Assembly (NCBI GenBank): GCA_045605805.1
Contig: JAZUQR010000010.1
Coordinates: 1 to 64,000 of the forward strand
Reading direction: 5' to 3'
DNA from: Alphaproteobacteria bacterium
GTDB taxonomy: Bacteria; Pseudomonadota; Alphaproteobacteria; CAAHEQ01; UBA3637
DNA: 64,000 nt
The notes under the pieces were generated by a model. The model saw only the letters and a program-made list of their open reading frames with translations. It made no database searches and was not told where the DNA came from. Positions 1 through 64,000 of the stretch are shown piece by piece. The stretch's first letter is position 1; each line of letters begins with the position of its first letter. Both the position numbers and the translations under genes were made by a program.

Positions 1-55
1 CCTTCATAAAAATAATCGTGTAAAATCAAACACTTATTCCTAAAACGGCCGGTCT

Positions 56-1531
56 ATGGTTGAAATGCTTGGCGTTTTGGCTGTGGTTGGTGTATTATCT
101 GTGGGTGGTATGGCGGCCTATAAAAACGCTATGGACAAGCACAAAGCCAGCGCTGTGGTGGCTGATTTAAGCAAACGGGCAATCGTTTTATCGGGACAGA
201 TTCAATTTGGTCAATCCCCTTCTTTAAGTGGTTTTTCAATTTATGCCGGCGATTATGAATTGGCGCAAATGGACAATGGCGAACGATTTTTTGTTCCGCC
301 CGACAGGCAAACTTTTTCTATGACCGTTCAAGATGTGCCACCAGAAGTGTGTGAAAAGATTATCAATCTTAATTGGAAAATGGCTTCCCTTCGGCCAGCA
401 GATTGTTCTGATTCAAACTTGTTATTCACCTTTAATGCGGATTTTAGTGCGATTAGCCCGACTCAAGCGTTGCCGGCATTGTGTCAAGTTGATTCTGATT
501 GTGTGGGCTGTGCTTCGTGCCAAAACCGCCAATGCGTTGCCGAATGTGGCAAGGGTTTAGTTTGTGATTCCGACAAACAAGTGTGTGGCGAATGCGTGAC
601 GAATAACGATTGTGAGGAGGGCGAGTTTTGTTTACTTGATGGAACGGGTTATTCTCCACCATATTCAGATGCCAAAACGTGCGTTTCCATTACTGATGGT
701 AAAAAATATCCATATGGGTTGATATATTGTCCTATGACTCCTATTACCTTTAATGACGCCCAAAGATATTGTGAAGCATTGGGCGGACGCTTACCCACAA
801 TAAACGAATGGAAAACTCTGTATCGCACTGTTATCAATGGTGGCGGAGGGCGTTGGACGCAAGACGGTTCTTTATATTATCAAGAATACAACGGTGCTTA
901 TACATATAAACCTAGTACTAATTGGAGAGGGACATCTTATGGTTTTTGTATCAAAGACGCCGAAGTGGGTAGTTCTTGCCCCGATGGAACAGTTTTAGCA
1001 GACGATGGTAGTGAGCATTGTGTAGATTGCAATTCCGATGCTGATTGTGGTGGAGATACACCTTATTGCAACACACCATGGCATGTGTGTGTGTCTTGTT
1101 TAACTGATGCGCATTGTGGGCAAAACAGTTATTGCACCACCAACACAGAAGATACCATGTGTGACTATTATTCGGCCGGATGTGTGACCAGAGACCCCTC
1201 TAAGAAAGGCCATATCCTAAATGGCAAACAATGGTATTGGGTGAAAAATGGTTATGCCACATGGTATGAAGCCAATGCTTTATGCAAAGCCTATGGCGCC
1301 CGCATGCCAACTTTGGCGGAGTTTGGCTATACGCAACAAGCGGATGGCACATGGGCATGTGATACAACAAAAGCCTGTGGCATAACCAACCACTGTCTTG
1401 TGAGCGACAGATTTGAAGGGCAAACACAGTGCAAAACATCAAAGGCCACTGGCGGAAATGTACGCACAGACCAACTTAAATCCAATGGTGGCACAAGCGA
1501 ACCGTCCTATGCTTGTTGCGTGGTGGATTAA
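56..1531 (+). CDS. Type IV prepilin-like, Cys-rich modular surface protein with two C-type-lectin-like modules; prepilin leader interrupted by an in-frame TAA at 41-43
   Basis: (NGRS)MVEMLGVLAVVGVLSVGG hydrophobic helix with Glu at +5 after Gly; repeated CxxxxDC/HC Cys motifs; two modules TFNDAQRYCEALGGRLPTINEW and TWYEANALCKAYGARMPTLAEF. Confidence 0.8.
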   Translation: MVEMLGVLAVVGVLSVGGMAAYKNAMDKHKASAVVADLSKRAIVLSGQIQFGQSPSLSGFSIYAGDYELAQMDNGERFFVPPDRQTFSMTVQDVPPEVCEKIINLNWKMASLRPADCSDSNLLFTFNADFSAISPTQALPALCQVDSDCVGCASCQNRQCVAECGKGLVCDSDKQVCGECVTNNDCEEGEFCLLDGTGYSPPYSDAKTCVSITDGKKYPYGLIYCPMTPITFNDAQRYCEALGGRLPTINEWKTLYRTVINGGGGRWTQDGSLYYQEYNGAYTYKPSTNWRGTSYGFCIKDAEVGSSCPDGTVLADDGSEHCVDCNSDADCGGDTPYCNTPWHVCVSCLTDAHCGQNSYCTTNTEDTMCDYYSAGCVTRDPSKKGHILNGKQWYWVKNGYATWYEANALCKAYGARMPTLAEFGYTQQADGTWACDTTKACGITNHCLVSDRFEGQTQCKTSKATGGNVRTDQLKSNGGTSEPSYACCVVD

Positions 1532-1552
1532 AGAATTACTTTACAAAAAAAA

Positions 1553-1582
1553 CTTCCCCCGACCCAAAAATCGGGGGATTTT
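1553..1582. terminator. Bidirectional intrinsic terminator between the pilin-like gene and rlmB
   Basis: TCCCCCGA-CCCAAAAA-TCGGGGGA hairpin flanked by A and T tracts. Confidence 0.75.
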
Positions 1583-1600
1583 CTTTACTTTTTTCTTCTT

Positions 1601-2320
1601 TTACCGATTCCATTCGTACATAGCGACAGCGGCCGCATTGGACACATTCAACGATTCAATATCCGGATTCATTGGCAACTTCACAACGATATCGCAATTT
1701 TCCATTGTTAGGCGACGCATTCCATCTTCTGCCCCCAATATCATCACACAGCGTTTGGGCAATTTGCTGTCTGTGATATAGCTGTCGGCATAGCCATCCA
1801 GCCCAACACACCAAAAATCGGCTTTTTTCAAGGTATCCATTGTGCGGGCCAGATTTGCCACACGCACCATGGGAATCAATTCGGTGGCCCCACTTGCCGA
1901 TTTAGCCAACACACCTGTTTCGGCCGGTGCGCCCGCTTCCGGCACAATAACCGCAGAGGCATTAAAGGCCACAGCTGAACGCATAATTGCCCCGATATTA
2001 TGCGGGTCGGTGACTTGATCCAAAATGACAATTAAACATCTTTCTTTTTGTGATGTTTGTTGAATAATTTCTTTCAAATCTACATTCGCCAACGGGGCGC
2101 ACTTGGCCACAACGCCTTGGTGAACCGCCCCTTGACCAACCATAGAATCCAACAACCGTCTGTCGGCAGGACGCACCGCTATTCCCTTTGGAATCTCCAT
2201 TTCCTGAGCTGTTTCTCGTGTGATATAGATTTCTTTGATTTGCCGATTCGGATTTTTAAGGGCGAGATTTACCACATGTTTGCCATAAAGAAAAATGTCT
2301 TTTGGATTTTGGTTTTTCAT
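1601..2320 (-). CDS. rlmB: 23S rRNA (Gm2251) 2'-O-methyltransferase, TrmH/SPOUT family
   Basis: LYGKHVV N-terminus, HQGVVA, LDQVTDPHNIGAIMRSA, IESLNVSNAAA. Confidence 0.9.
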   Translation of the reverse strand: MKNQNPKDIFLYGKHVVNLALKNPNRQIKEIYITRETAQEMEIPKGIAVRPADRRLLDSMVGQGAVHQGVVAKCAPLANVDLKEIIQQTSQKERCLIVILDQVTDPHNIGAIMRSAVAFNASAVIVPEAGAPAETGVLAKSASGATELIPMVRVANLARTMDTLKKADFWCVGLDGYADSYITDSKLPKRCVMILGAEDGMRRLTMENCDIVVKLPMNPDIESLNVSNAAAVAMYEWNR

Positions 2321-2969
2321 TGATAACTCCTTTTAATATCGTTTTTGTGTCACCAGGGCATTGAATCAAAAAAGTTTTCACCCCTTGATTGATGGCTGCA
2401 TCACATACTTCCTGAGTATCATCCAACATCAACACATTTTGGGGCTTTTCCCCAACGGCCGCACACAAGTCTTTGAATTGGCCTGTGACTTTTTTGGGGT
2501 GAAACATCCCATCATACAGCGTTTCTTCAATGGTTATCGGATACACATTTAATTTTGAAAACTCAACAGGGGTATCCTCGCCTTTTAAGCATGACAACAC
2601 CTTTTCCAAGTGCGGGCGAGTATTGTTTGTGACAATATAAATGGCTTTCACTGTACCCGCCTGTTGCAGTAATTTTAACATTTCCGTATCTTTTGGAATG
2701 CGGGAATAGTCGGTATTTTTAACCATTTCTTTTGAAAACTCACCAAACGGAATGCCCTTTGACTTACACAATTTTAATATGGTATTTATCAAGCCATGAA
2801 CACCCTTGTTGCGCAGCTCAATTCGTTTTGTTTGAAACTCAGAATAGGGAATGTTATATTTTGCCAATGTTTTTTCCAGTGCCACCACCGCAATATCTTC
2901 ATATGTGCAGTATTGTTTATCATATAACACGCCATCGCAGTCAATAAAAATCGCTTTTGTTTTATTCAT
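2256..2969 (-). CDS. HAD-superfamily hydrolase (nucleotidase-like)
   Basis: Motif I IFIDCDGVLY, motif II VTN, Lys motif HPKK, motif IV MLDD; its 3' end overlaps the rlmB start by 65 nt. Confidence 0.8.
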   Translation of the reverse strand: MNKTKAIFIDCDGVLYDKQYCTYEDIAVVALEKTLAKYNIPYSEFQTKRIELRNKGVHGLINTILKLCKSKGIPFGEFSKEMVKNTDYSRIPKDTEMLKLLQQAGTVKAIYIVTNNTRPHLEKVLSCLKGEDTPVEFSKLNVYPITIEETLYDGMFHPKKVTGQFKDLCAAVGEKPQNVLMLDDTQEVCDAAINQGVKTFLIQCPGDTKTILKGVINEKPKSKRHFSLWQTCGKSRP

Positions 2970-3049
2970 CTTTTTTGCCTTTTGGCTTTGTATTTATTGC
3001 CTTTTAACACTTTTTCTTGCTCTATCTTTTATATTATAGAAAAAAACGC

Positions 3050-3078
3050 TTGACAAAGCAAGAAAAAAAAGGCATAAT
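3050..3078 (+). promoter_or_regulatory. Sigma70-type promoter of the tRNA-Tyr/tRNA-Gly/tuf operon
   Basis: TTGACA (3050-3055)-N17-CATAAT (3073-3078). Confidence 0.75.
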
Positions 3079-3116
3079 AGTTCTACTTTCACTTGATATC
3101 TGTGAAAGACGCCTTT

Positions 3117-3202
3117 GGAAAGGTGGGTGAGTGGTTAAAGCCAACAGACTGTAAATCTGTCCTCTTTTGAGTTCGCTGGTTCGAATCCAGCCCTTTCCAC
3201 CA
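3117..3202 (+). tRNA. tRNA-Tyr (GTA)
   Basis: Cloverleaf, anticodon arm ACAGA-CTGTAAA-TCTGT, long variable arm, GGTTCGAATCC, encoded CCA. Confidence 0.97.
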
Positions 3203-3244
3203 TTTTTACTGAACCCCTTCAACGGGGTTTTGTTAAAATAGGGT

Positions 3245-3318
3245 GCGGGTGTAGCACAATGGTAGTGCAGCAGCCTTCCAAGCTGAATACGTGGGTTCGA
3301 TTCCCATCACCCGCTCCA
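3245..3318 (+). tRNA. tRNA-Gly (TCC)
   Basis: GCGGGTG/CACCCGC acceptor stem, anticodon loop CTTCCAA, GGTTCGATTCC, CCA end. Confidence 0.97.
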
Positions 3319-3436
3319 AATATAAAGGGCAATTTCCAGTTGTTCCTTTGTAGAGTGAGAAAACACTTTAACATCAAAGAACCGAGGTGAAAAGCCTTAT
3401 TTTACTAACTGATCAGTTAATGAAAGAAAGAATAAA

Positions 3437-4627
3437 ATGACAAAAGAAACATTCCAAAGAACTAAACCGCACTGCAATATCGGTACGATTGGTCACGTGG
3501 ACCATGGTAAAACCACATTGACAGCTGCTATTACAAAAGTGTTGTCTGATGCCGGTAAAGCCGAATTCAAAGGTTATGACCAAATTGACGGTGCTCCAGA
3601 AGAAAGAGAACGTGGTATTACAATTAACACAGCTCACGTGGAATATGAAACAGAAAAACGCCACTATGCGCACGTGGACTGCCCAGGGCACGCTGACTAT
3701 GTGAAAAACATGATTACCGGTGCTGCTCAAATGGACGGTGCTATCTTGGTTGTGTCTGCTGCTGATGGTCCAATGCCTCAAACACGTGAACACATCTTGT
3801 TGGCTCGCCAAGTGGGCGTTCCTGCCATCGTTGTGTTCTTGAACAAAATGGATATGGTGGACGATCCAGAATTGATCGACTTGGTTGAAATGGAAGTTCG
3901 TGATTTGTTGAACTCCTATCAATTCCCTGGTGATGATACACCAATTATTCGTGGTTCCGCCAAAGTTGCTCTGGACGGTGGCGATGCTACATTGGGTAAA
4001 GATGCCATTATGGCTTTGATGGACGCTGTGGATGCTCACATTCCACAACCTGCCCGCCCTGTGGATAAACCTTTCTTGATGCCAATTGAAGATGTGTTCT
4101 CCATTTCCGGCCGTGGTACAGTGGTGACTGGCCGTGTGGAACAAGGTGTCATCAAAGTTGGTGAAGAAGTTGAAATCGTGGGACTTCGTCCAACACAAAA
4201 AACAGTTTGTACTGGTGTTGAAATGTTCCGCAAACTTTTGGATCAAGGTGAAGCTGGTGATAACATCGGTGTCTTGCTCCGTGGTACAAAACGTGAAGAA
4301 GTTGAACGTGGTCAAGTGTTGGCTGCTCCAGGTTCTATCACACCACACACAGAATTTGAATGTGAATGCTATATTTTGACAAAAGAAGAAGGTGGTCGTC
4401 ATACCCCATTCTTTGCAAACTATCGCCCACAATTCTACTTCCGTACAACAGACGTGACTGGTACTATTGAATTGCCAGCCGGCGTTGAAATGGTCATGCC
4501 TGGTGATAACATCAGAATGACAGTGAAGTTGATTGTGCCAGTTGCTATGGCTGAAGGCTTGCGCTTTGCTATTCGTGAAGGTGGCCGTACAGTTGGTGCT
4601 GGTGCTGTGTCCAAGATTATTAAATAA
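3437..4627 (+). CDS. tuf: Elongation factor Tu
   Basis: [29 protein letters not shown]-terminal [10 protein letters not shown]. Confidence 0.99.
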
Positions 4628-4652
4628 TCTGGCGGTATCAACCGAAAATAAG

Positions 4653-4681
4653 AATCCCGTGGTTTTCCACGGGATTTTTTT
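4653..4681 (+). terminator. Intrinsic terminator of tuf
   Basis: AATCCCGTGG-TTTT-CCACGGGATT followed by a T tract. Confidence 0.85.
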
Positions 4682-4763
4682 ATTGTCTTTTTTTTGAGGG
4701 CTATCTGCCATTGGTGCATAAAAAAACTCCCCGACAAGCGAGGAGTTTTGTTTTTTTTATTCG

Positions 4764-5564
4764 TTAGAAGAACAGGCGCAAACGAGCCCCCACAGATTTT
4801 TCATAAATATCTGTGCCATACTTTGCTTTGCCGTCTAAAGCATAAGTTCCATAAACACCAATTGCGCTGTTTGGTGTTAAATACACCGAGGCTTCCGCTT
4901 CGGCTGTGACCAAACGAGCTTCTGTGTTTTCATCGTATGTCATCCGAACACCGGTATCCAATGCCCACACTTCGCATTTGCCTTGATAGACACCTGCTTT
5001 GGCATCATAGATGAACTTATCTCCCGCAATTCCTTTGATGCCGGATTTTTGGCCCACTGGGATTTCAACACCACCGCTTACATAGGGCAAGAATGTTTTG
5101 AATTGATAGCCCACTTTGGCTTGCCCAGCCACATATTTATATTCGCCATCAAAGTTGTTTAAGCGGTTTTGTCCATATTCTGCAGACAATTGCAACCGTG
5201 TTGGTCCGGACAAGACATTCCATCCCAATCCTGCACTCCATTGAATGTTTTCATTATCTTTTTCTGTTTCATAAGGCACATCTGTCCAGTTGGCTTTCCA
5301 TTTATCCCACACATTGCCAAAGCTCATTTTAAGGGCAACTGTATCGGTTAAACCATAGCGGATTTCTTCTGTTGCAATGATTTGATTGGATTTTGAATAA
5401 TCTTGTACATTTTTTGCTACTAAACGAGCCGTTTCCACACTTGTCACAGACCCAAATTGTCCGTCTTGTGCCAAATAAAACGGATTTGTAATGTCCGCAG
5501 CCGTTGCTGCTGTTGCCATTGACATCACAGACAGCATCAATAAACTTTTCTTTAACATCTTCAT
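4764..5564 (-). CDS. Exported protein, probable outer-membrane beta-barrel
   Basis: Sec signal ending ATA-A, alternating amphipathic strands, C-terminal GARLRLFF beta-signal. Confidence 0.65.
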   Translation of the reverse strand: MKMLKKSLLMLSVMSMATAATAADITNPFYLAQDGQFGSVTSVETARLVAKNVQDYSKSNQIIATEEIRYGLTDTVALKMSFGNVWDKWKANWTDVPYETEKDNENIQWSAGLGWNVLSGPTRLQLSAEYGQNRLNNFDGEYKYVAGQAKVGYQFKTFLPYVSGGVEIPVGQKSGIKGIAGDKFIYDAKAGVYQGKCEVWALDTGVRMTYDENTEARLVTAEAEASVYLTPNSAIGVYGTYALDGKAKYGTDIYEKSVGARLRLFF

Positions 5565-5720
5565 CCTTTCTTTTTTTTATATTTGAGGAAACCCTTCCCC
5601 CCATAATTTAATGCTAAACAATTTTTTTTCAAAATGCAATAGAAAAACTTTTTTCTTGAATAATTTTTGCTTTTTGTTATGATGATTGGTGAATTTTATT
5701 CATTTAATCGGAGGTATGAT

Positions 5721-6242
5721 ATGAAAAGATTCTTCATTTTATTTTTAACTTTATTTATTTCAACGAAAGGATACTCTATGGATCAAGAAAACACTCTGTA
5801 TTTAGACTTGGACTATGGTCGTGTTGTGATTCAAATGTTGCCAGAGGCCGCCCCAAAACATGTGGCGCGCATTAAAGAGCTTGTGCGCCAAGGTTTTTAT
5901 GATGGCATCAAGTTTCACCGTGTGATTGAAGGTTTTATGGCGCAAACAGGCGACCCAACCGGTACAGGCATGGGCGGATCAGGCCAAAAATTGCCGGCTG
6001 AGTTTAATCGGGAACATCATGGGCGTGGGGCTGTGTCTATGGCCAGAGCAATGGATCCGAACAGTGCCGACAGCCAATTCTTTATTTGTTTTCAAGATGC
6101 CGGCTTTTTAGATGGCCAATATACTGTTTGGGGACAAGTGACCGAAGGTATGGAGTTTGTGGATATGATTAAACGGGGCGAACCACCTGTCAATCCAGAC
6201 ATTATTGTTAAGATGCAAGTGGCAGCTGATGCTGATAAATAA
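5721..6242 (+). CDS. Cyclophilin-type peptidyl-prolyl isomerase with signal peptide
   Basis: FYDGIKFHRVIEGFMAQTGDP, SMARAMDPNSADSQFFI, LDGQYTVWG; GGAGG RBS before ATG 5721. Confidence 0.93.
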   Translation: MKRFFILFLTLFISTKGYSMDQENTLYLDLDYGRVVIQMLPEAAPKHVARIKELVRQGFYDGIKFHRVIEGFMAQTGDPTGTGMGGSGQKLPAEFNREHHGRGAVSMARAMDPNSADSQFFICFQDAGFLDGQYTVWGQVTEGMEFVDMIKRGEPPVNPDIIVKMQVAADADK

Positions 6243-6255
6243 TCACATCCCTTTC

Positions 6256-6285
6256 AAAAAAAGCCCCATTCGTTGGGGCTTTTTT
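6256..6285. terminator. Bidirectional terminator
   Basis: A-tract-GCCCCA-TTCGT-TGGGGC-T-tract between convergent genes. Confidence 0.8.
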
Positions 6286-6289
6286 CTTT

Positions 6290-6820
6290 TCAATACGTCG
6301 GCATTCTGTTGACACTTTCCATCAACACCGTTCCTTTTTCGTTTCTGGCTTTCATATATGCCTCACGCAAAGATTCACGAATTTTGTTTGGTTGTTGAAT
6401 CTTTTTCATTTTCACCGTTCCTGTTTGGTCTTCCGAAGTGACACGAACCGTACCCAAACCAGCCCATAAATCAATCATAGATTGGCTGACCGTGCTGTCC
6501 ACCACACGGAACAATTCAATTTCATCCACATGTTTTGTGAAAATCCCTGAAATGATTATCAATCGTTTATTTGTTAAAGTGTAGGAATGATAAATCCGAT
6601 TATAGTAGACGATGGGAATCATACCGATGGCAGCCACCACACACCAACACCACGAAGAAAAAAAGCCAGCCCTTGCCATTGGCACAAAGCCGACAATCAA
6701 TCCGATTACAATCAACCATGTCAGGGGTTGATATTTCATATCCCGCACAGAACCTGTGACGGTCCAGATAAAACTTTCATCTGAATGCATCATTTCATCT
6801 ATCATGTTATTATTATTCAT
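6290..6820 (-). CDS. Membrane protein with bacterial PH (bPH_2/YdbS-like) domain
   Basis: Two TM segments then YTLTNKRLIIISGIF...IELFRV...QSMIDLWAGLGTV pattern; GGAGG RBS before 6820. Confidence 0.75.
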   Translation of the reverse strand: MNNNNMIDEMMHSDESFIWTVTGSVRDMKYQPLTWLIVIGLIVGFVPMARAGFFSSWCWCVVAAIGMIPIVYYNRIYHSYTLTNKRLIIISGIFTKHVDEIELFRVVDSTVSQSMIDLWAGLGTVRVTSEDQTGTVKMKKIQQPNKIRESLREAYMKARNEKGTVLMESVNRMPTY

Positions 6821-7011
6821 TGTGACCTCCATTTTTGACTCAGTATATCCTTTTTTTTACAAAATGAAAAGTGTTTTTTTGATTTTTTATCATACATAGA
6901 TAACCATTTGACATATAATCATATTTTTTTCATATTTAGGGCTAGATTTTTTCTTTTTTCCACCCCAAAGTTATTTTGCTTCAAATGATCATTTTAAGAA
7001 AGGAGAATCAC

Positions 7012-7605
7012 ATGAAGAAGTATTTATTATCAACTTTAGCCATTGCCGGTTTGTTTGGGATAACAACCACAGTACAAGCGGCCGATGGTGACTTAAACAC
7101 CATGAATATGTCTGACGGATATGCCGTTATGCAGGCCGGTATGGGTTTTGGGCATCAAGACTATAAAGAATCGGCTGTGTTTGCCGTTGGTGGCGGTTAT
7201 CATTTGAACCGTTATTTGAAATCAGACTTAACAGTTGGTATGCGTGCTTGGGGTAAAGTCAAAGAATCCGGTATCAGCTCGGATATTTGGACAATTCCGG
7301 CCTTGATGAATGTTTACGCCTCTATGCCATACAGACACTTTGAACCCTATATCATGGGCGGTTTGGGTGCTGCTTGGAACAAGGCTGACAGCACCTCTTT
7401 AACAAAAGGCGACAGCAAAATGTCCTTTGCGTGGACATTAGGGGCCGGTATCGGTTATCGTTTAAGCGATTGCTGGGGCTTGGATTTAGGCTATCGTTTT
7501 GTTGATTTAGGCGAAGCTCGTTCTAAATTCAAAGACGGTTCCGGCCGTATTAAACGAGATATCAAATCTCATGATGTTATGCTTTCTGCACGGTATTATT
7601 TCTAA
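7012..7605 (+). CDS. Small outer-membrane beta-barrel (opacity/OmpW-like family)
   Basis: Signal peptide, EPYIMGGLG, FAWTLGAGIGY, LDLGYRFVDLG, C-terminal ARYYF. Confidence 0.85.
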   Translation: MKKYLLSTLAIAGLFGITTTVQAADGDLNTMNMSDGYAVMQAGMGFGHQDYKESAVFAVGGGYHLNRYLKSDLTVGMRAWGKVKESGISSDIWTIPALMNVYASMPYRHFEPYIMGGLGAAWNKADSTSLTKGDSKMSFAWTLGAGIGYRLSDCWGLDLGYRFVDLGEARSKFKDGSGRIKRDIKSHDVMLSARYYF

Positions 7606-7621
7606 AACTGGATGAAGCACA

Positions 7622-7658
7622 AAGGGGGCGTTCTTACGATAAGAACGCCTTTTTTTTG
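7622..7658 (+). terminator. Intrinsic terminator insulating the downstream pilin promoter
   Basis: GGCGTTCTTA-CGA-TAAGAACGCC followed by a T tract. Confidence 0.85.
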
Positions 7659-7677
7659 TAAAATGTTAAAAAATAGG

Positions 7678-7706
7678 TTGATATTTGCAAATATCTTCTT
7701 TATACT
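7678..7706 (+). promoter_or_regulatory. Sigma70-type promoter driving the structured leader and Hint-pilin
   Basis: TTGATA (7678-7683)-N17-TATACT (7701-7706). Confidence 0.7.
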
Positions 7707-7714
7707 TTTTTTTT

Positions 7715-7905
7715 GGAATGAGTGATTCTCGTTCTGTGGTGTAGAAAGCCACTCAGTTGCGTCCGTGTGACGTTAAAATTCCAACCCTAACGGTTGGAAG
7801 GTTGCAGAATAAGATGTATTTGTATCAAATATGTCCAATATGCAGCACTATTCAACTGATAGCTTTCTAACTTCCAACCGCCTCTCATCAAGGCGTGTTT
7901 TTTTT
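7715..7905 (+). ncRNA. Putative structured leader/antisense RNA with attenuator (C4/CI-like architecture)
   Basis: 10-bp outer helix 7791-7800/7871-7880 closing two hairpins; competing hairpin 7779-7799; boxes 7853-7859 and 7862-7869 complementary to 7753-7759 and 7742-7749; terminator 7879-7905. Confidence 0.6.
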
Positions 7906-7928
7906 ATTCAAAAAAGGAGAAAGCAAAA

Positions 7929-9356
7929 ATGAAACAAACAACACAAGAGTCTGGCCGTTCTATGGTTGAAATGCTGGGCGTTTTGGCTGTGATTGGGGTG
8001 TTATCTGTGGGTGGCATTTCGGGCTATACGCTGGCCATGAACAAATATCGGGCCAATGAATTACTTGCCGCCACAAGCAAACAGGCAATTTTATTGGCCA
8101 CTCAATTAAACCGAGCTACTGTTGGCACTCTGCCCCTTGAGGCTTCTTTGTCAGACCATTTTACACAAGCAAGTGCTTTGAACAACGGTCAATTTGAACT
8201 TGGGTTGAAACAGATGGATCCGTCTGTTTGTGCGCAATTACAATCTGTGTTGGGTAAAGAACAGATATTTAGAGTAGATGAGGACTGTACAACAATTACC
8301 TTTAATCAAGATTTATCCCCCCTGTCTAACAATGGTTCAGGTGGTTCCGGCACAGGTTCGGGTGATGGCACCGGTACAGAACCGGAAACCCCGATTGATC
8401 CATGCGCTGATGTGACTTGTCCAGACAATGCCACCTGTCAAGAAGGGGAATGTGTTTGTAATGAGGGATACGAAGGCGAAAATTGTGACTTTCGTTGCCA
8501 GGGGGCCCAGTGTTGGTGGGACGATAATTGTACAGCCGAGAATAACGCTTACTGTGCCGAACAAAATACACGTTGTCAAACAGTTTATGCCCACCTTCAA
8601 ACGGACGAAGCGGCATGTGTAGCAACACTTCCTTCCCAAGACCAAGATGCTGGTCCCTTTGGTGGGGTTATGTACTCTTTTGGCCGATGTGTCTGTGTCT
8701 ATACATGTTTTCCGGCTGATACACTTATTCGGTTGGCCGATGGCACAACGAAGCGGGCCGATGAAATCACCTATGATGATGAACTGCTCGTGTGGGATTT
8801 TGACAACGGACGCTTTGCTTCGTCCAATCCTTTATGGATTAAAGTTGCCGAAACTGCACACCAATATAACTATTTAAGGTTCAGTGACGGTTCGGTGTTA
8901 AAAACCATCAATCAACACCGTATCTTTAACAAAGAAGCCGGCAAGTTCACCTATCCAATGTCTGATGAAACCCCCATTGGCACAACAACCTTTAATGCCA
9001 AGGGTGAATATGTGACTTTGGTGGAAAAGAAAGTGGTGGAAGAAGATGTGGTATTCTATAACATCATTACTGATTACCATATGAACTTGTTTGCCGATAA
9101 CATTCTTACTTCTTGCCGCTTGAACAATATCTATCCGATTCAAGACATGAAGTTTGTTAAAGATAATCGGGCGTTGGTGTCTTATGATGTTTATGCCTCA
9201 TTAGACAAAAAATGGTATGACGGTTTGCGTTTGGCCGAACAACCATTGGATATCAATCGGGATAATGCCGATAATCATGGCGATAAATCTGTGATTGAAT
9301 ATGTCCAACGTTTGATTCGTATGGCTCAACCATATTCAAACAAACAAGTTGCCTAA
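7929..9356 (+). CDS. Type IV prepilin-like protein with EGF-like Cys-rich region and C-terminal Hint (Hedgehog/intein-like) domain
   Basis: MKQTTQESG|RSMVEMLGVLAVIG leader; Gly/Ser linker; CADVTCPDNATCQEGECVCNEGYEGENC EGF-like; Hint from CFPADTLIRLADG (aa 260) to FYNIITDYHMNLFADNILTSC (aa 396). Confidence 0.85.
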   Translation: MKQTTQESGRSMVEMLGVLAVIGVLSVGGISGYTLAMNKYRANELLAATSKQAILLATQLNRATVGTLPLEASLSDHFTQASALNNGQFELGLKQMDPSVCAQLQSVLGKEQIFRVDEDCTTITFNQDLSPLSNNGSGGSGTGSGDGTGTEPETPIDPCADVTCPDNATCQEGECVCNEGYEGENCDFRCQGAQCWWDDNCTAENNAYCAEQNTRCQTVYAHLQTDEAACVATLPSQDQDAGPFGGVMYSFGRCVCVYTCFPADTLIRLADGTTKRADEITYDDELLVWDFDNGRFASSNPLWIKVAETAHQYNYLRFSDGSVLKTINQHRIFNKEAGKFTYPMSDETPIGTTTFNAKGEYVTLVEKKVVEEDVVFYNIITDYHMNLFADNILTSCRLNNIYPIQDMKFVKDNRALVSYDVYASLDKKWYDGLRLAEQPLDINRDNADNHGDKSVIEYVQRLIRMAQPYSNKQVA

Positions 9357-9366
9357 ACGCACAGCA

Positions 9367-9397
9367 CTCCCCGACCCAAAAATCGGGGAGTTTTTTT
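9367..9397. terminator. Terminator between the Hint-pilin and rnr; 20-nt core identical to 1557-1576
   Basis: CTCCCCGA-CCCAAAAA-TCGGGGAG plus T tract. Confidence 0.8.
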
Positions 9398-11561
9398 ATT
9401 TTCTTTTCTTTTTTGGGGCTTTTTTCTTTGTGGATAAAGTTATTTTTTTTGTCAATGGCTTAAAGATTAAACTGCCCGTTTCCGGCACACATTCCATTAA
9501 AACAACTTTTATCATCTCACCAATCGCATACACTTTGCCAGACCCTCGCCCCATCAATTGTTGGTGTTCGTCATCATATTCATAATAATCGCCTGTCATC
9601 ATACGGAAAGGGATGAATCCGTCTGCGCCATATTCGTCTATGGCCACAAACAAGCCAAAGGCGGTGACGCTTGAAATGCGCCCCACAAACACTTCGCCTT
9701 CCCGACCAGCCAAATACGAGGCGGTATATCTGTCCACAGCATCCATTTCCGCAGCGGCCGATTGCCTCTCGGTGGCAGAAATATGCTCGGCCAAATCGTT
9801 AAAGTCTTTAATTTCTTCATTTGTTAAACCGCCCTCGCCTAATTTAAGGGCTTTTATCAACGCCCGATGAACCAGCACATCCGCATATCTGCGAATCGGT
9901 GAGGTAAAATGGGCATAATGCGTTAAAGCCAAACCAAAGTGGCCGATATTTTCGGGTGAATACACGGCCTGAGATTGGCTGCGCAGCACCATTTCATTGA
10001 TGGCATAATCTTGCTTTGTTCCTTCTGATTTGATTAAAATGGCGTTGAAATCTTTGGGACGTGCTTCTTGACTTACTAATTTATAATGAAGCCCTGTTAA
10101 AAAGGCATTTAAGCGTTGCAGTTTTTCTTCAGAAGGTCTGTCATGTACACGATACATGGCAGGTGTTTCGGCTTTTTCCAAGGTTTCTGCGGCCGCTACA
10201 TTTGCCAAAATCATCAACTCCTCAATCAACTTCATACTGTCCAATGAATCACGCAACCGGATGGCCGTCACTTTTCCTTGGCTGTTCAAAACCACTTGCC
10301 TTTCGGGGACATCCAATTCCAAAACACCCCTTTTCGCACGCTGTTTTGCCAGCACTTGATACACATTATGCAAAGTGGCAATTTCTTTTTCCAAGCCCGC
10401 TATCGGCCTTTTTCCGTCCAATGCGTCTTGCACTTCCGGATAGGTTAAACGACGGGTGGAACGAATGATGGCCCGTTTGAACTTATGCTTTGTTTTTTTC
10501 CCTTCTTTATTCAACCACACCTCACACACCATGGCGGCCCGTGGCTCGTTCGGATTAAGCGAACACACACCGTTGGATAATTCAAACGGCAACATGGGCA
10601 ACACTCGGTCGGGGAAATAAGTGCTGTTTCCACGCAGACGGGCATCTGTATCCAAGGCTGTATTGGAACGCACATACCATGCCACATCGGCTATGCCAAT
10701 CATTACATGGAAACCATCGGGTGTTTCTTGCGCCCAGACGGCATCATCAAAATCTTTGGCATCGGCCCCGTCTATGGTGACAAAGGGGATGTCTTTCAAA
10801 TCTTCGTGCGTTTGGCTGACCTGTGGCACAGTTAAATGTTGCACTTGCTTTTCGGTGGCTTCTGTGAAGGCAACCGGCAAACTGTGTTGATAAATTGCAA
10901 TCAATGTGGGGGCAAAACTTTCGTTAAAGTTGCCAATTTTGCTTATGAAAGTGGCTTTTGGATTATTTTGCCGAACCATCGGGATTTCGGCCAACACAAT
11001 GTCTTTGTTTTTCAACTTGACCGAGGGCGGAATCCGAATCAAATCAAAGCCTTTGGATAAACGCCTGTCCACCGAATAAATCGCCCCATCTTCATATATC
11101 CCAACCATACGGTTTTCGCCCGCTGTCACCCGCCTGAGTGTTGTGCCTTCATATTGATTATTGCCCAAGGGCTTCACCTGCATTTGAACCACATCCCCTA
11201 TCCCAACCGGTGGGTTTAACTTATCCGACACAATAATAATTTGGGGCATGGGCTTGTCCGAAGTCCATTCCAACGGCCGTGCCAACAATTCTCCCATTGA
11301 ATCAAAGCCAGTGACTTCCGTGACAACTCTTTCTGGCAACGCATCCGTTAGGGCAATTTTGCGACCGCCTGTCCCCCCTTGAATGGCGCTGGACTCTTTT
11401 AACTCTTTTAGGATTTTTTTCAAATGAATGCGGTCATTCCCTTTCACATTAAAGGCTTTGGCCACATCCCGCTTTGTGACAGGCTTGGATTGTTTTTGCA
11501 AATAGACCAGCACTTCATCCATAGAAAGCGGTGTGGAAGATTTTGTTTTTTTTGTTGCCAT
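9396..11561 (-). CDS. rnr: Ribonuclease R
   Basis: TIDGADAKDFDDA, HFTSPIRRYAD, C-terminal S1 domain and basic tail. Confidence 0.95.
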   Translation of the reverse strand: MATKKTKSSTPLSMDEVLVYLQKQSKPVTKRDVAKAFNVKGNDRIHLKKILKELKESSAIQGGTGGRKIALTDALPERVVTEVTGFDSMGELLARPLEWTSDKPMPQIIIVSDKLNPPVGIGDVVQMQVKPLGNNQYEGTTLRRVTAGENRMVGIYEDGAIYSVDRRLSKGFDLIRIPPSVKLKNKDIVLAEIPMVRQNNPKATFISKIGNFNESFAPTLIAIYQHSLPVAFTEATEKQVQHLTVPQVSQTHEDLKDIPFVTIDGADAKDFDDAVWAQETPDGFHVMIGIADVAWYVRSNTALDTDARLRGNSTYFPDRVLPMLPFELSNGVCSLNPNEPRAAMVCEVWLNKEGKKTKHKFKRAIIRSTRRLTYPEVQDALDGKRPIAGLEKEIATLHNVYQVLAKQRAKRGVLELDVPERQVVLNSQGKVTAIRLRDSLDSMKLIEELMILANVAAAETLEKAETPAMYRVHDRPSEEKLQRLNAFLTGLHYKLVSQEARPKDFNAILIKSEGTKQDYAINEMVLRSQSQAVYSPENIGHFGLALTHYAHFTSPIRRYADVLVHRALIKALKLGEGGLTNEEIKDFNDLAEHISATERQSAAAEMDAVDRYTASYLAGREGEVFVGRISSVTAFGLFVAIDEYGADGFIPFRMMTGDYYEYDDEHQQLMGRGSGKVYAIGEMIKVVLMECVPETGSLIFKPLTKKITLSTKKKAPKKKRK

Positions 11562-11580
11562 CGGCCTTTCCTTTGGTTAT

Positions 11581-12306
11581 TTATTTTGCCAACGCTGCGT
11601 TTTGTTTATCCATCAACTCGCCAATGCCTTTTTCAGCCAATGCCAACAAGGCAGCCAATTCGTCTTTTGAAAACGGTTCGCCTTCCGCTGAGCCTTGAAT
11701 TTCAATTAAACGGCCATCGGCTGTCATCACAAAGTTGGCGTCTGTCAAGGCTGTGGAATCTTCGGCATAATCCAAATCCAAAACAGGAACACCTTCCACA
11801 ATTCCACAAGAAACGGCCGCCAATTGCCCTATCAATGGGGATTCTGTTAAACGCCCCTCTTGTAAAGCCACATCCACCGCTTGTTTTAAGGCCACATAGG
11901 CGGCTGTAATACTGGCGGTGCGTGTGCCACCATCTGCTTGCAACACATCGCAATCAATTTTAATGGTTTTATTTGGCAGTTTTTGCAAATCAACAATGGC
12001 TCGCACAGAACGACCAATCAAGCGTTGAATCTCAATGGAACGAGAATCTTGTTTGCCTTTGACAGCATCTCTGTCTTTTCGTATATTACCCGCGTGGGGC
12101 AACATCCCATATTCAGCCGTCAACCATCCGCCTTTTTTTTGTTGTTGTTTCATCCATGCCGGCACTTTATCTTCAATCATTACCGTACATAACACATGGG
12201 TATCCCCCCAGCGAATCAAGCATGAACCTGAGGCATATTTATTGACTTTTGTTTGAATTTCAACAGGGCGCAATTCGTTATTTGCCCGTCCAGATGGTCT
12301 TGTCAT
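11581..12306 (-). CDS. rph: Ribonuclease PH
   Basis: MTRPSGR, GWLTAEYGMLP, EIQRLIGRS, DCDVLQADGGTRTASIT; start moved to the ATG with an AGGAG RBS. Confidence 0.96.
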   Translation of the reverse strand: MTRPSGRANNELRPVEIQTKVNKYASGSCLIRWGDTHVLCTVMIEDKVPAWMKQQQKKGGWLTAEYGMLPHAGNIRKDRDAVKGKQDSRSIEIQRLIGRSVRAIVDLQKLPNKTIKIDCDVLQADGGTRTASITAAYVALKQAVDVALQEGRLTESPLIGQLAAVSCGIVEGVPVLDLDYAEDSTALTDANFVMTADGRLIEIQGSAEGEPFSKDELAALLALAEKGIGELMDKQNAALAK

Positions 12307-12425
12307 ATTTTTCTCCTTTGTTTTTATTGTAAAGTTTATCATTTTTTATAAAAAAAGGCAAGGACTCTTGATTTTTTTGACTTCTTATCCTACATATATA
12401 GGTATACAAACAAGGAAGGTGTTTT

Positions 12426-12965
12426 ATGGACAAGAAAAAAGAACAAAAAAACAAAGAAAATGTCAAAGAAGTTGCCACTCAGGCTGATGATCAAGTATTG
12501 CATTTACAAGAAGAAGTTTTACATTGGAAAGATTTAGCTTTAAGAAATGCGGCCGAGGTGGAAAATATGCGCAAACGCTGTGCTTTGGATATGCAAAACA
12601 CCGCCCGCTATGCCAACAAAGATTTTGCTTTGGATATGTTGCCTGTGATGGACAACTTGGAACGGGCTTTGAAATCCGCTAAGGTAGAAATGGGCAAATC
12701 TGACAAGCCTTGCGAACCTTTCTTTGTGGGCCTTTTACAAGGGGTAGAGATGGTACATAAGCAATTGGAAGATGCTTTACAAAAAAACCATGTCAAAAAA
12801 ATGCAAGACTCCGGCCATGTTTTTGACCCCGAAAAACATCAAGTGATTCAACAGGTGGAAGATCCATCCAAACCCAATGGCACAATCGTTGAAGAACTTC
12901 AAACCGGTTATATGATTGGCGAAAACCGTGTGCTGCGTGAAGCTATGGTTGTGGTGACGAAATAG
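12426..12965 (+). CDS. grpE: Nucleotide exchange factor GrpE
   Basis: AEVENMRKR, LPVMDNLERAL, FDPEKHQ, QTGYMIGENRVLREAMVVV. Confidence 0.95.
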   Translation: MDKKKEQKNKENVKEVATQADDQVLHLQEEVLHWKDLALRNAAEVENMRKRCALDMQNTARYANKDFALDMLPVMDNLERALKSAKVEMGKSDKPCEPFFVGLLQGVEMVHKQLEDALQKNHVKKMQDSGHVFDPEKHQVIQQVEDPSKPNGTIVEELQTGYMIGENRVLREAMVVVTK

Positions 12966-13443
12966 GCGGTTCAAACGCTTCAATCAACGGATTAAACTCT
13001 TTCAGCACTTGGTGATAGAGTTGCTTTTTGAACGGAATGACAAGATAGGGTAATTTGTGGCGTTGCGCCCATCTGACCCCACAAAACTCAGGATGCTTTT
13101 CATGAGTGAACACAAAATCTTTCTTTTTCCCCTTGAAATACAGTAAAAACCATTTTTGTTTATTGCCATCTATGTTTGTGCGCATTTCCTGTGGCAATTC
13201 ATAAGTCAACCAATCTTTGGACTCGGCCAAAATATCTACCTTATCCGGTGTTAGGCCGATTTCTTCATACATTTCACGATATAGTGCCTGTTCAGGGGTT
13301 TCATTTTCTTCAATTCCCCCTTGGGGCATTTGAAAACGATAAGGCGAATCCTTTGGCCAACACCGTTTGCCCACGAAAACCCTTTTGCGTGCGTCTATCA
13401 TCATAAAACCAATGGAATATCTGTATATTAAGTTATCGGACAT
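12943..13443 (-). CDS. rppH: RNA pyrophosphohydrolase (Nudix)
   Basis: QMPQGGIEENETPEQALYREMYEEIG Nudix box, WLTYELP, QKWF, FKKQLY. Confidence 0.9.
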   Translation of the reverse strand: MSDNLIYRYSIGFMMIDARKRVFVGKRCWPKDSPYRFQMPQGGIEENETPEQALYREMYEEIGLTPDKVDILAESKDWLTYELPQEMRTNIDGNKQKWFLLYFKGKKKDFVFTHEKHPEFCGVRWAQRHKLPYLVIPFKKQLYHQVLKEFNPLIEAFEPPISSPQP

Positions 13444-14740
13444 CTGACTCCTTTTGTTCGGACAACACGGCCATCGCCTTTAAGATATCCATTGCACGAT
13501 CCAATTGATAGTCTTTCTTATCGTCTGATTGTGTGTCTTGTTCTGTTAAACTTTTTTCTGTTTGTTTCTTTTCAATATCTTTTGCTTTTTTGCCTTCTTC
13601 GGCCGATAATGCCCCATCAAAGTCACCTTCTGCCCAACCTGTGATGCGAGGCAATTCTTTTAATTCGGCACGAGGAATCTCTACATCCGGCGTAATACCT
13701 TTGGCTTGAATGGAATGGCCTGATGGCGTAAAATAGCGGGCTGTTGTGATTTTAATTGCCCCAAAACCGGCAATTTCACGCACTGTTTGAACCGAACCTT
13801 TACCAAACGATTTCAACCCCACAATGACGCCCCGTTTATGGTCTTGTAAGGCACCGGCCACAATTTCAGAAGCCGAGGCTGAGCCTTCATTGATCATCAC
13901 AACCAACGGCAAGCCTTTTGTTTTATCCGGTGTTTTGGCGGAAAAACGCAAAGTTTCTTCGGGTTTGCGAGAACGAGTGGATACAATTTCGCCTTGTGCC
14001 AAGAAGGTATCTGCCACGCCAACTGCCTGATCCAAAAGTCCACCTGGGTTGTTGCGGATATCCAACACATAGCCAATGAGATTATCGCCCAATTTATTTT
14101 GTAGTGACTCAATGGCTTTGTGCAATTCTTGTGTGGTTTTTTCGTTGAAGGTCAACACACGCAAATAACCGATATTACCTTTTGCTTCATATTTTACCGG
14201 TTCTACTTTAATAATATCACGCACCAAGGTTAAATCAAACGGTTCTTGGTTTTTACGAGATATTTTCACTTTTACTTTTGTTTTAGGTTGGCCACGCAAG
14301 CGTTTCACCGCTTCGTTCAACGACAAACCAATCACCGAAACATCATCAATATGGGTGATGTAATCGCCCGCTTGAATCCCAGCCTTAAAGGCCGGTGTAT
14401 CATCAATCGGAGACACCACACGCACCATGCCATTTTCAGATGATACTTCCATGCCAACGCCACCAAACTCCCCTTTGGTTTGGGTGTTCATTTCATCCAT
14501 TTCTTCCTTATTCAAAAAACCAGAATGCGGATCTTGCGCTGTTAGAACGCCATGAATGGCTTTTTCAACCATTGTTTTGTATGTCACCTCTTCCACATAA
14601 TCTTCTTTTATCAATTTTAATGATGACCCCAAAATATCCATCAGCACATAAACATTTTCATGTGCTGTTTCCGGCTTCGTTTCGGTTGCAGCCCACACCG
14701 GAAAGGCACTTATCATCAAAAACAAAACTATCTTTTTCAT
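13433..14740 (-). CDS. ctpA: Carboxy-terminal processing protease, S41 family (CtpA)
   Basis: DPHS, PDZ GEFGGVG, LDIRNNPGG, SASASEIVAGALQD, FGKGSVQ. Confidence 0.93.
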   Translation of the reverse strand: MKKIVLFLMISAFPVWAATETKPETAHENVYVLMDILGSSLKLIKEDYVEEVTYKTMVEKAIHGVLTAQDPHSGFLNKEEMDEMNTQTKGEFGGVGMEVSSENGMVRVVSPIDDTPAFKAGIQAGDYITHIDDVSVIGLSLNEAVKRLRGQPKTKVKVKISRKNQEPFDLTLVRDIIKVEPVKYEAKGNIGYLRVLTFNEKTTQELHKAIESLQNKLGDNLIGYVLDIRNNPGGLLDQAVGVADTFLAQGEIVSTRSRKPEETLRFSAKTPDKTKGLPLVVMINEGSASASEIVAGALQDHKRGVIVGLKSFGKGSVQTVREIAGFGAIKITTARYFTPSGHSIQAKGITPDVEIPRAELKELPRITGWAEGDFDGALSAEEGKKAKDIEKKQTEKSLTEQDTQSDDKKDYQLDRAMDILKAMAVLSEQKESDVR

Positions 14741-14755
14741 CTTTTCTCCTTAACC

Positions 14756-15874
14756 TTAGATAAACCATGGACGGGGGTTGATTGCCTGACCGTTTTGACG
14801 CACCTCTAAATATAGATTCGTATAGGTATTGCTCATATTGCCAATCGGCTCCCCCGTCAATAGTTGATGACCAACACTTGTATTGATTATATCCATTCCA
14901 GACAAAACCGTCAAGTAATTATCGCCATGATCAATAATAACCAATTTGCCATAGTTTTGAAATGGACCAGCAAACACCACCGTTCCATCAAACGGAGCCG
15001 TCACTTGCGCCTTTGGCCGTGTGGATATCACCATTCCTTTGGCGTGTGATTGGCTTGCGCCTGTGGTTTGCCCAAAGTTCTGGGTGATTTTACCCTGAGC
15101 CGGAAAACTTAAAGAGCCTCTGGCTTTTGCAAATGCCCCTGTTCCAAACTTTTTTTGTGATGCTTTTAATTGTTGTTCTTTTTGAATTTTAGCCAACAAT
15201 TCTTTTAATGACGAGGCTTCTTTGGCCAATTTTTCGGCTTTGGCTTTTGATTTTTCATACGAGGAAGCATATTGCGCCTGCAACACTTTCTTTTGTTGGG
15301 CCAATCGTTCCATTTGAATGTTTTTATCGGCCAGTTTGGCAGCTTCTGCTTTAATAGCAACGATTTTTTCCTGTAATTCTTCTTTCACCTGACTCAGCTT
15401 GGACAAATCATCCTGTGTTTGTTTTTGAATCCCCCCAACAATGGGAAAGCTGTATTTCATCAGGCGATGTGAACGCAGCATTTGAATGGGGGTTTTGGAT
15501 TGAAGCAACAAAATCTCGCTGGGACGCAATGCCAATGTTTGCATACTTTGCATTATCTTGGCCATTTGAAGAGAAGACAGAGACAATTTTTCGTTTAATT
15601 CTTGTTTTTGTGTTTCCAGTTCGTTTTTCTTTTGCTCTAACAAAGACAGTTGGTCTTCATGTTTGCGCACAGTTTGAGCCAAGGAAACCATTTCTTTTTG
15701 AACGCTTTTAACTTCTGCGGATAATTCCTTTGATTTTCGTTGATTTTCTTGTTCTTGTTGTTTTGCTTGTTTAATTTGCGCTTCAATTTTTGCCAAATCT
15801 TTTGCTGTGGGGGCAGCCAATACAGCTTCCCCCATCCCCAACAAGACGGCCAAAATTAAAGTTTTTATTTTCAA
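14756..15874 (-). CDS. envC: Murein hydrolase activator EnvC family (coiled coil + degenerate M23)
   Basis: Signal peptide, long coiled coil, LytM domain lacking HxH (LYLEVR); gpmI-envC-ctpA synteny. Confidence 0.85.
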   Translation of the reverse strand: MKIKTLILAVLLGMGEAVLAAPTAKDLAKIEAQIKQAKQQEQENQRKSKELSAEVKSVQKEMVSLAQTVRKHEDQLSLLEQKKNELETQKQELNEKLSLSSLQMAKIMQSMQTLALRPSEILLLQSKTPIQMLRSHRLMKYSFPIVGGIQKQTQDDLSKLSQVKEELQEKIVAIKAEAAKLADKNIQMERLAQQKKVLQAQYASSYEKSKAKAEKLAKEASSLKELLAKIQKEQQLKASQKKFGTGAFAKARGSLSFPAQGKITQNFGQTTGASQSHAKGMVISTRPKAQVTAPFDGTVVFAGPFQNYGKLVIIDHGDNYLTVLSGMDIINTSVGHQLLTGEPIGNMSNTYTNLYLEVRQNGQAINPRPWFI

Positions 15875-15879
15875 TTTTT

Positions 15880-17403
15880 TTACCTTTCAATCAAAGAAGT
15901 GCCTGTCATTTCTTTTGGTTGTGGTATATGCATTAAATCCAACAATGTTGGAGCAACATCCGCCAAACACCCTTCTTTTAAGCCTTTCACGCCTTCCCCA
16001 TTCACAAGAACAGCTTGAACCGGTGTGGCGGTGTGGGCTGTTTTCGGGGCCCCATTGTCATCCACCATATCTTCGGCATTTCCATGATCGGCCGTAATAA
16101 ACACAGCTCCGCCTTTTTCGGTGACAGCCTGAACCACACGCCCCACACACTTATCCACTGTTTCAACAGCTTTTATGGCGGCCGGAATGATGCCTGTATG
16201 TCCCACCATATCTGTGTTGGCATAGTTCACGATGATGACATCAAACTTATCTGATTCAATGGCTTCAACCAATTTGTCCGTCACTTCAACAGCCGACATT
16301 TCTGGCTGTAAATCATAGGTTGCCACTTTGGGACTTGGCACCAAAATGCGTTCTTCATTTGGAAACAGTGTTTCTTGCCCGCCATTAAAGAAGAAGGTGA
16401 CATGAGCATACTTTTCCGTTTCGGCAATGCGCAGTTGCTTTAAGCCCGCATCCGCAATGACTTTCCCAAAAATGTTTTCCAGTTTTTCCGGTGGGAACAG
16501 AATGTTCATCCATTGGGTATGTTCGGAAGAATACTCTGTCATTGCAACTGCATCCGCAAATTGAATCACACGAGAACGAGGTGCCAAATCAAAATCCGGT
16601 TGCAACATCATTTTTGTGATTTCTCTGGCACGGTCGGTGCGATAATTGGCCATCATCACCGCATCCCCATCTTTCATCCCTTGATAGGACCCAATGACAC
16701 ACGGTATAACAAACTCGTCATAAACTTTTTCATCATAGCTTGACTGAATGGCTTGTTCGGCCGTTTCAAAGCGGGGGCCCATGCCGTTCACAATGGCTTC
16801 ATAGGCTTTTGTCACACGATCCCAACGGTTGTCTCTGTCCATTCCATAATACCGCCCACCAATTGTGGCAATTTTCACATTTGGCATTGTTTGAATATCT
16901 GCTGATAATTCAGCAACAAACTCTTTGGCAGAGTCCGGTGGCGTATCTCGTCCATCCAAAAAGCCATGGATAGCCACTTGAACCCCCGCCTCATTCAAAA
17001 TGCGACTGAGTGCCACCACATGGCGTTGCATCGCATGCACGCCACCATTGCCCAACAGGCTCATTAAATGGCAAACACCCTTTGTTTCTTTTAATTTTGA
17101 AATCAAATTGACCAAAACGGCATTTTTTTCTAATTCGTGATTTTTAATGGCATTATCTATACGTGGTAAATCTTGAAACACCACACGCCCTGCCCCCAGA
17201 TTCATATGCCCAACTTCTGAATTTCCCATTTGTCCATCCGGCAAACCAACAAAAGCACCGGATGTTTGCAACATTGTGCATGGGTACTGTTCAATCAATT
17301 TATGCCACACAGGGGATTGCCCCATTTCAATGGCGTTATTTTCTTTCTGGGGGTTATAGCCCCATCCATCCAAAATACATAAAACAACTGGTTTCTGTGT
17401 CAT
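15880..17403 (-). CDS. gpmI: 2,3-bisphosphoglycerate-independent phosphoglycerate mutase
   Basis: LCILDGWG, GQMGNSEVGH, AETEKYAHVTFF, DMVGHTG, TADHGNAE. Confidence 0.97.
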   Translation of the reverse strand: MTQKPVVLCILDGWGYNPQKENNAIEMGQSPVWHKLIEQYPCTMLQTSGAFVGLPDGQMGNSEVGHMNLGAGRVVFQDLPRIDNAIKNHELEKNAVLVNLISKLKETKGVCHLMSLLGNGGVHAMQRHVVALSRILNEAGVQVAIHGFLDGRDTPPDSAKEFVAELSADIQTMPNVKIATIGGRYYGMDRDNRWDRVTKAYEAIVNGMGPRFETAEQAIQSSYDEKVYDEFVIPCVIGSYQGMKDGDAVMMANYRTDRAREITKMMLQPDFDLAPRSRVIQFADAVAMTEYSSEHTQWMNILFPPEKLENIFGKVIADAGLKQLRIAETEKYAHVTFFFNGGQETLFPNEERILVPSPKVATYDLQPEMSAVEVTDKLVEAIESDKFDVIIVNYANTDMVGHTGIIPAAIKAVETVDKCVGRVVQAVTEKGGAVFITADHGNAEDMVDDNGAPKTAHTATPVQAVLVNGEGVKGLKEGCLADVAPTLLDLMHIPQPKEMTGTSLIER

Positions 17404-17547
17404 TTTTTTCCTCTTTTCCTGTTTCTTTAATACAATGATGTAATAAGTATAGTCAAAAAAATGAAAAAAGTGTATCTTTTTTTGAAAAAAAGCGTGCTTT
17501 TTGTTAAAAAATTTTGTAAAGTTATAGAAACAGATAAAGGAGGTCAA

Positions 17548-18357
17548 ATGTCACTGTTGCAAAAAATCTTCGGTCGCAAACAAAAACCGATTACAGTACA
17601 AGAACTGCGAAATGCATTACATAATAACGAACTTACTTTTTATTATCAACCAGAGTGGGAATTGAAAACGAATCGCCTTATCGGACTTGAAGCCTTGATG
17701 CGTTGGGAAAGTCCTACACGAGGGATTGTGCCACCTTTGGCCTTTATTCCCATTTTGGAAAAACATGGTGCTATTTCCGAATTCACCGAGTTTTTATTAA
17801 ACAAAACTTTATCGGATTTGACACAGATTCATGCTTTTAATCCAGATTGTTTTGTGTCTATCAATCTGTCCATTCAACAATTACAACAAAAAAACTTGAT
17901 TCAACTGGTGCAAAATGCCTTGCAACAAAACAACCTTTTACCAAAGCATTTGGAAATTGAATTGACAGAATCCGAAGAATTGACGGATGATATCTTAGAT
18001 AATGGCGTTTTGCAAGAGTTTGCCAAAATGCAACTGCCTGTTTCTATTGATGATTTTGGCACAGGTTATTCTTCCTTTGAACGCCTTAAAAAACTAAACA
18101 TTTCCAAACTTAAAATTGATATTTCTTTCATTCAATCTTTGGATAAAGATGATAAAAACAAGGCCATTGTTTCTTCTATCATCAAGCTGGGCCACGATTT
18201 GGGATTTCCTGTGTTGGCTGAGGGGGTGGAAACAACATCACAACAATCATGGTTAAAAGACAATGGTTGTGATTATGCTCAGGGTTTTTGGTACTCTCGG
18301 GCCTTGCCTTTGGATCAATTGAAAGAGTTTTTGAAGGAAAAGAAAGACATTACTTAA
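17548..18357 (+). CDS. Stand-alone EAL-domain c-di-GMP phosphodiesterase
   Basis: YQP, LEALMRW, SINLS, EIELTES, IDDFGTGYSS, LKID, AEGVET, AQGF; GGAGG RBS. Confidence 0.92.
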   Translation: MSLLQKIFGRKQKPITVQELRNALHNNELTFYYQPEWELKTNRLIGLEALMRWESPTRGIVPPLAFIPILEKHGAISEFTEFLLNKTLSDLTQIHAFNPDCFVSINLSIQQLQQKNLIQLVQNALQQNNLLPKHLEIELTESEELTDDILDNGVLQEFAKMQLPVSIDDFGTGYSSFERLKKLNISKLKIDISFIQSLDKDDKNKAIVSSIIKLGHDLGFPVLAEGVETTSQQSWLKDNGCDYAQGFWYSRALPLDQLKEFLKEKKDIT

Positions 18358-18442
18358 AAAAAATATGCTTTTTTTGAAAAAAGTGATTGCAAAATAATTT
18401 TTTTTCGCTTATATTCAAGTTGTTGAGAAAAGGAGTATTACC

Positions 18443-18730
18443 ATGACACACGAAATCAACGAAGAAAATATCCGTGTTGCTGCCTATTATATATGGGAGC
18501 AAGCCGGACGCCCAGAAGGCAAAGATAAGGAGTGTTGGATTCAGGCTTGTGAACAATTGTTTGCCCCAAAAGCACCAAAAAAATGTGCCAAAAAGGTGGC
18601 TAAACCTGTTGTGAAAGCCGAAAAAGAAGAACCCAAGAAAAAGGTTGCGGCAAAGCCTGTTGTAAAGGCAGCCGTTGCTCCCAAGGCTCCTGTTAAAAAA
18701 GCCTGCGCTAAAAAGGGTTGTAAAAAATAA
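18443..18730 (+). CDS. DUF2934-domain protein with Lys/Ala/Pro-rich histone H1-like tail
   Basis: IRVAAYYIWEQAGRPEGKDKECWIQA followed by KKVAKPVVKA-type repeats; AAGGAG RBS. Confidence 0.8.
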   Translation: MTHEINEENIRVAAYYIWEQAGRPEGKDKECWIQACEQLFAPKAPKKCAKKVAKPVVKAEKEEPKKKVAAKPVVKAAVAPKAPVKKACAKKGCKK

Positions 18731-18760
18731 AATTTCTTTTTAAGGGTTAAAAAAAGAAAG

Positions 18761-18793
18761 AAAACGGAAAGACAACACTTTCCGTTTTTTTTT
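18761..18793. terminator. Bidirectional terminator
   Basis: AAAACGGAAAG-ACAACA-CTTTCCGTTTT. Confidence 0.75.
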
Positions 18794-18810
18794 GATTCTT
18801 CGCTCCTCTT

Positions 18811-19176
18811 TTACAAATACTGTGCCAAATCTGCTTTGATATCCGTCATCTCTTGAACCAATGTCTGGACAGCCCCATTCACTTGTGCTTCATTATTTGA
18901 CAGTGTTTTTTCTTGGATTAGTTCCTTTTCGGATTTATCCGAGCCTCGTAATTTTTTTTGAACCCCTTTAATTGTCAACAAATCTTTGTACAAATAATCC
19001 CGTATTTTGGAAATCAAAACAATGTCTTCCGATTGATAATAGCGACGCCCCATACGCTTGGTTGGTTTGATTTGCGAAAACTGTGTTTCCCAAAACCGTA
19101 ATACAGACGGTTGAACCTGTAATAACTCTGCCACTTCTGTAATTGTGCGATATGCGTGTTCAGATTTCATTCTCAA
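18811..19176 (-). CDS. MerR-family transcriptional regulator (ihfA-linked)
   Basis: AYRTITEVAELLQV..VLRFWETQF..IKP..RRYY; usual position after ihfA. Confidence 0.9.
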   Translation of the reverse strand: MRMKSEHAYRTITEVAELLQVQPSVLRFWETQFSQIKPTKRMGRRYYQSEDIVLISKIRDYLYKDLLTIKGVQKKLRGSDKSEKELIQEKTLSNNEAQVNGAVQTLVQEMTDIKADLAQYL

Positions 19177-19179
19177 TCC

Positions 19180-19467
19180 TTATTTTAAGGCATTTTTCAA
19201 GTAGTTTGAGGGTTTGAATGACAACACTGTACGGGCGGTGATGGCATGTTCTTTTCCTGTTTTAGGATTACGACCAACCCGTTCGGCTTTTTTATGTGGA
19301 ATAAAAGATGCAAAACGGGCAATTTTTACTTCCTCTCCCCGTTCAAATGCCTGTATGACATAAGACAATGTCTTGTCAATCAACTTAAAAGAATCGGCAT
19401 AGGAAAACCCCAGCTCTTGATACAAAGTTTCAGCAATATCTGCTCGTGTAATTGTTTTTTGTGTCAT
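19180..19467 (-). CDS. ihfA: Integration host factor subunit alpha
   Basis: TITRADIAE, ERVGRNPKTG, VLSFKPS; between plsX and MerR. Confidence 0.88.
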   Translation of the reverse strand: MTQKTITRADIAETLYQELGFSYADSFKLIDKTLSYVIQAFERGEEVKIARFASFIPHKKAERVGRNPKTGKEHAITARTVLSFKPSNYLKNALK

Positions 19468-19551
19468 TTTCTACCTCTCATTTTATCTCATATATCATGC
19501 CACACTTGTCCACAATATGCAAGTGGTTATTTTATGTTTTTAATTTATTTT

Positions 19552-20598
19552 TTAAGGAGCTGTGGTATCATTCAAGCCAGACAGATTTAAGAACGAGGTC
19601 ATTTCTTTTTTGATTTTTTCACACAAATCATTTTTGGCCATACGAGCCGTTGCATCTATGGCACAAGAAAATGAATAGGCATCCGCACTGCCATGACTTT
19701 TTACAGAAATACCATTCAATCCAACAAACATTGCCCCATTGTATTTGCGTGGATCAGCTTTTTCTTTGAATCTTTTTAATGCCCCCGAAGCGATTCCAAA
19801 ACCCAACATACCCAGCAAGGACTTTTTCACTTCTTTTTTTAAGCTGCCTGATATAAACTTTGCCGTTCCTTCCAATGTTTTTAAGGCTATATTTCCCGAA
19901 AAACCATCCGATACGAACACTTGGGCGTTGCCCATGGCAATATCATTTCCTTCCACAAATCCTTTGAAGTTCAAACGATCGCCATATTCTTTTAACTGGC
20001 TTGCCGCTTCTTTGATTTCTTCACGGCCTTTTGTTTCTTCCGATCCGATATTCAATAAGCCGATGACAGGGTGTTCTTCGTTGAACAAAACTTTATATAA
20101 AACATCGCCCATAATGGCAAATTCAACCAAATTTTGTGCATCACATTCGGCATTTGCCCCCAAATCTAAACACACAATATCCCCATTCGCAGAAGGTAAA
20201 ACCGCCGCAATGGCCGGCCGATCAACACCAGGGATTGTCCCAAGACAGATTTTACTCATCGCCATTAAGGCCCCTGTATTGCCGGCTGAAACAACCGCTT
20301 TGGCATAGCCATTACGCACCGCCATTATCGCTTGCCACATACTGGATTCACGCCCCGCACGAATTGCTTGCGAAGGTTTATCGGTTGCTTTCACAACCTG
20401 TGTTGTATGATGGATTTTATAACATCCCTGTGGTAATCCAACTTCTTGAACCAGAGGCATCAAAACTTCTTCGTTACCAAACAAAAAGAAAAATAAATCT
20501 TTATGTTTTTTGGCCGCCAAAGCAACCCCTTCTAACACTGAACGTGGTGCAAAATCACCACCCATTGCATCAATGGAAATAACGGTTTGTTTCTCCAT
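19552..20598 (-). CDS. plsX: Phosphate acyltransferase PlsX
   Basis: IDAMGGDFAP, VSAGNTGALM, LDLGANAE, LLNIGSEETKG, VKSHGS. Confidence 0.97.
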   Translation of the reverse strand: MEKQTVISIDAMGGDFAPRSVLEGVALAAKKHKDLFFFLFGNEEVLMPLVQEVGLPQGCYKIHHTTQVVKATDKPSQAIRAGRESSMWQAIMAVRNGYAKAVVSAGNTGALMAMSKICLGTIPGVDRPAIAAVLPSANGDIVCLDLGANAECDAQNLVEFAIMGDVLYKVLFNEEHPVIGLLNIGSEETKGREEIKEAASQLKEYGDRLNFKGFVEGNDIAMGNAQVFVSDGFSGNIALKTLEGTAKFISGSLKKEVKKSLLGMLGFGIASGALKRFKEKADPRKYNGAMFVGLNGISVKSHGSADAYSFSCAIDATARMAKNDLCEKIKKEMTSFLNLSGLNDTTAP

Positions 20599-20629
20599 TT
20601 GACACCCCCTTTGGTTTTGTTATGTTGAA

Positions 20630-20812
20630 TTACTTGGCTTTTTTAACTAAAACTTCTTTTTTGTTATATGTGCCACAGGCTTCGCACACATGGTGTGGAC
20701 GAACCAATTCGCCACATTTTGGACATTCTGTATAAGAACTTGCAGCCAAACCATCATGAGAACGACGCATATCACGTTTAGATTTAGATGTTTTTTTCTT
20801 AGGTGTTGCCAT
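20630..20812 (-). CDS. rpmF: 50S ribosomal protein L32 (Zn-ribbon type)
   Basis: [24 protein letters not shown]...HHVCEACG. Confidence 0.97.
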
Positions 20813-20911
20813 TTTATACTCTCTTCAAAAATTGTTAAACATAATTTTATGTTCTATATTTATACACGATTTTTATTTTTTTTGCAAGCCTTTTTTGCTT
20901 CATTTGTTGAT

Positions 20912-23545
20912 TTAGTTTCCAAATAAGGCATTTTGCCTTTGCTGAATGTCCTTTGGCAGAGGTTGTTTGGACAGCGGTCGGAAAATGGATGCCGGCAACT
21001 CAACTTTGTTCAATTGCACATCCTTTGTTGTTCTTGATGGCAGCAAACGCCCATTCAACACCAATTGCATAATCCGATTGTTATCCAAGATAATTTGGCC
21101 ATTTCGGATGAAATAATTATCCTCTTTCCCAAAAATATCATTATATCCTTCCCCATCCCGCTTTAACAAGACATTTTGCATTTTCAGTGTTATGTTCGGA
21201 ATGGACAGTTTATTCTCTTGAATAGACAAAGGAATGGATATATTGGCTGTACCGGCTGTTGGTTTCAGACCATTCAATTTTACAGCTCGTTCAAATTGTT
21301 CGGGTGTCATCGGATCAATGTTTTTCATATATACCAACAAATTAGCCCCTTTCGTTGGAATCACCGTTGCCGGCACAGACAATGGGATACCGCCCCCAAC
21401 AAGCGACATATTATTGATGCGTATTGTATCATTTTTGAATTGAACAAACATATCAATATCCTGGAAGGGAATCACCCCATCAATGGATTGTATTGTTAAA
21501 TGTTGATCTTTTTGAATCACAAATGGCAGTAAACTATCCACTGTTAAGACAGAATTCACACCAGAAACTGTCACACCTCTCGTATCAAACGACACATCTT
21601 TTAATCCAATGTAGAGTGGTCCTTGAATATTATGGGCTGAGGACCAATTTATTTTTCCATATACTGCCATTTTTCCAGACAAATTGCGTACAGAAGATGG
21701 AATATCTGGCCACAATTGTGTCGGGCTTACTGTCAATTCGGATAAATTGAAAGGTGGTATTTTAATTTGCCCTTCAAATGTTTTTTGTTGTGGCTTAAAA
21801 TATCCTTGAATGATTAAAGAAATGGGTGTGCCATTAAAGGCCATTTTGGCTTCGGATTGTTGCCCTAACATTGTTAAGGACAATTCAAACGGATGGGACA
21901 GCAATGGCAAATCAGGCAAACGAACCTCTTGGGCAAACATTGTAAAACTAGCCGTTTGATCCAAAAGGTTATTTGCTTTAATTTCCCCTTTTTCAAATAA
22001 TAAATTCGGGGAATTAAACTTTAATTCTTTTGCCAATACAGAAAGTCTGCTTGCTTTTTCAATTCCTTCAAAAATATCACCTGATATCGTTAAATCTGCC
22101 ACTTCAACATTTATTTTGTTTTCTGTATTGAGTGTTTTGCCTTCATATATCAGATTATTGATTGGCAATGAGAAACTTAACCAAGGGTTGCCCTCTTTCA
22201 ATATAAGGGCTTTTTCTTGTGGCATCAATTTTAATTGAACAATCTCTGTGTTCACAAGCCATTCGTTTTCGTAAACAAATCCCACATCCTTGATGGTGAT
22301 ATTTGCTTCTTGTTTCACATCTCCCACACAGTTAAAACCGTTTTCACAAACCAAATCCATTTTTAGGGGCGCACTCAACTCGGTCACATCAAATGTATTG
22401 CCATACAGTTTTGGTATTTTTACATAAAATTGACCCCATGTCTTAAATGTTGTTGCATTTATAAACGACAGGTGTTCTATATCAAACGCCACTTGACTGG
22501 ACAAGTCTGGCTCGGTTAAATTATTTTTTTGCCACAATATCTGGGCCATAAAATCATTTTCATCCACACTGTTTAACTTGGCAACAATGTTCTTTTCAAT
22601 TGTCCCATAACCCATTTGAAAATCAGCTTGGACTTGTTTGATTTGCTGCTTTTCCATATTCAACCTTAACACACCTTTAATGTTTTCAGGTGAAGAGCGT
22701 GGCAAGGTGATGGAACCTTTTGCAATCGTTAAAATCCATTCGGGATTTTCACTTGAACCATCTGTCGTTAAAGTAGCCTGCACTTGCAAGGATGGTTCTT
22801 CCAATGTTAAAGGCATAACAATTTGCATCTTTGAGCCGTAAATTGCCTCCATTGAAAAAGTGATGGGGATTTCTTTTTGTGGGGTGCGCACAATCAACTT
22901 AGCATTACTGATTGTTAAAGCATTGATATCCATATCCAGACGATTTTGTGTTGGATTTTGAATTTGCGACAAAATCTTTGGCAATTCGTTTATGATATTG
23001 ACATCTGAGTTTGTATCCAGATAAACACGCAATCCATCCAACTCAACAAAACGAATCCGCTTTTGCAACAAATCGGCAAATGTAGAATAAATCACAATAT
23101 TATTCACCGAATAGCTGTTATCTTTTGCTGTTAGATGATTCACAATAATCCGGTCCATTCCAAATTCGGCACTTTCGTATTGTACTTCACGTTCACGCAA
23201 TTGGTCTTCCAGATAAATCGGCAATTGAAGACGATTATACACAGCAAAAATCACAATCAAGATGCCACTGAAATACAAAAGCGACATAAACACTGTCCAC
23301 AAAACGCTTAAAACCCGAAAAACAGGTTCATAGGTTCGCCTTAATGCATCCATATAAAGGGCGGCACGCATAAACAGAACCACAAGCTCCATTACAAGAG
23401 ATTGCTTTTTTTTCACTTCAACCAGAACATCTTTATCTTCGCCGGCAATTTGATTATACAAATCCGAACTTTGTGCAGATGGTCTTGCCGACATAGGGTC
23501 GGTTCCATAGGGTTGTTGTGTATCCATATTATTTTCTTGTGGCAC
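20912..23545 (-). CDS. YdbH/AsmA-like intermembrane lipid-transfer protein (putative)
   Basis: N-terminal TM anchor then ~770 aa beta-rich region; QHLTIQSIDGVIPF resembles the YdbH C-terminal region. Confidence 0.55.
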   Translation of the reverse strand: MPQENNMDTQQPYGTDPMSARPSAQSSDLYNQIAGEDKDVLVEVKKKQSLVMELVVLFMRAALYMDALRRTYEPVFRVLSVLWTVFMSLLYFSGILIVIFAVYNRLQLPIYLEDQLREREVQYESAEFGMDRIIVNHLTAKDNSYSVNNIVIYSTFADLLQKRIRFVELDGLRVYLDTNSDVNIINELPKILSQIQNPTQNRLDMDINALTISNAKLIVRTPQKEIPITFSMEAIYGSKMQIVMPLTLEEPSLQVQATLTTDGSSENPEWILTIAKGSITLPRSSPENIKGVLRLNMEKQQIKQVQADFQMGYGTIEKNIVAKLNSVDENDFMAQILWQKNNLTEPDLSSQVAFDIEHLSFINATTFKTWGQFYVKIPKLYGNTFDVTELSAPLKMDLVCENGFNCVGDVKQEANITIKDVGFVYENEWLVNTEIVQLKLMPQEKALILKEGNPWLSFSLPINNLIYEGKTLNTENKINVEVADLTISGDIFEGIEKASRLSVLAKELKFNSPNLLFEKGEIKANNLLDQTASFTMFAQEVRLPDLPLLSHPFELSLTMLGQQSEAKMAFNGTPISLIIQGYFKPQQKTFEGQIKIPPFNLSELTVSPTQLWPDIPSSVRNLSGKMAVYGKINWSSAHNIQGPLYIGLKDVSFDTRGVTVSGVNSVLTVDSLLPFVIQKDQHLTIQSIDGVIPFQDIDMFVQFKNDTIRINNMSLVGGGIPLSVPATVIPTKGANLLVYMKNIDPMTPEQFERAVKLNGLKPTAGTANISIPLSIQENKLSIPNITLKMQNVLLKRDGEGYNDIFGKEDNYFIRNGQIILDNNRIMQLVLNGRLLPSRTTKDVQLNKVELPASIFRPLSKQPLPKDIQQRQNALFGN

Positions 23546-23577
23546 TTTATGCCTCCCTCTTTTCGCAAAGAATAACT

Positions 23578-26149
<2,572 letters not shown>

Positions 26150-27808
26150 TCAGCTTTTCAACAATTCTTTGGCCACTTCCCGAGAAGTATCGGTGACTGT
26201 TGCCCCAGACACAAGGCGTGCAATTTCTTCCAATCGGCCGGCTTTATCCAGTTGATGTACATTTGTCACTGTTTGATTTTCTGTATCCGTTTTTTGAACC
26301 AGATAATGATGGTTGCCAAAGCCCGCCACCTGAGGAGAATGGGTAATCACCAAAATCTGATGATGCTTTGCCAAGCGGGCCAGCCTTTCCCCCACCGCTG
26401 CGGCCGTTGCCCCAGAAATGCCTGTATCAATTTCATCAAAAATCAAAGTGGTTTGATTGTCTTGTGACAAATTGACTTTTAAGGCCAACATAAAACGAGA
26501 CAACTCACCGCCCGAAGCACATTTATGAATGGCATTCAAATCTGCCCCTTTATTGGTGGCGGCCGTGAACAATACTTCGTTCAAGCCGGTTTTATTGCCG
26601 GCATCCAGATTTAAGTCTTTGACATCCGTTTTGAAAACGGCTTTTTCCAACTTCAAATCCGGCAATTCCTTCATCACCGCTTTATCCAACTCTGCGGCCG
26701 CTTTATGACGCATATCCGACAGCTTTTGTGCCAAACGATGATATTCCTGTTTTAATTTTTCCGCTTCTTTTTTCAGTTCTGCCAACTGGTGCGTGCCATG
26801 TTCGGCCGAAGACAACTTTTGACGCACCTGTTCGGTAAAGGCAGGCAATTCGGCAATTGTAATCCGATATTTTCTGGCCATATCTCGCAATGCAAACAGC
26901 CGATCATCTATACTGGGCAATTCAGAGGTATCCCCCAAATCGTTCAAAGTATGCTCTAAATCGGAGGTTAAATCCGACAAAATATCTTGCGCTTCGGACA
27001 AGGCTTTTAATTCGTTTTCAAAGCGACCACCGGTCACTTTATCCGCATTCATCAGTTGATTATCTATTTTGCCCATCAAGCGCAAAACACCCAATTCTTC
27101 TTCGGACAAAATCTCGCAAGCGTTTTTGACATTTTCTATAATATGTTCGGCATTTATCAATTCTGTGCGTCTTTTTATCAATTTTTCTTCTTCGTCCGCT
27201 TTGGGATTTAAGGCTTCCAACGCCTGCAAATCAGAACGCAAAAAATCTTCTTCTGCCACTTGCTGGGCCAAGTCCCGTTCAAAATCCAAAGCTGTTTGAT
27301 TGGCCTGTTGATATTTTTCCCAAGCTGCTTCCACTTGTTTTTTTTGTGCTTTCAAATTGCCAAATGCATCCAAAGTATCCAGATGTGTGGATGGATTTAA
27401 CAAAGCGTGTGAGGCAAATTGACCATGTATTTCTATCAAAGTATCACCAATGGCTTTTAACAGGGCAACGCTTACCGGTTGATCACAGATAAAGGCCTTT
27501 GTTTTTCCTTCTTTGGTTAAGGTTCTTCTTAAAACCAAATCGTCTTCATACGCCAACCCTTGTTCATTTAACAAGGCAAAGGCAGGATGATTTTTGGGCA
27601 GGTTGAAAGTGGCACTAACCACCGTTTGTGCTTCGCCTTTTTGCACAAAGCGTGTGTCGGCCCTTGCCCCCAAAACAAGGGAGAGTGCATCCAACAAAAT
27701 GGACTTGCCTGCACCCGTTTCTCCGGTAAAGACACCCAACCCCTTATCAAACGACAAGTGCAAGCTGTCAATTAAAACAAAATGTTGGATAGCCAACGCT
27801 GTCAGCAT
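26150..27808 (-). CDS. recN: DNA repair protein RecN
   Basis: TGETGAGKS, EIHGQ, ASGGELSRFMLALK, IFDEIDTG, ITHSPQVA. Confidence 0.97.
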   Translation of the reverse strand: MLTALAIQHFVLIDSLHLSFDKGLGVFTGETGAGKSILLDALSLVLGARADTRFVQKGEAQTVVSATFNLPKNHPAFALLNEQGLAYEDDLVLRRTLTKEGKTKAFICDQPVSVALLKAIGDTLIEIHGQFASHALLNPSTHLDTLDAFGNLKAQKKQVEAAWEKYQQANQTALDFERDLAQQVAEEDFLRSDLQALEALNPKADEEEKLIKRRTELINAEHIIENVKNACEILSEEELGVLRLMGKIDNQLMNADKVTGGRFENELKALSEAQDILSDLTSDLEHTLNDLGDTSELPSIDDRLFALRDMARKYRITIAELPAFTEQVRQKLSSAEHGTHQLAELKKEAEKLKQEYHRLAQKLSDMRHKAAAELDKAVMKELPDLKLEKAVFKTDVKDLNLDAGNKTGLNEVLFTAATNKGADLNAIHKCASGGELSRFMLALKVNLSQDNQTTLIFDEIDTGISGATAAAVGERLARLAKHHQILVITHSPQVAGFGNHHYLVQKTDTENQTVTNVHQLDKAGRLEEIARLVSGATVTDTSREVAKELLKS

Positions 27809-27811
27809 CAA

Positions 27812-28537
27812 TTACTCCACCAATTTCAAGGTTCTTTTTGTCCAAACATCGTTTTCAAATTTTTGTGATAATTTATCGGCAATTTGTTTTGCCTGAGTTG
27901 TCATCCCCAAGGCCTGATACGAGGCTGCCAAACGATAGTACGCCTCGGGCACCTGATTGGAATCCGGATAGTTTATCAACACGCTTTGAAACCGATTCAT
28001 GGCGGCCGTAAAATCATGGCGTTTTTGATAATAGCGACCGATTTCCATTTCCTGACCCGCCAAATGATTTTTAATCATTACCAATTTTGCTTTGGCATCA
28101 TTATAATAAATGGAAGCCGGATAACGCACCGTCAATTCTTTGAAAGTTGCTTCGGCATTGGCGGTCATTTCCTGTTCCCTTGACGGATCGGCAATTTGTT
28201 CATAATAACACAGGCCCTTTAAGTACAGCGCATACGGTGTGTTTTTATTCCCGGGGTGTAATTGGATAAAGCGTTCCAATGTCAACAAAGCATCCGCATA
28301 TTCATTTTGTTTATATTGCGAATAAGCCATCATAATTTGCGCTTTATCGGCCCATTCCGAAAACGGAAAGTTTTGTTCCACCGCATCAAACGATTTGGCA
28401 GCCAATTCATAATCGGTTTTTTGGAAGGCTTTGTATCCTTGAAGATAGTATTCTTCGGCCGTTTCAGGTTCATGAGATACGACACCGGCACAGGCCGACA
28501 AAAATCCACACAATAAAAACATCCACACCTGTTTCAT
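27812..28537 (-). CDS. bamD: Outer membrane protein assembly factor BamD
   Basis: Lipobox LSAC, TPRs, ERFIQLHP, HLAGQEMEIGRYY; bamD-recN synteny. Confidence 0.93.
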   Translation of the reverse strand: MKQVWMFLLCGFLSACAGVVSHEPETAEEYYLQGYKAFQKTDYELAAKSFDAVEQNFPFSEWADKAQIMMAYSQYKQNEYADALLTLERFIQLHPGNKNTPYALYLKGLCYYEQIADPSREQEMTANAEATFKELTVRYPASIYYNDAKAKLVMIKNHLAGQEMEIGRYYQKRHDFTAAMNRFQSVLINYPDSNQVPEAYYRLAASYQALGMTTQAKQIADKLSQKFENDVWTKRTLKLVE

Positions 28538-28720
28538 TTTTTTTCCTTTCGTTTTGTTTATATTAGAACAAAATCCATCAAAAGGCAATTACTTTTTTAT
28601 TTGGTATAACTTAGGGCAAATATCTTGCTTTTTTTTGAACGGAACGATAAAAAAACTTGCTTTTTTGTTTTGAACTGGGTACAATCTTTTTATAAGTTTA
28701 ATTTAACGAAAGGATTGAAT

Positions 28721-29182
28721 ATGGCTGGAAGCATAAATAAAGTTATTTTGGTTGGTAATTTGGGACGTGATCCAGAAGTGCGCCACACAACGACGGGGGC
28801 AAAAATTGTTCATTTATCCGTTGCTACATCTGATGTGTGGAAAGACAAAAACGGTGAACGCCAAGAAAAAACTGAGTGGCATCGTGTTGTCATTTTTAAT
28901 GCGAACTTGGCCGATTTTGCTGAACGCAACCTGAAAAAAGGTTCAAAAGTTTATGTAGAAGGTGCTTTACAGACACGCAAGTTCCAAGATGCCTCTGGTC
29001 AAGACAAGTTTTCCACAGAAATCGTGTTGGGTTCCTATCGTGGAGAGTTGGTTGTTTTGGAAGGTCGGGCTGATTCGTTTGCCGCTTCTGAAAATGCAGA
29101 TGGTGCCGAGCCTGTGGCCGATGCCGGTTGGGATTCCGCCCCAACAGGTGCCGAAGGTTTTAATGACGAGATTCCTTTTTAA
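28721..29182 (+). CDS. ssb: Single-stranded DNA-binding protein
   Basis: [29 protein letters not shown]-terminal DEIPF. Confidence 0.98.
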
Positions 29183-29196
29183 GAAAGGCTTGTGTG

Positions 29197-29559
29197 ATGA
29201 CAGTTTTATATAAAGCAGGTGATTCGGATACCCGCCCTTGGGGAACTTGGGAAGTTTTAGCTGTGGGCGAAGGTTATATTGTAAAACGCATTATGGTTTT
29301 ACCGCACAAAAAACTTTCTTTACAATCTCACCATTTCAGATCAGAACATTGGATTATGGTGGCTGGCGAAGGTCAAGTGACTTTGGGTGAAGAAACAAAA
29401 ACCGTTTCTGCCAACGAAGCTGTTTTTATTGAAAAAGAACAAAAACATCGCATGGAAAATGCTTCGGACGAATCGCTGACTTTTATTGAAGTTCAAACAG
29501 GGGATACTTTGGACGAATCGGATATTGTTCGTTATCAAGACGATTATGGTCGTTCATAA
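29197..29559 (+). CDS. Stand-alone cupin, mannose-6-phosphate isomerase type II C-terminal domain
   Basis: RPWG, LSLQSHHFRSEHW, HRMEN, IEVQTG..LDESDIVRYQDDYGR. Confidence 0.9.
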   Translation: MTVLYKAGDSDTRPWGTWEVLAVGEGYIVKRIMVLPHKKLSLQSHHFRSEHWIMVAGEGQVTLGEETKTVSANEAVFIEKEQKHRMENASDESLTFIEVQTGDTLDESDIVRYQDDYGRS

Positions 29560-29738
29560 AAAAATGTCTGTTGTATTTTTGCTTAAAACACATTAAAAAA
29601 CAACCCTTAAACCCTCTTTTCAAAAAGGGGGTTCTTTTTTGGATTTTTTTGCTTATTTTTAAGTTTTTTTCCTTGCTTTTTTAATTGGAAAATGCTAGGC
29701 TGATTTTATATAAAAACATCAGATGAAACGAGGATAAA

Positions 29739-32546
29739 ATGACCGAAGAAATGAAAAACGAAACTGCTTTATCAACCGGCACTGTGACAAATGATATTTT
29801 CCAAACCGCCATTGAAGATGAAATGCGTAAATCTTATTTAGATTACGCCATGAGTGTGATTGTGGCTCGTGCTTTACCGGATGTGCGTGATGGTTTGAAG
29901 CCCGTTCATCGCCGTATTTTATTCTCTATGCACGAAAACGGTTATGATTATAACAAACCTTTCCGAAAATCTGCCCGTATCGTGGGAGATGTGATGGGTA
30001 AATATCACCCCCATGGTGACAGCTCTATTTATGAAGCTATGGTGCGTATGGCGCAAGATTTTTCTATGCGTGTTCCTTTAATCAGTCCGCAGGGCAACTT
30101 CGGTTCCATGGATGGTGACAAAGCTGCCGCCATGCGTTATACAGAAGCCAGATTAGCCCAATCTGCCCATTGGTTATTGGAAGATATTGACCGTGACACG
30201 GTGGATTTTATGCCTAACTATGACGAAACTTGTGAAGAACCTGTGGTTTTGCCGGCTCGTTTCCCGAATATCTTAGTGAACGGTTCGGGTGGTATTGCCG
30301 TGGGTATGGCCACCAATATGCCACCACATAATATGGCCGAGGTTTTATCTGCCTGTGTGGCAACCATTGACAACCCAGAAATTACAATTGATGAATTGAT
30401 TTCTTATGTACCTGCCCCTGACTTTCCAACAGGCGGTGTGATTTTGGGTCGGGGTGGTGCTCGCTCTGCATATGAAACTGGGCGTGGTTCGGTGATTATG
30501 CGGGGACGCTGTTCCATTGAAGAAATCAAAAAAGACAAAACGGCCATTGTGGTGACAGAAATCCCTTATCAAGTGAACAAGGCCGAGATGATTATGAAGA
30601 TTGCTCAACTTGTTAAAGACAAGGTGATTGAAGGCATTTCTGATTTGCGTGATGAATCTGACCGTCAAGGGGTGCGGGTTGTTATTGAGCTTAAAAAAGA
30701 TGCCTTCCCTGATGTGATATTAAATCAACTTTACAAATATACACCTTTACAGACCAGTTTTGGGATGAATATGCTTGCTTTGAACAATGGGCGACCAGAA
30801 TTGATGAACTTGAAACAAATCATCAAGGCCTTTTTGAATTTCAGAGAAGAAGTGGTTCGCAGAAGAACGGCCTTTGAATTAAACAAGGCCCGTGACAGAG
30901 CGCATGTTTTGGTGGGGTTGGCCATTGCGGTTGCCAATTTGGACAAAGTTGTTGAAATGATTAAAACAGCTCCGGATCCAACTGTGGCCAAAGAACAATT
31001 GATGAATGAACGCTGGGCCGCCAAGGATGTGGAAATGCTTGTTCAATTGATTGACGAGCCTGACCGTAAAGTTGAAAATGGCATTTATATGATGAGTGAA
31101 GCCCAAGCCAAGGCGATTTTGGAATTGAAGCTCAGCCGTTTAACCGGTTTGGAGCGGGACAAGATTCACGAAGAAGTGGGCGAATTAGCGGCTTTAATCC
31201 GTGGCTATTTGGATACCCTATCCAGCCACGAAAAGATTTTGGCTATCATTCGTGAAGAATTATTGGCTGTGAAGGCTCAATTCCCAGAAGAACGCAGAAC
31301 AACTATTGAAGATGCCGAATTTGAACAGGATATGGAAGATTTAATTCCTCGGGAACAGATGGTTGTGACGACTACCAACACTGGTTATATCAAACGGGTG
31401 AACCTAAACACCTATCGGACGCAAAATCGGGGTGGTAAAGGTCGGGCCGGTATGTCCACCCGTGATGAAGATACGGTGACGAACTTGTTTGTGGCCTGTA
31501 CGCACAGTCCATTGTTATTCTTCTCTACACGGGGGATTGTGTATAAGTTAAAAACCTATCGTTTGCCAGAAGGCAGCCCTCAAAGTTTGGGCAAGGCTTT
31601 AATCAACTTGTTGCCTTTACAACAAGGGGAAACCATTACTACCATTTTAACTTTACCCGAAACCGAAGCAGAATGTGACAACTTGACTGTGATGTTTGCC
31701 ACAGCGGCCGGTACAGTCAGACGCAACAAGCTGTCTGATTTCTGGCGGGTCAATCAAAATGGTAAAATTGCCATGAAGTTGGACGAAGGCGACAAATTGG
31801 TGGGTGTTGTGATTTGTGACGACAATCAAGATATCTTGCTTTCTGCCAAAAACGGCAAATGCGTGCGTTTCCCTGTGGAAGATGTGCGTGTGTTTGCTTC
31901 TCGTGCCTCTACTGGTGTGCGGGGGATGAAGTTGGCCGATGGGGATGAAGTGATGTCTATGTCTGTGTTAAAACATGCCAAAGCCGACATTGACAAGCGG
32001 GATGCTTATTTGAAAGAAGCGGCTGCTCGTCGTCGTGCCGAAGGGGTGGCCACAGAAGATGATGTTGTTGAAACAGAATCCACTTTGAACACCGCTTTAA
32101 CCCCTGATGAGTTTGACAAGATGGCCTTGGATGAAGAGTTTGTTTTGACTTTAACTTCGGCCGGCTATGGCAAACGCACCAGTGCCTATGAATATCGTAT
32201 TACTTCCCGTGGCACACAAGGTGTGACCAACATCAAAACAGACGAAGGCAAGCGGGCGGCCGATGTGGTGGCCTCTATGCCTGTGAAAGCGGGGGATCAT
32301 TTGATGCTTGTGACAGACGGTGGACAATTGATTCGCACTCGGGTGGATGATATTCGCATTGCCGGACGTTCCACAATGGGCGTGATTGTATTCCGTTTAG
32401 GCAAAGACGAGAAAGTTGTTTCCGCTACCTGTATCAGCGACATGGGCGAAGAAGAAGCCGAAACAATTGAATCGGAAGAATTGACAACCGACACTCAACA
32501 ACCTATTATGAATGAACAAAATGAATCACAAAAGGAGAATATATAA
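29739..32546 (+). CDS. gyrA: DNA gyrase subunit A
   Basis: [29 protein letters not shown], GyrA-box QNRGGKG. Confidence 0.98.
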
Positions 32547-32920
32547 TGCTTTTATACGGACCAGAATGGATGCCAGATATCAAAAAAAACCTTCATGAAA
32601 AACGATTGGATGGGACTTTTCGTTATACCATTTCCCCCCTTTACAGAAGGGATGTCAATGCATACACCAAAGAGGCCATTCAAGGCTTACAAGCCATGTT
32701 AGCGGCAGACGGCATTCAATCTGTGCTTCACAGAGACAGAATTGCACAAGGCAAAATCCCCGCCAATACAGCCTATTTGGAAGTACGAGATTTGAAAAGT
32801 TTGAATAATTTGGAAACTAGATTAAAAAATGTGGGCATCAAGTTAGCTCCAGACCGTTTCCTTGAAAAAAAAGAACCTTCGGCTTTATTGATGAAGAAAA
32901 GGCGTCAAGGAGGTAGATAA
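32546..32920 (+). CDS. Hypothetical protein with basic C-terminus
   Basis: TAATG coupling to gyrA with AAGGAG RBS; no recognisable family. Confidence 0.7.
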   Translation: MLLYGPEWMPDIKKNLHEKRLDGTFRYTISPLYRRDVNAYTKEAIQGLQAMLAADGIQSVLHRDRIAQGKIPANTAYLEVRDLKSLNNLETRLKNVGIKLAPDRFLEKKEPSALLMKKRRQGGR

Positions 32921-32921
32921 A

Positions 32922-33122
32922 ATGTGTCCTTGCCCTGTTTGTACCGGTTTATTGATTTTGCTGTGTCCGTTGTTGCTGTGGAAAAAACCACGGCAATGGC
33001 TGAACAAAAAAATCAACAAACATCACAAGGGATGTGTGACCTGTCAAAAGGCCGAGCATCACCATTGCCAACAAGAACATATTCCTTGTACTTGCGAAAA
33101 GTGTTCGCCTCATAAAAAATAG
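32922..33122 (+). CDS. Small Cys/His-rich protein with one hydrophobic segment
   Basis: AGGAGG RBS at 32908-32913; 10 Cys and 7 His in 66 aa. Confidence 0.6.
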   Translation: MCPCPVCTGLLILLCPLLLWKKPRQWLNKKINKHHKGCVTCQKAEHHHCQQEHIPCTCEKCSPHKK

Positions 33123-33333
33123 TTTTATCCGCAAAAAACTTATATATCCCCTTATTCGCCATTCTACACAAGCAGCTTCCCCTTTTTTCCAGCGACAAAG
33201 CCTGTTAGTTTTGATTCAACCTCACACACAGGAATCTTATTGCCTTTTGAATGTTTTCTTAAAACATTGCTTGTGGAGATAGCTGTTATCCTAGTGTTTT
33301 TTCTGTTTATCCTTTTCTTCCAAGAATGTCAAT

Positions 33334-33364
33334 AAAAAAAGCGGCACAAAATGCACCGCTTTTT
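33334..33364 (-). terminator. groEL terminator
   Basis: On minus strand AGCGGTGCA-TTT-TGTGCCGCT followed by T tract. Confidence 0.75.
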
Positions 33365-33384
33365 GTTGTTGAGAAAGGTGGTGT

Positions 33385-35160
<1,776 letters not shown>

Positions 35161-35162
<2 letters not shown>

Positions 35163-35448
35163 ATTCCAAAATGCCGAACACTTCGGATTCTTTCATAATG
35201 ACCAAGTCCTGACCATCTATTTTGACTTCTGTGCCAGACCATTTACCAAACAAAACTCTGTCCCCAACTTTTAAGGTCATAGGGATTTCATGGCCGGCCT
35301 CATCACGACCACCAGGGCCAACAGAAACAACCATCCCTTGTGACGGTTTTTCTTTGGCTGTATCTGGAATAATAATACCGCCGGCGGTTCTGTTTTCTTC
35401 TTCAATGCGTTTGATTACAACACGATCTAATAATGGTTTTAATTGCAT
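35161..35448 (-). CDS. groES: Co-chaperonin GroES
   Basis: [33 protein letters not shown]. Confidence 0.98.
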
Positions 35449-35475
35449 GTACATTCTCCTTGTTTTGTACCATAA

Positions 35476-35505
35476 AGTATATAGTATCTTTGGGAAAAAT
35501 GTCAA
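35476..35505 (-). promoter_or_regulatory. Sigma70-type promoter of groESL; no CIRCE seen
   Basis: Minus-strand TTGACA-N18-TATACT. Confidence 0.65.
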
Positions 35506-35511
35506 GTCTTT

Positions 35512-36105
35512 CTAGAACAATTTTATCAAGAAAAAAGCCCCTATCAGCAACACAAAAAACAAAATGCTGAGCCAACCAAGATTTTTTTCAATGTATTTTT
35601 GCATCGGTTCGCCCCATTTATATAATGCTGCTGCCACCAAGAAAAAGCGAAAACCTCGTCCTAGCATTGAAATCATCATAAAAAGGGCAAAGTTCATGTG
35701 CATCACACCACTTGTTATGGTGATTAGTTTATAAGGGAAAGGCGTTATTCCTGCCCCCAAAACAATCCATGCCCCATGCGCAATATAGGCTTGTTTCACA
35801 GTTTCAAACTCGTCCATCCAACCACACCAATTCAAAAACGGAATGGCCACAGCATCATACAAAAACATTCCAATTACATAACCAAAGGCACCGCCAAGCA
35901 CACTGAACAATGTGCACAAAAAAGCAATTTGAAAGGCTTTTTGACGCTGTTTCAAAATCAAGGGTATCATCAACACATCCGGTGGAATTGGAAAAAAAGA
36001 ACTTTCGGCAAAAGACAGTCCGCACAAAGCAGCAATCGCCCCTTTTCCAGACATCATTGACATTGTTTTATCATATAGCCAGCGCATCCCTTTTGTCCAA
36101 GTCAT
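35512..36105 (-). CDS. YqaA/DedA-family (VTT domain) membrane protein
   Basis: SFAESSFFPIPPDVLMIP, GITPFPYK, GRGFRFF. Confidence 0.9.
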   Translation of the reverse strand: MTWTKGMRWLYDKTMSMMSGKGAIAALCGLSFAESSFFPIPPDVLMIPLILKQRQKAFQIAFLCTLFSVLGGAFGYVIGMFLYDAVAIPFLNWCGWMDEFETVKQAYIAHGAWIVLGAGITPFPYKLITITSGVMHMNFALFMMISMLGRGFRFFLVAAALYKWGEPMQKYIEKNLGWLSILFFVLLIGAFFLIKLF

Positions 36106-36179
36106 TTTTCCCCTTTACAATTACGATTTTTTATTCTTAAATAATGTTGATATTTTATTTTATCTTGAAAGGAATTGCA

Positions 36180-36656
36180 ATGAAAAAAATACTCTGTGCT
36201 TTTTGTTTAACCGTTTCGGCCCTTGGGCTTACCGCTTGTGGAATTGGGGATACCAATACAACCTATCAACGCTATGAAATCGGGCAACAAGGTGTGGTTT
36301 CTACCGGACAAATTATAGCAATCAATCAAATTCAAACTGCTGGACAAAATGACATCGGCTCTTTGGGTGGTGCTATTGCTGGTGGAGCAGCAGGCAGTAT
36401 GATTGGTGGAAATACGGCCGTCAATATCATTGGTGCAACAGGTGGTGCTATTTTAGGTGGCCTTTTAGGTAGCAAAACACAAGAAGCCTTAACAAAAGAC
36501 ATGGCTTATGAGTTTATTGTACGCAAATCCAACGGTCAGATGATTAGTATTGTTCAGTCAAACGAATTACATTTACGAGTTGGTGATCAAGTTTTATTAT
36601 CAACAGTGAATGGCACAACTCGCATTCGTCAACAATTGGAAAGTTATCCTTATTAG
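36180..36656 (+). CDS. SlyB-like glycine-zipper outer membrane lipoprotein
   Basis: Lipobox LTAC, GxxxG zipper, ISIVQ...LRVGDQV. Confidence 0.85.
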   Translation: MKKILCAFCLTVSALGLTACGIGDTNTTYQRYEIGQQGVVSTGQIIAINQIQTAGQNDIGSLGGAIAGGAAGSMIGGNTAVNIIGATGGAILGGLLGSKTQEALTKDMAYEFIVRKSNGQMISIVQSNELHLRVGDQVLLSTVNGTTRIRQQLESYPY

Positions 36657-36670
36657 TTTTTCTTATTCAC

Positions 36671-36703
36671 AAAAAAATCCCCGACTTTAATCGGGGATTT
36701 TTT
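36671..36703. terminator. Bidirectional terminator (CCCCGA...TCGGGG type)
   Basis: AAAAAAATCCCCGA-CTTTAA-TCGGGGATTTTTT. Confidence 0.8.
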
Positions 36704-36706
36704 ATT

Positions 36707-39700
36707 TTATTCGGCCGATGCAAGAGCCATTTCTTTGGCGGTCACATAGTCAAACTTACCCGTTCCCAACAAGGGTGGTTCGTTTGTTGTGATAATGCGT
36801 GACGGCAAGCCCAATTCGGTCATCCCTACCCGTTTGAATAATTCAATCAACCGTTCTTTTGTGATTTCCTTACTTGTGGTAATCAGAACAATTTGTTCGC
36901 CTTTCTTTTCATCAGGAATGTTCACAGCCCCGCTGATAACATCCGGAAACTCTTTGGCGATTGTTTGTTCCACTGCCAACAAAGACACCATTTCTCCACC
37001 AATTTTGGCAAAGCGTTTGCAACGACCTTTAATGAAAATAAAACCATCTTCATCCACCGTGACGATATCACCCGTATCATACCAACCGTCTTGGGGTGGG
37101 TCTAATTTAAGCGGTTCGCTGTGACGCATATAGCCTTGCATTACATTAGGGCCTTTTAACCACAATTCGCCCCCTTCAGTAATCCCTTCCACAGGCACGA
37201 GTTTATATTCTATCCCAGGCACTAAACGCCCCACAGAGCCACCTTTTTGATGCAAGAAAGTGTTGACAGAAATAATTGGAGAACATTCGGTTGCACCATA
37301 GCCTTCCAATACGCGCACACCGAACTTTTCCTGCCACACTTTGCGGGTTTCATCTTTGATTTTTTCGGCTCCCCCTGCTACAATCCGCAATGTATTAAAG
37401 TCGTACGGATTGGCACAACGGGCATAGCCAGACAAGAATGTATCCGTTGAAAAGAATATCGTTGCCCGACAGCTTGCCGCAATTTCCGGAATAATTCGGT
37501 AATGCAACGGGGTGGGATACATAAAACTTTTTAACCCATATATCAAGGGTAAGAATGTACCTACCGTTAAACCAAACGAGTGGAACATCGGCAAACAGTT
37601 TAACATCACATCTTCGTCTGTCACATCAAAGCGTGACCACACCTGCAAACAGTTGGACAAGATATTTTTATGTGTTAAAAACACCGCTTTTGGTAATCCT
37701 TCCGACCCAGAGGTGAACAAGATGACCGCTGTATCGTTTGGTGTGGTTTTCATATTCTTTTTTGTTTGGTGATACAGTTTTTTTGGACACAACGCCCCCC
37801 AAACACCCATCACTTTATCCCATGTTTTCAAAAGCGGTTTTACATCTTCCAAATACAGGATTTTCACATCATTTTTTTGCAATTCTTCCACCACAGGTTC
37901 CAACTTGGCAAGCAGGACAACTTTTTTGGCGGTAATCACGGTTTCAATGCCCACTGTTTTACAAGTGGCCACAATGGATTTCACCCCGCTTGTGAAGTTT
38001 ATCATAGCGGGCACTTTGCCCATGGCGTGAAGCCCCATCACCGTTAAAGCACAGGTGTTAGATGTTGGTATCATAACGCCCATCACTTTATCCTTTGGAC
38101 AGGCTTTTTGAATCAAGCGTCCCAACACAAATGATTTTAAGAACATCATCATATATTTAACCGGTTTTCGTTCTGTATCTTCCAAAACGAACTTGCCACG
38201 ACCACGCATTTTCATCCCATCCGCCACCGCATCAAACACTGTTCTGTTCAGGTCGTATGTATCAAATTGCATTTGTGTAATCACATCATACAATTTTGAC
38301 GAACACTTCTCTCGTTTTTCCCGATTTGGCATGTCATCAGGACATTCAAAAGACACCGGTGGCAACACACTTAAAGTGATTTTTGGAAACCATCTGCGCT
38401 CACAATGACGGCCAATCACTCGTGAAAAGAGGGTATAACACGCCCCTTGAATACGAATTGGCACAACTGGGGCATCTGCCATCATCGCCATCATAGCAGG
38501 CCCTTCGTAAATCTTCATCCGGCTGTTGCCACCTTCTACTACCCCTTGCGGAAAAATCATGCACAGTTTATCTTGACGCAATTCTTCCACCATGGCTTTC
38601 ACAGCTAACGGGCTTCTGGCATCCAGAGGTTTAACATCCACCAAACTTGTCATAAACTTTACAACCAACTTATTCATTTTTTGTTCGCTGATGGTGAAAA
38701 CAATTTGTCTGTCTATAAAGGCAGAAATCAACAACACATCCATATATGAGGTATGATTGGTCACAATCAATGCTCGTTTGCCGGCTTTTTCAAGATTGTC
38801 CAACCCTTCAATTTTTGTGCGGAAAAACAGTTTTAACACTCGTCGCACCAATTGCCGTCTTTTCACAACAGGCAACAGGCGCACCATATAAGCTGTGACA
38901 AACAAGTTTAAGATAGCAAACACAATGATCGTATCCAATAAACGCAAGCCGATTAAACGCAAGCTGAGAACTAAAAGCAAGGCGCCTGCCACTGACATAG
39001 CGTTGATTAAACCGCTGAACGACATCATACGCCCCATCACTTTTTTTGGGGTACTTTTTTGCAACAATGTGTAAAACGGAATGGCATACATGGCGAACAA
39101 AACGCCCATCGCAAACACATCCACAATCACACGCCAATAGCGACCATGCTGTGTCAGCAATTTGAAAATTGTAATGGCTTTATTGACCTCTATATTTGCC
39201 AAGGCCCGAGAGGCAAAAGCAAAATCAAACAAAGCAACAGAAATAAGTGTGCCAACCCAGATCACTTGTGCCCCAAGAGGTTTTCGTTTGGCCAGATAAA
39301 CACTTAAAAAACTGCCCACAAAATAGCCAATTGGGAAAACGCCTGCCGTTAAAAAGGCCACCACTGACCAGCGGGCTTTCAAAATGCTTTGACCATATTC
39401 ACCAGACAGCATCAACACCAAAACGCCCACAACCCAAAACCATGCAATCCCTATCAAATAGGCCCATTTGTCATATTCAAATCGCAATGTTTTGTTTAAC
39501 TGAGCAAACACATCCATCGGATTATGAACCAATGGCGCAGAAGCATCCACTGGTTTTTGAGATGGCAACAAGGCTGTCACGCCAACACTGACAAATGACA
39601 ACGCAACAATAGACAAGCACATCCAATTTGGTGTCACATTATCCTTTAACACCATGGACAGCGCAACCGCAGCCACAGATGAACCAAACACGGCCACACT

Positions 39701-40129
39701 TTTAATCCATGCATTTGCTTTTACCCATTTTTTTTCAACAACCAAATCTGGTATCAAGGCATAATTTGCCACACGAATAACAGACGACAAAAAGCCCATC
39801 ACCCCCGCAATCAACATAAATAATGTGGCCGATTCCCAACCCGAAGCTAACCATGCTGTGGCAGCCACAAATACTTCCATTATGCGTGCAAGCAACAAAA
39901 ACTTCTTTTTGGATATCTTATCAGCCCAATTGCCTGCAAAGGTGCTGCCCACACAGAATGTGAGTGCAAAAAATATCGTTGACGGAATCACCACTGCCGG
40001 CACAGACAGTACCATTTGATAGGTGACGAAAAAGATGAATAATGTTCTTACAAACGATTCGGTCAATGCCGATAAAAAATGTGAAGCCAACAAAGGCGAA
40101 AAGCGTTTATTTAACAAATGTTCCCTCAT
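36707..40129 (-). CDS. aas: Trifunctional MFS (LplT-like) / lysophospholipid acyltransferase / acyl-ACP synthetase
   Basis: N-terminal multi-TM MFS; NHTSYMD acyltransferase motif; FTSGSEGLPK, EGYGATE, YDTGD adenylation motifs. Confidence 0.92.
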   Translation of the reverse strand: MREHLLNKRFSPLLASHFLSALTESFVRTLFIFFVTYQMVLSVPAVVIPSTIFFALTFCVGSTFAGNWADKISKKKFLLLARIMEVFVAATAWLASGWESATLFMLIAGVMGFLSSVIRVANYALIPDLVVEKKWVKANAWIKSVAVFGSSVAAVALSMVLKDNVTPNWMCLSIVALSFVSVGVTALLPSQKPVDASAPLVHNPMDVFAQLNKTLRFEYDKWAYLIGIAWFWVVGVLVLMLSGEYGQSILKARWSVVAFLTAGVFPIGYFVGSFLSVYLAKRKPLGAQVIWVGTLISVALFDFAFASRALANIEVNKAITIFKLLTQHGRYWRVIVDVFAMGVLFAMYAIPFYTLLQKSTPKKVMGRMMSFSGLINAMSVAGALLLVLSLRLIGLRLLDTIIVFAILNLFVTAYMVRLLPVVKRRQLVRRVLKLFFRTKIEGLDNLEKAGKRALIVTNHTSYMDVLLISAFIDRQIVFTISEQKMNKLVVKFMTSLVDVKPLDARSPLAVKAMVEELRQDKLCMIFPQGVVEGGNSRMKIYEGPAMMAMMADAPVVPIRIQGACYTLFSRVIGRHCERRWFPKITLSVLPPVSFECPDDMPNREKREKCSSKLYDVITQMQFDTYDLNRTVFDAVADGMKMRGRGKFVLEDTERKPVKYMMMFLKSFVLGRLIQKACPKDKVMGVMIPTSNTCALTVMGLHAMGKVPAMINFTSGVKSIVATCKTVGIETVITAKKVVLLAKLEPVVEELQKNDVKILYLEDVKPLLKTWDKVMGVWGALCPKKLYHQTKKNMKTTPNDTAVILFTSGSEGLPKAVFLTHKNILSNCLQVWSRFDVTDEDVMLNCLPMFHSFGLTVGTFLPLIYGLKSFMYPTPLHYRIIPEIAASCRATIFFSTDTFLSGYARCANPYDFNTLRIVAGGAEKIKDETRKVWQEKFGVRVLEGYGATECSPIISVNTFLHQKGGSVGRLVPGIEYKLVPVEGITEGGELWLKGPNVMQGYMRHSEPLKLDPPQDGWYDTGDIVTVDEDGFIFIKGRCKRFAKIGGEMVSLLAVEQTIAKEFPDVISGAVNIPDEKKGEQIVLITTSKEITKERLIELFKRVGMTELGLPSRIITTNEPPLLGTGKFDYVTAKEMALASAE

Positions 40130-40286
40130 AAAAAAACTCCTTAATTCTTTTGTTTAGTTTGCCCTATTATATCACAATCAAAAAAAAATGCAAACAGCTT
40201 TCTCTTTACTGTGGAAAAAACGCTTGTTTTACGAGGGGTTTTCCTGTATAATCTATATTCAGATTTAATAAAAGGATATTTTGACT

Positions 40287-41807
40287 ATGATTTCTTGCAC
40301 CCATTCTGTAGCCTTTTCAGGTATTGATGTTCTGAAAATAAGCATTGAGGTTCAAATCACCAATGGACTTCCCAGTTTCAGCATTGTCGGCCTTGGCGAT
40401 AAAGCTATTGCCGAAAGCCGAGAACGAGTGCGTGCCGCTTTACATGCTATTGGTTTGTCTTTGCCCGCCAACCATATTACCGTCAATTTGGCACCGGCTG
40501 ATGTTGTGAAAGAAGGAACGCATTTTGATTTACCGATTGCCATTGCTTTGATGGGGGCGATGGGGATTTTAGAGCCTGAATCTATTTTTAATTATTTGAT
40601 GATGGGTGAACTTGGTCTTGATGGTACCATTCGTCCTGTATCTGGTATTTTACCGGCCAGCGTGGCCGCAACCTCGTATGAAATGGGCTTTGTTTGTCCA
40701 CAAGAGCAAGGGCCGGAAGCACTATGGTCGGGTAATGAAGCGATTTTAGCCCCACATACTTTGTTGGATTTTCTTAATCATCTTAAAGGTCATCAAGTTT
40801 TAACGCCACCACAACCTGTTTCTCCCCAAAATGCAGAAAGCTCGGCTTTGCTGGATATGAAAGACATCAAGGGGCAAGAAAGTGCCAAACGAGCTTTGGA
40901 AATTGCAGCCGTTGGTGGGCATAATATGCTTATGGTTGGACCACCAGGGTCTGGCAAATCAATGTTGGCTGCCCGTTTACCTTCTATTTTACCGCCCCTT
41001 TCTACCATAGAAATGCTGGAAGTCAGCAAAATCCATTCTGTTGCCGGTTTGTTAAAAGACGGCCAATTGGTGACAACTCGGCCATTTCGGGCACCACACT
41101 ATAATGCCAGCACACCGGCTATGGTTGGGGGTGGCTTAAAGGCCAAACCTGGTGAGATTTCTTTGGCCCACAGAGGTGTTTTGTTTTTGGATGAATTACC
41201 CGAGTTTTCCCGTCAGACATTAGAGGCCTTACGCCAACCTTTGGAAACAGGTGAAGTGGCTGTGGCACGGGCTAATTCACATATTACCTATCCAGCCAGA
41301 TTTCAATTTGTGGCGGCCATGAACCCATGTCGTTGCGGCTATCTTGGTGTGCCAGGGCATGAATGCGCCAGAGCCCCCAGATGCGCCCAAGAATATCAAT
41401 CTAAAATCTCCGGCCCATTATTGGACCGCATTGACATTCAAATTGAGGTGCCACTTATCAATCCGTGGCAACTGGGGCAATTGGAAGGCAAAGAAGATTC
41501 TGCCACCATTTTGAATCGGGTTTTAAGCGTGCGTGCTTTTCAAGGAAATCGCTTTAAGAATCTGCCCATTTACACCAATGCCCAAGCAGACGGCAAGCTT
41601 TTGGAACAGATGGCCAATTTATCGGATGAAGCTCGCCAAGAATTGATTCGGGTGGCCGAACAACTTCATCTTTCCGGTCGTGGCTTTCATCGGATGATTC
41701 GTGTGGCACGCACTATTGCCGATATGGACTTTTCAGAGGTGATTTTGAAAGTTCACATGGAAGAAGCGCTGTCATACAGAAAATCATATGCCAAAGGGGA
41801 GTTTTAA
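40287..41807 (+). CDS. comM: ComM/YifB Mg-chelatase-like AAA+ ATPase
   Basis: ESRERVRAA, NLAPAD, GPPGSGKSM, RPFRAPH, GVLFLDELPEF, AMNPCRCG. Confidence 0.93.
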   Translation: MISCTHSVAFSGIDVLKISIEVQITNGLPSFSIVGLGDKAIAESRERVRAALHAIGLSLPANHITVNLAPADVVKEGTHFDLPIAIALMGAMGILEPESIFNYLMMGELGLDGTIRPVSGILPASVAATSYEMGFVCPQEQGPEALWSGNEAILAPHTLLDFLNHLKGHQVLTPPQPVSPQNAESSALLDMKDIKGQESAKRALEIAAVGGHNMLMVGPPGSGKSMLAARLPSILPPLSTIEMLEVSKIHSVAGLLKDGQLVTTRPFRAPHYNASTPAMVGGGLKAKPGEISLAHRGVLFLDELPEFSRQTLEALRQPLETGEVAVARANSHITYPARFQFVAAMNPCRCGYLGVPGHECARAPRCAQEYQSKISGPLLDRIDIQIEVPLINPWQLGQLEGKEDSATILNRVLSVRAFQGNRFKNLPIYTNAQADGKLLEQMANLSDEARQELIRVAEQLHLSGRGFHRMIRVARTIADMDFSEVILKVHMEEALSYRKSYAKGEF

Positions 41808-42874
41808 TGATTCTGAACATTTGTATCGGGCTTTGCGGCTTGGGTTTTGGCCTTCTTATCGGATGGCTTTTCAGTATTCGGATTCGTGTGCGCTTAAAAC
41901 ATTCTGTACACTTTTTGAAAGCCTTGATTCAACAAAGTTCTGTGGCTTTTTTTTATCAGGATTTACACCATCCTCGCTCGGTTTTTATTTCTGCCAAACT
42001 GGCATTGACTTTTAATCTTAAAACACCCATCAAGTGGGCCGATATTTTATCCTGTTTTGAATTTGCCGAAGCCCAACAGCTGAATCAATCCTATTTAGAT
42101 TTAGTCAACAATGGCAAACCTTTTTCCTTTTTTTTAGAAAACAAAGCACTGGGGGCGCACTTTCTAATTGATGGAACTGCCCTTCACACCACGCATTATC
42201 ATGGTATTTTGATTTCATTTCACGATGTTTCCGAATTGGCCAACAAGTTGCATTTAAGCACTTTGATTGAACAACACAAAAACATTTTGACTCGGGCGAT
42301 GGATTCCCTAAACTTTCCCTTATTTATACGGGACAAAAATGGTTTAACTGTTTTTGCCAACAATGCCGTCAATTACGAAAAAACAAGCACTTTGAACGAA
42401 CTCAGTTGGCTCAGTCTGCCCTTTCAACTGGGGGATTCATATTACACTTTAACCTATGGGCAAGCCACCAAAACAGAAGAAGAACTCAACTTGATTTTGT
42501 CTAATATGGTGGGAGCGCAACGACGGCTTTGTGAGCAACTGCCCTGTGCTGTTTGTTTGTTTAATGCTAACGGCCAGCTGTTGGCCTGTTCGCCCAGCTT
42601 TGCAAAATTATGGCATTTAGACAATCGTTGGATTCAATCCGAACCCTCTTATGAAGATTATTGGGATGTCATTCAAGATAATGGCCTGCTTTCTCGTGTG
42701 TCTGATTTTGCGGAATATAAAAAACAACAACGAGATCAATTTGCCTGTTTAAGTCGGGCGCAAGAGGTTTATTTATACCTGCCCAACGGCAAAATTATCT
42801 GTCGCACTTTAATTCCTTATGTGCAAGGCTGTGTCATTTTGTTGGACGAAGATCATACTGATTTGAAAAAATAA
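41807..42874 (+). CDS. TM + PAS-domain protein resembling the sensor half of DivL, with no kinase domain
   Basis: LPCAVCLFNANGQL...FAKLWHLDNRWIQSEP...DFAEYK...LPNGK...EDHT then stop. Confidence 0.6.
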   Translation: MILNICIGLCGLGFGLLIGWLFSIRIRVRLKHSVHFLKALIQQSSVAFFYQDLHHPRSVFISAKLALTFNLKTPIKWADILSCFEFAEAQQLNQSYLDLVNNGKPFSFFLENKALGAHFLIDGTALHTTHYHGILISFHDVSELANKLHLSTLIEQHKNILTRAMDSLNFPLFIRDKNGLTVFANNAVNYEKTSTLNELSWLSLPFQLGDSYYTLTYGQATKTEEELNLILSNMVGAQRRLCEQLPCAVCLFNANGQLLACSPSFAKLWHLDNRWIQSEPSYEDYWDVIQDNGLLSRVSDFAEYKKQQRDQFACLSRAQEVYLYLPNGKIICRTLIPYVQGCVILLDEDHTDLKK

Positions 42875-42944
42875 CTTTTTTTGCTTGACTTATGCTTTTT
42901 TATGTGTTAGATTCCTGCGCAAGTAATAAGCAAAGGAGGGCCTC

Positions 42945-43130
42945 ATGACCAAGGAAAAGTTAGCACTTTCTGACTTTTTTAAGACTCAAACCGTTGTTTT
43001 TGCCAGCGGGGTGGAGAATAAACAGGAGCATGACAAAGATTCAACTGACTTGCCTATCTGTCGCAGTTGCGTGAAAGTATCGGCAAAGTCTATTAAGCTT
43101 GTGAAGGCCCGCAAAGCATCCGCAAAATAA
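42945..43130 (+). CDS. Small hypothetical protein (61 aa)
   Basis: AGGAGG RBS and TTGACT-N17-TAGATT promoter-like sequence (42885-42913). Confidence 0.55.
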   Translation: MTKEKLALSDFFKTQTVVFASGVENKQEHDKDSTDLPICRSCVKVSAKSIKLVKARKASAK

Positions 43131-43170
43131 ACTTGCCTTTTTGTCAAAAGTATGCTATATTCTTTTGCGT

Positions 43171-43246
<76 letters not shown>

Positions 43247-43419
43247 TGTGATAAAGCCCTCTTTCAAATGAGGGCTTTTTCTTTTAACTGTAAGGTTTTC
43301 GCTGAGTCCAATAATGGCAACATCAAAAAATGCTAAAAATCGAGAATTATCGGACTCTTAAATCAAAAATAACCCCTATCGATATGGCAATAGAGGTTAG
43401 AAACTAAAGAAATTTCAAT

Positions 43420-43950
43420 TCATAATACAATCCACCAACGTTGAATAATATGATTTGGATTCTTGGGGTCTTCTTTTTCTGATTCAAGTATTCCCCCATT
43501 TTTTTGGATTACTTTTTGAGAAGCAATATTGTCTTTATAACATGTTATTAAAATTTTCTTTTCTTTTCTTATTTTATAAAGTTCCAAAACTTGTCTCAAT
43601 GCTTCGGTTGCATATCCTTTTTTCCGTTCTCTTGGCTTTATATAATAGGCAACATGCCCTAATCTTTCAAAATAATCGCCTGTAATTTTATACCGCATAT
43701 CCAAAGTACCAACAATCACTCCACTTTTCATGTCTAATATCCAATACAGACACGAAGGAACATCTCGTGGGTGAATGTTGATACCTTGTTCTCTGTTTTT
43801 TAATCTCATATACATTGTGGAATAATCCTCATCGGGACGATATGCGTGTCCCAATTCAGAAACCTCATTAGCACACTTTGCTTCATTTAATAAATCAATA
43901 AAGCTATCTTGCCATTTAGGTTGAGGATGTATCAATTGTATATTACTCAT
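43420..43950 (-). CDS. GNAT-family N-acetyltransferase
   Basis: GHVAYYIKPRERKKGYATEAL, ILITCYKDNIASQKVIQKNGG. Confidence 0.9.
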   Translation of the reverse strand: MSNIQLIHPQPKWQDSFIDLLNEAKCANEVSELGHAYRPDEDYSTMYMRLKNREQGINIHPRDVPSCLYWILDMKSGVIVGTLDMRYKITGDYFERLGHVAYYIKPRERKKGYATEALRQVLELYKIRKEKKILITCYKDNIASQKVIQKNGGILESEKEDPKNPNHIIQRWWIVL

Positions 43951-44051
43951 TATTTATGGGAACTCCTAAAATTTTGTGCATAACACCAGTTGCACTTATT
44001 ATTACAAGAACGATTGGTTGTAAACCAAACAGTAGAAGGAATAATTTCCAT
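43950..44051 (-). pseudogene. 33-aa N-terminal remnant of a radical SAM protein
   Basis: Manual translation MEIIPSTVWFTTNRSCNNKCNWCYAQNFRSSHK*; CxxxCxxC motif; GGAGG RBS at 44058-44062; TAATG overlap with the GNAT start. Confidence 0.75.
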
Positions 44052-44316
44052 TTGACACCTCCTATCGTCTAATGGTGTAACAAAAAAGTATCAAAATGTC
44101 AAACTATTTTATTATTCAACATATTTTTTGTAGTTTTTCTTTTAATTCTTCTGTAATAGTGGGCCGATAAGCGCAAAGCAGCCCGCACCATGTGATAAAG
44201 TTCTCTTTCAAATGAGGGCTTTTTTTATTTCAATATCAATTTGCCTATATTTTTTGCTTGATTTTGGGAAAGATTCGGGGCATACTCAAAGAAAACCAAA
44301 GTATGGGAGGTGGCTT

Positions 44317-44934
44317 GTGTCTTTATCTCGCTTGGAGGCGGAAGGCCTGATTGAAATCTTAAAACAGAAAGAATTGAGTTTAGGGAGAGCTCCCAACACT
44401 TGGTACACTTTTCACAATCATGTTTTTGGGGCGGCGCAAGTCGCCCAAATTTTATCCGAAAAAATAGACGGGATGAATCCGGATGAAATGTATGTTTTGG
44501 CTTTACTGCACGATATTTCCAGAACAGAAGAAGACAGAGAACAACGCTTTCATGGCATTTTAGGATATGAAAAATTAAAAGACATTGATGAAAAGGCGGC
44601 ACGGTCTGCGCTGTCACACATGTTTGTGTTTCATCAGCTTCCGGATTATACCGTATGCGCACCCATGTTTTATCACAAAAAAGAAGATTATGATTTTGTG
44701 GCCAATTTTTTAAGCAACACCCACCTCAGTGATGAAGATTTATTGATTCAACTGGCCGATTCTTTGTCTAACAAATATGGCTTTGTGACGATTGACCAAC
44801 GCTTAAATGAATATGCCAAACGCCATCCAACGGCCGACTTACAACCGATTTATGAAAAAGCTGTACGCTTAAAAAATTACTTTGATGACAGAATCGGAGA
44901 AGATGTGTACAAGGTATTACATATATCTGTATAA
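44317..44934 (+). CDS. HD-domain phosphohydrolase
   Basis: FHNHV...ALLHDISR...FHGILGY...LSH...LADS; GTG start after GGAGG. Confidence 0.85.
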   Translation: MSLSRLEAEGLIEILKQKELSLGRAPNTWYTFHNHVFGAAQVAQILSEKIDGMNPDEMYVLALLHDISRTEEDREQRFHGILGYEKLKDIDEKAARSALSHMFVFHQLPDYTVCAPMFYHKKEDYDFVANFLSNTHLSDEDLLIQLADSLSNKYGFVTIDQRLNEYAKRHPTADLQPIYEKAVRLKNYFDDRIGEDVYKVLHISV

Positions 44935-44992
44935 CAAAAGGCTTGCTTCTTTCTTGTTTTTATGATATTTTTTTATAACCGCTGATGAAAGG

Positions 44993-45721
44993 ATGGCTCC
45001 CATGAAAAAGTTTTTTTTATCCCCTTTATGTGCACCGACTTTTGTTTTTGTAATGATGACACTTTTTTATATTACAGCCTATTCTGCCCGTTCCTCGTAT
45101 GGTGTTTTTGATATTGAAAAATTGGGCGTTTCTGAAGTACTTACTTATTTCTTTTATTTTCTTTCTGGGCTTGGTCTTTTATTTTTCTTTAAGGACTATC
45201 TTCGCTCGCCCAAACAAAAAACTTTTTTCGCATTGGTGTTTTTATGGTTGATTACTTTGTTTCGGGAAATGGGGGCGCAAAAATGGCTGACTCAACATGA
45301 TTCTACCGCCATCAAAATTCGCTTTTTTACAAACCCAAACAACCCTTGGTATGAAAAAGTTGTTGCCGGAGCTTTAATTCTGATTGTTCTTTCGGTTGTG
45401 TTATGGCTTCTTATCAAGTATTTCAAAAAAATGATTATTGGTTTTTTCCAATTTCATCCCCTTTACTGGACCATTGCTACCTTTGGTGGGTTGGGGATAT
45501 TGACACAATTAGCCGATCGTTTTCCTGCAAACTATGCCAAGTATATGGGTACAAAGTTGGGTGAACCTGTTAGATTTGCCTGTAAGATTTTGGAAGAAGG
45601 CGGTGAGGCCTTATTGCCAATTTTGTTTTTAATCGCTTTGATACAATATCACCTTATTCGTTGTAAAAAGATTTCTCAAAGCGGCGGTGAATCCACAAAT
45701 ACTGTTCCGGATTCTGTTTAA
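44993..45721 (+). CDS. Hypothetical multi-pass membrane protein
   Basis: About six hydrophobic segments; FRE and LEEGGE charged intramembrane motifs. Confidence 0.7.
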   Translation: MAPMKKFFLSPLCAPTFVFVMMTLFYITAYSARSSYGVFDIEKLGVSEVLTYFFYFLSGLGLLFFFKDYLRSPKQKTFFALVFLWLITLFREMGAQKWLTQHDSTAIKIRFFTNPNNPWYEKVVAGALILIVLSVVLWLLIKYFKKMIIGFFQFHPLYWTIATFGGLGILTQLADRFPANYAKYMGTKLGEPVRFACKILEEGGEALLPILFLIALIQYHLIRCKKISQSGGESTNTVPDSV

Positions 45722-46556
45722 TCCAATCCCAATAGATATTATTGATGTGAGTCATCACTTCAAGTAATGTTTTTTGATAATCCAAGCCTTGTGGGATTTT
45801 GACTTTCTCGGTGACAGTGAATGTCAGTGTTTTATCGGGTTGACGAATCCCTTTCATCATAAAAATTTCGGCTTGTTTTTTAATGGCCAGCGAAACCATG
45901 GCAGTTGGGGTCATTGAGGACTTGCCAAAAAAAGGAACTTCCATCCCTTCACGCAATTTTTGGTCACACAAAATGGCAATAAAATCGCCTTTTGATAGGG
46001 TTTCAATCATCAACCTTGCCCCTGCACTGCCTTTGGGGATTTTAACGCCCTGCCTTCTGTCAAACAACAATTTATCCAACCATGGATTATTGGCTTTTCT
46101 GTACACCGGATTCATATGAAAATCGGGGGCAATCTGTTTGGTGATATCTATTTCCCAGTTGCCGATATGTGCTGAACACACAAAGCCCCCCTTGCCCGTT
46201 TTCATGGCTTGACGCAACAGATCAAAATTGACAAAGTTTGTTTGTTGAAGTACCTTTTGATTATGAGCCGCTTCGGCAAAAACCATGCCAAAATGACGCC
46301 ACATTTTTTTGATGATTTCTTTTTTTTGCGCCAATGTTTTATCTGGCAGACCAAGGCTCATATTTTTTAAGGCAATTTGGTTGCGTCTTTTGGCAAAAGT
46401 GCCAATAAAAGCCCCCATGCCAGCGCCAAAGCCTCTGGCCATATTTAACGGAAGCACACGCAATACAATGCACACAAATAACATCCCAAGCCCAACCAAA
46501 GGGTCTTCAATAAACTTTTTCAGTGGAGGTCTTTTCGCTTGACGAATCTGTACCAT
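45654..46556 (-). CDS. lpxL: Lipid A secondary acyltransferase (LpxL/HtrB family)
   Basis: SAHIGNWE, LCDQ, VPFFG, PEQYLWIHRRF; waaA-lpxK-lpxL operon. Confidence 0.9.
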   Translation of the reverse strand: MVQIRQAKRPPLKKFIEDPLVGLGMLFVCIVLRVLPLNMARGFGAGMGAFIGTFAKRRNQIALKNMSLGLPDKTLAQKKEIIKKMWRHFGMVFAEAAHNQKVLQQTNFVNFDLLRQAMKTGKGGFVCSAHIGNWEIDITKQIAPDFHMNPVYRKANNPWLDKLLFDRRQGVKIPKGSAGARLMIETLSKGDFIAILCDQKLREGMEVPFFGKSSMTPTAMVSLAIKKQAEIFMMKGIRQPDKTLTFTVTEKVKIPQGLDYQKTLLEVMTHINNIYWDWIKQNPEQYLWIHRRFEKSFYNE

Positions 46557-47526
46557 TCAGCACTCCTTTTAACAACTGCCATACCTGTTCCGGATTATCA
46601 AAAACAAACTTACCAGGCACCACAAAAACACTTTGTCGCATTTCTTTTGGAATTTTAACACCATCTTTTTCTGTAGTCAACAAGGGTAATGATTTTGCTT
46701 TTTTCTTGATGGCCTCTATATCAAATCGGGTATAAAAATAATGGTCTGGAAAATCTTGATAGCCCGCCACTTGAATGCCTTTTTCTGACAAGGAATCATA
46801 GAACTTTTTAGGATTGCCCAAGCCTGCAAAAGCATATACCTGTTTGCCACGGAACATAGATACCACCACTTCATCCAGCACAAAATGCCCTGTCACTATG
46901 GGTAGATTGATGCCGTTGCGTTCCAAATAAAAACGCACACCCCATGTATCTTCACCGGCCAATATAATGGCATTGGCTCGCTTTAAGCCTTCCAAAACAG
47001 GTTCACGCAAAGGGCCGGCCGGCAAAACTTTTTCATTTCCAAACCCTTTTTTACCATCAATAACCACAAAGGAAAAATCTTTTTTCAATGTTGGATTTTG
47101 ATATCCGTCATCCATAATCAAGGCTTTTGCCCCCCATTTTTCGGCAATTTGTGCCCCTTTATAGCGTTTGGCGCTGACCACCGTTGGGGCCACTTCATTT
47201 AACAACAAGGCTTCATCCCCCACATCAATAGCCGAATGCGTTCTTTTATCCACCAAAACCCCTTGTTTTTCGGCTTTATATCCATGATTCAGATAGTAAA
47301 AACTTTTTCCGTTTTCGTGCAACAGATGCCCCAACGATATGGCCACAGGGGTTTTGCCAACACCCCCCACAAAGATATTGCCCACACAGATGACCGGCAT
47401 TTGTGCCTGATATTTTGGCTTTTTCTTGACACGATGTTTTGTCATCATCGCATAAACCAGACTTGCCGGCTTTAACAAGGTACTTAAAATACTTTTTTCT
47501 TTTGACCAAAACTTTGGTGTTTTCAT
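46507..47526 (-). CDS. lpxK: Tetraacyldisaccharide 4'-kinase
   Basis: PVICVGNIFVGGVGKTP, VGDEALLL, MDDGYQN, LPAGPLREP, TTEKD. Confidence 0.95.
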   Translation of the reverse strand: MKTPKFWSKEKSILSTLLKPASLVYAMMTKHRVKKKPKYQAQMPVICVGNIFVGGVGKTPVAISLGHLLHENGKSFYYLNHGYKAEKQGVLVDKRTHSAIDVGDEALLLNEVAPTVVSAKRYKGAQIAEKWGAKALIMDDGYQNPTLKKDFSFVVIDGKKGFGNEKVLPAGPLREPVLEGLKRANAIILAGEDTWGVRFYLERNGINLPIVTGHFVLDEVVVSMFRGKQVYAFAGLGNPKKFYDSLSEKGIQVAGYQDFPDHYFYTRFDIEAIKKKAKSLPLLTTEKDGVKIPKEMRQSVFVVPGKFVFDNPEQVWQLLKGVLNGTDSSSEKTSTEKVY

Positions 47527-48791
47527 GCCACAATTCCCCGTTCTTTCAAACATTGATACAGGCGATCCAACACAGCCATTTCACTGGTGGCTGTGGCATG
47601 GGCTTTTTCATTTAACTGAACTTGCTTTTCGGGGTTCTTTAACAAATCTTTGATTGTTTCCAGCAATTCTTTTTCATCTTTCACTTCCAACAAGGCTTGT
47701 TTTTCCTTACCAGATTGAACAATTTCTTTGAAGTTAAACGCATAAGGGCCAATAATCACCGATTTAGACAGACTCATCGGTTCCAACATATTTTGGCCTC
47801 CAAATGGAATGAGGCTGCCCCCCACCAAAACAATGGGGGCCAACCGATAGAGCAGGCCCATTTCACCAATGGTATCAGCCAGATATACATCTGTGCTTGC
47901 GGTGATTTCTTCGTTGCGAGAACGACGGGCCACCGTCAAGCCGTTTTTTATGAACATTTTTTCAATGTCATCCGCCCGATTGGGGTGACGTGGCACATTT
48001 ATTGTTAAAATGTTGGGCCAAATCTTTTTTAATTCGTGGTGTACAAAGGCCATTTTTTCTTCCTCATTATGATGCGTTGAGGCGCCCGACCAACAGGGGC
48101 GATTGCCAATGGCTTTTTGAATTTTTTCCAATTCAGCCGCATCAAACGGAGAAGGCGGTGCCGCATATTTTATATTCCCCACACAATCCGTTGCCGGACT
48201 GCCCAAAACCTGTAATCTGCGGGTGTTTTCGGGAGATTGCCCCAAAGTTAAAGTAAAAAATTTTAACAACGATTTAACAAACCATTTGGATTTTTGCCAA
48301 CGGGCAAAGGACTTATCCGAAATACGCCCATTTAATAAAACCAGCGGTATCCCTTCTTTATGAATAGCTGTCAACAAACTTGGCCAAAAGTCAGATTCAA
48401 ACCACAGCACGGCATCGGCCTTAAAATGACGCACAAATGAACGAGCCCCCCATGGAGAATCAATTGGAATAAATTGATGAAAAGCTCGGGGTGGCAACCT
48501 CTTGGCCATTAAATCGGCCGAGGTGACTGTGCCGCTTGTCACCATTATATTCAATTCAGAATCCATTTCCAACAACTTGTTTATCAAGGGCATCATAGAC
48601 AAACATTCACCCACGCTGGCCCCATGCATCCAAATCAATTTGCCTTGGGGACGGGGCTTTTTCGGATGTCCCAAGCGTTCACAGAATCTGCTTTTATTTT
48701 CTTTTCCTTTTAACAGGCGTATCCAAAACCACACCACCAAAAAGGGTGTCAATAACACAAAAATCACTCGGTATAAAAATAAAGCTATCAT
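47523..48791 (-). CDS. waaA: Kdo transferase
   Basis: IWMHGASVGE, ESDFWP, PRHPNR, ADTIGEMG, GGQNMLEP. Confidence 0.95.
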   Translation of the reverse strand: MIALFLYRVIFVLLTPFLVVWFWIRLLKGKENKSRFCERLGHPKKPRPQGKLIWMHGASVGECLSMMPLINKLLEMDSELNIMVTSGTVTSADLMAKRLPPRAFHQFIPIDSPWGARSFVRHFKADAVLWFESDFWPSLLTAIHKEGIPLVLLNGRISDKSFARWQKSKWFVKSLLKFFTLTLGQSPENTRRLQVLGSPATDCVGNIKYAAPPSPFDAAELEKIQKAIGNRPCWSGASTHHNEEEKMAFVHHELKKIWPNILTINVPRHPNRADDIEKMFIKNGLTVARRSRNEEITASTDVYLADTIGEMGLLYRLAPIVLVGGSLIPFGGQNMLEPMSLSKSVIIGPYAFNFKEIVQSGKEKQALLEVKDEKELLETIKDLLKNPEKQVQLNEKAHATATSEMAVLDRLYQCLKERGIVA

Positions 48792-48854
48792 TTTTTCTCA
48801 CTTTTTGTTAAAATACAAAGGTATTTTAGCAAACTTTGAATCAAAAGGCAACAG

Positions 48855-49376
48855 ATGATTGGACTTTATGCACAAAATCAAAATACTGTTTCACAATTAT
48901 TGCTTTTATCGGAGGGATTACCGATTGAGGCCTATCATCCCGACCATTCTTATTCACATATTATTTGCTTGGATGATTGCCCTCCAAAAAATAATGCCAT
49001 TATTTTAACTAAGGCCGATTTAGGGGTGCCTTTGTCTGGCACAGAGTGGCGATTATTTATTCAAAAAATAAGTGCCGCTTCTGTGCATTACCGCAACGAT
49101 TGGTTTTATTTTGATGCTTCTTTACGCTTGATTACAAACTTAAAAACCGCAAAAGCCATCTCTTTAACCGAAAAAGAAACGGATATTTTGGCGTTTTTGG
49201 TTCAATCCAAGAACCATCAATGCACCAAAGAGATGATGCTTCAATCTGTTTGGGGATATCATCCCGATGCAGAAACACATACCTTGGAAAGCCATTTCTA
49301 TATCCTTAAACAAAAGTTGGGGCAAGATATAGTCCATTTATTACAAATGAAAGACGCTGTTCTTTTCCTTCTTTAA
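48855..49376 (+). CDS. OmpR/PhoB-type winged-helix protein with a degenerate receiver domain
   Basis: LTEKETDILAFL, VWGYHPDAETHTLESHFYILKQKL; N-terminal half lacks a recognisable receiver. Confidence 0.8.
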   Translation: MIGLYAQNQNTVSQLLLLSEGLPIEAYHPDHSYSHIICLDDCPPKNNAIILTKADLGVPLSGTEWRLFIQKISAASVHYRNDWFYFDASLRLITNLKTAKAISLTEKETDILAFLVQSKNHQCTKEMMLQSVWGYHPDAETHTLESHFYILKQKLGQDIVHLLQMKDAVLFLL

Positions 49377-50021
49377 TTATTCTTCCATCAAAGCGCCTTG
49401 TGTGGCTTGTGGCAACCCCACACCCATGTTTGTATTTTCATTTGGTATTTGACCTTGTGTTGATGGTTGTCCTTGTGGCTGGGCTTGATTATCTTGTGTT
49501 GCAGGTTGTACAGAGGTCACGCCATAGAGCAACATTTGATTGAGTTTATCTTGCAATTCCGTATCTCGCAAAACAGGGTTTTTGGACAAATACCAAAGGA
49601 TATTCCTTCCAAAATCATCTGTAACCAACACATCCGCATTTGCTTGCATCAACAATTCCATCATCGCAGCATTTGGCGCATAACAAGCCGCAAACAAAAT
49701 CAATGGGATTTGTTTGGGTGCCCCTGCAATTGGGAACGCATCCAAGCTGACCATATCAGAAGCCCGTTTGGGCGATTGCTTCAACAGAGCCTCCAATATC
49801 TTGGGATTTCCTCGGCGAATGGCTAATTGCATCACTGAACCACCACAACGCACCGGTTTGTCAAACTCTGCCCCACGGGCAATTAAATTGTTGATTTGTT
49901 CTTCGTTTCTTGCCTTGGTAATCAATTCTTGAAACGGTGATAACACACATTCCACATTTCTTTGTGCCATTGCTGGCAATGCAGCGATTACACAAACAGA
50001 TAACAATAAAAACTTTTTCAT
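49377..50021 (-). CDS. Exported ankyrin-repeat-like protein with Gln-rich tail
   Basis: Signal peptide; LAIRRGNPKILEALL and LLMQANADVLVTDDFGRN ankyrin-like motifs. Confidence 0.6.
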   Translation of the reverse strand: MKKFLLLSVCVIAALPAMAQRNVECVLSPFQELITKARNEEQINNLIARGAEFDKPVRCGGSVMQLAIRRGNPKILEALLKQSPKRASDMVSLDAFPIAGAPKQIPLILFAACYAPNAAMMELLMQANADVLVTDDFGRNILWYLSKNPVLRDTELQDKLNQMLLYGVTSVQPATQDNQAQPQGQPSTQGQIPNENTNMGVGLPQATQGALMEE

Positions 50022-50039
50022 TTTTCCCCCTTCTTTTTT

Positions 50040-50660
50040 TTATTCTTTATATGGATTATGAAAGATAAAAATGGTTTTGTCAACAGGAATGTTTTGTTTA
50101 ATATCAAAAAGCGATACTGTTGATTTTATTCCTTGTACATCCAACACATCCCATTGTTTCAGCTGTAATGTTTCTTTATCAATCACCAGTGTCAATTCGC
50201 CCAACTCTTTGGCCTCTTTTTTATGGGCGGTAATAAAATATTCATCCAACACATCTTGGACATCAGTCACCACAAAACCTTCATCATCAAACACAAGTTT
50301 TTCCCGCAAAATCCATTCCACAGGTGTGCTGTTCAAATCAAAATAATTCACTTCTTCCATATCTTTATCATGATAGATAAATGCCCCTTGGGTGGCCACA
50401 AACTCCAATGGAGAGCCTTGTTCATAGACAAGACGCATTTGGCCGGGGCGGGAAATATAAATTGTGCCGGTGTGCAGCTCATCTTTCATTTTAGAATTGA
50501 ATTGGGCAAACTTGGCCTGCAACGAATGCATTTTATTATAAGCCTTTTCCACCTTTGTTAAAATGGCCCGATTTGCTTTGGTATCAATATCTTTATCCAC
50601 AAGAGCAAGGCTTGGTGTAGCCATACATATACTTATCCACAACAATATCCATTTTTTCAT
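50040..50660 (-). CDS. lolA: Outer-membrane lipoprotein carrier LolA
   Basis: SLQAKFAQ, GTIYISRPGQMRLVY, LKQWDVLD; directly after ftsK. Confidence 0.88.
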   Translation of the reverse strand: MKKWILLWISICMATPSLALVDKDIDTKANRAILTKVEKAYNKMHSLQAKFAQFNSKMKDELHTGTIYISRPGQMRLVYEQGSPLEFVATQGAFIYHDKDMEEVNYFDLNSTPVEWILREKLVFDDEGFVVTDVQDVLDEYFITAHKKEAKELGELTLVIDKETLQLKQWDVLDVQGIKSTVSLFDIKQNIPVDKTIFIFHNPYKE

Positions 50661-52864
50661 ACTTCACCTCCTGTGGCATTTGGGGATAAAATCTCACGCT
50701 TACCGGCCACATTGGGGGCAGAGATAATACCATCGGCTTCCATGCGTTCAATTAAATCGGCCGCTTTATTATAACCAATGGACAGCCGGCGTTGGATATA
50801 ACTGGTGGTGGGTTTCTTATCACGCAACACCAATTGAACGGCTTTATCATACAAATCATCTCCGCTGTTGCCCCCACCGGACATACCACCGCCAGAGGCC
50901 ATATTTGCCGATTCGGACACAACCGCATCCACATATTCTGGTTTGCCTTGATGTGACCAATGTTTCACCACAGCCAACACATCTTCATCCGCCACAAACG
51001 GCCCATGCACACGAGTGGGTTTATTGCCGGCCGGCATATACAACATATCACCACGGCCCAAAAGTTGTTCTGCCCCTTGTTCATCCAAAATTGTGCGAGA
51101 GTCAATTTTATTGCGCACTTGGAAAGAAATACGAGATGGGAAGTTTGATTTAATTGTACCTGTAATCACATCCACAGACGGACGCTGGGTGGCCAAAATC
51201 AAGTGAATACCCACTGCACGAGCCATTTGTGCCAACCGTTGAATCAATGGGTCAGCCTCTTTACCACATTGCCCCATCAAATCAGCCATTTCATCAATAA
51301 TAAACACTATATATGGCAAGGGCGTTAAATCAAATGCTCGTTCTTCCATAATCGGTTCACCCGTTGCTGCATCAAAACCGGTTTGAACCCGCCTTTTTAA
51401 TTCAATCCCTTCGGCTTTGGCTTGTTTTAATTTTTCATTAAAGCCTGTGATATTTCTGACCCCCAACTGGCTCATTGAACGATAGCGGTCTTCCATTTCA
51501 TGTACCGCCCATTTTAGCGCCATCAAGGCTTTGGGTGGTTCTGTCACCACAGGGGTTAAAAGATGAGGAATGCCATTATAAACCGACAATTCCACCATTT
51601 TTGGATCCACCAAAATCAGGCGACATTGTTCGGGGGTAAAACGATACAAAAGTGACAAAATCATTGTATTGATGCCCACAGATTTTCCCGAACCGGTTGT
51701 GCCGGCCACAAGCATGTGGGGCATTTTTGCCAAATCAGCATAAACAGAACGACCACCAATATCTTTTCCCAAAATAATCGGCAATGCCCCTGTATGTTCT
51801 TGGAAAGACGGTTGTTCCATCATATCCCGAATATACACCGTTTCCCGTGTTGGGTTGGGCATTTCAATACCGATAGCATTCGTGCCTGGGATAACAGCCA
51901 TACGCACAGATGGCACCATCATTTCTCGGGCAACATCTTCTGCCAATGAAATAACTCGGGATACTTTTACACCAGATGCCGGTTCAAACGAATAAAGTGT
52001 CACCACCGGCCCAGGGGCAAACTTTGTAATTTTCCCTTGAACACAAAACTCTTTTAACACGCTTTCCAATTTTTCGGCAATTTGAGTCATCACTTCTTTG
52101 CTTAATGCACTTGAAGCCGAAGCCTTCACAGGGGCCAACAATTCAGAACTTGGCAAAATATAGGCACTTTCTTCGTTCAATTCGGCCATAATATCGGCTT
52201 TTTTCTTATGCACAACCGTTGCTTTTACTTTTTCTTTTGGAGCCGATTTTTTGATTTTATTCACTTGCGCTTTTACATAAATCTGTTTGAACGGTTTTTT
52301 CATCTTTTCAGGCACTTTCACAGGGATTTTTTTCATACCCCACAAGAAACCAAGCCCTGTCCATTTGCCCAATTTTATTACAGGCACTTTGAACGACAAG
52401 ATGATAAGCAACGCACATATCATCCATCCGGTTATTTGTATCCACATTTGTTGCGGGGCATACCATGCGCTTAGATATTTGCCAACAAAGCCGCCTTTGC
52501 CTGCTTTTAACCAATCTGTTGCACTGGCATCCGCCCTTAACCAAGTTATTAAAATCAAGGCAACAATCAAGCCCGTCACACGCCAACGTATATGATTTTT
52601 TTTCATCAGAATAAAAACACCTATCACAAGCAAGACAACAGGTACCATAAAGGCTGCTTCGCCCAACATTTGAAGCAAGGCATCGGCCAGATATGCCCCC
52701 ACACAGCCCAACCAGTTTTGTGTGGGCAAATCAGATGCCGTATTCCATGCGCTGTCCCATTTATGATAGCTTATTAAACTGAGCATACTCATCAGTCCAA
52801 ACGCCAGAGTTAAAGTTCCTTTTACCCAAAAGGGCATTGTTCTTTTTTTCTTTTTTTTCTGCAT
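50657..52864 (-). CDS. ftsK: DNA translocase FtsK
   Basis: 4TM N-terminus, MPHMLVAGTTGSGKS, IDEMADLM, ATQRPSVDVITG, gamma domain. Confidence 0.97.
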   Translation of the reverse strand: MQKKKKKRTMPFWVKGTLTLAFGLMSMLSLISYHKWDSAWNTASDLPTQNWLGCVGAYLADALLQMLGEAAFMVPVVLLVIGVFILMKKNHIRWRVTGLIVALILITWLRADASATDWLKAGKGGFVGKYLSAWYAPQQMWIQITGWMICALLIILSFKVPVIKLGKWTGLGFLWGMKKIPVKVPEKMKKPFKQIYVKAQVNKIKKSAPKEKVKATVVHKKKADIMAELNEESAYILPSSELLAPVKASASSALSKEVMTQIAEKLESVLKEFCVQGKITKFAPGPVVTLYSFEPASGVKVSRVISLAEDVAREMMVPSVRMAVIPGTNAIGIEMPNPTRETVYIRDMMEQPSFQEHTGALPIILGKDIGGRSVYADLAKMPHMLVAGTTGSGKSVGINTMILSLLYRFTPEQCRLILVDPKMVELSVYNGIPHLLTPVVTEPPKALMALKWAVHEMEDRYRSMSQLGVRNITGFNEKLKQAKAEGIELKRRVQTGFDAATGEPIMEERAFDLTPLPYIVFIIDEMADLMGQCGKEADPLIQRLAQMARAVGIHLILATQRPSVDVITGTIKSNFPSRISFQVRNKIDSRTILDEQGAEQLLGRGDMLYMPAGNKPTRVHGPFVADEDVLAVVKHWSHQGKPEYVDAVVSESANMASGGGMSGGGNSGDDLYDKAVQLVLRDKKPTTSYIQRRLSIGYNKAADLIERMEADGIISAPNVAGKREILSPNATGGEV

Positions 52865-53511
52865 TAAAGCCCCCCATTTTGAGCCAATTTTTCAATCGCT
52901 TCCTTCACCAAATAAATTGTGATTCTTCGGCCTTTTGCCAAAGACAATTCATCTGTCATATTGACCACCTTTTGAACGGCTGCAAAAGAACGAGGCACTC
53001 GGGTGGCAATATACATCAACACAACCGGTTCTACCACCGCCTGTTTATCTGTGAACATTTTGGCACACACAGACATAATTGTTTTATCGTCTGGCATTTG
53101 AATTTCTGCCTTGGGCGTCATACCAATTCGGGATTGCAAATCTGGCAACGCAAATTGGGGGATTTTTCGGGCGGTCATCAACAAACCGCCTTGTTTTTCC
53201 TGCATTCGGTTAAACAAATGAAACAAGGCTTTTTCGTTTTGCAATTCTTCTAAGTTTTCCACCACCACTTTTTGACTTTGCGGCATGAAATCTTCTGTCA
53301 GGTCTTTGGCTTCTATGCGTTCTTCGGAAAAAATGGATGCCAAATGGGTTTTGCCAGACCCTTCTTCCCCATAAATCAACAGGGCGTGCATCGGCCAATC
53401 CGGATAGTTGTCAATCCAAGAAATTGCTTCCTGATTACAATTTGCTACCCAGAAGTTTTCTCGTCCATAGGCTTGGCGTGATGGAAATTCAAGAGCCAAC
53501 TGTTCGGTCAT
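52864..53511 (-). CDS. hdaA: DnaA regulatory inactivator HdaA
   Basis: Clamp-binding EQLALEF, GEEGSGKTHLA, LFHLFN, LPDLQSR. Confidence 0.9.
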   Translation of the reverse strand: MTEQLALEFPSRQAYGRENFWVANCNQEAISWIDNYPDWPMHALLIYGEEGSGKTHLASIFSEERIEAKDLTEDFMPQSQKVVVENLEELQNEKALFHLFNRMQEKQGGLLMTARKIPQFALPDLQSRIGMTPKAEIQMPDDKTIMSVCAKMFTDKQAVVEPVVLMYIATRVPRSFAAVQKVVNMTDELSLAKGRRITIYLVKEAIEKLAQNGGL

Positions 53512-54554
53512 TCACTCCCCTTATAAAACTTTGTTGTTTGATACCATTTCATTAAATTGCGCATAACTACCCCTAAAACTGCTGCCACAGGAACCGCCAA
53601 CAAAACACCCATAAAGCCGGACAAAACACCACCGGCCAACAAGGCAAAGATCACCCACACCGGATGAAGCCCTACTCGCTTGCCAACCAGATAAGGTGTT
53701 AAAAAATAACTTTCTATTACCTGACCAAAAATAAAAACAACCGCCATCCAAATCCATTGAGCCATACCTAAACCCTGTAATAATCCCAACAGAATACTTA
53801 AAAGCATTCCCACCCCAAAGCCAATGTAGGGAATGAATGAAAAAAGGCCCGTCAGCAATCCCACCAAAATACCCATATCCAACCCGACACAGGACAAAGT
53901 AATCGCATAGTATAATGCCAATATCAAACAGACACTTGCTTGACCACGAATAAAACCAGATAAGGTGGTATTGATTTCTTTCATAATGTTTTGAACGGTG
54001 GTTCTTTTTTTCATAGGAATCATCTCCTTTGCACTTTGCGCAACTTGTGGCCAATCACGCATTAAATAGAACATTACAACCGGTGTGATCAGCACCAAAG
54101 ACACAAGGCTGAACACTGCCACACCGCCCGAAATAACACGCATCATTGCCGTGCCAAGCCCTTGAAACACATTTAAGGTTGTTTGTGACACAGAATCCGA
54201 CAGCTGATACAGTTGCTGTTCTGTGATATTCAAGCGACCGTATGTCAATACATCTTTTAATTTTTCCCATACCAATGTTGTTAAACGGGGAATACGCAAC
54301 ATAAAATCCATTACTTGCGCTTGCAAAATCGGCACCACAATCAACACAACGGAGATTACCAAAAATACAATCAGCGACACAAGCATTCCCGTTGCCCAAC
54401 CTCGTGATATTTTTTTTGACATTTTATCCACAATCGGATTTAGGGCAAACGCAAATACAAGTGCCAAAACAAATGGCAACAAAATATCGCTGATACGATA
54501 AATAAACAGCCCTAAAACTGTAATACCCAAAAGAATCCAATGTGTTTTATTCAT
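53508..54554 (-). CDS. AI-2E (PerM) family transporter
   Basis: ILLPFV, GFIRGQ, FIPYIG, LTPYLVGKRVGLHPVWVIFALL. Confidence 0.93.
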   Translation of the reverse strand: MNKTHWILLGITVLGLFIYRISDILLPFVLALVFAFALNPIVDKMSKKISRGWATGMLVSLIVFLVISVVLIVVPILQAQVMDFMLRIPRLTTLVWEKLKDVLTYGRLNITEQQLYQLSDSVSQTTLNVFQGLGTAMMRVISGGVAVFSLVSLVLITPVVMFYLMRDWPQVAQSAKEMIPMKKRTTVQNIMKEINTTLSGFIRGQASVCLILALYYAITLSCVGLDMGILVGLLTGLFSFIPYIGFGVGMLLSILLGLLQGLGMAQWIWMAVVFIFGQVIESYFLTPYLVGKRVGLHPVWVIFALLAGGVLSGFMGVLLAVPVAAVLGVVMRNLMKWYQTTKFYKGSE

Positions 54555-55638
54555 AGTATGTGACCTTTGTTAAAGTTGCACCATTTCCCATAAAATCCTT
54601 ATTCAAACGCCATCCGTATGCCAACAATTTTTGTTCTACTTCACCCAAGTTATCTTTATAAACCGCTTCCAACAAAACCTGAGGCAAATAGATGCCTTTT
54701 AACGAAATCTTTTCAAAGAACGACCAATTTTTCATTTGCTTTTCCAACTTTTTCCATTCAGCCAATGATGCAATGGGGACACGCAGATACAATGTTCTGT
54801 CTTTGTTCAAGCTGCTGTTTTCATCTTGCCGCCAACGGTGTTCCATTTCTTTGAACACAGCTTTGGACATTTGATCCGCTGCTGCCACAGGGTGACCAGC
54901 AGAAAACCTAAACTTTTTCAACACTGTTTGATTTTGCATCTTTTCACTTGGATAAAACACAATGTTCATTTGCCACAAATCGCCTTCTTCTTGCATCAAA
55001 GTTAAAAGAGCCAATTTTTCTTTGTTGTATTTTTTTAACCAATCCATCAACAGTTCCGGATTTTTATATTCGTTGATTGCCTTCTCGGCTATGGCTTGTT
55101 CCTCGGCTGTTCCCATTGGCACTATGGCTTGATAAAACGGAGCAAACGCCTTGTCTTTTAAGGCCATATATAATGGATTTTGTTCATTCAGAATTGCACT
55201 TTGCGTTTGCGTCACATAGTGTGGCACAACCAACAAAGACGGTGCTTGGGTTTTCAAATAGGTTGCTTCGGCCTTTTGTAAGAACTCTTGCACAGCAGAT
55301 GGGTTAAACTCCACCCCAATTGTGCCAATGTATTTTGTATTCGTTGTTTTTTCCTTTTCAATAGACACGCCCAACACATACGACAGCACTTCTTGTTCAT
55401 TTGGGACAGGCAGTTTTGACACATTTTCCGGTGACAGACGCATCATCAGCTGTTGAAAAGCCACAACTTGCGCTTCAGACAAGGCCGCTTCTTTGGCTTG
55501 TAAGGCCGATTCTCTTTCAGCGGTCACCTCAACGCCTGTGATTTTATACAAGTTTGCCTGTGCCGGTACAACGCCCAACAGCATCCACAGCATCGCAAAC
55601 ACCCAACCTGTTTTTTTAATCACATTTTTGATTTTCAT
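54547..55638 (-). CDS. DUF2066-family exported protein
   Basis: Signal peptide, YKITGVEV...AKEAA...AFQQL...YIGTIGVEFN; position upstream of AI-2E/hdaA. Confidence 0.7.
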   Translation of the reverse strand: MKIKNVIKKTGWVFAMLWMLLGVVPAQANLYKITGVEVTAERESALQAKEAALSEAQVVAFQQLMMRLSPENVSKLPVPNEQEVLSYVLGVSIEKEKTTNTKYIGTIGVEFNPSAVQEFLQKAEATYLKTQAPSLLVVPHYVTQTQSAILNEQNPLYMALKDKAFAPFYQAIVPMGTAEEQAIAEKAINEYKNPELLMDWLKKYNKEKLALLTLMQEEGDLWQMNIVFYPSEKMQNQTVLKKFRFSAGHPVAAADQMSKAVFKEMEHRWRQDENSSLNKDRTLYLRVPIASLAEWKKLEKQMKNWSFFEKISLKGIYLPQVLLEAVYKDNLGEVEQKLLAYGWRLNKDFMGNGATLTKVTYYE

Positions 55639-55720
55639 TTGCTTTTCCTACCTTTTTCTTATATTCTAGTAAAATCAATGCAAAATGCAAGAAAAAACAC
55701 AATAAAGGAGAACAAAAAAT

Positions 55721-56074
55721 ATGTCTTATGATTCAAATAATGTTTTTGCCAAGATTTTACGCAAAGAAATCCCCAATCAAACCATTTTTGAAAATGACTT
55801 TGTGTTGGCCTTTTATGATATTGCTCCAAAAGCCAAGATTCATGCGCTTGTCATTCCCAAAGGAGCTTATATTGATTTCAAAGATATGATAACTTGTGCT
55901 TCACAAGAAGAAATCAATGGGTTTTTACAAGGTATTTTGGAAACTGTGCGTGTTTTGGGGATAGAACAGGAAGGCTATCGCCTTGTGATGAATACGGGAA
56001 AAAACTCCGGCCAAGAAGTGCCTCATTTGCACGCACACATTTTGGCCGGTGAAAAACTTTCCACGCAATTATAA
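55721..56074 (+). CDS. hinT: HIT-family nucleotide-binding protein
   Basis: YDSNNVFAKILRKEIP, GQEVPHLHAHIL histidine triad. Confidence 0.92.
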   Translation: MSYDSNNVFAKILRKEIPNQTIFENDFVLAFYDIAPKAKIHALVIPKGAYIDFKDMITCASQEEINGFLQGILETVRVLGIEQEGYRLVMNTGKNSGQEVPHLHAHILAGEKLSTQL

Positions 56075-56947
56075 TTCAATAATTTCGTAATTTTCAGGGT
56101 TCGCAAACAATGCCCGCAACAATTGGTTGTTGTGGAAGTGTCCTGATTTTACGCCCGTAAAACACCCAATAATCGGCATACCGGCTTCGTATAAATCCCC
56201 CACCGCATCTAACACTTTATGTTGTACAAATTCGTTTTCAAACCGCAAACCATCCGGATTTAACACTTCATCCCCTTGAATGGCAATAGCGTTTTCCAAT
56301 GTTGCCCCTTTGGCAAGCCCCATCGCACGCAGTTGTTCCACCTCGGCAGCAAAACCAAATGTTCTTGATGGCGCAATTAAAGCCTTAAAACCGGCCAAGT
56401 TCAAATCAAAATGCACTTGTTGATGTCCAATCACTTTTGTTTGCGGAAAGTCAATTTCAAAATCAAAGGACAAGCCTGTGTCGGCCGGTGCTAATTTTGC
56501 CGAAGCGCCTTTGCCGTCTTCAAACACAACTGTTTTTAATACTTTTACCGCCTTGACAGGTGCTTCCTGTTCTTCCAAGCCGCCTTGTTCCAACGCTTGC
56601 ACAAACTCACGGGCAGAGCCATCCATCAAAGGCACTTCCGGTGCAGAAATATGGACAATCAGATTGGTAATGCCCAAGGCTGCCAAGGCCCCCATAAAAT
56701 GTTCCACTGTTGACACAATCACGCCCGAAGCGTTGCCGATACAGGTATTCATTCGGGTATCCACCACACAATCCCATTTTGCAAAAATTTTATTGTCTTT
56801 ATCTTTCACATCAGTCCGATAAAAAATAATGCCTGTGTTTTCAGGGGCCGGCTTTAAGGTCATTTGAACAGACTTGCCCGAATGCAAGCCAACGCCTTCA
56901 ATCGTGAGTTCATTTTTAATTGTTTTTTGCTTGATTTGTTCTGTCAT
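56069..56947 (-). CDS. lpxC: UDP-3-O-acyl-GlcNAc deacetylase
   Basis: GVGLHSG, STVEH, EVPLMDGSA, RTFGF, HKVLDAVGDL, SGH. Confidence 0.96.
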   Translation of the reverse strand: MTEQIKQKTIKNELTIEGVGLHSGKSVQMTLKPAPENTGIIFYRTDVKDKDNKIFAKWDCVVDTRMNTCIGNASGVIVSTVEHFMGALAALGITNLIVHISAPEVPLMDGSAREFVQALEQGGLEEQEAPVKAVKVLKTVVFEDGKGASAKLAPADTGLSFDFEIDFPQTKVIGHQQVHFDLNLAGFKALIAPSRTFGFAAEVEQLRAMGLAKGATLENAIAIQGDEVLNPDGLRFENEFVQHKVLDAVGDLYEAGMPIIGCFTGVKSGHFHNNQLLRALFANPENYEIIEL

Positions 56948-57047
56948 TTTTACTCCTTTTTTTCTTTATCCTAGCACAAACCAAAACAAAAATCAACATT
57001 CCAAAGAACAGTTGCGCATTTGCTTTACCTTCAACCATTTTACGCTT

Positions 57048-57995
57048 ATGAAAAATGCAAAAGACTATACTGTTGCTGTGTTAGGCACTCAAAATGCGGT
57101 GGGACAGGCTATTTTAGCCGAGCTGGAGTTGCAAAACTATCCCATAGAACTTGTACATCCTTTGGATTTACACCAAGAGTCGGGTGGGCATATTTTATAT
57201 CAAAACCAACTGCTCACCTCTTTTGCGTTGGATTTATTTGATATGACTCAGCCACATATTTTATTTTTATGTGAACCTCGCATTTTTGAACGCTATCCAC
57301 ATCATTTTTTACATGGCAAAAACTGGATTATTGATTGCACAGGACGCTTACACAAAGCCCCTTGTATTATTCCAAGCCTGAATCCACAAAACATTTTGTG
57401 TGCTGGGCATAAATGTTTATGCGCCCCCAATTCTGCCACCATTGCTTTGGCCAGCGTTTTACATCCTCTTCATGAAAGATATGGGGTTGACAGCGCAGAA
57501 GCAACCGCCATTTTGGGGGCATGGTATCCGCAACCAAATCTTGCGGACAAACTTATTTATCAAACACGGCAGTGCTTTGCGCAAACTTCTTCGGTTTCTT
57601 TTTCGCCCACCTTGGCTTTTAATCTGATTCCCGAGTTTTTTCACAAACTTATTCCTCTTATTCAGCACCAATTACATTGTTTTGTTTCTTGTCCGGTTCA
57701 GATTCACTCTTGTTTTGCACCTGTTTTGCGTGGCGGTGTGTTTTTTGTTCAGATTGTACTTCATAAAACAGCACGTCTTTCGGGGATTCGTGCCATTTTT
57801 CAAAACAATTCTTTGTGCCAGATTTTGGAAACCCCACAAACTATCGGCACACATGATTTGGTGGTTGAGGATAAACTTTATCTTCAAAACCTTACTCTTT
57901 CACACAATAAATTGTCTTTTTGGTTGATGCAAGACCCTGTTCAAAGCGGCTTTATTCAAAATGCTGTGAAAATTATGACTCTTTTACAAAAATGA
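57048..57995 (+). CDS. Degenerate aspartate-semialdehyde dehydrogenase-like protein (Asd/Usg fold; catalytic residues lost)
   Basis: YTVAVLG..NAVG, IIPSLN, APNSAT (Asd: NPNCST), LAFNLIP, APVLRGG (Asd: VPVxxGH). Confidence 0.7.
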   Translation: MKNAKDYTVAVLGTQNAVGQAILAELELQNYPIELVHPLDLHQESGGHILYQNQLLTSFALDLFDMTQPHILFLCEPRIFERYPHHFLHGKNWIIDCTGRLHKAPCIIPSLNPQNILCAGHKCLCAPNSATIALASVLHPLHERYGVDSAEATAILGAWYPQPNLADKLIYQTRQCFAQTSSVSFSPTLAFNLIPEFFHKLIPLIQHQLHCFVSCPVQIHSCFAPVLRGGVFFVQIVLHKTARLSGIRAIFQNNSLCQILETPQTIGTHDLVVEDKLYLQNLTLSHNKLSFWLMQDPVQSGFIQNAVKIMTLLQK

Positions 57996-58027
57996 GGACT
58001 TGACTTTTTTTTAATTCTCTGTCATCA

Positions 58028-59485
58028 ATGGATGATATGAAACGATTGTTAAATAAAATTCAAGATTTACCTTCTCAATTAAAGAACGCCAAAACGCTGG
58101 TGCGGCAACATTTAACAACCATTGATAAACAATTTATTTTAATTGTTATTTTGATGCTTTTGTTGTGTACTGCCACACTTCCGCTTGTGCTGACACCCAT
58201 TCAAAAAACACCATCCTCTGATGTTAAACCCTCCGAAGAATCGGATGTGCCACCCCCAGAGGAAATCGCTGTTTTAACCGAGGCAGAGGTTGTTCACGAA
58301 GATTTGGGAGATGAACCCGTTGAAGAACGCACAGGTCCATCTGTCAAAGAATTGGAACAACGAGCTGTGTTGGGTGAAGTGAAAGCGACTACGGTCACCA
58401 TGCAAAAGGGCGATACACTTTTGGGATTGTTGGCCGATCAAAATACAGATTCGGCCGAACGGGTGGAAATTGTTGAAGCATTGGAATTGATTTTGGATTT
58501 GAAGTCATTGCGCCCCGGCCTTTCTTTTATGTTTTTCCATGATTTAGACAACAAACTTTTGGGACTTACCGTTCAACAAAAAGATAATGAGGTATTGGCT
58601 GTTTTGCGTGAAGGTGAAAGTTCGTGGATTACTTTTTCTCAAACCGGGCGGGTGGAAACAAAACAACAATCTGTTCAGGTTGTGATTGAACGCACTTTTG
58701 CCGGTTCGGCACAAAAAGCGGGTGTGCCAGCCAATGTGGTGAATCAGGTTATTGGAGCTTTGGATGGTGAATTTGACTTTGCCACAGAAATTAAACCCGA
58801 TGATGTGGTGGATTTATTGATGGAATATAAGGTGACAGAAGGCGGATTGGAAATCGGTTCCAAACAATTACTCTATATCGGCTTAAAAACCGCCACAAAG
58901 GCTTTTCATAAATATGCTTATAACGGCACTTTTTACAATGCTCGGGGAAAAACAGCCGAAAAATCCATTATGAAACGCCCCTTAAAGGCTCGGCCCCGTC
59001 TTTCTTCTGCTTTTGGAAAACGCAGACATCCTGTTTTACAATATGAAATCTTTCATAAGGGGGTGGATTTAGCAGCCCCTACCAATACTCCGATTGTTGC
59101 CGCAGCAGATGGAAAAATTGAAATTATCGGCCGCAAAGGTTCCTATGGCAAATATATTCGCTTGAAACACAAAAGCGGATATCAAACTGCTTATGCTCAT
59201 ATGAACGGATACAGGCAAGATTTGAAGGTTGGCAGCCAAGTCAAGCGGGGCGAAGTGATTGGCTATGTGGGATCTACTGGTCGTTCAACCGGCCCGCATT
59301 TACATTTTGAAGTGATTAAAAACGGCAAAGTTGTCAATCCTTTTGGGAATAACAGAATTGCCAGTATTCAATTGACAGACTTTGAATTGGAAAAGTTCCA
59401 ATCATGGGCGGAAAGTATTCATCCTGATTTTCACATTCATTTAGCCGGTAAAATCCCACCTGTTCAAAAGAAAAAGCCTTTTTAA
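58028..59485 (+). CDS. Membrane-anchored M23 peptidoglycan endopeptidase
   Basis: TM anchor; HKGVD, YAHM, GRSTGPHLHFEV intact Zn ligands. Confidence 0.92.
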   Translation: MDDMKRLLNKIQDLPSQLKNAKTLVRQHLTTIDKQFILIVILMLLLCTATLPLVLTPIQKTPSSDVKPSEESDVPPPEEIAVLTEAEVVHEDLGDEPVEERTGPSVKELEQRAVLGEVKATTVTMQKGDTLLGLLADQNTDSAERVEIVEALELILDLKSLRPGLSFMFFHDLDNKLLGLTVQQKDNEVLAVLREGESSWITFSQTGRVETKQQSVQVVIERTFAGSAQKAGVPANVVNQVIGALDGEFDFATEIKPDDVVDLLMEYKVTEGGLEIGSKQLLYIGLKTATKAFHKYAYNGTFYNARGKTAEKSIMKRPLKARPRLSSAFGKRRHPVLQYEIFHKGVDLAAPTNTPIVAAADGKIEIIGRKGSYGKYIRLKHKSGYQTAYAHMNGYRQDLKVGSQVKRGEVIGYVGSTGRSTGPHLHFEVIKNGKVVNPFGNNRIASIQLTDFELEKFQSWAESIHPDFHIHLAGKIPPVQKKKPF

Positions 59486-60459
59486 TTGTTTTGTTCTTTA
59501 ACCGTTTCAGTTGTTTCCATGTCTGGCGTGTTGTTTTTGGTTTTGACCAACGGTTCCGCCTCCCTGAATCTTAGGCCCCAATCATTTATCACTTTTCGGA
59601 CCATACGGTTCGGCACTTGCGGATTTTGGTAAAACTCCTTTAATCCGTCTGATAAAATCTGTTGTAATTTTACACAATCGGTTGCCCTTGTGATGACCAT
59701 ATACATACTGGCTTCCAATAATGCTTTTTGCGCAGAAACAATATCTTCGTGCAACTTATATCTTCTTAATTCCGCTTCAATAGAATATGGGCTTCCGATT
59801 AAATAGTCATATTCATTGGACATCAATTTTTTGAAGGCATCTTCCGTTGTGGTTAGCTCTATATCCATCTCTTCACTCAGGTGCCTTGAAAAAAGCGGAT
59901 AAATGTTTTCGGTGCGTCTCATCATTCCTCGCTTGAAGATTAAACTTTCCATATTTTTTACAGGAAACGCATTTTCCTGTTTATAATATACTGTAAAGAT
60001 ATTGGCAAACAGTGCCGGAAACAAGGCCACCATTCCTTTACCAATGGTTTGTTGTGGGGTGTAAATCCCCAACAAAACATCCAGATTCCCTTTTTTCAGT
60101 GCAGCAATTGCTTCTTGATCTTTGGTGTATCCTACCACTTCATATTTAAGGTTTAACTTTTTTGCTACTTTTTCAAAAACATCCAAGGTAAAGCCTTTGC
60201 TGAGCAACTTTTGTGCGCCCCCTGCTGTACGGATTGATTCAACCCATCCAAAGGGCCGATTGTTCACCGTTGTGGCCACCCGAATGGGGCGTGAAAAACC
60301 GCATTCAGCAATACGATCAATTTCAACCTTTTCCTCTTTCACAGGCTCTTCAATTAAAACACCGTTTGCCATACGCTTTGGTCGGGCTGCCATCACCACA
60401 GAAGAAGCCATTAAAACCCCAAACATCACCCCATAACAAACACTCTTTTTTATGTTCAT
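59482..60459 (-). CDS. Periplasmic solute-binding protein (family 3-like)
   Basis: Signal peptide, NRPFGW...GFTLDVFEKVAKKLNL...ALKKGNLDV. Confidence 0.75.
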   Translation of the reverse strand: MNIKKSVCYGVMFGVLMASSVVMAARPKRMANGVLIEEPVKEEKVEIDRIAECGFSRPIRVATTVNNRPFGWVESIRTAGGAQKLLSKGFTLDVFEKVAKKLNLKYEVVGYTKDQEAIAALKKGNLDVLLGIYTPQQTIGKGMVALFPALFANIFTVYYKQENAFPVKNMESLIFKRGMMRRTENIYPLFSRHLSEEMDIELTTTEDAFKKLMSNEYDYLIGSPYSIEAELRRYKLHEDIVSAQKALLEASMYMVITRATDCVKLQQILSDGLKEFYQNPQVPNRMVRKVINDWGLRFREAEPLVKTKNNTPDMETTETVKEQNN

Positions 60460-62501
60460 TTTCCTTCTCCTTTTTTTGTTTTTATCACACGACTTTTTGG
60501 GAAAATCAACACCATTTTTGTCCCTTCTCCCTGTTTGCTGAACAATTCTACCTTCCCTTGATAAGATTCCACCAATTTTTTGATTAAAACCAATCCCAAA
60601 CCGCTTCCTTTATGTTCCTTTGTCATGACATTTTCAACTTGAACAAATGGTTGAAACAAGGTTTTCAGTTTATCCTTTGGAATCCCAATGCCGTTATCTT
60701 TAATCACAATGCGTAAATTATGTTCTGAATTTGTACGGGCAGATATTTCAATTATCCCATTTTCATTTGTGAACTTTACCGAATTAGACAAGATATTCAA
60801 AAAGATTTGGCGCATAGATCTATCTTCGGCTTTAAGCAGTATTTTTTCCGGCACTTTAATGATATATTGTTTTTCATTGCCCTGTGGATAACCTTTAATA
60901 ATTTCAACCGTTTCCTTTATCAACTTATTTAAGGAAAGGTCGGTTTCAATGCGTTTTTGTCGTTGCGATTCCACGGCCGACAAATCCAGCACATCATTTA
61001 TCAAAGACAACAGATATTTTCCACTTGTGTAAATATAGCGGTTATATTCTTTATAGCGTTCATTTTCCATGGGGCCAAATGTTTCTGTTTGAATGGCCTC
61101 CGAAAACCCCAAAATCGCATTCAACGGGGTGCGTAATTCATGGCTGACGCTGGCCAAAAACTCACTTTTTACACGATTTGCCTCTTCGGCTTGATTACGA
61201 GCCACAATTAAATCTTTCACAACGCCATTCATTTCTTTGGCTTGCTTTTTCAAAATGCGCCGACTTTTTTCCAACTCTGTGACTTGCTCTTTTAACTTTT
61301 TGGCATTCTTTGCCAATGTGATTTTATTTTGCCTACGCAATCTGGATGCTCCAATAGATTGAAAGACCTCATTAAACAATTGATTCAACCGTTGCAATAA
61401 TCGGGTGGAAAAAAAGTTCCTCTCGGATCCATAAAGTGTTATCACACCTTCCAATTGATGATTGATGATTATTGGAAAGGCACAGGTTGATTGTGGCACT
61501 TCTTTTGTTGTGTTGCGTAAAAACGAATAATACGGTAATGGGGATAAATCATCATAGCTGGCACATTTTTTTGTTTTAATCGCTTTGGCAACGGCCGATG
61601 TTTTCACTTCATTATCCCTTAAATCAAAGCGAGATGGTATTTTATTAAACTTGCCATCCGAATAAACTATATGCGGTTCAACATAGTGATCTTTCAGGGT
61701 TAAAATACCCGCCAGAGTCAAATTATATGTTTGCCCGATACTTTTTAACATTTTACTTATCTGTTTCTTTTCGTCTTCTGTATCCTTTAAGAAATGGAAC
61801 AACTTTAATGAATGAAAAACCACATCATAATATCGTTCCATTACCATATTTTGGTGTTCTGCCATCGCATCGGCAACGCTCCATAACACACCTTGTTCCG
61901 GATGATGTGTTTTCAAACAAATGCCCGACAAATGAACCGGAGCCAACACCCCTTCACGCCTTATAAATACTTTTTTTGCATAACTTTGTTTGGATTGAAG
62001 GGCTTTGACAATATCCATCATTTTCTTTGGCAGGCCCACCTTTGGAAATGCTCGTTCCAATTCATCCAGATTGGTTATCTGCTCTGGTATCAGCTGTTGC
62101 ATTTCTGTGTTGGCCCACACCACTTTTGAGTTTTTTGTAATTGCCAGAGGGATGTGGATTCTTTTTAACGCCGAATAAAATTGTTTCAAATCATGTTCCA
62201 AAGCTCGTTTCTCGTTTGATAAGTCTCGCCATCGTTTGTCTATAAACAAATCGGCCACAACATTTGGTACTGTATAGACCAAACGGATAATGACAAAAAT
62301 TAAAAAACTTAAAAATCCAATCAAGCTGACAAACAATAGCCAGCGAGCTGTTATCTGGTACCACAAAAACGACATTGTGACAGGACGAGAAAAAAAGGCA
62401 CTTGCCCACAGATACACCAAAATACAAGCCAACACCAATGCGATGCCAACCAATTGACCCAAATAAGCTATTTGCGCAAATCTGTTTTTACGGCTCATCA
62501 T
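60456..62501 (-). CDS. Membrane sensor histidine kinase (2TM-PAS-like-GAF-HisKA-HATPase; PleC/DivJ-type H box)
   Basis: KSEFLASVSHELRTPLNAILGFSE, NILSNSVKFT, DNGIGI, GSGLGL. Confidence 0.92.
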   Translation of the reverse strand: MMSRKNRFAQIAYLGQLVGIALVLACILVYLWASAFFSRPVTMSFLWYQITARWLLFVSLIGFLSFLIFVIIRLVYTVPNVVADLFIDKRWRDLSNEKRALEHDLKQFYSALKRIHIPLAITKNSKVVWANTEMQQLIPEQITNLDELERAFPKVGLPKKMMDIVKALQSKQSYAKKVFIRREGVLAPVHLSGICLKTHHPEQGVLWSVADAMAEHQNMVMERYYDVVFHSLKLFHFLKDTEDEKKQISKMLKSIGQTYNLTLAGILTLKDHYVEPHIVYSDGKFNKIPSRFDLRDNEVKTSAVAKAIKTKKCASYDDLSPLPYYSFLRNTTKEVPQSTCAFPIIINHQLEGVITLYGSERNFFSTRLLQRLNQLFNEVFQSIGASRLRRQNKITLAKNAKKLKEQVTELEKSRRILKKQAKEMNGVVKDLIVARNQAEEANRVKSEFLASVSHELRTPLNAILGFSEAIQTETFGPMENERYKEYNRYIYTSGKYLLSLINDVLDLSAVESQRQKRIETDLSLNKLIKETVEIIKGYPQGNEKQYIIKVPEKILLKAEDRSMRQIFLNILSNSVKFTNENGIIEISARTNSEHNLRIVIKDNGIGIPKDKLKTLFQPFVQVENVMTKEHKGSGLGLVLIKKLVESYQGKVELFSKQGEGTKMVLIFPKSRVIKTKKGEGK

Positions 62502-62578
62502 TTTTTATCCTCTTTTGATACTTTACTCTCAAAAATGGAAAAATGCACGCAAAAAATCAACCTAAATCTATTTTATTC

Positions 62579-63130
62579 TTAAAACACATAGCGCCAACCT
62601 ATGTAGGCAAAATGATGTTTTGTTTTGATTGTTCCCAACGGCGTTTTCAAATCTCCAACATCCAAAAAGCGATAGCCGATATCTATATTGACGGCATTAC
62701 TAAGATTCCAAGTGACACCACCCCCTATGTTCCATGCCGTGCCTTTTCTATCCTCACGATAAACATTTTTGACTTTTACCTTTGTTTCGTGACGACCAAT
62801 ACCGGCATTCACATACGGACGAATGGGTGATTTGAACGGAATATCATAATACACCTGTGCCATCATTGTATCGGTGGATTGTTCATATTTTTCATGTTCA
62901 GCTTTTGTTGAAAATGTATATTCAGCCTCTATACGAAAATGGCGAATTCTTAACCCAAGCGCAAACGCAAAAGGAACCACTATATCTTCTGCTGTTGTCT
63001 TTTTTTGCTTCATTTCGGTACGCATTACACCGGTTTTTGTTCCAATATACACCCCGCTTCTGAGTGGACGAGCCATGGCGGTTGTGGCAGACATCATGAC
63101 AATCAACATCAAGCAGATTATTTTTTTCAT
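62579..63130 (-). CDS. Small outer-membrane beta-barrel (opacity-like family)
   Basis: Signal peptide, RIEAEY, RPYVNAGIG, AWNIGGG, IDIGYRFLDVG, C-terminal WRYVF. Confidence 0.85.
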   Translation of the reverse strand: MKKIICLMLIVMMSATTAMARPLRSGVYIGTKTGVMRTEMKQKKTTAEDIVVPFAFALGLRIRHFRIEAEYTFSTKAEHEKYEQSTDTMMAQVYYDIPFKSPIRPYVNAGIGRHETKVKVKNVYREDRKGTAWNIGGGVTWNLSNAVNIDIGYRFLDVGDLKTPLGTIKTKHHFAYIGWRYVF

Positions 63131-63204
63131 GTTTTCTCCTTTTTTGTTTTTAGGATAAACAAACATCTATTCCTTGTCAAACAGTTTTTTTTCAGTCTGG
63201 TTGT

Positions 63205-63459
63205 TTATTCTGTCATTCCCAACAATTTTTTATATTCGTCACGCAAAAATTCGGTTTCCGCACGATCAGCAGGATCCATCTTGCGCAAACGCAAAACCTG
63301 ACGCATCACTTTAACATCAAAGCCTGCCCCTTTTGCTTCGGCATAGATTTCACGAATATCAGCCGCCAATTCACGCTTTTCTTCTTCCAAGCGTTCAATA
63401 CGGTCAATAAATGTATTCAATTTACCTGCATCACTTGTGACGCTTACTTCTTCTGTCAT
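63205..63459 (-). CDS. gapR: GapR-family nucleoid protein (DUF2312)
   Basis: LNTFIDRIERLEEEK..LAADIREIYAEAKGAGFDVKVMRQV. Confidence 0.92.
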   Translation of the reverse strand: MTEEVSVTSDAGKLNTFIDRIERLEEEKRELAADIREIYAEAKGAGFDVKVMRQVLRLRKMDPADRAETEFLRDEYKKLLGMTE

Positions 63460-63482
63460 TTTTCCCCCTTCTTTTTATATGA

Positions 63483-64000
63483 CTATTTCACTGTTTTTAC
63501 AGCCAATGCTACCGCTGTATTCAAGTCAGTTTCGGAACACAGCCCCAATGTCACAGGGTTGCGGGCTTGAATGTTGTGGTAATTTTTATGTGTTTTTTCA
63601 CGCATTGATACAATTGTGGCCTTGGTTGTTTTAACCAATTTCACAATTTGAGCATCAGATAATTCAGGATGATTTTTTACCAGCCACAGCACACCCGCCG
63701 GACGAGCCAATCTTTTAGATTGTGACACATAGCGTGACCCTTTGCTAAGCAGCCGGTCAATTTCAGGATGTGTGGACAATTCCAATTCGGCTTTTTCGTC
63801 TTTTTCACACCGATGAATTTCATCCCATGTCAATTGTTCATTCATAATCGGATCCAGCCCACGAATGTTAGATGCCACATCTCCATCAGCAATGGCTTGA
63901 ACTTCCAAAGTATGCATTCCGCAAAAATCGGCAATTTGCTTAAAAGTTAATCCTGTATTTTCAACCAACCATACGGCTGTTGCTTTTGGCATCAATGGTA
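63483..64000 (-). CDS. trcR: DUF1013 protein (TrcR family); 5' end probably just outside the window
   Basis: PLMPKATAVWLVENTGLTF.QIADFC, HPELSDAQI, NPVTLGLCS. Confidence 0.88.
   Translation of the reverse strand, partial: PLMPKATAVWLVENTGLTFKQIADFCGMHTLEVQAIADGDVASNIRGLDPIMNEQLTWDEIHRCEKDEKAELELSTHPEIDRLLSKGSRYVSQSKRLARPAGVLWLVKNHPELSDAQIVKLVKTTKATIVSMREKTHKNYHNIQARNPVTLGLCSETDLNTAVALAVKTVK

Follow-up and report, generated by a model that had tools for sequence, protein, structure and literature searches.

The segment at positions 7678-7931 of the window, the whole 64,000-nucleotide stretch of DNA that was analysed, is a copy of a new, multi-copy family of about 185-nt structured leader RNAs which is absent from Rfam 15. 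The segment is probably one copy of a cis-acting, riboswitch-like attenuator family, with its own promoter and terminator, which precedes cell-envelope genes, and the leader most likely decides the read-through and the translation of each gene. The original prediction had read the segment as a switchable leader of the phage C4/CI type in front of a pilin-like gene. As a whole this interpretation is partly supported. The presence of a real, switchable structured leader 5′ of the pilin-like gene is upheld by the shuffle test, homology and covariation, and membership in, or descent from, the phage C4/CI family gains no support, Rfam giving no match over the leader core. Inspection of positions 7400-8300 of the window located all the previously named coordinates and complementarities exactly in place (Table 1), and both the promoter and the terminator-like site were also listed by the consensus scan.

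Table 1. Elements of the window copy and the gene that follows it.
Feature	Positions	Strand	Description
Promoter, sigma-70-type	7678-7706	+	TTGATA 7678-7683, N17, TATACT 7701-7706; 10/12 consensus matches
P0, 5′ hairpin	7715-7735	+	stem 7715-7722/7728-7735, loop UGAUU 7723-7727
PKh, small hairpin	7736-7752	+	GUGG 7736-7739 with CCAC 7749-7752
Box 1	7742-7749	+	in PKh loop; DNA TAGAAAGC, RNA UAGAAAGC; pairs with 7862-7869 as pseudoknot P1
Box 2, P1b 5′ strand	7753-7759	+	UCAGUUG; partner CAACUGA 7853-7859
P2, short hairpin	7760-7772	+	CGUC/GACG; minimum-free-energy fold and covariation
Strand A	7779-7786	+	DNA TTCCAACC, RNA UUCCAACC; forms A:B hairpin
Strand B	7792-7800	+	RNA GGUUGGAAG; GGTTGGAA = 7792-7799 pairs with strand A
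Outer helix (B:C)	7791-7800 with 7871-7880	+	CGGTTGGAAG with CTTCCAACCG
P4, long hairpin	7801-7846	+	GTTGCA 7801-7806 with TGCAGC 7841-7846, enclosing 7813-7835
P4 interior	7813-7835	+	GATGTATTTG-TAT-CAAATATGTC
Hairpin II	7848-7862	+	CUAUU-CAACU-GAUAG; overlaps P1b 3′ strand 7853-7859
P1 3′ strand	7862-7869	+	DNA GCTTTCTA, RNA GCUUUCUA; also complementary to 7918-7924
Strand C	7871-7879	+	CUUCCAACC; partner is strand B
T, terminator hairpin	7879-7905	+	CGCCU-CUCAUCA-AGGCG, then UG, U8; consensus scan
Ribosome-binding site	7914-7919	+	AAGGAG
Second box 1 copy	7918-7924	+	AGAAAGC, overlapping AAGGAG
Start codon ATG	7929-7931	+	
Controlled gene, 475 aa	7929-9356	+	pilin-like N-terminus G|RSMVEMLGVLAVIGVL, Cys-rich EGF-like middle, Hint-like C-terminal part

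The RNA spanning 7712-7935 was calculated to fold with a minimum free energy of -68.9 kcal/mol, compared with a mean of -45.1 kcal/mol (sd 4.3) for 200 dinucleotide-preserving shuffles, none of which folded as well as the native sequence (z -5.48). In this minimum-energy fold the two box pairings act as one long helix that closes off three hairpins, and the TTCCAACC/GGTTGGAA hairpin is kept. The fold drawn in the original prediction, which was built on the outer helix, is not the one of minimum free energy; what stood is the outer helix itself, backed by covariation as an alternative conformer. With nested energy models the B:C state of the window copy lies 8.7 kcal/mol above the minimum, so a pseudoknot or a bound factor would be needed for B:C to compete. 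If 7862-7868 is made to pair with 7918-7924, the resulting fold lies only 2.8 kcal/mol above the minimum.

Covariation was followed across 63 distinct homologous leaders. Pairing was found in 93.8% of the cells and 45 of 54 pairs were changed on both sides, counts which come from alignments fitted to model R1 and lean towards its structure. The observed values were reached by 0 of 500 shuffles, and sliding the partners by 1-3 columns lowered the pairing to 30-42%. Homology and covariation lend decisive support beyond chance. The values for individual helices were: P0 stem, 95.8% paired with 8/8 pairs changed on both sides; P2, 93.3% with 4/4; P4a, 95.1% with 6/6, and P4b 2/2; terminator stem, 99% with 5/5; A:B, 92.1% with 4/7. 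The predicted pairing of the loop and bulge boxes with their upstream sites held for both, P1 being 99.7% paired (5/6 pairs changed on both sides) and P1b 95.5% (7/7). B:C was 98.1% paired with double changes, for instance GC in 27 and AU in 23 rows at columns 221/346 and CG in 27 and UA in 25 at columns 222/345. G-U pairs were common (GU in 44 rows at columns 4/46, for example) and fix the RNA strand, since the other strand would carry A-C mismatches.

Two smaller hairpins were scored against shuffled sequences. The 4-bp NNGG/CNNN hairpin of PKh was present in 102 of 103 distinct leaders versus 267 of 2060 shuffles, and its covarying types include GAGG/CCUC, UAGG/CCUA, AAGG/CCUU and GUGG/CCAC. 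A hairpin stood at the place of hairpin II in 97 of 103 leaders versus 682 of 2060 shuffles, which amounts to moderate support across the family. In P4 the alignment showed an A-rich internal loop, GAAUAA opposite CAAUA, with conserved letters, and a variable tip. Two extensions were discarded: that of P1 by GAGGC/GCUUC, proposed by RNAalifold, as the 5′ strand covaries with a local CCUC, and that of P4 by A7799-U7849 and G7800-C7848, as two rows of the alignment (L031 and L029) break these pairs.

The loop of the terminator is conserved and complementary to the P0 loop. Covariation of the two loops argues that they kiss through Watson-Crick pairs. In a test where the prediction was made first, all 11 newly fetched terminator-loop variants carried a compensating P0 loop, CGUCA being matched by (U/C)GAC in 3/3 cases, CACCA by UGGU in 7/7 and CACUA by UAGUG in 1/1; with two variants seen earlier, the loop-loop covariation extends to 13 of 13 variant terminator loops. 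An overly loose degenerate terminator-loop pattern also drew in metagenome loci, 0 of 80 of which matched model R1. A kiss between the first hairpin of a leader and its terminator loop is unusual. A parallel lies in the corrinoid riboswitches, where the L5-L13 kissing loop couples the aptamer to the expression platform, and pairing of a sensing-domain loop with an expression-platform hairpin loop links the fold to termination or to access to the ribosome-binding site (PMC10653944). In the present family, however, it is the terminator hairpin that supplies one loop, and the hairpin at the extreme 5′ end of the RNA supplies the other; a B12-box and an Rfam cobalamin match are absent, and the gene set is unrelated.

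Judged from the aligned sequences, strand B can pair alternatively with upstream A or downstream C, the two pairings being mutually exclusive. The expected competition of the outer helix with the TTCCAACC/GGTTGGAA hairpin was borne out in that both helices covary. B:C and the terminator stem share only 1-2 bases, so no clear antiterminator was found. The pyrimidine-rich 3′ segment (P1 3′ strand and C) appears able, by complementarity, to pair with the ribosome-binding region as well. This link, which had been foreseen for the 3′ box and is present in the window copy, extends family-wide: in most relatives the region of the ribosome-binding site is matched by a complementary stretch made up of the 5′ part of strand C and the bases just before it (UAACUUCC). 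GGAAGTT occurred in the ribosome-binding window of 22 of 49 leader genes versus none of the 352 other genes of those loci, GGAAG in 26 of 49 versus 30 of 352, and the 3′ segment formed a mean duplex of -9.2 kcal/mol with its own region versus -8.4 kcal/mol with those of others (0/2000 permutations, in a set that includes some mis-called start codons); as the copies are related, the Fisher and permutation figures overstate independence. The motif could be conserved merely as part of a duplicated module.

Promoter and terminator signals flank nearly every copy. A TTGNNN-N16-18-TANNNT promoter lies within 50 nt upstream of 90 of 97 distinct homologous leaders, and in 79 of these 90 its -10 element ends 3-4 nt 5′ of where the model begins. 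The window transcript should begin a few bases 5′ of the P0 hairpin. At least six T among the 10 bases 3′ of the terminator stem, found in 95 of 103 leaders, mark a predicted terminator. The ATG follows at a median of 18 nt past the model end. An 8-codon reading frame at 7718 (MSDSRSVV) was set aside as a leader peptide, not being conserved in paralogs.

The 475-aa protein encoded downstream in the window matched the Pfam families EGF_Teneurin (7.1e-6) and Hint (8.7e-4, below the Hint cut-off), and its genome encodes one prepilin peptidase (Peptidase_A24). Most of the genes downstream of the family's leaders code for pilin-like proteins, lipoproteins, outer-membrane proteins or glycosyltransferases. 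Among 60 callable downstream genes, 10 were pilin-like, 15 had a lipobox and 25 an N-terminal hydrophobic segment; the remaining 10, without an export signal by this crude rule, were mostly glycosyltransferases. The family appears to govern much of the surface proteome of its hosts.

By BLAST, three copies were found in the genome of the window (1.2 Mb), and five to six by the covariance model. Of 80 genomes of the order, 72 carried the family according to the model, with 1-33 matches each and about 440 altogether, the largest numbers standing in genomes of only ~1.3 Mb. In a one-per-family sample of the class it was present in 10 of 151 genomes, and the model found copies in 8 further families of the class. 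The homologous copies sit on bacterial MAG contigs. As far as searched, the family is confined to small-genome gut and rumen Alphaproteobacteria without a cultured model. Against Rfam 15, the whole window gave no match at gathering thresholds; when 7560-8000 was searched with E values up to 10, C4 was not among the hits and nothing else spanned 7707-7878, and neither the c-di-GMP-I/II nor the cobalamin models matched. A literature search covering the main text of articles found no description of the element. The family would add a large, well-supported structured RNA class to those in Rfam 15. Several copies stand at contig ends, and in one case (L028) the leader runs straight into a truncated pilin gene.

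Taken together, these features suggest that the element works as a four-strand attenuator. With P1 and B:C keeping the 3′ segment inside the fold, the ribosome-binding site would be accessible; with B bound by A instead, the 3′ segment would be released and would mask the ribosome-binding site. The P0-terminator kiss may tune the stopping efficiency of a weak 5-bp terminator, and a factor bound to the conserved core would set the choice of state. From the DNA we infer the transcript start, its 3′ end, read-through and any switching. In common with riboswitches, a conserved and covarying structured domain lies in the 5′ leader, and exclusive pairings (A:B versus B:C; 3′ segment versus ribosome-binding site) touch the terminator or the ribosome-binding site; in common with intrinsic terminators and attenuators, a G+C-rich stem directly followed by a U-tract lies 5′ of the gene. 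Four-segment attenuators and anti-SD/anti-anti-SD switches are built on mutually exclusive strand pairings. The present leaders resemble them in the pairing of B with A or C, of C with B or the ribosome-binding site, and in the terminator within the leader, but they have no leader peptide, and the switch forms part of a pseudoknotted fold whose junctions are conserved.

As to what triggers the choice, a ligand-sensing riboswitch is the likelier kind. A small molecule or second messenger was given the largest share, though short of an even chance; a protein, and no dedicated trigger at all (kinetic or thermal control, or mRNA stability), were each given an equal and clearly smaller one, and an RNA acting in trans the smallest. 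The c-di-GMP-I/II (GEMM) riboswitches are multi-copy leaders before pilin, adhesin, surface-protein and exopolysaccharide genes. From the regulon, c-di-GMP is the leading guess for the ligand. The present leaders too are multi-copy elements on surface genes, and GGDEF proteins are kept in 76 of 80 genomes of the order. On the other side, the family is larger and of another architecture and neither Rfam model matches it, and four leader-bearing genomes (G068, G071, G076 and G079; 95-98% complete) gave no GGDEF match, which counts against this ligand. c-di-AMP was rejected, the genome having no DAC domain. If a ligand is the trigger, the family is an orphan riboswitch class with more than 400 sequences ready for biochemistry; if not, it represents a new way of wiring attenuation.

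The boxes themselves invite a different reading. Their pairs diversify between paralogs while the remainder is fixed, which is unusual for a leader. In one genome with 30 copies (G088), 12 P1 and 20 P1b variants occur versus only 3-4 variants of P0, P2 and T; the P1b strands of a copy are fully paired with each other in 27 of 30 copies versus 39 of 870 cross-copy combinations, and, where the downstream DNA is long enough to tell (27 copies), 25 precede a pilin-like gene. Two copies have non-matching boxes. These matched codes could belong to a network in which each of up to about 30 surface genes carries its own P1/P1b address, and terminated leaders, or a factor reading the boxes, act in trans on cognate copies. 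We regard this as improbable, if slightly less so than the antisense scheme discussed below. Were it true, the surface antigens would be mutually exclusive or individually switchable, and an uncultured gut lineage would have arrived anew at the immunity logic of C4/CI and put it to use in antigenic variation, perhaps coupled in some genera to a downstream segment that can invert.

The C4 RNAs of phages P1 and P7 and the CI RNA of P4 lie in the leader of the gene they control, measure ~77 nt, are processed by RNase P and act in trans. Their boxes are complementary to upstream and ribosome-binding sites, and boxes and targets change together between variants. A direct analogue of this scheme, with a processed small RNA (~7791-7880 or the whole terminated leader) pairing in trans with the upstream and ribosome-binding sites of its own or paralogous mRNAs for selective paralog expression, is unlikely. 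Several points favour it: one 3′ box, 7862-7869, is complementary both to the upstream site (7742-7749) and to the site overlapping the ribosome-binding site (7918-7924), as in C4, the boxes covary with their partners, the box diversity and cognate matching in G088 resemble an immunity-type address code, and a terminator follows nearly every copy, so that a free ~190-nt leader RNA is probably made. Yet neither C4 nor any other Rfam family matches the core, and there is no phage context, the neighbours at the window locus encoding an OMP beta-barrel, RNase R, a cyclophilin and a bPH_2 protein. Every pairing is satisfied inside one molecule, where cis pairing is kinetically favoured, and in every case the element is joined to a gene of its own, the ATG falling within 40 nt in 58 of 60 cases. 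The family-specific GGAAGTT motif is missing from the 352 non-leader genes, which leaves no outside targets in those loci. In length, with seven helices, in its chromosomal, non-phage setting, and in a terminator with a loop-loop contact, the family departs from C4/CI, and no match in sequence or structure was found. The leader is not a member of the C4/CI family, although its box logic, a structured RNA within the leader of the controlled gene with boxes and targets that covary, resembles it. The simplest account of the pairings is that they form in cis, inside a single transcript.

The same cis layout bears on the idea of a free-standing small RNA gene with no cis role, the product of which would serve some other function, such as that of a protein sponge or structural RNA. 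Promoter, compact fold with two pseudoknot-type contacts and terminator do make a complete transcription unit, and the kiss of the 5′ hairpin with the terminator loop would be in keeping with an RNA that is stable and closed. The distance from U-tract to start codon is, however, only about 10-30 nt, which leaves no room for a second promoter, so that expression of the gene requires read-through; the element always points the same way with respect to its gene, complementarity to the ribosome-binding site is enriched and covarying, and copy number tracks the number of envelope genes, as the pilin-like genes of G088 illustrate. We consider this idea quite unlikely.

The attenuator reading remains the preferred one. 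In G088, an inverted repeat of ~30 nt flanks a stretch of 111-117 nt downstream of the leader. A DNA-level repeat with incidental RNA structure, for instance a miniature mobile element or a site at which surface-gene cassettes are shuffled by recombination, is very improbable: the high copy number in such small genomes, the copies at contig ends or fused to a truncated gene, the mismatched boxes and the inverted repeat would fit it, but selection on DNA does not give rise to compensatory changes in seven helices and in the loop-loop contact, or to G-U pairs that make sense on one strand only. No terminal inverted repeats or target duplications were seen around the element, and its place with respect to promoter, terminator and start codon does not vary.

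The leader ahead of the pilin-like gene at 7929-9356 represents a new, abundant and well-supported family of cis-regulatory RNAs with an unusual architecture. All elements listed in the original prediction, which had drawn a C4/CI-like switchable leader here, were found at their coordinates in the sequence 7400-8300 (Table). The RNA 7712-7935 folds at −68.9 kcal/mol, compared with −45.1 kcal/mol (sd 4.3) in 200 shuffles (z = −5.48). The elements of that drawing are present, but the minimum-energy fold of the leader differs from it. In this fold the 5′ hairpin P0 comes first, followed by a domain in which both box pairings form one long closing helix (P1, P1b) around the inner hairpin P2, the A:B hairpin and the inner hairpin P4, and then by the terminator hairpin T. 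Strand B pairs there with the upstream strand A; its alternative partner is the downstream strand C, B:C being the outer helix of the prediction. The upstream gene for an OMP beta-barrel protein (6976-7605) has its own strong terminator at 7618-7657 (GGGGGCGTTCTTA...TAAGAACGCC stem, then T8), which lies ~20 nt before the leader −35 and so insulates the leader unit from upstream transcription.

Table. Elements of the leader in the window, covariation support for its helices, and inverted repeats of genome G088
Feature	Position	Basis	Cells paired	Pairs changed on both sides
Promoter TTGATA-N17-TATACT	7678-7706	sequence; consensus scan agrees		
Outer helix B:C, ten bases	7791-7800 with 7871-7880	sequence		
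Hairpin I	7801-7846	sequence		
Hairpin II	7848-7862	sequence		
Box pairing	7853-7859 with 7753-7759	sequence		
Box pairing (3′ box)	7862-7869 with 7742-7749	sequence		
Second complement of 3′ box, at RBS	7918-7924	sequence		
Competing hairpin	7779-7799	sequence		
Terminator-like hairpin and U8	7879-7905	sequence; consensus scan agrees		
P0			95.8%	8/8
P1			99.7%	5/6
P1b			95.5%	7/7
P2			93.3%	4/4
A:B			92.1%	4/7
P4a			95.1%	6/6
T (terminator stem)			99.0%	5/5
G088 inverted repeat	L100 1322-1353 / 1465-1496			
G088 inverted repeat	L104 1734-1762 / 1880-1908			

BLAST of the own genome (1.21 Mb, 31 contigs) revealed two further copies, each ahead of a lipoprotein gene, and the three copies show compensatory changes at 15 of 56 predicted pairs. 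The covariance model R1 built from them (183 positions, 47 pairs) matches one copy in the window, five good and one doubtful in the own genome, and ~440 in total in 72 of 80 genomes of the order (1 to 33 per genome), which is a single family in the collection used, with genomes of 0.7-2.0 Mb. In a one-per-family sample of the class, matches were obtained in 10 of 151 genomes, corresponding to eight families besides that of the window; RF32 and CAG-239 are presumably GTDB names. An exact scan of 185,579 species genomes with the most conserved 25 bases returned 49 stretches, 47 of them titled uncultured gut or rumen Alphaproteobacteria or 'proteobacteria', e.g., CAG:495. The remaining two (L066, L090) come from 3.2-3.4 kb contigs in Gastranaerophilales and Bacilli bins; they look like binning errors because their leaders are identical to proteobacterial records, and probably reflect contamination, not broader distribution. 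Rfam 15 gave no match at gathering thresholds and nothing across the leader core even at E up to 10, and full-text searches of the literature found no description of the element.

For covariation, 80 leaders (63 distinct) were aligned to R1 and a nested fold with two tertiary pairings was scored. Of the cells, 93.8% were paired, and double-sided changes affected 45 of 54 pairs, values reached by 0 of 500 shuffles; sliding the partners by 1-3 columns left pairing at only 30-42%. Alignments fitted to R1 favour its structure. The B:C, small-hairpin and loop-loop pairings lie outside R1. In B:C, 98.1% of cells pair, and two of its columns are divided roughly equally (G-C/A-U and C-G/U-A), which backs the proposed outer helix and means that the mutually exclusive A:B and B:C are both maintained. 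Box 1 is enclosed by a small hairpin (in the window, GUGG/CCAC) that occurs in 102 of 103 distinct leaders against 13% of shuffles, with several covarying types; as the loop of this hairpin, box 1 pairs with a downstream strand, forming a pseudoknot. Support for hairpin II is only moderate, as it occurs in 97/103 leaders against 33% of shuffles.

The terminator stem covaries while its loop, CUCAUCA, stays conserved, something unexpected in a plain terminator, and two alignment rows hinted at pairing of the P0 loop with the terminator loop (UGAU with AUCA). With this prediction set first, the 80 genomes were searched by pattern for terminator-loop variants, and all 11 within the pattern were fetched and aligned. 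The loop CGUCA was accompanied by (U/C)GACA in P0 (3/3), CACCA by UGGU(G/U) (7/7) and CACUA by UAGUG (1/1). Together with two earlier cases, 13 of 13 variants are compensated, representing perhaps five to seven independent lineages as six are paralogs of one genome; the RNA thus makes contact between its first hairpin and the loop of its last.

The distance to the promoter is fixed in 90 of 97 leaders, and T is followed by a U-rich tract in 95 of 103. The start codon lies a median of 18 nt past the model end (within 40 nt in 58/60), so that the downstream gene is expressible by read-through only. In the window, the P1 3′ strand GCUUUCU is complementary to AGAAAGC at the RBS, and forcing this pairing costs only 2.8 kcal/mol (−66.1 vs −68.9), the nested B:C state being at −60.2 kcal/mol. 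Family-wide, UAACUUCC (P1 end, linker, C start) is complementary to GGAAGUUA at the RBS, and variants are matched (AGCUUCC with GGAAGCU, UUUAACUUCC with GGAAGUUAAA). GGAAGTT was found in the RBS window of 22/49 leader-associated genes vs 0/352 other genes of the same loci, GGAAG in 26/49 vs 30/352, and leaders pair with their own RBS at −9.2 kcal/mol vs −8.4 with those of others (0/2000 permutations; some start codons mis-called), statistics that overstate independence because the copies are related.

On this fold, with its two alternative helices, loop-loop contact, RBS complementarity and promoter-terminator-gene layout, a four-strand logic may be proposed. P1 and B:C would hold the pyrimidine-rich 3′ segment and leave the RBS free; when A holds B, the 3′ segment would be released to mask the RBS. 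The weak 5-bp terminator might be helped or hindered by the kiss with P0, in analogy to the L5-L13 kissing loop by which corrinoid aptamers are coupled to expression platforms (PMC10653944). A clear antiterminator was not identified in the leader, as the overlap of B:C with T is just 1-2 bases. With regard to the trigger, the leader resembles a ligand-binding RNA more than a protein operator in its size, its two tertiary pairings and the conserved letters of its junctions. The regulon of c-di-GMP riboswitches resembles that of this family. GGDEF proteins are present in 76/80 genomes of the order, two of them in the own genome, and none was found in four genomes that carry leaders and have 95-98% completeness. 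No DAC domain was found in the own genome, unlike RelA/SpoT, which is present.

A downstream ORF was callable for 60 of 74 distinct leaders. A crude rule for export classes sorted the products into 10 pilin-like proteins, 15 with a lipobox, 25 with a hydrophobic segment at the N-terminus and 10 with none of these. Many of the hydrophobic class are OMP beta-barrel or Opacity-like, and the rule also placed two GT8 genes there; GT2 and GT1/4 glycosyltransferases are among those with none. In the window gene, a pilin-like N-terminus (G|RSMVEML...) is combined with an EGF/teneurin-like region rich in Cys and with a weak match to Hint (intein/hedgehog-type) around residues 257-337, an architecture that is unusual among pilin-like proteins; the own genome encodes a prepilin peptidase. 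At one locus (L028, 1490-1675, minus strand) the leader runs directly into ATGGTGGAAATGCTG (MVEMLG...), giving a pilin-like gene without leader peptide and without U-tract; it may have arisen by recombination, be a pseudogene or reflect misassembly.

Membership in the C4/CI family fails, as no covariance model matched (Rfam 15) and there is no phage context. The analogy retains some merit, because one box pairs with both an upstream site and the RBS site and the boxes covary. Among 30 copies in one genome of the order, G088, there are 12 P1 and 20 P1b box variants vs just 3-4 for P0, P2 and T, and cognate strands are fully paired in 27/30 copies vs 39/870 non-cognate combinations. This pattern fits pairing in cis and is also suggestive of selection for distinct 'addresses'; action of the leaders in trans is improbable. 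In two G088 copies (L122, L123) the 5′ and 3′ P1 boxes are mismatched and each matches the box class of other copies; both lie near contig starts, so chimeric assembly or real inter-copy recombination may be responsible. Six of the 30 copies lie within ~600 bases of a contig end (C21:22-237, C20:241-452, C9:457-667, C3:252-459, C16:221-432, C5:372-579), which suggests that short-read assemblies break at the repeated units of leader and pilin and that copy numbers are therefore lower bounds. Most G088 leaders carry an extra conserved ~200 nt ahead of the pilin-like gene, absent from the window copy, in which a ~30-nt inverted repeat (81-83% complementary) flanks 111-117 nt; this segment could be invertible and phase-variable, or form a long RNA hairpin.
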